Below are positions 1-29,860 of a stretch of DNA of 29,860 bases, piece after piece (within the stretch, counting starts at the first letter, position 1; each line of letters begins with the position of its first letter). Under the pieces are notes generated by a model. That model worked only from the letters and a program-made list of their open reading frames with translations, did not search any database and was not told the origin of the DNA. The DNA is taken from the IMG/VR virus record IMGVR_UViG_2703718820_000019. The stretch is one strand, 5' to 3'. The stretch comes from a virus. Its lineage: Duplodnaviria; Heunggongvirae; Uroviricota; Caudoviricetes. A program made the translations under genes and the position numbers.

Positions 1-6974: not shown

Positions 6975-8009
6975 TCAGCCGTTGTCAGTGTCCAGTGAGT
7001 AGTTTTTAAAGCGGATGACCTCCTGACCGAGCCAGCCGTTTATCTCGCGGATCCTGTCCTGTAACGGGATAAGCTCATTGCGGACAAAGACCTTTGCCAC
7101 TTTCTCAATATCACCCAGCGACCCGACGTTCTCCGGCTTGCCGCCCATCAACTGAAAGGGGATGCGGTGCGCGTCCAGCAGGTCTGCGGCGCTGGCTTTT
7201 TTGATATTAAAAAAATCGTCCTTCGTTGCCACTTCACTGAGCGGGATAATTTTAATGCCGTCGGCTTTCCCCTGCGGGGCATAGAGAAACAGATTTTTAA
7301 AGTTGTTGCGGCCTTTCGACTTGACCATGTTTTCGCGAAGCATTTCGATATCGTTGCGATCCTGCACGGCATCGGTGACGTACATGATGTATCCGGCATG
7401 TGCGCCGTTTTCGTAATACTTGCGGCGGAACAGCGTGGCCGACTCATTCAGCCAGGCAGAATTAAGGGCGCTGAGATATTCCGGCAGGCCGTACAGCTCC
7501 TGATTAATATCCGGCTCCAGCAGGTGAAACACGGAGCCGGGCGCGAAGGCTGTCGGCTCGTTGAAGGACGGCACCCACCAGTAAACATCCTCCTCCACGC
7601 CACGGCGGGTATATTTTGCCGGTGAGGTTTCCAGTCTGATGACCTTACCGGTGGTGCTGTAACGCTTTTCCAGAAACGCATTACCGAACACCAGAAAATC
7701 CAGCACAAAGCGGCTGAAATCCTGCTGGGAAAGCCACGGGTGCGGAATAAACGTTGAAGCCAGAATATTACGTTTGACGTAAATCGGTGAGCTGTGATGT
7801 ACGGCAGCACGCAGGCTTTTTGCCAGACCGGTAAAGCTGACCGGTGGCTCATACCATCTGCCGTTACTGATGCACTCGACGTAATCCAGAATGTCACGGC
7901 GGTCGAGTACCGGCACCGGTTCACCAAAGGTGAATGCCTCCATTTTCGGGGCGCTGGCGGTCATTTTTTTTGCCGCAGGTTGCGGTGTTTTCCCTTTTTT
8001 CTTGCTCAT
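6975..8009 (-). CDS. Q: Portal protein (capsid portal vertex)
   Basis: 344 aa, the P2 gpQ length; sequence pattern consistent with P2 portal. Start ATG overlaps the P stop (ATGA on minus strand). Confidence 0.95.
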   Translation of the reverse strand: MSKKKGKTPQPAAKKMTASAPKMEAFTFGEPVPVLDRRDILDYVECISNGRWYEPPVSFTGLAKSLRAAVHHSSPIYVKRNILASTFIPHPWLSQQDFSRFVLDFLVFGNAFLEKRYSTTGKVIRLETSPAKYTRRGVEEDVYWWVPSFNEPTAFAPGSVFHLLEPDINQELYGLPEYLSALNSAWLNESATLFRRKYYENGAHAGYIMYVTDAVQDRNDIEMLRENMVKSKGRNNFKNLFLYAPQGKADGIKIIPLSEVATKDDFFNIKKASAADLLDAHRIPFQLMGGKPENVGSLGDIEKVAKVFVRNELIPLQDRIREINGWLGQEVIRFKNYSLDTDNG

Positions 8010-9781
8010 CAGTAAAACTCCAGAATGGTGGATGTCAGCGGGGTGCTGATACCGGCGGTGAGTGGCTCATTTAACAGGGCGTGCATGGTCGCCCAGGCGA
8101 GGTCGGCGTGGCTGGCCTCCTCGCTGCGGCTGGCCTCATAGGTGGCGCTGCGTCCGCTGCTGGTCATGGTCTTGCGGATAGCCATAAACGAGCTGGTGAT
8201 GTCGGTGGCGCTGACGTCATATTCCAGACAGCCACGGCGGATGACGTCTTTTGCCTTGAGCACCATTGCGGTTTTCATTTCCGGCGTGTAGCGGATATCG
8301 CGCGCGGCGGGATAGAACGAGCGCACGAGCTGGAACACGCCGACACCGAGTCCGGTGGCATCAATACCGATGTATTCGACGTTGTATTTTTCGGTGAGTT
8401 TGCGGATGGATTCTGCCTGGGTGGCAAAGTCCATGCCTTTCCACTGGTGACGCTCAAGTATTCTGAATTTGCCACCGGCCACCACCGGCGGTGCCAGCAC
8501 CACGCATCCGGCGCTGTCGCCACGGTGTGACGGGTCGTAACCAATCCATACCGGTCGGGAGCCGAACGGATTGGCGGCAAACGGCGCATAGTCTTCCCAT
8601 TCTTCCAGCGTGTCGACCATGCAGCGTTGCAGCTCCTCGAACGGGAACACCGATGCCTTGTCGTCAACAAATTCACACATGAACAGGTTTTTAAAATCGT
8701 CGGCGCTGTTTTCGCGTTTAAGCTGCTCAATGTCGAACAATGTGCAGCCGCCTTTCAGGGCGTCCTCAATGGTGACAATCTGCCGCCACTGGCCGTCCGC
8801 ACAGAGAAGCCCACCGGCAAGGGCGTTATGACTGACGTCGATTTCCACGCGTTCGGCGGCGCTGGCGCGTCCCCGGTTAAACAGTTCACCGGACCAGAAC
8901 GGGTAGGCGTCGTGCGCCAGCGTGGACGGGGTGGAGAAATAGGTCGAGCGCAGGTGACTCTGTGAGGCCATACCTGATGCCACCTTACGCAGTACCTGAA
9001 AATTCGGGATCCAGAAAATCTCGTCGACGTACAGGTCGCCGTTATGGCTCTGCGCGGTGTTGGAGTTGGTGCCGAGAAAAATCAGTTTTGCGCCGTTATT
9101 GCCCAGGACAATCGGGTCACCGGTCAGGTCAACGTCAACCAGACGGGCAAAGGCGATGATGTATTCACGGAACACATACGCCTGCGTTTTACTGGCCGAC
9201 AGAAAAATCTGGTTATGGCCGGTTTTCAGGGCGCGCAGCAGCGCCTCGCGGGAAAAATAAAACGTCGCGCCAATCTGGCGGGATTTCAGGATATCGCGGA
9301 TGCGGTGCTCAAGCCCGGCGCGATACCAGTGCAACTGATATTCGAAAGACTGCTCAAAGAAAATCTGCTCCAGCTTTTCGATAGCCTCGTCACTGAAAAA
9401 ATTCTTTTTCGGTTTGCGCCGCCCGCCTTTGTTGCGGTTAGCGATGTTCGGATTAAGGTCTGCCTCGTTGCCGGTCTGGCTGTAGCGGTTTACCCGTGCC
9501 AGTCGTTCAATCTGGCGTCCGAGCAGGTCAATTTCCTTGAAGTCACCGCCGGTTTTCTGCGGTTTGATGATGAGCTGGGTCAGCCGCGCTTCCAGACTCA
9601 TTTCGACACGGCTGATGGGGGCAACGCTGTCCCAGCCGTCGCGCTGTTTCCAGCTCTGCACCGTCGGGCGTTTCATCTGCAACATGGCGGCAATCTGCGG
9701 CACGGAAAACCCCTGCCAGTACAGCAGCGCCGCCTGACGACGCGGGTCGTGTAAAAGAGTGGTGTCTGTGGTGATGGTCAT
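8009..9781 (-). CDS. P: Terminase large (ATPase) subunit
   Basis: From the ATG at 9781 (MTITTDTTLLHDPRRQAALLYWQGF...) gives 590 aa, matching P2 gpP as I remember it. The listed ORF extends to 9811, an upstream in-frame start I consider less likely. Confidence 0.93.
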   Translation of the reverse strand: MTITTDTTLLHDPRRQAALLYWQGFSVPQIAAMLQMKRPTVQSWKQRDGWDSVAPISRVEMSLEARLTQLIIKPQKTGGDFKEIDLLGRQIERLARVNRYSQTGNEADLNPNIANRNKGGRRKPKKNFFSDEAIEKLEQIFFEQSFEYQLHWYRAGLEHRIRDILKSRQIGATFYFSREALLRALKTGHNQIFLSASKTQAYVFREYIIAFARLVDVDLTGDPIVLGNNGAKLIFLGTNSNTAQSHNGDLYVDEIFWIPNFQVLRKVASGMASQSHLRSTYFSTPSTLAHDAYPFWSGELFNRGRASAAERVEIDVSHNALAGGLLCADGQWRQIVTIEDALKGGCTLFDIEQLKRENSADDFKNLFMCEFVDDKASVFPFEELQRCMVDTLEEWEDYAPFAANPFGSRPVWIGYDPSHRGDSAGCVVLAPPVVAGGKFRILERHQWKGMDFATQAESIRKLTEKYNVEYIGIDATGLGVGVFQLVRSFYPAARDIRYTPEMKTAMVLKAKDVIRRGCLEYDVSATDITSSFMAIRKTMTSSGRSATYEASRSEEASHADLAWATMHALLNEPLTAGISTPLTSTILEFY

Positions 9782-9954
9782 GAATACCTCGCCGTGATGA
9801 ATACACGGCAAGGCTACTGAGTCGCGCCCCGCGATTCGCTAAGGTGCTGTTGTGTCAGTGATAAGCCATCCGGGACTGATGGCGGAGGATGCGCATCGTC
9901 GGGAAACTGATGCCGACATGTGACTCCTCTAATCACTATTCAGGACTCCTGACA

Positions 9955-10809
9955 ATGGCAAAAAAAGTCTCAAAATTCTTTCGTATCGGCGTTGAGGGTG
10001 ACACCTGTGACGGGCGTGTCATCAGTGCGCAGGATATTCAGGAAATGGCTGAAACCTTTGACCCGCGCGTCTATGGTTGCCGCATTAACCTGGAACATCT
10101 GCGCGGCATCCTGCCTGACGGTATTTTTAAACGTTATGGCGATGTGGTTGAACTGAAGGCCGAAAAGATTGATGACGATTCGGCGCTGAAAGGCAAATGG
10201 GCGCTGTTTGCGAAAATCACCCCGACCGATGACCTTATCGCGATGAACAAGGCCGCGCAGAAGGTCTACACCTCAATGGAAATTCAGCCGAACTTTGCCA
10301 ACACCGGCAAATGTTATCTGGTGGGGCTGGCCGTCACCGATGACCCGGCAAGCCTCGGCACGGAATATCTGGAATTCTGCCGCACGGCAAAACACAACCC
10401 CCTGAACCGCTTCAAATTAAGCCCTGAAAACCTGATTTCAGTGGCAACGCCTGTTGAGCTGGAATTTGAAGACCTGCCTGAAACCGTGTTCACCGCCCTG
10501 ACCGAAAAGGTGAAATCCATTTTTGGCCGCAAACAGGCCAGCGATGATGCCCGTCTGAATGACGTGCATGAAGCGGTGACCGCTGTTGCTGAACATGTGC
10601 AGGAAAAACTGAGCGCCACTGAGCAGCGCCTCGCTGAGATGGAAACCGCCTTTTCTGCACTTAAGCAGGAGGTGACTGACAGGGCGGATGAAACCAGCCA
10701 GGCATTCAGCCGCCTGAAAAACAGTCTCGACCACACCGAAAGTCTGACCCAGCAGCGCCGCAGCAAGGCCACCGGCGGTGGCGGTGACGCCCTGATGACG
10801 AACTGCTGA
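9955..10809 (+). CDS. O: Capsid scaffolding protein
   Basis: From the ATG at 9955 (MAKKVSKFFRIGVEGDTCDGRV...) gives 284 aa, the P2 gpO length; divergent from P as in P2. The listed ORF starts earlier at 9889. Confidence 0.93.
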   Translation: MAKKVSKFFRIGVEGDTCDGRVISAQDIQEMAETFDPRVYGCRINLEHLRGILPDGIFKRYGDVVELKAEKIDDDSALKGKWALFAKITPTDDLIAMNKAAQKVYTSMEIQPNFANTGKCYLVGLAVTDDPASLGTEYLEFCRTAKHNPLNRFKLSPENLISVATPVELEFEDLPETVFTALTEKVKSIFGRKQASDDARLNDVHEAVTAVAEHVQEKLSATEQRLAEMETAFSALKQEVTDRADETSQAFSRLKNSLDHTESLTQQRRSKATGGGGDALMTNC

Positions 10810-10867
10810 CCGGCGTCAGTCAGTCCGGGAAAACCTTCACGATTAACCCTTAATTTCAGGAAAAACT

Positions 10868-11941
10868 ATGCGCCAGGAAACCCGCTTTAAATTTAATGCC
10901 TACCTGTCCCGTGTTGCCGAACTGAACGGCATTGACGCCGGTGATGTGTCGAAAAAATTCACCGTTGAACCGTCGGTCACCCAGACCCTGATGAACACCA
11001 TGCAGGAGTCCTCTGATTTTCTGACCCGCATCAACATTGTGCCGGTCAGCGAAATGAAAGGGGAAAAAATTGGTATTGGTGTCACCGGCTCCATCGCCAG
11101 CACCAGCGACACCGCCGGTGGCACCGAGCGTCAGCCGAAGGACTTCTCGAAGCTGGCGTCAAACAAGTACGAATGCGACCAGATTAACTTCGATTTTTAT
11201 ATCCGCTACAAAACGCTTGACCTGTGGGCGCGTTATCAGGATTTCCAGCTCCGTGTCCGTAACGCCATTATCAAACGCCAGTCCCTTGATTTAATCATGG
11301 CCGGTTTTAACGGCGTGAGGCGTGCCGAAACCTCTGACCGCAGCAGTAATCCGATGCTACAGGATGTGGCGGTCGGCTGGCTGCAGAAATACCGCAATGA
11401 AGCACCGGCGCGCGTGATGAGCAAGGTCACTGACGAGGAAGGGCACACCACCTCTGAGGTTATCCGCGTGGGTAAGGGCGGTGATTATGCCAGCCTTGAC
11501 GCACTGGTGATGGATGCGACCAACAACCTGATTGAGCCGTGGTATCAGGAAGACCCTGACCTTGTGGTGATTGTGGGACGTCAGCTACTGGCGGACAAGT
11601 ATTTTCCCATCGTCAACAAGGAGCAGGACAACAGCGAAATGCTGGCCGCTGACGTCATCATCAGCCAGAAACGCATCGGTAACCTGCCGGCGGTACGCGT
11701 CCCGTACTTCCCGGCGGATGCGATGCTCATCACAAAGCTGGAAAACCTGTCCATCTACTACATGGATGACAGCCATCGCCGCGTGATTGTGGAAAACCCG
11801 AAACTCGACCGCGTGGAGAACTACGAGTCAATGAACATTGATTACGTGGTGGAGGACTACGCCGCCGGTTGTCTGGTGGAAAAAATTAAGGTCGGTGATT
11901 TCTCCACACTGGCTAAAGCGACCGCAGAGCCGGGAGCGTAA
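10868..11941 (+). CDS. N: Major capsid protein
   Basis: 357 aa, the P2 gpN length, in the conserved position. Confidence 0.95.
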   Translation: MRQETRFKFNAYLSRVAELNGIDAGDVSKKFTVEPSVTQTLMNTMQESSDFLTRINIVPVSEMKGEKIGIGVTGSIASTSDTAGGTERQPKDFSKLASNKYECDQINFDFYIRYKTLDLWARYQDFQLRVRNAIIKRQSLDLIMAGFNGVRRAETSDRSSNPMLQDVAVGWLQKYRNEAPARVMSKVTDEEGHTTSEVIRVGKGGDYASLDALVMDATNNLIEPWYQEDPDLVVIVGRQLLADKYFPIVNKEQDNSEMLAADVIISQKRIGNLPAVRVPYFPADAMLITKLENLSIYYMDDSHRRVIVENPKLDRVENYESMNIDYVVEDYAAGCLVEKIKVGDFSTLAKATAEPGA

Positions 11942-11944
11942 CCG

Positions 11945-12688
11945 ATGACGAGTCCCGCACAGCGCCACATGATGCGGGTCTCGGCAGCGATGACCGCGCA
12001 GCGGGAAGCCGCCCCGCTGCGACATGCAACTGTCTATGAGCAGATGCTGGTCAAGCTGGCCGCAGACCAGCGCACACTGAAAGCAATTTATTCAAAAGAA
12101 CTGAAGGCCGCGAAAAAACGCGAACTGCTGCCGTTCTGGTTGCCGTGGGTGAACGGCGTGCTGGAGCAGGGCAAAGGTGCACAGGATGACATTCTGATGA
12201 CGGTCATGCTGTGGCGTCTGGATACCGGCGATATTGCCGGTGCGCTGGAGATTGCCCGTTATGCCCTGAAATACGGTCTGACCATGCCGGGTAAACACCG
12301 CCGCACCCCGCCGTACATGTTCACCGAGGAGGTGGCACTTGCGGCCATGCGCGCCCACGCTGCCGGTGAGTCTGTGGATCCCCGCCTGCTGACGGACACC
12401 CTCGAACTGACCGCCACGGCTGACATGCCTGATGAAGTGCGCGCAAAGTTGCACAAAATCACCGGTCTGTTTCTGCGTGACGCTGGTGATGCCGTCGGTG
12501 CGCTGGCTCACCTGCAACGTGCGACACAGCTCGACTGTCAGGCAGGCGTCAAAAAAGAGATTGAACGACTGGAGCGGGAGCTGAAACCGAAGCCGGAGCC
12601 GCAGCCCAAAGCGGCCACCCGCACTCCGCGTAAGACCCGGAGCGTGACACCGGCAAAACGTGGACGCCCGAAAAAGAAAGCCAGTTAA
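11945..12688 (+). CDS. M: Terminase small / endonuclease subunit
   Basis: 247 aa, the P2 gpM length; lysine-rich basic C-terminus; conserved position. Confidence 0.93.
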   Translation: MTSPAQRHMMRVSAAMTAQREAAPLRHATVYEQMLVKLAADQRTLKAIYSKELKAAKKRELLPFWLPWVNGVLEQGKGAQDDILMTVMLWRLDTGDIAGALEIARYALKYGLTMPGKHRRTPPYMFTEEVALAAMRAHAAGESVDPRLLTDTLELTATADMPDEVRAKLHKITGLFLRDAGDAVGALAHLQRATQLDCQAGVKKEIERLERELKPKPEPQPKAATRTPRKTRSVTPAKRGRPKKKAS

Positions 12689-12787
12689 CAACCGAATGCG
12701 CCCCGCGCCAGGGCGGCACGCCGGTCAGTGTGGGTGAATCACCTGACACTGCACCGGCGTCCACCGCCCGACTTTTCTGAGGTAGTC

Positions 12788-13297
12788 ATGATGACGCTGA
12801 TTATTCCGCGAAAGGAGGCTCCCGTGTCCGGTGAGGGTACGGTGGTCATCCCGCAACCGGCAGGCGACGAGCCGGTGATTAAAAACACGTTCTTTTTTCC
12901 CGATATCGACCCGAAGCGCGTCCGGGAACGTATGCGCCTTGAGCAGACCGTCGCCCCCGCCCGTCTGCGTGAGGCCATCAAGTCAGGCATGGCGGAGACG
13001 AATGCGGAGCTGTACGAGTACCGCGAACAGAAAATTGCCGCCGGTTTTACGCGTCTGGCGGACGTCCCGGCGGACGACATCGACGGTGAAAGCATCAAAG
13101 TTTTTTACTACGAGCGCGCCGTGTGTGCGATGGCGACCGCGTCGCTTTATGAACGTTATCGCGGTGTGGATGCCAGTGCGAAAGGCGACAAGAAGGCCGA
13201 CAGCATTGACAGCACCATTGATGAGCTGTGGCGGGATATGCGCTGGGCAGTGGCGCGCATCCAGGACAAGCCGCGCTGCATCGTGAGTCAAATCTGA
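12788..13297 (+). CDS. L: Capsid (head) completion protein
   Basis: From the ATG at 12788 (MMTLIIPRKEAP...) gives 169 aa, the P2 gpL length. The listed ORF starts upstream at 12728. Confidence 0.9.
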   Translation: MMTLIIPRKEAPVSGEGTVVIPQPAGDEPVIKNTFFFPDIDPKRVRERMRLEQTVAPARLREAIKSGMAETNAELYEYREQKIAAGFTRLADVPADDIDGESIKVFYYERAVCAMATASLYERYRGVDASAKGDKKADSIDSTIDELWRDMRWAVARIQDKPRCIVSQI

Positions 13298-13500
13298 TGA
13301 AGACCTTTGCGCTACAGGGCGACACGCTCGACGCCATTTGTGTCCGCTATTACGGGCGCACTGAGGGCGTGGTCGAGGCCGTGCTCGCCGCAAATCCGGG
13401 ACTGGCTGAACTGGGGGCGGTGCTGCCACACGGCACCGCCGTCGAACTGCCCGACGTTCAGACCGCGCCCGTGGCTGAAACTGTCAATCTGTGGGAGTAA
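13297..13500 (+). CDS. X: Tail protein X
   Basis: ATG at 13297 overlapping the L stop; 67 aa (MKTFALQGDTLDAICVRYYGRTEG...), matching P2 gpX as I remember it. Confidence 0.9.
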   Translation: MKTFALQGDTLDAICVRYYGRTEGVVEAVLAANPGLAELGAVLPHGTAVELPDVQTAPVAETVNLWE

Positions 13501-13503
13501 CGC

Positions 13504-13785
13504 ATGACAGCAGAAGAAAAAAGCGTCCTGTCGCTTTTCATGATTGGGGTGCTGATTGTTGTCGGCAAGGTGCTTGCCGGTGGTGAACCCATCACCCCGC
13601 GTCTGTTTATCGGGCGCATGTTGCTCGGTGGTTTTGTCTCGATGGTTGCCGGTGTTGTTCTGGTGCAGTTTCCTGACCTGTCACTGCCTGCGGTGTGCGG
13701 TATCGGCTCCATGCTGGGTATCGCCGGTTATCAGGTGATTGAGATTGCCATTCAGCGCCGCTTTAAGGGCAGGGGGAAACCGTAA
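13504..13785 (+). CDS. Y: Holin
   Basis: 93 aa with hydrophobic transmembrane segments; first gene of the lysis cassette, as P2 gpY. Confidence 0.9.
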   Translation: MTAEEKSVLSLFMIGVLIVVGKVLAGGEPITPRLFIGRMLLGGFVSMVAGVVLVQFPDLSLPAVCGIGSMLGIAGYQVIEIAIQRRFKGRGKP

Positions 13786-14282
13786 TGCCGGTTATTAACA
13801 CGCATCAGAATATCGCCGCCTTTCTCGACATGCTGGCCGTGTCCGAAGGGACGGCAAACCATCCGCTGACGAAAAACCGGGGCTATGACGTGATAGTCAC
13901 CGGACTGGACGGGAAGCCGGAAATTTTCACCGACTACAGTGACCACCCGTTCGCACATGGCCGACCGGCGAAGGTGTTTAACCGTCGCGGTGAAAAATCC
14001 ACGGCCTCCGGTCGCTATCAGCAGCTTTACCTGTTCTGGCCGCATTACCGCAAACAGCTTGCCCTGCCGGATTTCAGTCCGTTGTCACAGGACAGACTTG
14101 CCATTCAGTTGATCCGCGAACGCGGTGCACTGGATGACATCCGGGCGGGACGCATTGAGCGAGCCATTTCACGCTGTCGCAATATCTGGGCGTCCCTGCC
14201 GGGTGCCGGTTACGGTCAGCGTGAGCATTCACTGGAAAAACTGGTCACCGTCTGGCGTACCGCTGGCGGCGTACCGGCTTAA
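13785..14282 (+). CDS. K: Endolysin (lysozyme)
   Basis: 165 aa, the P2 gpK length; ATG overlaps the Y stop. Confidence 0.9.
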   Translation: MPVINTHQNIAAFLDMLAVSEGTANHPLTKNRGYDVIVTGLDGKPEIFTDYSDHPFAHGRPAKVFNRRGEKSTASGRYQQLYLFWPHYRKQLALPDFSPLSQDRLAIQLIRERGALDDIRAGRIERAISRCRNIWASLPGAGYGQREHSLEKLVTVWRTAGGVPA

Positions 14283-14296
14283 ACGGAGTAAACACC

Positions 14297-14722
14297 ATGA
14301 AGAAATTATCCCTTTCACTGATGCTGAACGTGTCGCTGGCGCTGATGCTGGCACTGTCCCTGATTTACCCGCAGAGCGTGGCCGTCAATTTTGTCGCCGC
14401 CTGGGTGATTCTGGCGACGGTTATCTGTGTGGTTGCCGGTGGTGTCGGCGTGTATGCCACTGAGTATGTGCTGGAACGCTACGGGCGGGAGCTGCCGCCG
14501 GAATCGCTGGCAGTGAAGATTGTCGCGTCGCTGTTTTTGCAGCCGGTGCCGTGGCGCAGACGGGCGGCGGCTCTGGTGGTGATGGTGGCAACGTTTATCT
14601 CGCTGGTCGCTGCCGGGTGGATTTTTACCGCGCTGATTTACCTCGTGGCGTCGGTGTTCTTCCGGCTGATACGCACGGCCTGTCGTCAGCGTTTTGAGGG
14701 GCGGGAACCATGTCAAAGCTGA
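14297..14722 (+). CDS. lysA: LysA lysis-timing membrane protein
   Basis: 141-aa polytopic hydrophobic protein after K, as P2 LysA. SD GGAG upstream. Confidence 0.85.
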   Translation: MKKLSLSLMLNVSLALMLALSLIYPQSVAVNFVAAWVILATVICVVAGGVGVYATEYVLERYGRELPPESLAVKIVASLFLQPVPWRRRAAALVVMVATFISLVAAGWIFTALIYLVASVFFRLIRTACRQRFEGREPCQS

Positions 14723-15135
14723 TGATTGTGCTGGTTGTGTTGTTATCACTGGCGGTGGCCGGTCTGTTTCTGGCGAAGCATGAAAACGCCAGCCTGCGCA
14801 CCTCGCTGGACAGGGCGAACAACGTCGCCAACGGGCAGCAGACGATCATCACCATGCTGAAAAATCAGCTTCATGTTGCCCTCACCAGAGCAGACAAAAA
14901 CGAGCTGGCGCAGGTGGCACTGCGTCAGGAACTGGAGAACGCGGCGAAGCGTGAAGCACAGCGCGAGAAAACCATCACGAGGTTACTGAATGAAAACGAA
15001 GATTTTCGCCGCTGGTACGGCGCTGGCCTGCCTGATGCTGTGCGCCGGTTGCACCAGCGCCCGGCCTGCACCGACGCCAGTGATTGTCGCCAACGCCTGC
15101 CCGAAAGTGAGCCTTTGCCCGATGCCGGGCAGTGA
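14710..15135 (+). CDS. lysB: LysB, i-spanin (Rz-like)
   Basis: 141 aa with an N-terminal transmembrane anchor followed by a charged, coiled-coil-like periplasmic region. Confidence 0.85.
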   Translation: MSKLMIVLVVLLSLAVAGLFLAKHENASLRTSLDRANNVANGQQTIITMLKNQLHVALTRADKNELAQVALRQELENAAKREAQREKTITRLLNENEDFRRWYGAGLPDAVRRLHQRPACTDASDCRQRLPESEPLPDAGQ

Positions 15136-15280
15136 CCCGGAGACGAACGGCGATTTAAGTGCCGATATCCGACAGCTTGAGAACGCGCTGGCACGCTGTG
15201 CCAGCCAGGTAAAAATGATTAAACACTGTCAGGACGAAAACGATGCTCAAACCCGACAGCCTGCGCAGGGCGCTGACTGA
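14990..15280 (+). CDS. lysC: LysC, o-spanin lipoprotein (Rz1-like), overlapping lysB in another frame
   Basis: 96 aa; signal peptide with lipobox (LCAGC), proline-rich. Starts inside lysB in a different frame and runs past its end into R, the P2 LysB/LysC arrangement. Confidence 0.8.
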   Translation: MKTKIFAAGTALACLMLCAGCTSARPAPTPVIVANACPKVSLCPMPGSDPETNGDLSADIRQLENALARCASQVKMIKHCQDENDAQTRQPAQGAD

Positions 15281-15710
15281 TGCCGTCACGGTGCTGAAAA
15301 CCAGTCCCGAGATGCTGCGGATATTCGTTGATAACGGGAGTATTGCCTCCACGCTGGCGACGTCGTTGTCATTCGAAAAGCGTTACACGCTCAATGTGAT
15401 TGTGACCGACTTTACCGGTGATTTTGACCTGCTCATCGTGCCGGTGCTGGCGTGGCTGCGGGAAAATCAGCCCGACATCATGACCACCGACGCAGGCCAG
15501 AAAAAGGGCTTCACGTTTTATGCAGACATCAACAATGACAGCAGCTTTGATATCAGCATCAGCCTGATGCTGACCGAGCGCACGCTGGTCAGTGAGGTGG
15601 ACGGCGCACTGCATGTGAAGAATATCCCGGAACCCACGCCGCCGGAGCCGGTCACCCGCCCGATGGAGCTTTATATCAATGGCGAACTGGTGAGCAAGTG
15701 GGATGAATGA
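15243..15710 (+). CDS. R: Tail completion protein R
   Basis: 155 aa, the P2 gpR length; conserved position. Confidence 0.9.
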   Translation: MLKPDSLRRALTDAVTVLKTSPEMLRIFVDNGSIASTLATSLSFEKRYTLNVIVTDFTGDFDLLIVPVLAWLRENQPDIMTTDAGQKKGFTFYADINNDSSFDISISLMLTERTLVSEVDGALHVKNIPEPTPPEPVTRPMELYINGELVSKWDE

Positions 15711-16155
15711 GTTTAAGCGTTTTGAAGACCGGCTGACCGGACTGATTGAATCGCTGTCACCGTCAGGGCGTCGGCGACTGAGCGCCGAACTGGCGAAACG
15801 TCTGCGGCAGAGTCAGCAGCGTCGGGTGATGGCTCAGAAAGCCCCGGACGGCACACCCTACGCACCACGCCAGCAGCAGAGCGCCAGAAAAAAGACTGGT
15901 CGTGTTAAGCGAAAAATGTTTGCGAAACTTATCACCAGTCGTTTTTTGCATATCCGCGCCAGCCCGGAACAGGCATCAATGGAGTTTTACGGCGGGAAGT
16001 CACCGAAAATCGCCAGCGTGCATCAGTTCGGTCTGTCGGAAGAAACCCGGAAAGACGGTAAGAAAATTGATTATCCGGCGCGTCCCCTGCTCGGCTTTAC
16101 CGGTGAGGATGTGCAGATGATTGAAGAGATTATCCTGGCTCACCTCGACCGTTAG
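15703..16155 (+). CDS. S: Tail completion protein S
   Basis: 150 aa, the P2 gpS length; start overlaps the R stop. Confidence 0.9.
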   Translation: MNEFKRFEDRLTGLIESLSPSGRRRLSAELAKRLRQSQQRRVMAQKAPDGTPYAPRQQQSARKKTGRVKRKMFAKLITSRFLHIRASPEQASMEFYGGKSPKIASVHQFGLSEETRKDGKKIDYPARPLLGFTGEDVQMIEEIILAHLDR

Positions 16156-16221
16156 TTGTGCCATTCCTGACACCTCATCGTCACATTGCCGCCGGTATGA
16201 CCCGGCGGCATCCTTCCCGTT

Positions 16222-16857
16222 ATGAACACTCTCGCAAATATTCAGGAACTCGCGCGCGCACTGCGCAACATGATCCGCACCGGCATTATCGTCGAAACCG
16301 ACCTTAATGCTGGTCGCTGCCGTGTGCAGACCGGCGGCATGTGCACCGACTGGCTTCAGTGGCTGACCCATCGCGCCGGTCGTTCGCGCACATGGTGGGC
16401 ACCTTCCGTGGGGGAACAGGTGCTGATTCTGGCCGTGGGCGGTGAACTCGACACGGCGTTCGTTCTGCCGGGGATTTATTCCGGCGATAACCCCGCGCCG
16501 TCTGCGTCGGCGGATGCCCTGCATATCCGTTTCCCTGACGGGGCGGTGATTGAGTATGAACCTGAAACCAGCGCACTCACGGTAAGCGGAATTAAAACAG
16601 CCAGCGTGACGGCTTCTGATTCTGTTACTGCCACGGTGCCGGTGGTCATGGTGAAAGCATCAACCCGCGTCACCCTGGACACACCGGAGGTGGTCTGCAC
16701 CAACAGGCTGATTACCGGCACGCTGGAAGTGCAGAAGGGCGGGACGATGCGCGGCAACATTGAACACACCGGCGGTGAACTCTCATCAAACGGTAAGGTA
16801 CTGCACACCCATAAACACCCCGGCGACAGCGGCGGCACAACCGGGAGTCCTCTATGA
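16222..16857 (+). CDS. V: Baseplate spike / assembly protein V
   Basis: 211 aa, the P2 gpV length; conserved position. Confidence 0.92.
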   Translation: MNTLANIQELARALRNMIRTGIIVETDLNAGRCRVQTGGMCTDWLQWLTHRAGRSRTWWAPSVGEQVLILAVGGELDTAFVLPGIYSGDNPAPSASADALHIRFPDGAVIEYEPETSALTVSGIKTASVTASDSVTATVPVVMVKASTRVTLDTPEVVCTNRLITGTLEVQKGGTMRGNIEHTGGELSSNGKVLHTHKHPGDSGGTTGSPL

Positions 16858-17201
16858 CAGCGCGTTATCTCGGAATGAATCGCAGTGATGGCCTGACGGT
16901 CACTGACCTCGAGCATATCAGCCAGAGTATCGGCGATATCCTGCGCACACCAGTCGGCTCACGGGTGATGCGTCGTGATTACGGCTCGTTGCTGGCGTCA
17001 ATGATTGACCAGCCGCAGACCCCGGCGCTTGAGTTGCAGATTAAGGTCGCCTGTTACATGGCGGTGCTGAAATGGGAACCCCGCGTCACCCTGTCATCCG
17101 TCACCACTGAGCGCAGTTTTGACGGGCGAATGACGGTCACGTTAACCGGCCAGCACAACGACACTGGCCAGCCACTTTCGTTAACCATCCCTGTGAGTTG
17201 A
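16854..17201 (+). CDS. W: Baseplate protein W (gp25-like)
   Basis: 115 aa, the P2 gpW length; ATGA overlap with V. Confidence 0.92.
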   Translation: MTARYLGMNRSDGLTVTDLEHISQSIGDILRTPVGSRVMRRDYGSLLASMIDQPQTPALELQIKVACYMAVLKWEPRVTLSSVTTERSFDGRMTVTLTGQHNDTGQPLSLTIPVS

Positions 17202-17205
17202 AACC

Positions 17206-18114
17206 ATGCCGATTATCGACCTGAACCAGCTACCCGCACCGGATGTGGTCGAGGAGCTGGACTTTGAAACCATTCTTGCCGAACGCAAGGCGACACTGAT
17301 TTCCCTTTACCCGGAAGACCAGCAGGAGGCGGTCGCCCGTACCCTGACGCTGGAATCCGAGCCTCTCGTCAAACTGCTGGAGGAAAATGCGTATCGCGAG
17401 CTTATCTGGCGTCAGCGTGTGAATGAGGCTGCACGGGCGGTGATGCTGGCCTGTGCAGCCGGTAATGACCTTGATGTGATTGGTGCCAATTACAACACCA
17501 CGCGCCTGACTATCACCCCGGCAGATGATTCGACTATCCCGCCGACACCGGCAGTGATGGAGTCTGACACCGATTATCGTCTGCGTATTCAGCAGGCGTT
17601 TGAAGGCTTAAGCGTCGCCGGGTCGGTGGGAGCCTATCAGTATCATGGTCGCAGTGCCGACGGGCGTGTCGCGGATATCTCTGTCACCAGTCCGTCTCCG
17701 GCCTGTGTCACCATCTCTGTGCTGTCACGTGAAAATAACGGTGTGGCATCTGAAGACCTGCTGGCGGTGGTGCGCAACGTCCTGAATGGCGAGGACGTCA
17801 GACCGGTGGCCGACCGTGTGACCGTGCAGTCTGCCGCCATCGTTGAATACCAGATAAATGCCACGCTTTACCTTTACCCTGGCCCCGAAAGCGAACCCAT
17901 TCGCGCTGCCGCCGTGAAAAAACTGGAAGCGTATATCACGGCACAGCACCGGCTGGGGCGCGACATCCGACTGTCTGCCATTTATGCCGCTTTGCATGTG
18001 GAGGGCGTGCAGCGTGTCGAGCTGGCCGCACCACTGGCCGACATCGTGCTCAACAGTACGCAGGCGTCTTTCTGTACCGAATACCGCGTCGTGACCGGAG
18101 GCTCGGATGAGTGA
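17206..18114 (+). CDS. J: Baseplate protein J
   Basis: 302 aa, the P2 gpJ length; conserved position. Confidence 0.92.
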   Translation: MPIIDLNQLPAPDVVEELDFETILAERKATLISLYPEDQQEAVARTLTLESEPLVKLLEENAYRELIWRQRVNEAARAVMLACAAGNDLDVIGANYNTTRLTITPADDSTIPPTPAVMESDTDYRLRIQQAFEGLSVAGSVGAYQYHGRSADGRVADISVTSPSPACVTISVLSRENNGVASEDLLAVVRNVLNGEDVRPVADRVTVQSAAIVEYQINATLYLYPGPESEPIRAAAVKKLEAYITAQHRLGRDIRLSAIYAALHVEGVQRVELAAPLADIVLNSTQASFCTEYRVVTGGSDE

Positions 18115-18718
18115 TTCGCGCCTGCTGCCGACCGGCTCATCACCACTTGAAGTCGCCGCCGCAAAAGCCTGTGCGGAAATTGAAAAAACGCCGGTCAGTA
18201 TTCGTGAGCTGTGGAACCCGGATACCTGCCCGGCAAATCTGCTGCCGTGGCTGGCGTGGTCATTTTCGGTCGACAGGTGGGATGATAAGTGGCCGGAAGC
18301 GACAAAACGCGCTGTTATCCGCGATGCGTATTTCATTCACTGCCATAAGGGCACTATTGGTGCGATTCGCCGTGTGGTGGAGCCGCTCGGCTATCTGATT
18401 GAGGTGAGGGAGTGGTGGCAGCTCAACGAGGAGCCGGGGACGTTCCGTATCGTTGTCGGCGTGCTTGAGCAGGGTATTACCGAGGAAATGTATCAGGAGC
18501 TGGAGCGCCTCGTTGCTGATGCAAAACCGGCAAGCCGCCATCTGACGGGACTGGCTATCAGTTTAAGTACAACCGGCAACATTTTTGCCGGTGCGGGATG
18601 CTATCACGGTGACGCCCTGACGGTTTATCCCTACACTCCGGAGGCCATTATTGTCGGAGGGGATTATTTCCCGGCCTCGGCCATTCATTTAATTGATAAC
18701 CTGAGAGTAAACGCATGA
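18107..18718 (+). CDS. I: Baseplate protein I (tail-fibre attachment)
   Basis: 203 aa; the N-terminal part matches P2 gpI as I remember it (MSDSRLLPTGSSPLEVAAAKACAEIE...); the C-terminus is longer than P2's 176 aa. Confidence 0.9.
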   Translation: MSDSRLLPTGSSPLEVAAAKACAEIEKTPVSIRELWNPDTCPANLLPWLAWSFSVDRWDDKWPEATKRAVIRDAYFIHCHKGTIGAIRRVVEPLGYLIEVREWWQLNEEPGTFRIVVGVLEQGITEEMYQELERLVADAKPASRHLTGLAISLSTTGNIFAGAGCYHGDALTVYPYTPEAIIVGGDYFPASAIHLIDNLRVNA

Positions 18719-20514
18719 CAGTGAAATACTACGCCATTCTGACTAATCAGGGCGCAGCACGGCTGGCTAACGCGACGATGCTCGGCAGTAAGCTGAATCT
18801 GACGCAAATGGCCGTTGGTGATGCGAATGGTGTCTTGCCGACACCAGACCCGGCACAGACAAAACTGATTAACCAGAAACGCATCGCGCCGCTGAATCTT
18901 CTGAGTGTTGACCCGAACAACCAGAGCCAGATTATTGCGGAGCAAATCATCCCTGAGAACGAGGGTGGATTCTGGATCCGTGAGATTGGGCTTTATGATG
19001 ATGAAGGCGTACTCATTGCGGTGGCGAACTGCCCGGAAACGTACAAACCGCAGTTGCAGGAAGGCAGCGGTCGTACCCAGACTATCCGCATGATTCTGGT
19101 TGTCACGAATACCGAAGCCATCACGCTGAAAATCGACCCGTCGGTGGTACTGGCGACCCGTAAATACGTGGATGATGAAGTCCTGGAATTAAGGCTGTAT
19201 GTGGATGACCAGATGAGAAACCACATTGCTGCACAGGATCCTCATACCCAGTATGCACAGAAACATAATCCGACATTTACCGGAGAACCAAAAGCGCCGA
19301 CGCCTGCCGCAGGAAATAACACCACGCGGATTGCGACCACTGCGTTTGTTCAGGCCGCTATTACCGCTCTGATTAACGGTGCGCCAGCCACGCTGGACAC
19401 ACTGAAAGAAATTGCCGCAGCCATTAACAATGACCCGAAATTCAGCACCACCATTAACAATGCGCTGGCACTGAAAGCGCCGCTGTCGAGTCCCGCACTT
19501 ACCGGAACGCCAACAGCACCTACTGCGGCACAGTCGGTCAACAATACACAGATTGCCACCACGGCTTTTGTGAAATCAGCAATTGCGGCAATGGTGGGTT
19601 CTGCCCCTGCGGCACTGGATACACTGAATGAACTGGCGGCGGCGCTGGGGAATGACCCTAACTTTTCAACAACAGTGCTTAATGCACTGGCAGGCAAACA
19701 ACCGCTGGACAATACGCTTACTAATTTGAGTGGAAAGGATGTTGCTGGTCTTCTCGCATACCTTGGTTTGGCTAATTACGCAGACAAAGCAAGTCTGGCG
19801 AATCAGGAGTTTTCTGGTCCCGTATCATCTAAAGACTGCGTTACCGCAACATCGGCAGATGGGGTAACCCGCAAAGTATCGCTTAATGCCAGTACGGGTT
19901 TGAAGATAGTTATTTATGATGGCGGAACTTACAAGGGGGCAATAAACATCCCGGCAAAAGACGGGACAATGGCACTTGTATCTGATTTGGCTAATTTTGC
20001 TGATAAATTGAGTGCTTCTGAGCAATATTTTAAAGGACCTGTTTCATCCGGGGATGGGCTCATAGCAAAATATGGCACCGCAAAAATAATTCTGTCAGCC
20101 CAAAACGGTCAGAGAATTGTTGTTTATACAAACGACACTTACCGTGGAGCTATTAATATTCCACTTCGTGACGGAACTATGGCGCTCCTGGATGATGTTA
20201 CTAATGTTAGCGCAACGCTGCTGGGTATATCTCAGTCATGGCAGAACGTGAAAGCCAGCCGTAGTGCCGGGGTTACGTATACCAACTCAACAGGCAGGCC
20301 CATTGCAGTTTCAATCGCCGGAATAATGGCAACACGTCAGAATGGAGTTCAGTTGTCACTTGCCGTTAATGGCACAGAGGCTTCAAGTTTTGCCGTGACT
20401 GACAGCTCGTTTGACATCAGGGGTAACGTATTTGCGATTGTGCCACCAGGAGCAACTTACAAACTTACAGCAAATAACATTAATTCTATTTTGACCTGGT
20501 CGGAGCTTCGCTAA
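18715..20514 (+). CDS. H: Tail fibre protein, chimeric: P2-H-like N-terminus with a divergent AT-rich distal (receptor-binding) region
   Basis: 599 aa (P2 gpH is 669 aa). The N-terminal ~200 aa are P2-H-like; the region from about 19700 onward drops in GC content and contains tandem protein repeats. Confidence 0.9.
   Translation: MTVKYYAILTNQGAARLANATMLGSKLNLTQMAVGDANGVLPTPDPAQTKLINQKRIAPLNLLSVDPNNQSQIIAEQIIPENEGGFWIREIGLYDDEGVLIAVANCPETYKPQLQEGSGRTQTIRMILVVTNTEAITLKIDPSVVLATRKYVDDEVLELRLYVDDQMRNHIAAQDPHTQYAQKHNPTFTGEPKAPTPAAGNNTTRIATTAFVQAAITALINGAPATLDTLKEIAAAINNDPKFSTTINNALALKAPLSSPALTGTPTAPTAAQSVNNTQIATTAFVKSAIAAMVGSAPAALDTLNELAAALGNDPNFSTTVLNALAGKQPLDNTLTNLSGKDVAGLLAYLGLANYADKASLANQEFSGPVSSKDCVTATSADGVTRKVSLNASTGLKIVIYDGGTYKGAINIPAKDGTMALVSDLANFADKLSASEQYFKGPVSSGDGLIAKYGTAKIILSAQNGQRIVVYTNDTYRGAINIPLRDGTMALLDDVTNVSATLLGISQSWQNVKASRSAGVTYTNSTGRPIAVSIAGIMATRQNGVQLSLAVNGTEASSFAVTDSSFDIRGNVFAIVPPGATYKLTANNINSILTWSELR
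19315..19740 (+). repeat. Tandem ~75-codon repeats within H (NNTxIATTAFV...APAxLDTLxExAAAxxNDPxFSTTxxNALAxK), two copies
   Basis: Copy 1 starts at 19315, copy 2 at 19540 (period 225 nt); the repeat is visible in the translation. Confidence 0.7.
19768..20205 (+). repeat. Tandem 73-codon repeats in the H distal domain (LANxADK...GPVSS...IVxYxxxTYxGAINIPxxDGTMAL), two copies
   Basis: Copy 1 starts at 19768 (LANYADKA...), copy 2 at 19987 (LANFADKL...); period 219 nt, about 45-50% amino-acid identity, in the AT-rich part of H. Confidence 0.7.
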
Positions 20515-20891
20515 TGAATACGGTAATCAAAGAGCAAAAATTCTTTAAGGACTCGGCCGGTGTGATTTTTTGCATCGACATCATGGAAATGAATGCTGAG
20601 TCATGGGGTGAAGAAGTACAGGCCGGATGGCAGGAAATTAGTGCCGATGAAGCGCTATTAATTGCTAATCCACCGCCTACAGAGGAACAGCTATTTGAAC
20701 AGGTTAGGGCGCAGAAACAGGCCCTGATTTCCGAGGCGACTGCAATTATAGATCCACTTAAGGATGCACTGGATGGTGGCTATATCGACGATGCAGACAA
20801 ACCAAGACTGACTGAATGGCAAAAGTACCGCTATGAGGTGACGAAAGTTGATCCGGGAAAACCTGTGTGGCCACCGAAGCCTACAGAATAG
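20514..20891 (+). CDS. G: Tail fibre assembly chaperone (Tfa-like)
   Basis: 125 aa, overlapping the H stop (TAATG); acidic, ending ...PVWPPKPTE, typical of Tfa-family chaperones. Shorter than P2 gpG (175 aa). Confidence 0.8.
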   Translation: MNTVIKEQKFFKDSAGVIFCIDIMEMNAESWGEEVQAGWQEISADEALLIANPPPTEEQLFEQVRAQKQALISEATAIIDPLKDALDGGYIDDADKPRLTEWQKYRYEVTKVDPGKPVWPPKPTE

Positions 20892-20961
20892 GAACGTTTA
20901 AGAAAATGCAGAGATTACGGCTAACTGGCATCATCTCCGGTTTTTATTCAGGGGATCCATC

Positions 20962-21555
20962 ATGCTTATTGGCTATGTCCGCGTATCAACAAATGACCAG
21001 AACACGGAATTGCAGCGTAACGCGCTGGAGTGCGCAGGATGTGAGCTGATTTTTGAGGACAAAATCAGCGGCACGAAGTCCGACAGACCGGGACTGAAAA
21101 AACTGCTCAGGACATTATCGGAGGGGGATACACTGGTAGTCTGGAAGCTGGACCGGCTGGGGCGTAGTATGCGGCATCTGGTCATTCTGGTTGAGGAGCT
21201 GCGCGAACGCGGCATTAATTTTCGCAGCCTGACGGATGCCATTGATACCAGCACGCCGATGGGGCGTTTTTTCTTTCATGTGATGGGTGCCCTGGCTGAA
21301 ATGGAGCGAGAACTCATTGTCGAGCGGACACGCGCCGGACTGGAAGCGGCCAGAGCTAAAGGTCGTATTGGTGGCAGACGTCCGAAACTCACCGCGAGTG
21401 AGTGGGAGCAGGCCGGGCGGTTGCTGGCTGCAGGGGAATCACGTCAACGCGTGGCACTGATTTTTGATATTGGCCTGTCCACGCTCTATAAAAAATTCCC
21501 CGCCTCAGTGACAAAAAATAAATTGTGTCATCCCTTAGCCAACCGGGACAAATAG
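20962..21555 (+). CDS. pin: Pin/Gin/Hin-family serine DNA invertase
   Basis: 197 aa; N-terminal catalytic motif GYVRVSTNDQ (serine nucleophile), resolvase/invertase core and C-terminal HTH. Closely resembles e14 Pin as I remember it. Sits at the P2 Z/fun position between G and FI. Confidence 0.9.
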   Translation: MLIGYVRVSTNDQNTELQRNALECAGCELIFEDKISGTKSDRPGLKKLLRTLSEGDTLVVWKLDRLGRSMRHLVILVEELRERGINFRSLTDAIDTSTPMGRFFFHVMGALAEMERELIVERTRAGLEAARAKGRIGGRRPKLTASEWEQAGRLLAAGESRQRVALIFDIGLSTLYKKFPASVTKNKLCHPLANRDK

Positions 21556-21614
21556 CCTGACATCTCCGGCACAACTGAAAATATCACTCACCCATTAACC
21601 ACGGAGTTAAACGG

Positions 21615-22805
21615 ATGAGTGACTATCATCACGGCGTGCAGGTGCTGGAGATTAACGACGGCACCCGCGTCATTTCCACCGTATCCACTGCCATTGTCGG
21701 CATGGTCTGCACGGCCAGCGATGCGGATGCGGAAACCTTCCCCCTCAATAAACCGGTGCTGATTACCAATGTGCAGAGCGCAATTGCAAAGGCCGGTAAA
21801 AAAGGCACGCTGGCGGCATCGTTGCAGGCCATCGCCGACCAGTCAAAACCGGTCACCGTTGTCGTGCGTGTGGAAGACGGCACCGGCGACGACGAGGAAA
21901 CGAAACTCGCGCAGACCGTTTCCAATATCATCGGCACCACTGACGAAAACGGTCAGTACACCGGACTGAAAGCCCTGCTGGCGGCGGAGTCGGTAACCGG
22001 TGTTAAACCGCGTATTCTTGGTGTGCCGGGGCTGGACACCAAAGAGGTGGCTGTTGCACTGGCATCAGTCTGTCAGAAGCTGCGCGCTTTCGGATATATC
22101 AGCGCATGGGGCTGTAAAACCATTTCCGAGGTGAAAGCCTACCGCCAGAATTTCAGCCAGCGTGAGCTGATGGTCATCTGGCCGGATTTCCTCGCATGGG
22201 ATACGGTCACCAGTACCACCGCCACCGCGTATGCCACCGCCCGTGCGCTGGGTCTGCGTGCCAAAATCGACCAGGAGCAGGGCTGGCATAAAACGCTGTC
22301 CAACGTCGGGGTAAACGGTGTTACCGGCATCAGCGCATCTGTATTCTGGGATTTGCAGGAGTCCGGCACCGATGCTGACCTGCTTAACGAGTCAGGCGTC
22401 ACTACGCTGATTCGCCGCGACGGTTTCCGCTTCTGGGGTAACCGTACCTGCTCTGATGACCCGCTGTTCCTCTTTGAAAACTACACCCGCACCGCGCAGG
22501 TGCTGGCCGACACGATGGCTGAGGCGCACATGTGGGCGGTGGACAAGCCCATCACCGCAACGCTGATTCGCGACATCGTTGACGGCATCAATGCCAAATT
22601 CCGTGAGCTGAAAACAAACGGCTATATCGTGGATGCGACCTGCTGGTTCAGCGAAGAATCCAACGATGCGGAAACCCTCAAGGCCGGAAAACTGTATATC
22701 GACTATGACTATACCCCGGTGCCTCCTCTCGAAAACCTGACCCTGCGCCAGCGTATTACCGATAAATACCTGGCAAATCTGGTCACCTCGGTTAACAGCA
22801 ATTAA
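21615..22805 (+). CDS. FI: Tail sheath protein
   Basis: 396 aa, the P2 gpFI length; conserved position. Confidence 0.95.
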   Translation: MSDYHHGVQVLEINDGTRVISTVSTAIVGMVCTASDADAETFPLNKPVLITNVQSAIAKAGKKGTLAASLQAIADQSKPVTVVVRVEDGTGDDEETKLAQTVSNIIGTTDENGQYTGLKALLAAESVTGVKPRILGVPGLDTKEVAVALASVCQKLRAFGYISAWGCKTISEVKAYRQNFSQRELMVIWPDFLAWDTVTSTTATAYATARALGLRAKIDQEQGWHKTLSNVGVNGVTGISASVFWDLQESGTDADLLNESGVTTLIRRDGFRFWGNRTCSDDPLFLFENYTRTAQVLADTMAEAHMWAVDKPITATLIRDIVDGINAKFRELKTNGYIVDATCWFSEESNDAETLKAGKLYIDYDYTPVPPLENLTLRQRITDKYLANLVTSVNSN

Positions 22806-22817
22806 GGAGCCTGACCG

Positions 22818-23336
22818 ATGGCAATGCCGCGCAAACTCAAGTTAATGAACGTCTTTCTGAACGGCTACAGCTATCAGGGCGTTGCAAAGTCCGTCACGCT
22901 GCCAAAACTGACCCGTAAGCTCGAAAACTATCGCGGTGCGGGGATGAACGGCAGCGCACCGGTAGACCTCGGCCTTGATGACGATGCGCTGTCAATGGAG
23001 TGGTCGCTCGGTGGCTTCCCGGATTCGGTTATCTGGGGGCTTTACGCCGCAACCGGTGTGGATGCCGTGCCGATTCGTTTTGCAGGCTCTTACCAGCGCG
23101 ACGATACCGGCGAAACGGTGGCCGTCGAGGTGGTCATGCGTGGACGTCAGAAAGAAATCGACACCGGCGAGGGCAAACAGGGAGAAGACACCGAGTCGAA
23201 AATCTCCGTGGTCTGCACCTATTTCCGGCTGACGATGGACGGTAAGGAGCTGGTCGAAATCGACACCATCAACATGATTGAGAAGGTGAACGGCGTCGAC
23301 CGGCTGGAGCAACACCGCCGCAATATCGGCCTGTGA
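22818..23336 (+). CDS. FII: Tail tube protein
   Basis: 172 aa, the P2 gpFII length; SD AAGGAG upstream. Confidence 0.95.
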   Translation: MAMPRKLKLMNVFLNGYSYQGVAKSVTLPKLTRKLENYRGAGMNGSAPVDLGLDDDALSMEWSLGGFPDSVIWGLYAATGVDAVPIRFAGSYQRDDTGETVAVEVVMRGRQKEIDTGEGKQGEDTESKISVVCTYFRLTMDGKELVEIDTINMIEKVNGVDRLEQHRRNIGL

Positions 23337-23392
23337 TTTTCATCCGGTCAGCCTGGCTGACCGGTTAACCCCGATTCAGAAGTGAGAAAACC

Positions 23393-23668
23393 ATGAACAA
23401 AGAAAACGTCATTACCCTGGACAATCCGGTCAAACGTGGTGAGCAGGTTATCGAACAGGTCACGCTGATGAAACCCAATGCCGGGACGCTGCGCGGTGTC
23501 AGTCTGGCTGCAGTCGCGAACTCCGAAGTCGATGCACTGATTAAAGTGCTGCCGCGCATGACGGCACCGATGCTGACCGAGCAGGAAGTCGCCGCGCTGG
23601 AACTGCCTGACCTTGTGGCGCTGGCCGGTAAGGTGGTCGGTTTTTTGTCGCCGAACTCGGTGCAGTGA
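23393..23668 (+). CDS. E: Tail assembly chaperone E
   Basis: 91 aa, the P2 gpE length; ends just after a T-rich slippery sequence. Confidence 0.9.
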   Translation: MNKENVITLDNPVKRGEQVIEQVTLMKPNAGTLRGVSLAAVANSEVDALIKVLPRMTAPMLTEQEVAALELPDLVALAGKVVGFLSPNSVQ

Positions 23669-23820
23669 CGTTTCCGAAAAATCTCTCGGTCGATGACCTG
23701 ATGGCGGATGTGGCAGTGATATTTCACTGGCCGCCATCAGAACTGTATCCCATGAGCCTGACCGAACTCATCACATGGCGCGAAAAGGCGCTCCGGCGAA
23801 GCGGAAACACGAATGAGTAA
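23393..23820 (+). CDS. E': Tail assembly chaperone E+E' (programmed -1 frameshift product)
   Basis: Slippery heptamer T_TTT_TTG at 23641-23647 near the end of E. The -1 frame is open from there to a TAA at 23818-23820, overlapping the T start. This is the conserved E/E' arrangement of P2 (analogous to lambda G/GT). Confidence 0.7.
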
Positions 23821-26260
23821 CAATGTAAAATTACAGGTATTGCTCAGGGCTGTTGACCAGGCATCCCGCCCGTTTAAATCCATCCGCACAGCGAGCAAGT
23901 CGCTGTCGGGGGATATCCGGGAAACACAAAAATCACTGCGCGAGCTGAACGGTCACGCATCCCGTATTGAGGGATTTCGCAAGACCAGTGCGCAGCTCGC
24001 CGTGACTGGTCATGCACTTGAAAAGGCACGGCAGGAAGCCGAAGCCCTTGCCACACAGTTTAAAAACACCGAACGTCCGACCCGTGCTCAGGCGAAAGTG
24101 CTGGAATCCGCAAAGCGAGCGGCGGAGGACTTACAGGCGAAATATAACCGCCTGACGGATTCCGTTAAACGCCAGCAGCGGGAACTGGCCGCTGTGGGAA
24201 TTAATACCCGCAATCTTGCACATGATGAGCAGGGACTGAAAAACCGTATCAGTGAAACCACCGCACAGCTTAACCGTCAGCGCGACGCGCTGGCGCGTGT
24301 CAGTGCGCAACAGGCAAAACTTAACGCAGTCAAACAGCGTTATCAGGCCGGAAAGGAACTGGCCGGAAATATGGCCTCAGTAGGCGCTGCCGGTGTGGGG
24401 ATTGCGGCGGCGGGAACGATGGCCGGAGTTAAGTTGCTGATGCCCGGTTATGAGTTTGCGCAGAAAAACTCAGAATTGCAGGCCGTGCTCGGAGTGGCAA
24501 AAGACTCCGCCGAAATGACCGCACTACGCAAACAGGCGCGCCAGCTCGGCGACAATACCGCCGCCTCGGCGGATGATGCGGCCGGTGCACAGATAATCAT
24601 CGCGAAAGCGGGTGGGGATGTTGATGCCATTCAGGCGGCAACGCCGGTCACGCTGAATATGGCGCTGGCGAACCGCCGCACGATGGAAGAAAACGCCGCC
24701 CTGCTGATGGGGATGAAATCCGCCTTTCAGCTTTCAAACGATAAGGTCGCTCATATCGGGGATGTTCTCTCCATGACGATGAACAAAACCGCCGCCGATT
24801 TTGACGGCATGAGCGATGCGCTGACCTATGCCGCACCTGTGGCAAAAAATGCCGGTGTCAGCATTGAAGAAACCGCCGCAATGGTCGGGGCGCTGCATGA
24901 TGCAAAAATCACAGGCTCAATGGCGGGGACGGGAAGCCGTGCCGTGTTAAGCCGTCTGCAGGCACCGACGGGAAAAGCATGGGATGCACTCAAAGAGCTT
25001 GGAGTGAAAACCTCAGACAGCAAGGGAAACACCCGGCCAATATTTACCATTCTGAAAGAAATGCAGGCCAGTTTTGAGAAAAACCGGCTCGGTACTGCCC
25101 AGCAGGCTGAATACATGAAAACTATTTTCGGGGAGGAGGCCAGCTCAGCCGCCGCCGTGCTGATGACTGCCGCCTCAACCGGAAAGCTGGACAAACTGAC
25201 CGCTGCGTTTAAAGCCTCAGACGGGAAGACTGCCGAGCTGGTAAATATCATGCAGGACAACCTCGGCGGTGACTTTAAGGAGTTTCAGTCCGCTTATGAG
25301 GCGGTAGGGACAGACCTGTTTGACCAGCAGGAAGGCGCACTGCGTAAGCTCACACAGACGGCCACAAAGTATGTGTTAAAACTCGACGGCTGGATACAGA
25401 AAAACAAATCACTGGCGTCAACCATCGGCCTCATTGTCGGTGGCGCGCTGGCGCTTATTGGCATCATCGGTGCCATTGGTCTTGTAGCCTGGCCGGTTAT
25501 CACCGGCATCAATGCCATTATCGCGGCAGCAGGCGCAATGGGGGCAATCTTCACGACGGTTAGCAGTGCTGTTATGACGGCCATCGGGGCGATTAGCTGG
25601 CCGGTTGTGGCCGTAGTGGCCGCCATTGTCGCCGGGGCGTTGCTTATCCGTAAATACTGGGAGCCTGTCAGCGCATTCTTTGGCGGTGTGGTTGAAGGGC
25701 TGAAAGCGGCATTTGCGCCGGTGGGGGAACTGTTCACGCCACTGAAGCCGGTGTTTGACTGGCTGGGTGAAAAGTTACAGGCCGCGTGGCAGTGGTTTAA
25801 AAACCTGATTGCCCCGGTCAAAGCCACCCAGGACACCCTGAACCGTTGCCGTGACACGGGCGTCATGTTCGGGCAGGCACTGGCTGACGCGTTGATGCTG
25901 CCGCTTAATGCGTTCAACAAACTGCGCAGTGGTATTGACTGGGTACTGGAAAAACTCGGTGTTATCAACAAAGAGTCAGACACACTTGACCAGACCGCCG
26001 CCAGAACTCATGCCGCCACGTATGGCACCGGTGGTTATATTCCGGCGACCAGCTCTTATGCAGGCTATCAGGCTTATCAGCCGGTCACGGCACCGGCTGG
26101 CCGCTCTTATGTGGACCAGAGTAAAAACGAATATCACATCAGCCTGACGGGTGGTACTGCGCCGGGGACACAGCTTGACCGCCAGTTACAGGATGCGCTC
26201 GAAAAATACGAGCGGGATAAACGTGCGCGCGCCCGTGCCAGCATGATGCATGACGGTTAA
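23813..26260 (+). CDS. T: Tail tape measure protein
   Basis: 815 aa, the P2 gpT length; coiled-coil N-terminal half and hydrophobic Gly/Ala-rich central segment. Confidence 0.95.
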   Translation: MSNNVKLQVLLRAVDQASRPFKSIRTASKSLSGDIRETQKSLRELNGHASRIEGFRKTSAQLAVTGHALEKARQEAEALATQFKNTERPTRAQAKVLESAKRAAEDLQAKYNRLTDSVKRQQRELAAVGINTRNLAHDEQGLKNRISETTAQLNRQRDALARVSAQQAKLNAVKQRYQAGKELAGNMASVGAAGVGIAAAGTMAGVKLLMPGYEFAQKNSELQAVLGVAKDSAEMTALRKQARQLGDNTAASADDAAGAQIIIAKAGGDVDAIQAATPVTLNMALANRRTMEENAALLMGMKSAFQLSNDKVAHIGDVLSMTMNKTAADFDGMSDALTYAAPVAKNAGVSIEETAAMVGALHDAKITGSMAGTGSRAVLSRLQAPTGKAWDALKELGVKTSDSKGNTRPIFTILKEMQASFEKNRLGTAQQAEYMKTIFGEEASSAAAVLMTAASTGKLDKLTAAFKASDGKTAELVNIMQDNLGGDFKEFQSAYEAVGTDLFDQQEGALRKLTQTATKYVLKLDGWIQKNKSLASTIGLIVGGALALIGIIGAIGLVAWPVITGINAIIAAAGAMGAIFTTVSSAVMTAIGAISWPVVAVVAAIVAGALLIRKYWEPVSAFFGGVVEGLKAAFAPVGELFTPLKPVFDWLGEKLQAAWQWFKNLIAPVKATQDTLNRCRDTGVMFGQALADALMLPLNAFNKLRSGIDWVLEKLGVINKESDTLDQTAARTHAATYGTGGYIPATSSYAGYQAYQPVTAPAGRSYVDQSKNEYHISLTGGTAPGTQLDRQLQDALEKYERDKRARARASMMHDG

Positions 26261-26274
26261 GGAGGTGACGAAAA

Positions 26275-26754
26275 ATGATGCTCGCGTTAGGTATGTTTGT
26301 TTTTATGCGCCAGACGCTGCCACACCAGACCATGCAGCGTGAATCAGATTATCGCTGGCCGTCAAATTCCCGTATCGGTAAACGGGATGCCTACCAGTTT
26401 CTCGGCGTTGGCGAGGAAAACATGACGCTGGCCGGTGTGCTTTATCCCGAACTGACCGGCGGCAAGCTGACGATGACCACGCTCAGGCTGATGGCAGAGG
26501 AAGGTCGGGCGTGGCCGTTGCTGGATGGCACCGGCATGATTTACGGCATGTATGTCATCAGCAGGGTGAGTGAAACAGGGAGTATTTTCTTTGCAGACGG
26601 CACACCCCGAAAAATTGATTTTACGCTGTCGCTCACCCGCGTTGACGAATCACTGGCAGCGCTTTATGGCGATATCGGTAAACAGGCGGAATCGCTCATC
26701 GGTAAGGCTGGCAGTATGGCGACTAAATTCACAGGTATGACGGGGGCGGGATAA
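26275..26754 (+). CDS. U: Tail protein U
   Basis: 159 aa, matching P2 gpU as I remember it; SD GGAGG 9 nt upstream. Confidence 0.93.
   Translation: MMLALGMFVFMRQTLPHQTMQRESDYRWPSNSRIGKRDAYQFLGVGEENMTLAGVLYPELTGGKLTMTTLRLMAEEGRAWPLLDGTGMIYGMYVISRVSETGSIFFADGTPRKIDFTLSLTRVDESLAALYGDIGKQAESLIGKAGSMATKFTGMTGAG

Positions 26755-29860: not shown

Follow-up and report, generated by a model that had tools for sequence, protein, structure and literature searches.

A P2-like E. coli prophage was found to carry a Pin/Gin-type inversion module whose interior has probably been replaced by a foreign, natively non-invertible fibre module (here called X), with H and G fixed and the switch locked. The window, the whole 29,860-nucleotide stretch of DNA analysed, is this prophage. 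The backbone retains the intact invertase gene with its leader, the left outer half-site and core, and the central AA and outer half of the right site. Incoming X contributed a left inner half that is weak, next to nothing of a right inner half, and no alternate cassette, so that H and G would be fixed in the expressed orientation. Sequence comparison indicates that the invertible segment was replaced by a one-way module of H C-terminus and tfa and was not eroded in place, since an unrelated dusA prophage carries the interior at 100% identity and P2-like phages without an invertase carry relatives of it. Because a foreign one-way fibre module appears to have replaced the invertible segment between the sites, the switch is most likely locked, and inversion would no longer occur.

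The locus gives a concrete view of the movement of a phage host-range module, an apparently very recent fibre-tip replacement in which each junction interval includes a serine-invertase crossover centre. If an invertase did make the swap, site-specific recombination would join homologous recombination as a driver of tail-fibre mosaicism. An invertase beside fibre genes does not ensure that host range is phase-variable, and automated annotation should not take an invertible segment for granted. Pin, pix-type sites and the P2 late region are each familiar components, and the locus is a tidy, unsurprising variant of a well-known system.

Organization of the fibre region and its invertase

H, G and pin precede FI, in the Z/fun slot of P2, with the following features:

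18715-20514, plus strand: tail-fibre gene H
18715-19750, plus strand: constant N-terminal part of H, native to the P2-like backbone (Pfam Phage_tail_fib on residues 1-150)
19751-19776, plus strand: left crossover site within H, TTCTCGCATACC TT GGTTTGGCTAAT
19772-20892, plus strand: module X, the variable C-terminal part of H (to 20514) and G/tfa; foreign, one-way, GC 0.46
20514-20891, plus strand: G/tfa, tail-fibre assembly protein (Pfam Caudo_TAP match)
20881-20906, plus strand: right crossover site remnant, CTACAGAATAGG AA CGTTTAAGAAAA
20907-20961, plus strand: pin leader, with probable promoter, 5'UTR and RBS; contains GGTTTTTATTCA
20962-21555, plus strand: Pin-family (Din) serine DNA invertase, 197 aa, intact; Resolvase and HTH_7
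21527-21614, plus strand: late promoter pF region for FI; homology to the P2 activator-binding site overlaps the last pin codons
21615-22805, plus strand: FI tail sheath gene (Pfam Phage_sheath_1, Phage_sheath_1C, Gp18_domIII_N), right border of the Z/fun slot

Coordinates and Pfam domains agree with the first-pass annotation of the window, which had placed H, G and then a Pin-type invertase at the Z/fun position; FI follows directly. Its statement that opposite-strand fibre and chaperone ORFs are missing was borne out by the ORF list and by tblastn, both of which are empty of them. The single minus-strand ORF with a start codon inside 19777-20892 has 66 aa, and seven alternate-cassette proteins of relatives, together with Mu U, gave no significant minus-strand tblastn match within the same interval. 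The last 29 bp of G hold no trace of a converging tfa. The opposite-strand alternate fibre C-terminus and chaperone of a Din-type segment are absent, and its placement is present: one site lies in the fibre ORF at the constant/variable boundary and the invertase adjoins the other.

Phage P2 (NC_001895) has the same gene order and slot, and the window is near-identical to it from the annotated activator-binding site in the pF region to the FI start codon. In P2, however, the slot is occupied by opposite-strand fun(Z), and there is no invertase. The suggestion of a fossil shufflon named the wrong family, as the recombinase is a serine resolvase/invertase and the single full site is of a different type. 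Shufflons of the R64 type use the tyrosine recombinase Rci, multiple sfx repeats and several invertible segments.

The invertase gave Pfam matches to Resolvase (3e-52, residues 3-135) and HTH_7 (5e-13, residues 138-181), and is 87.5% identical to PinE and 77.2% to Gin. Its N-terminus, MLIGYVRVSTNDQNT, is common to PinE and, GTG start apart, to Gin, and the MLIGYVRVST serine motif is present. The catalytic domain, the HTH_7 domain with a length within the family range (about 185-200 aa) and the closeness to characterised invertases place it in the Din family. An exact copy of the protein is present in 929 collection blocks; the 10 places displayed among them were P2-like E. coli prophages, at least nine with a two-cassette segment. 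It is 100% identical in the two-cassette loci L019-L028, where it adjoins segments present in both orientations. At the DNA level, identity to intact relatives over the pin region was 97-99%, and from the right site through pin it reached 99.2% with L021. The Fis-dependent recombinational enhancer of the Din family sits in the 5' part of the invertase gene. One Fis-consensus match was found there (gene nt 71-85, kept in gin and pinE), and a strict pattern at the expected spacing did not identify a second. Pin is probably still active, the support being the indirect one that the identical protein adjoins segments seen in both orientations.

The pin leader is conserved in L001-L003 and L019, and its pattern TGGCAT[C/G]AT...TTTTA...CAGG[G/A]G also occurs in the leaders of e14 pinE and Mu gin; the leader of the dusA-prophage recombinase (see below) shares it in part, without the TGGCAT box. 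The leader probably acts as a promoter. A sigma-70 consensus scan found no match in it, and promoter and terminator scans of the region were all at background level. A terminator-like hairpin at 20923-20942 was discarded, as its complementarity is not supported in relatives.

Crossover sites

The sequence TTCTCGCATACC-TT-GGTTTGGCTAAT at 19751-19776 is the sole full-site match in the 29.86-kb window, with 0.01 expected by chance, and encodes LLAYLGLAN within H. Using a PWM built from curated hix/gix/cix/pix/mix/bix half-sites, we obtained 12.9 bits for its outer half and 3.0 bits for its inner half. In relatives that encode the identical invertase, this position reads TTCTCGCATACC TT GGTTTGGGAGAA. 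About a dozen such relatives, with normal two-cassette segments in both orientations, agree with the window in the outer half and core of their left site; these nucleotides derive from the backbone, and the last 5 nt of the site from the incoming module. The first-pass annotation had described this stretch as crossover-like and as the start of an AT-rich region of H. Its coordinates were exact, the left site of the relatives matches in outer half and core, and GC drops here from 0.53 to 0.46. The H site, where constant meets variable sequence, is a true crossover site of the Din family.

At the right end, intact relatives carry TTCTCCCAAACC AA CGTTTA[T/A]GAAAA, matching pixR of e14 (Table 3 of PMC3241671). 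In the window only the central AA (20893-20894) and the outer half CGTTTAAGAAAA (20895-20906) are site-like. The outer half differs from e14 pixR by one base, scores 12.4 bits and, on the minus strand, fits the half-site pattern exactly. The degenerate inner half CTACAGAATAGG consists of the last G codons and the stop, scores 0.2 bits and lacks even the AAACC core. The pin start lies 56 bp beyond this remnant. Instead of two complete inverted 26-bp sites of 12-2-12 form, the locus has a left site with a weak inner half and a right site whose inner half is lost. The central dinucleotides stand in inverted register (TT left, AA right), an arrangement shared with intact relatives. A site can be functional although one half is very poor, examples being hixR (poor half 1.5 bits) and mix (outer halves 4.5-7.7 bits), so the right site cannot be proved dead from sequence alone.

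A second half-site had been proposed just upstream of pin, at 20941-20952. The sequence concerned, GGTTTTTATTCA, is at 20939-20950, 2 nt away, and belongs to the leader, which intact relatives conserve before pin and which recurs less exactly at pinE, gin and the dusA-prophage recombinase. It scores a moderate 9.4 bits by itself, but its partner-half position scores -7.6 bits. In intact relatives the crossover site is about 33 bp upstream of the GGTTTTTATTCA position, and the true right half-site of the window is 45 bp upstream of the proposed one. Comparison with curated sites upheld the candidate in H through its outer half and rejected the one before pin, which has no partner half. A search of the window for additional Pin-type sites, also suggested in the first-pass annotation, returned only the one full site; two extra half-site matches, at 1596 and 23667, each contain a mismatch, and in total such matches are about as many as chance predicts.

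Origin of module X and its junctions

Three complete E. coli genomes match module X (1121 bp) at 100% identity, and the 12 loci fetched differ from it by 0-2 mismatches. Of these 12, 11 are a dusA-integrated prophage whose baseplate is Mu-like; JX21CE8, 23CRST027 and 23CRST031 are examples of strains with X in this prophage. L014 is the only independent sequence in the P2/pin context, identical to the window. The dusA prophage encodes a recombinase only 54.5% identical to Pin, and in its phage family a two-cassette segment is the norm (L038). Relatives of the X type, 68-96% identical in tfa, occur in the order H-tfa-FI in P2-like phages without an invertase. X and its relatives are found on three types of backbone: P2-like without an invertase, P2-like with Pin, and the e14/Mu-tail phage at dusA. 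Since the relatives in invertase-less phages already end in TAGG AA C-TTT, this junction sequence predates the window prophage. The H protein is present on only two contigs and the cassette has 0 mismatches to the donor type; the combination of P2/pin with X looks very recent.

Beyond these loci, a tfa protein scan of GTDB genomes returned only distant Buttiauxella and Pluralibacter relatives and a marginal Frigoribacterium match. Scans of IMG/VR and of JGI metagenomes for the cassette end gave 0 matches each, both collections lacking the element, and a phage collection held no similar cassette DNA. X together with a partner cassette in one locus was found nowhere among the collections searched.

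Homology of the window to intact relatives, with 98-99% identity in H, stops at 19771 and restarts at 20893. Compared with both backbone and donor, the left switch falls within a 12-bp interval, ACCTTGGTTTGG, which includes the central TT, and the right switch within 3 bp, AAC, which includes the central AA. Because both intervals hold the 2-bp crossover centre of the backbone site, they point to invertase-mediated replacement, in which the agent would have been a Din-family invertase that used a weak quasi-site at the X 3' end. Cin quasi-sites offer a parallel: Iida and Hiestand-Nauer (1987), cited in PMC4134206, reportedly described rare laboratory inversions or deletions at them. A true site recombining with a poor site that shares its central dinucleotide would likewise give the hybrid right site of the window, although the outcome here would be capture of a foreign cassette.

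We tentatively suggest a more general process, which we hold to be possible but somewhat short of probable. Besides flipping a resident segment, Din-family invertases may now and then exchange whole fibre modules between unrelated prophages of one cell, as recombinase-mediated cassette exchange in nature, via the in-frame LxxLGL box of the fibre gene and the conserved quasi-site TAGG AA C-TTT... that ends otherwise one-way fibre modules on their 3' side. The window would then be a fresh capture, whose hybrid sites may allow rare fibre-OFF inversion or further swaps. The X 3' end would not be completely inert if an invertase really used it once. The reciprocal product of such an exchange, joining a pix-type inner half to the dusA-type flank, was not seen, and that flank occurs only in the three X-bearing complete genomes.

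The same junctions could have arisen by short-homology or microhomology recombination at the site-like boxes, through host or phage general recombination and with no invertase catalysis; we consider this route unlikely, if still worth serious consideration. It accords with the left interval, a 12-bp exact match within an 18/21 match between donor and backbone. The native 3' flank of X, AACCTTTGAAAGAA, and the backbone outer half, AACGTTTAAGAAAA, are alike at 10 of 14 positions, so microhomology could yield the right junction with no invertase involved. Where X sits in the dusA prophage, its right boundary against that backbone falls some 20 nt past the crossover centre; that insertion is no clean site-centre exchange, which also counts for general recombination. 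Swapping of DNA by temperate phages through relaxed homologous recombination (PMC3945230) adds a precedent. However, exact identity at the right junction extends over only 3 bp, coinciding with the crossover centre of the backbone site, and the crossover dinucleotide lies independently inside both junction intervals.

Orientation of the module and scope for invertase action

All 12 other fetched copies of X face the same way as the window, whereas 11 intact relatives, with the layout Hc-siteL-Hv-tfa-(tfa'-Hv')-siteR-pin, divided 5:6 between orientations. Fisher p was 0.0034 with the window counted as a 13th X copy, in a census drawn mostly from the dusA context with its different invertase and with L014 alone as an independent P2/pin sequence. 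One 1885-bp segment is fully inverted between L022 and L025; for X, a single orientation was seen among the genomes. The description of the locus as a locked or decayed inversion switch holds in its first part; no alternate cassette is present, and the invertase is intact. Its second part, the decayed or fossil switch, does not: the interior was swapped, matching the dusA prophage at 100%.

A different account of the intact gene, close to an alternative in the first-pass annotation, is that the invertase is kept for work elsewhere, either on Din-type invertible segments that other prophages (e14-like or other P2-like) bring to the cell or in a host function, the local sites being irrelevant. 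This we regard as the less probable explanation for its retention. In E. coli EC958, a segment whose own invertase is truncated still inverts, and action in trans by a prophage invertase was inferred (PMC4134206). The right site of intact relatives is identical to e14 pixR, and sequence resembling the constant region of e14 ymfQ/stfP is present in most complete E. coli genomes searched. Pin could act in trans on such segments in its host. However, the window shows no other target beyond its one full site, and an intact pin needs no selective explanation because the P2/pin arrangement with X looks very recent. Work elsewhere is compatible with a locked local switch.

It is improbable that the module is still an active ON/OFF fibre switch, in which sites with one good half recombine and invert 19765-20892. 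The product would fuse the constant part of H to ...LAYL-PIL-stop, giving a tip-less fibre with G unexpressed, a phase-variable OFF state and no choice of tip; its junctions would read ...CATACCTTCCTATTCTGTAGGC... and ...ATTAGCCAAACCAACGTTTAAG.... In favour of a live switch are the register of the TT and AA centres, one strong half per site, the working precedents of hixR and mix, the intact invertase and leader, and the well-defined OFF product. Against it, 0 of the 12 other X copies are inverted, where intact segments are about evenly divided, and the truncated fibre proteins predicted for the inverted state are absent from a 15-billion-protein collection that holds the products of the observed orientation. 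Weak half-sites number two of four here and one of four in hix, not even the AAACC core is present in the right inner half, and a tip-less fibre brings the phage no obvious benefit. An IMG/VR scan for the predicted inverted junction gave 0 matches, which is uninformative on inversion as that collection lacks the element.

Decay in place, by which a deletion within this prophage took the opposite-strand partner cassette and the right inner half-site out of an ancestral two-cassette segment with X (for example, invertase-mediated between the right site and a quasi-site at the G end), is very improbable: the right junction exactly at a crossover centre and the partly degraded alternate cassettes of relatives, such as phage S164 with its truncated opposite-strand ORF, speak for it, but no locus with X plus partner is known from the searches, a different phage backbone carries the interior, TAGG-AA-C end included, at 100% identity, X relatives without an invertase already share that end, and G ends without a converging tfa trace.

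Replacement of the interior is the reading we prefer. Among the characterised systems closest to the locus, the P-segment of e14 in E. coli K-12 (PinE, pixL, pixR) resembles it in its invertase and right outer half, in a crossover within the fibre ORF at the constant/variable junction, and in an invertase directly downstream behind a similar leader. In e14, however, stfP-tfaP faces tfaE-stfE between two complete sites and the segment inverts; the window has one cassette and its right inner half is gone. Segments of P2-like prophages (EPEC E2348/69, EC958 Phi2, L001, L019-L028) share the backbone, the invertase protein, the position between H/G and FI, and the outer halves. They differ in being two-cassette segments of 1.6-1.95 kb found in both orientations, in contrast to the 1.13-kb foreign one-way module of the window. 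The Mu G segment with Gin and the P1 C segment with Cin share the serine invertase family (77% identity to Gin), the 12-2-12 sites and the Sc-site-Sv logic; they alternate S/U with S'/U', alternatives for which the window has no counterpart.

Gene layout and crossover sites of the prophage

The window carries a nearly complete P2-like (Peduovirus-type) E. coli prophage, in which the integrase gene is followed by the gpA replication gene, portal, terminase and late tail genes, ending at D. The RefSeq accession of its H protein is from E. coli, and one contig of an E. coli draft assembly (GCA_012919405.1) is 100% identical to window 14514-26891.

1-1011, minus strand: integrase
18715-20514: H, tail fibre, with Phage_tail_fib N-terminal domain
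20514-20891: G, tail-fibre assembly protein (Tfa), with Caudo_TAP domain
20962-21555: pin, 197-aa invertase, with Resolvase and HTH_7 domains
21615 (start): FI, tail sheath
26754-27917: D, last of the late tail genes
28940: host cation-efflux gene, beyond D

The gene layout agrees with the first-pass annotation, which correctly placed the invertase at the Z/fun position; in P2 proper, fun(Z) occupies the slot between G and FI. It had also reported no opposite-strand fibre or chaperone ORF. None was found between the variable part of H (Hv) and pin, and tblastn with the relatives' alternate-cassette proteins gave no minus-strand match in that interval. Pfam recognized only the N-terminal domain of the H protein. 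Residues ~355-480 (window 19777-20160) form two tandem ~62-aa repeats, ANYADKASLANQEFSGPVSS...GTMALVSDL and ANFADKLSASEQYFKGPVSS...GTMALLDDV.

A crossover site previously proposed at 19751-19776 was recovered at exactly this position, as the only window match to a degenerate 26-bp Din-site pattern (0.01 expected by chance). At this left site GC-content drops from 0.53 to 0.46. Backbone homology to intact relatives ends within it, at 19771, and restarts at 20893, in the central AA of the right-site position (20881-20906, CTACAGAATAGG AA CGTTTAAGAAAA). The right outer half is native, being identical in four intact relatives (L020-L022 and L024), and the inner half is the 3' end of G, stop codon included. 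The curated half-sites of hix, gix, cix, pix, mix and bix were compiled into a position weight matrix for scoring half-sites. The outer halves obtained 12.9 (left) and 12.4 bits (right), both in the top 0.01% of all window 12-mers, and the inner halves 3.0 and 0.2 bits; of the four, two are weak.

The second half-site suggested earlier, GGTTTTTATTCA, lies at 20939-20950 rather than at the 20941-20952 first given, and scores 9.4 bits, with -7.6 bits for its would-be partner; it was rejected as a crossover site. It is part of the pin leader, which intact relatives conserve and which can be recognized ahead of e14 pinE and Mu gin; the crossover site of the intact relatives is located ~33 bp further upstream. 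The element is therefore leader sequence.

Intact relatives and the origin of the fibre module

The public collection lists the identical invertase protein in 929 blocks, and all ten places shown are P2-like E. coli prophages. At least nine of these ten have the classical layout: constant part of H, left site, Hv, tfa, opposite-strand tfa' and Hv', right site, pin. In L020, where genes are unlisted, the sites and the 1804-bp segment are consistent with it. At the left site these loci read TTCTCGCATACC TT GGTTTGGGAGAA; at the right site they have TTCTCCCAAACC AA CGTTTA[T/A]GAAAA, which is e14 pixR as tabulated (PMC3241671). Intact segments exist in both orientations (5:6 relative to the intact locus L019 among 11 distinct relatives), and L022 and L025 carry one 1885-bp segment as full-length reverse complements. 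Inversion of such two-cassette segments has been documented in E. coli cultures (PMC4272514, PMC4134206).

Two relatives have unusual sites. In L003 (KC618326, 'Escherichia phage P2' from O157:H43 T22; 4403-4439), the right site repeats the left site, outer half included, in inverted orientation over 25 bp without a mismatch; GACC and the outer half normally found there, CGTTTATGAAAA, come next. The arrangement resembles a footprint of site conversion or duplication. Phage S164 (L002, ON239131; 2537-3913) has variant sites, TTCTCGCATACC TT CAATTGGGAGAA and TTCTGCTAAACG AA CGTTTATGAAAA, and a partly degraded alternate cassette whose remaining opposite-strand ORF is only 87 aa, which shows that genuine in-place decay also happens in this family.

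The enzyme belongs clearly to the Hin/Gin/Cin/Pin family. The locus lacks three features that define a Din-type invertible fibre segment: two complete sites, an alternate cassette and observation in both orientations. Its most fitting description is that of a locked derivative of such a segment, and it does not represent a novel type of system. The name 'shufflon' does not apply.

The sequence between the site centres, module X (19772-20892, 1121 bp), has 100%-identical copies in three complete E. coli genomes and 0-2 mismatches in 12 fetched loci. Eleven of these 12 belong to a different phage, integrated at dusA, with a Mu-like baseplate, an e14-like StfP N-terminus and a recombinase only 54.5% identical to Pin. 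The family of this phage usually has a two-cassette segment of its own (L038). Its prophages (L004/L005/L009-L018 versus L038/L039) share the e14-like YmfQ/StfP N-terminus, a 187-aa recombinase, DinI and integrase, and occur in two states, with the normal segment (sites CTCTCGAAAACC TT GGTTTAGGAGAA and TTCGCCTAAACC AA CCTTTCAAATAT) or a single X module.

More distant relatives of X (tfa identity 68-96%) were found in P2-like phages with the order H-tfa-FI and no invertase, and others in a Buttiauxella prophage. In all of them the fibre gene retains a site-like box, e.g., TTCTTCAATACC TT GGTTTGACCTAT, coding an LxxLGL-type motif, and TAGG AA CCTTTGAAAGAA stands directly after the tfa stop. X is therefore a natively one-way fibre-tip and chaperone module that circulates among several backbones, its ends resembling crossover-site boxes. 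Among the invertase-less phages (L032-L034, L040, L043, L044, L006), the H box reads TTCTxxAxTACC TT GGTTTGAC..., the 3' box is conserved although tfa DNA diverges to ~70%, and a terminator-like hairpin follows in several (L032-L034, L040).

Probable route of replacement

Junctions were mapped by comparing the window with the backbone and with the 100%-identical donor type. The left switch interval is ACCTTGGTTTGG (12 bp, central TT inside) and the right one AAC (3 bp, central AA inside); each interval therefore includes the 2-bp cleavage centre of a backbone site. Only 3 bp of identity were available at the right junction. Junctions of this kind would be expected if a serine invertase recombined a true site with a quasi-site, and quasi-site events are known for Cin according to a citation in PMC4134206. 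Invertase-mediated replacement seems the more likely route.

Microhomology-driven recombination at the site-like boxes remains a serious rival, because in the dusA context X reaches ~20 nt past that backbone's right-site crossover centre, replacing those nucleotides, and because 10 of 14 positions in the native 3' flank of X agree with the outer half of the backbone site. In-place deletion of a partner cassette is unlikely: an X-plus-partner segment was not found in any collection searched, and the TAGG-AA-C end is older than the window prophage. Of the earlier proposal of a 'locked or decayed inversion switch', the locked part fits, and decay by partner loss in place is unlikely. The locus neatly illustrates how fibre modules can be exchanged at crossover sites.

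Present state of the switch and the invertase gene

After inversion the predicted H product is H(1-350)-PIL-stop, which would be a fibre without its tip; the locus has no alternative to flip to. All 12 other copies of X lie the same way as the copy in the window, which was counted as the 13th in Fisher's test against the 5:6 of intact relatives (p = 0.0034), in a census drawn mostly from the dusA context, with a recombinase different from Pin. Predicted inverted-state proteins were absent from a collection of 15 billion proteins in which the observed-orientation proteins were present. Scans of IMG/VR and JGI metagenomes matched neither isoform and are hence uninformative on inversion. Together, these sequence comparisons suggest that X does not invert. 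Rare residual inversion is improbable but keeps a small share of our expectation, because the census is mostly from the dusA context and hixR is functional despite one very poor half.

The invertase gene is intact, and the gene with its leader is up to 99.2% identical in DNA to that of intact loci. The window H protein was found in only two contigs, and no mismatch separates the cassette from the donor type; the combination of P2-like pin locus and X is rare and recent, so an intact pin needs no special explanation. Action of Pin in trans on segments of other prophages is plausible.

The leader pattern TGGCAT[C/G]AT ... TTTTA ... CAGG[G/A]G is common to P2-like pin (window 20907-20961; L019 4446-4500), e14 pinE (L030, ~6460-6514) and Mu gin (L029, ~4038-4092); the dusA-prophage recombinase has it partially, without the TGGCAT box. 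It may possibly represent an extended -10 promoter with a ribosome-binding site; a simple scan for sigma-70 promoters made no call there. At the other end of the gene (21518-21617), the last ~13 codons of pin, whose tail ...VTKNKLCHPLANRDK PinE lacks, merge into a near-copy of the P2 pF late-promoter region that covers most of the annotated binding site of the activator Ogr. The pin ORF therefore stops within the upstream element of the FI promoter.

Follow-up and report, generated by a model that had tools for sequence, protein, structure and literature searches.

Tail-fibre tips decide which bacteria can be attacked by a phage or a tailocin, and the principle of fibre-tip exchange has been known since the early 1990s. 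Mu (G/Gin), P1 (C/Cin), e14 (P/Pin) and the P2-like invertible loci have a Gin-type serine invertase beside their fibre genes. In such Din-family segments a 26-bp site lies inside the fibre gene at the border of its constant and variable parts, where it encodes ..LGL..; a Tfa of its own comes after the variable part, and an outer half-site is kept beside the invertase. P2-like prophages with working invertible fibre segments have been reported (PMC4272514). The Tfa chaperones are modular, with a variable N-domain that tracks the fibre tip and a conserved C-terminal helical region (PMC9608196), and P2 fibres can be retargeted (PMC9594776).

The locus described here shares with these systems the invertase, the position and coding of the site, the order of variable part and Tfa, and the outer half-site. 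It is contained in the IMG/VR virus record IMGVR_UViG_2703718820_000019, a stretch of 29,860 nucleotides (29.9 kb) that is referred to below as the window. In our preferred reading, to which we assign a probability of roughly 0.7, it is a P2-like, invertase-equipped fibre locus in which the content between the sites was replaced by a rare cassette consisting of the variable part of the fibre gene (Hv) and the chaperone gene G, and which is now probably fixed. The relevant features are as follows.

18715..20514, + strand: tail fibre gene H (ORF, 599 aa), a chimera whose constant part is P2-like and whose variable part is foreign
18715..19764, + strand: constant (proximal) part of H, residues 1-350, P2-like by nucleotide identity and GC
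19279..19713, + strand: repeat set 1, two 74-codon units (residues 189-259 and 263-333), in the constant part
19751..19776, + strand: left crossover site, gixL-like, TTCTCGCATACC TT GGTTTGGCTAAT, at the constant/variable junction, encoding ..AYLGLA..
19765..20514, + strand: variable (distal) part of H (Hv), residues 351-599, foreign, GC 0.456
19771..20199, + strand: repeat set 2, two 73-codon units (residues 353-425 and 426-495), in the AT-rich part
20212..20511, + strand: tip domain, H residues 500-599, predicted C1q/TNF-like jelly-roll, presumed receptor-binding head
20514..20891, + strand: tail fibre assembly chaperone G/Tfa, 125 aa, Pfam PF02413
20881..20906, + strand: right junction, CTACAGAATAGG AA CGTTTAAGAAAA, where G ends (TAG stop, 20889-20891) and a relic outer half-site follows
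20962..21555, + strand: gene of a 197-aa serine DNA invertase (Gin/Cin/Pin/Hin type), separated from G by 70 nt

H directly follows a Tail_P2_I gene (18107-18718), which is the position of the gpH-type fibre of the Peduoviridae after the gpI homologue, and its residues 1-150 match Pfam PF12571 (Phage_tail_fib, E 4e-62). The open reading frames agree with the lengths given in a first-pass annotation of this DNA, namely 599 aa for H against 669 in P2, and 125 aa for G against 175. Up to 19764/19771, the nucleotides of the constant part are 97.5-97.9% identical to those of both Escherichia phage S164 and ‘P2’ NC_041848. With P2 H, a significant alignment was obtained for residues 1-332 only (P2 H residues 1-329, 50% amino-acid identity), and no credible alignment for residues 351-599, so that similarity to gpH does not extend over the full length. 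The exact H protein was found on only three public contigs, with the same gene layout in all three.

Repeats were detected by segment-versus-segment protein alignment with shuffled controls. The two units of set 1 aligned with a score of 218 (shuffles 35.8 +/- 6.7; z = 27) and those of set 2 with 179 (shuffles 25.2 +/- 4.7; z = 33). Tandem Repeats Finder returned no array for either set because the DNA of the repeats is too diverged, and the repeats are visible at the protein level only; of set 1, a 33-nt remnant (D2, spacing 222 nt) was all that could be seen in the DNA, and a blastp search of H against itself gave just the trivial full-length match. Both sets had been assigned to an AT-rich, exchanged distal part of H. 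Both are real as protein repeats, and set 2 lies there with the period of 73 that had been claimed. Set 1 has to be moved to the constant part: its GC content is 0.536, the stretch is 97-98% identical to P2-like phages, and P2 H itself has the unit once (residues 246-329). Its two tandem units, which had been described as about 75 codons long from 19315, start near 19279 with a period of 74.

The drop in GC content is real, from 0.525 in the constant part (18715-19764) to 0.456 in Hv (19765-20514), with 0.468 in G and 0.536 in the whole window. The boundary had been put at about residue 340, which is close; composition and homology break at 19764-19771, i.e. at residue 350/351. Within the structural-gene block the cassette is the sole low-GC island. 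Equally low values were found for 11% of all 1123-nt segments, and all others lie at both ends of the window.

Similarity to the close P2-like phages (97-98%) ends at 19764/19771 and returns at 20892/20895, with none in between. The intervening 1123 nt are 100% identical (1123/1123) to a cassette present in 3 of 5426 complete genomes, these three being E. coli chromosomes; that copy belongs to a Mu-like prophage at dusA, where an in-frame fusion joins it to an StfP-like N-terminus of 97 aa. Taken with the partial alignments of H and G to P2, this demonstrates directly that the receptor-binding module and its chaperone were replaced horizontally, as the first-pass annotation had proposed; full-length alignment with P2 and an even GC content, the outcome named as contrary to that proposal, is not what was found.

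Hv is rare. Three E. coli genomes encode a fibre of 346 aa that contains it with 100% identity, and about 18 full-length relatives were retrieved among 5.8e9 proteins; in IMG/VR, only two loci carry relatives. Its DNA found no match in phage or plasmid collections, a search with the cassette in distant mode was likewise empty, and a peptide scan of 185,579 species-representative genomes gave no confirmed relative. Across the family, at least seven unrelated N-terminal regions are joined to Hv at one point, between ..LG and L(A/T)(N/Y)YADK, on at least four baseplate types (P2-like, Mu-like, Pam3/Wedge1-type and others). The layout of a single cassette plus invertase recurs on three different phage backgrounds. 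At one locus (L010), a single invertase adjoins both a Mu-like and a P2-like fibre locus. The relative P0018 aligns from Hv residue 66 onward only and hence appears without most of the first 73-aa unit.

The repeats and the tip of Hv are matched by no Pfam model beyond sub-threshold noise (PROPPIN, E 0.059), NCBIfam yielded nothing for H or G, and no solved structure matches Hv by sequence. Structure prediction gave four beta-strands for each unit of repeat set 2 (pLDDT about 50-75) and a C1q/TNF-like jelly-roll for residues 500-599, the presumed receptor-binding head; the top fold matches of this tip do not include the Pam3 fibre. As P2 has an unrelated tip domain, it is reasonable to suppose that this phage and P2 differ in host range.

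The start codon of G overlaps the stop codon of H by one base. G contains the Caudo_TAP domain, to whose family lambda Tfa, P2 G and Mu U belong (PF02413, E 2.5e-15, 57.2 bits against a gathering cut-off of 22.1), lies directly 3' of the fibre gene and co-varies with the tip that it serves. Its residues 57-123 align with residues 108-174 of Mu TfaU (5YVQ; E 1.8e-10), and the alignment with P2 G is limited to its last 62 residues (P2 G 113-174, 40% identity). The model of G (pLDDT 90.5) shows a small alpha/beta N-domain (1-51) and a helical hairpin (57-110). Among relatives the N-part follows Hv with 61-84% identity, also in cases with an exchanged C-part (21/65 identical).

The invertase gene downstream of G was left out of the first-pass annotation, as were the crossover sites at the borders, and with them the mechanism. 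Its product comprises the Pfam domains Resolvase (E 3e-52) and HTH_7, matches phrog_125 (DNA invertase, E 5.6e-101) and carries the catalytic Ser9. Over residues 1-182 it aligns with Mu Gin (3UJ3; E 6.6e-95) at about 78% identity by our own count; at the DNA level, the gene is 72.6% identical to Mu gin over 2-542. The region shows ~98% nucleotide identity to that of S164, and judging from its sequence the invertase is apparently intact.

Sites were scored by comparing the 26-mers of the window with the Din half-site consensus, and the sites were validated against Mu gixL/gixR at the annotated G boundaries and against an inverted pair in NC_041848. The left site, with a score of 14.5, is the top site of the window and the sole 26-mer reaching at least 13. 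Mu gixL, at the annotated boundary of the G segment, has the same form and encodes ..NLGL.. in the same reading frame. In NC_041848 an exact inverted copy of 19747-19771 adjoins the invertase, forming a perfect inverted pair. The outer half of the left site matches the P2-like relatives and the inner half the cassette of the Mu-like prophage at dusA (L003).

Each position of the right junction has its counterpart in the right-hand crossover site of S164, TTCTGCTAAACG AA CGTTTATGAAAA; the sequence is identical to L003 as far as 20895 and to S164 from 20892 onward. Scored as a full site it reaches 11, no better than 31 other 26-mers in the window, and its outer half-site (20895-20906) is one of ten half-sites scoring at least 8. 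The possible crossover intervals, 19760-19771 and 20892-20895, each include a central dinucleotide, TT on the left and AA on the right, inverted relative to each other. No intact inverted second site and no inverted copy of 19747-19771 were found in the window. Two candidates were rejected. The stretch 20925-20955 (..CCGGTTTTTATTCAGG..) is a flank upstream of the invertase common to all P2-like relatives and has no site score. The repeats I10/D3, which link 19762-19797 to 20793-20810 inside G, form no full site and were judged to be due to chance, as both stretches encode ..ADK..L.

S164 and NC_041848 do carry alternative Hv'/Tfa' cassettes on the opposite strand; no such ORF exists here at 20891-20962 or anywhere in 18700-21600. 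At all eight examined loci with an invertase the cassette is in the expressed (ON) orientation. With one site scoring at least 13 in 29.9 kb, no second Tfa/Hv ORF and this uniform orientation, the segment is most likely what remains of an invertible fibre segment that became locked with a single cassette. A good site on the left, a hybrid one on the right and the missing opposite cassette point to a fibre that is most likely fixed in one state. Inverted junctions would read TTCTCGCATACCTT joined to CCTATTCTGTAGG and GCCAAACCAA joined to CGTTTAAGAAAA. A search for the window-type junction (pattern GCGTAATTAGCCAAACCAAS) in either orientation gave 0 matches in metagenome, genome and viral collections and is uninformative on inversion.

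According to the preferred reading, a Gin-type crossover site divides H: the proximal part is constant, and Hv forms with G a cassette that can be exchanged. The whole content between both crossover sites has been swapped for a single rare Hv-G cassette, which is otherwise seen on the baseplates of Mu-like and other myoviruses. In view of the breakpoint positions, recombination most likely took place at the central dinucleotide of each of the two sites, and an invertase may well have catalysed it. What is left is one good site, one hybrid site made of the end of G and the outer half-site, and a seemingly intact invertase. In the resulting fibre the P2-like N-terminal part of H would serve as the anchor to the baseplate, followed by a shaft of two 74-aa units and two 73-aa beta-rich units and by a trimeric C1q/TNF-like head, which probably binds a receptor other than that of P2. 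By analogy with the action described for Mu Tfa and Pam3 gp25, the short cassette-specific N-domain of G would bind the tip, and the conserved helical C-domain would promote trimerisation.

The same joints might have arisen by general or illegitimate recombination without the invertase, the site core (..ACCTTGGTTTGG..) supplying a short homology on the left and the right joint being an accident of GAAC microhomology. The left interval does consist of 12 nt of shared sequence, and mosaic fibres joined at conserved motifs are common also where there is no invertase, as seen at three loci with the same cassette family and no invertase nearby (L008, L012, L014). On the right, however, the breakpoint interval of 4 nt sits on the centre of the position-homologous S164 site, and a homology of 4-5 nt is unusable by RecA-type recombination. 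Moreover, all six family members examined break at the tfa end ..ATAGG AA, each continuing into a different half-site-like flank, and such a flank is retained even at the loci that have no invertase. We therefore consider this course of events unlikely.

The conserved tfa end (..CAGNATAGG AA C.TTT..) invites a further, speculative extension of the preferred reading, namely that it is a working asymmetric recombination site and Hv-G thus a cassette mobilised by recombinases between co-resident prophages. If this were true, Gin-type invertases would transplant Hv-G among unrelated tail modules in a natural recombinase-mediated cassette exchange, the site might permit an ON/OFF flip of the fibre tip in the single-cassette state, and L010 would be a by-product of exchange between prophages.

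That the segment is still invertible is improbable. The left site and the degenerate right site would then flip Hv-G, and the OFF state would truncate H to 353 aa. The central dinucleotides, TT on the left and AA on the right, are compatible with this, as are the intact sequence of the invertase and the recurrence of the single-cassette layout on other backgrounds; Cin was reportedly found by Iida and Hiestand-Nauer in the 1980s to use quasi-sites, chosen mainly by the central dinucleotide. Yet the whole right site scores no higher than 31 random 26-mers of the window, the ON orientation is found at every locus examined, and in the inverted state H would finish with ..GLLAYL-PIL-stop and G would be silent, from which the phage would draw no evident advantage. 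That no horizontal event took place, H and G being diverged orthologues of their P2 counterparts with a GC content lowered by amino-acid composition, is already refuted, the resemblance of the N-terminal 330 residues of H and the C-terminal third of G to P2 notwithstanding, by the sharp fall in similarity to very close relatives from 98% to nothing, the cassette identical at 100% in an unrelated prophage type and the lack of a significant alignment of Hv with P2 H.

The preferred reading makes the locus a clean example of a known route by which phages change hosts. The cut points for a tip and its chaperone can be given at single-base resolution, with a copy of the donor type that is 100% identical in an unrelated prophage: one cut lies in the crossover site, between the LG and L of ..LGL.., the other right after the tfa stop codon. 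This provides an empirically validated fusion point for the engineering of P2-type particles. The parts list gains an uncharacterised tip family, with two 73-aa repeats, a predicted C1q-like head and a 125-aa chaperone, and the locus would be a case of an invertible fibre segment decaying to a single locked cassette with the invertase kept. As the principle of such exchange has long been known, the locus is of value as a clean case and as a module for reuse, not as a new concept.

Compared with the Din-family segments considered at the outset, the present locus differs in having one cassette, no opposite Hv'/Tfa' pair and no intact second site, so that switching between two fibres is impossible here. 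With P2 (NC_001895) it shares the gene order I-H-G, the N-terminal collar-fibre domain, one 74-aa unit and the C-domain of Tfa, and P2 H retains a relic gix-like site encoding ..EYLGLQE.. (L004, 13857-13882). Unlike in P2, everything distal to ..LGL is unrelated and H is 70 aa shorter; P2 H has short ..SATNSTSETLAATPKAV.. repeats in the place of the second 74-aa unit, and G lacks about 50 N-terminal residues of P2 G and has a different N-domain. In P2, fun(Z) lies between G and FI and an invertase is absent there. The Mu-like prophage at dusA of E. coli JX21CE8 (L003; NZ_CP178438) has identical Hv and G and likewise a single cassette followed by an invertase, but it differs in its 97-aa constant N-terminus of the StfP type, its Mu-like baseplate, its other invertase of 187 aa and its outer half-site, CATTTTTTATAA. 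As in Mu TfaU (5YVQ) and Pam3 gp25, a conserved C-terminal helical region is combined in the chaperone with an N-domain that follows the fibre tip, although the N-domain is much shorter here (about 51 aa). The predicted TNF/C1q-like jelly-roll of the fibre finds its counterpart in the TNF-like domain of Pam3 gp24 (PMC9608196).

The window represents a P2-like (Peduovirus) prophage that is almost complete and whose first 12 kb are about 98% identical to known members of the group. Its tail-fibre region is organised as follows:

18107-18718, gpI homologue, upstream of H
18715-20514, tail-fibre gene H (599 aa), whose distal two-thirds fall within the finding described here
20514-20891, tail-fibre assembly gene G (125 aa), encoding the chaperone Tfa
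20962-21555, serine recombinase (invertase) gene (197 aa), 70 nt downstream of G
21615-22805, sheath gene FI, next after the recombinase

In reference P2, H and G comprise 669 and 175 aa, respectively, and the gap between G and FI is occupied by fun(Z) instead of the recombinase. The exact 599-aa chimeric H was found on only three public contigs, with identical layout in all.

The locus was compared with two close relatives, Escherichia phage S164 and the O157:H43 T22 prophage deposited as 'P2' (NC_041848). Nucleotide identity is 97.5-97.9% from upstream of H to position 19764 or 19771, is then absent, and resumes at 20892 or 20895 at 95-98%. The intervening 1123-nt cassette, consisting of the variable distal part of H (Hv; residues 351-599, 19765-20514) and G, gave no DNA match when searched against 50,697 phage records and 72,556 plasmids; among 5426 complete E. 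coli genomes, 3 contain it with 100% identity. There it resides in another prophage type, with a Mu-like baseplate (GP46, baseplate J/gp47, YmfQ) and an integration site adjoining dusA. The 346-aa fibre of this prophage is a 97-aa StfP-like N-terminus fused in frame to the same 249 C-terminal residues and is followed by the identical 125-aa Tfa and a different, 187-aa recombinase. The sharp homology breaks and the occurrence of a 100% identical cassette elsewhere support the proposal of the first-pass annotation that receptor-binding module and chaperone were replaced together by horizontal transfer. At the Mu-like locus of E. coli JX21CE8 (L003; NZ_CP178438), RefSeq calls the fibre an stfP pseudogene 'missing C-terminus', covering 5703-6011 only. 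The ORF (5703-6743) is actually intact with 346 aa, Hv module included, and the call, repeated at loci L017 and L018, is an annotation artefact of the chimeric fibre.

The GC step previously noted in H was confirmed by composition measurements (constant part of H, 0.525; residues 351-599, 0.456; G, 0.468; whole window, 0.536), the cassette being the sole low-GC island among the structural genes. Further low-GC islands lie at the prophage ends (68-3560, on the integrase/early-region side, and 27554-29485, after gene D), with GC equal to or below that of the cassette (minimum 0.421 near 27849). Both repeat sets described for H were recovered at the protein level by segment-versus-segment local alignment against shuffles. 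Set 1 (residues 189-259 versus 263-333; period 74 codons) scored 218, shuffles giving 35.8 ± 6.7 (z = 27), and set 2 (residues 353-425 versus 426-495; period 73 codons) scored 179, shuffles giving 25.2 ± 4.7 (z = 33). Tandem Repeats Finder detected neither set in the DNA, the copies being too diverged; the only DNA trace of set 1 is a 33-nt remnant at a spacing of 222 nt. The assignment of both sets to an AT-rich distal H holds for set 2, which lies in the exchanged part, but not for set 1, which has a GC of 0.536 and sits in the conserved P2-like part. Both set 1 copies fall within a stretch 97-98% identical to other P2-like phages, and residues 246-329 of P2 H represent one copy of the unit.

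The recombinase aligns with Mu Gin (PDB 3UJ3) over residues 1-182 (E 6.6e-95, ≈ 78% identity by our own count) and contains the catalytic Ser9 as well as Resolvase and HTH_7 domains. A scan for Din-type crossover sites (12-2-12) was validated on Mu, where it detects the genuine gixL and gixR at the annotated ends of the G segment, and on NC_041848, where it detects a perfect inverted pair. In the window it returned exactly one good site (19751-19776, TTCTCGCATACC TT GGTTTGGCTAAT), coincident with the GC and homology break. This left site encodes ..AYLGLA.. in H, compared with ..NLGLQ.. encoded by Mu gixL in S; its outer half is the sequence of the P2-like relatives and its inner half that of the Mu-like prophage cassette. 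At the right junction (20881-20906, CTACAGAATAGG AA CGTTTAAGAAAA), the left half is the end of G (stop TAG, 20889-20891), shared with the Mu-like prophage, and the right half matches position for position the outer half of the S164 right-hand site (TTCTGCTAAACG AA CGTTTATGAAAA). The crossover intervals, 19760-19771 and 20892-20895, each include the central dinucleotide, and TT (left) and AA (right) are inverted relative to each other, the arrangement of a normal invertible segment.

Relic sites occur in related phages. In NC_041848 (L002, 5928-5939) an outer half-site with the same sequence as that of S164 and the window's right junction, CGTTTATGAAAA, lies 4 bp past the functional crossover site on the right, suggesting that cassettes have been replaced more than once at this position. 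In H of phage P2, which is without invertase, a gix-like relic (L004, 13857-13882, TTATCGAATATC TC GGTTTACAGGAA) encodes ..IEYLGLQE.. at residue 378, the junction motif seen in Mu S and window H.

Judging from the breakpoint positions, we favour an exchange at the centres of both invertase sites. Its partners may have been prophages sharing a host cell; alternatively, it may have come about through a deletion that an ancestor underwent at a quasi-site. In 6/6 loci of the Hv family examined, tfa ends in ..ATAGG AA followed by differing half-site-like sequence, and the recurrence of this border is the chief argument for regarding the right end as a recombination point and not as an accident. Homologous recombination at the left combined with microhomology at the right is a weaker but live alternative.

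S164/NC_041848-type relatives have the full layout, in which H-G is followed by G' and Hv', encoded on the opposite strand, and these by the invertase, and P2-like prophages of this invertible kind have been shown to invert (PMC4272514). In the window, inversion between both centres is predicted to yield an H ending in ..GLLAYL-PIL-stop and to silence G. We read the locus, on its sequence, as a probable locked single-cassette derivative with an orphan, intact invertase, because the window has no second Hv/G cassette among its ORFs and no inverted copy of the left site, the right junction as a whole 26-mer is at background (scoring no better than 31 other window positions), and the cassette is in the expressed orientation in 8/8 invertase-carrying loci examined, some of them not mutually independent. 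The invertase gene (20962-21555) is still intact, sharing about 98% identity with its S164 counterpart, although neither the alternative cassette nor one of the two sites is left in its substrate segment. Cross-complementation occurs among Gin-type invertases, so the enzyme could work in trans, on segments of other prophages in the same host. It could also use the degenerate right site. A Logan contig (SRR25912174_16; L010, 5001-11044) carries an invertase (6582-7151) with a Mu-like fibre and single Hv-G cassette on its left and, on its right and on the opposite strand, a P2-like fibre locus (H, 9221-11044) with two convergent Tfa genes and an Hv fragment. The arrangement resembles a fusion, at an invertase site, of the fibre loci of two prophages.

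Full-length Hv relatives are rare, with about 18 clusters among 5.8 billion proteins, five representatives at E <= 1e-30 among 1.84 billion, two in IMG/VR and none in GTDB species representatives. The N-terminal regions to which they are attached are of at least seven unrelated kinds, the junction invariably being ..LG|L(A/T)(N/Y)YADK, and the relatives occur with P2-like, Mu-like, Pam3/Wedge1-type and other baseplates, invertase present or absent. A Tfa of 124-129 aa follows in every case, its start codon overlapping the stop codon of the fibre gene. One homologue, from Citrobacter braakii (P0009), is named 'PQQ-binding-like beta-propeller repeat protein' by NCBI.

The AlphaFold2 model of Hv has a mean pLDDT of 72.6. 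The last 100 residues of H (500-599; window 20212-20511) form a confidently predicted beta-sandwich (pLDDT 83-97), putatively C1q/TNF-like, with further matches in tail fibres predicted for Achromobacter, Edwardsiella and Acinetobacter phages. The family of this domain is large (4679 representatives at E <= 1e-3); among the 150 matches listed, nearly all match this domain only, usually C-terminally. No Pfam model covers the domain, a sequence search returned no solved relative, and its PHROGs are annotated as function-unknown or 'tail fiber protein' only. The 73-aa repeats (window 19771-20199) are modelled, at low confidence, with four beta-strands per unit, and one of them gave a sub-threshold Pfam PROPPIN match (E 0.059); a blade-like arrangement of these meanders in the trimer is conceivable from the model. 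Since the tip is unrelated to that of P2, which binds LPS (PMC9594776), a host range different from P2 would follow, as first proposed.

The model of G (pLDDT 90.5) has a small N-domain of alpha/beta type (1-51), followed by a helical hairpin (57-110). Likeness to Mu TfaU and P2 G (40% identity to the latter) is confined to the C-terminal part, whereas the N-terminal part keeps 61-84% identity among members of the Hv family, including those whose C-terminal part is swapped for another type (21/65 identical). This fits the modular view of Tfa, which assigns binding of the fibre tip to the N-domain and trimerisation to the conserved C-domain (PMC9608196); on that view, the shortness of G would be due to a smaller tip-specific N-domain.

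That distal fibre modules are exchanged at invertase crossover sites was reportedly inferred by Haggard-Ljungquist et al. in 1992 for P2 H and G, and by Sandmeier in 1994. Invertible fibre segments are documented in P2-like prophages (PMC4272514). The principle is thus already known and the locus is an unusually clean case of it; particular to it are the rare, uncharacterised tip family and the single-cassette state.
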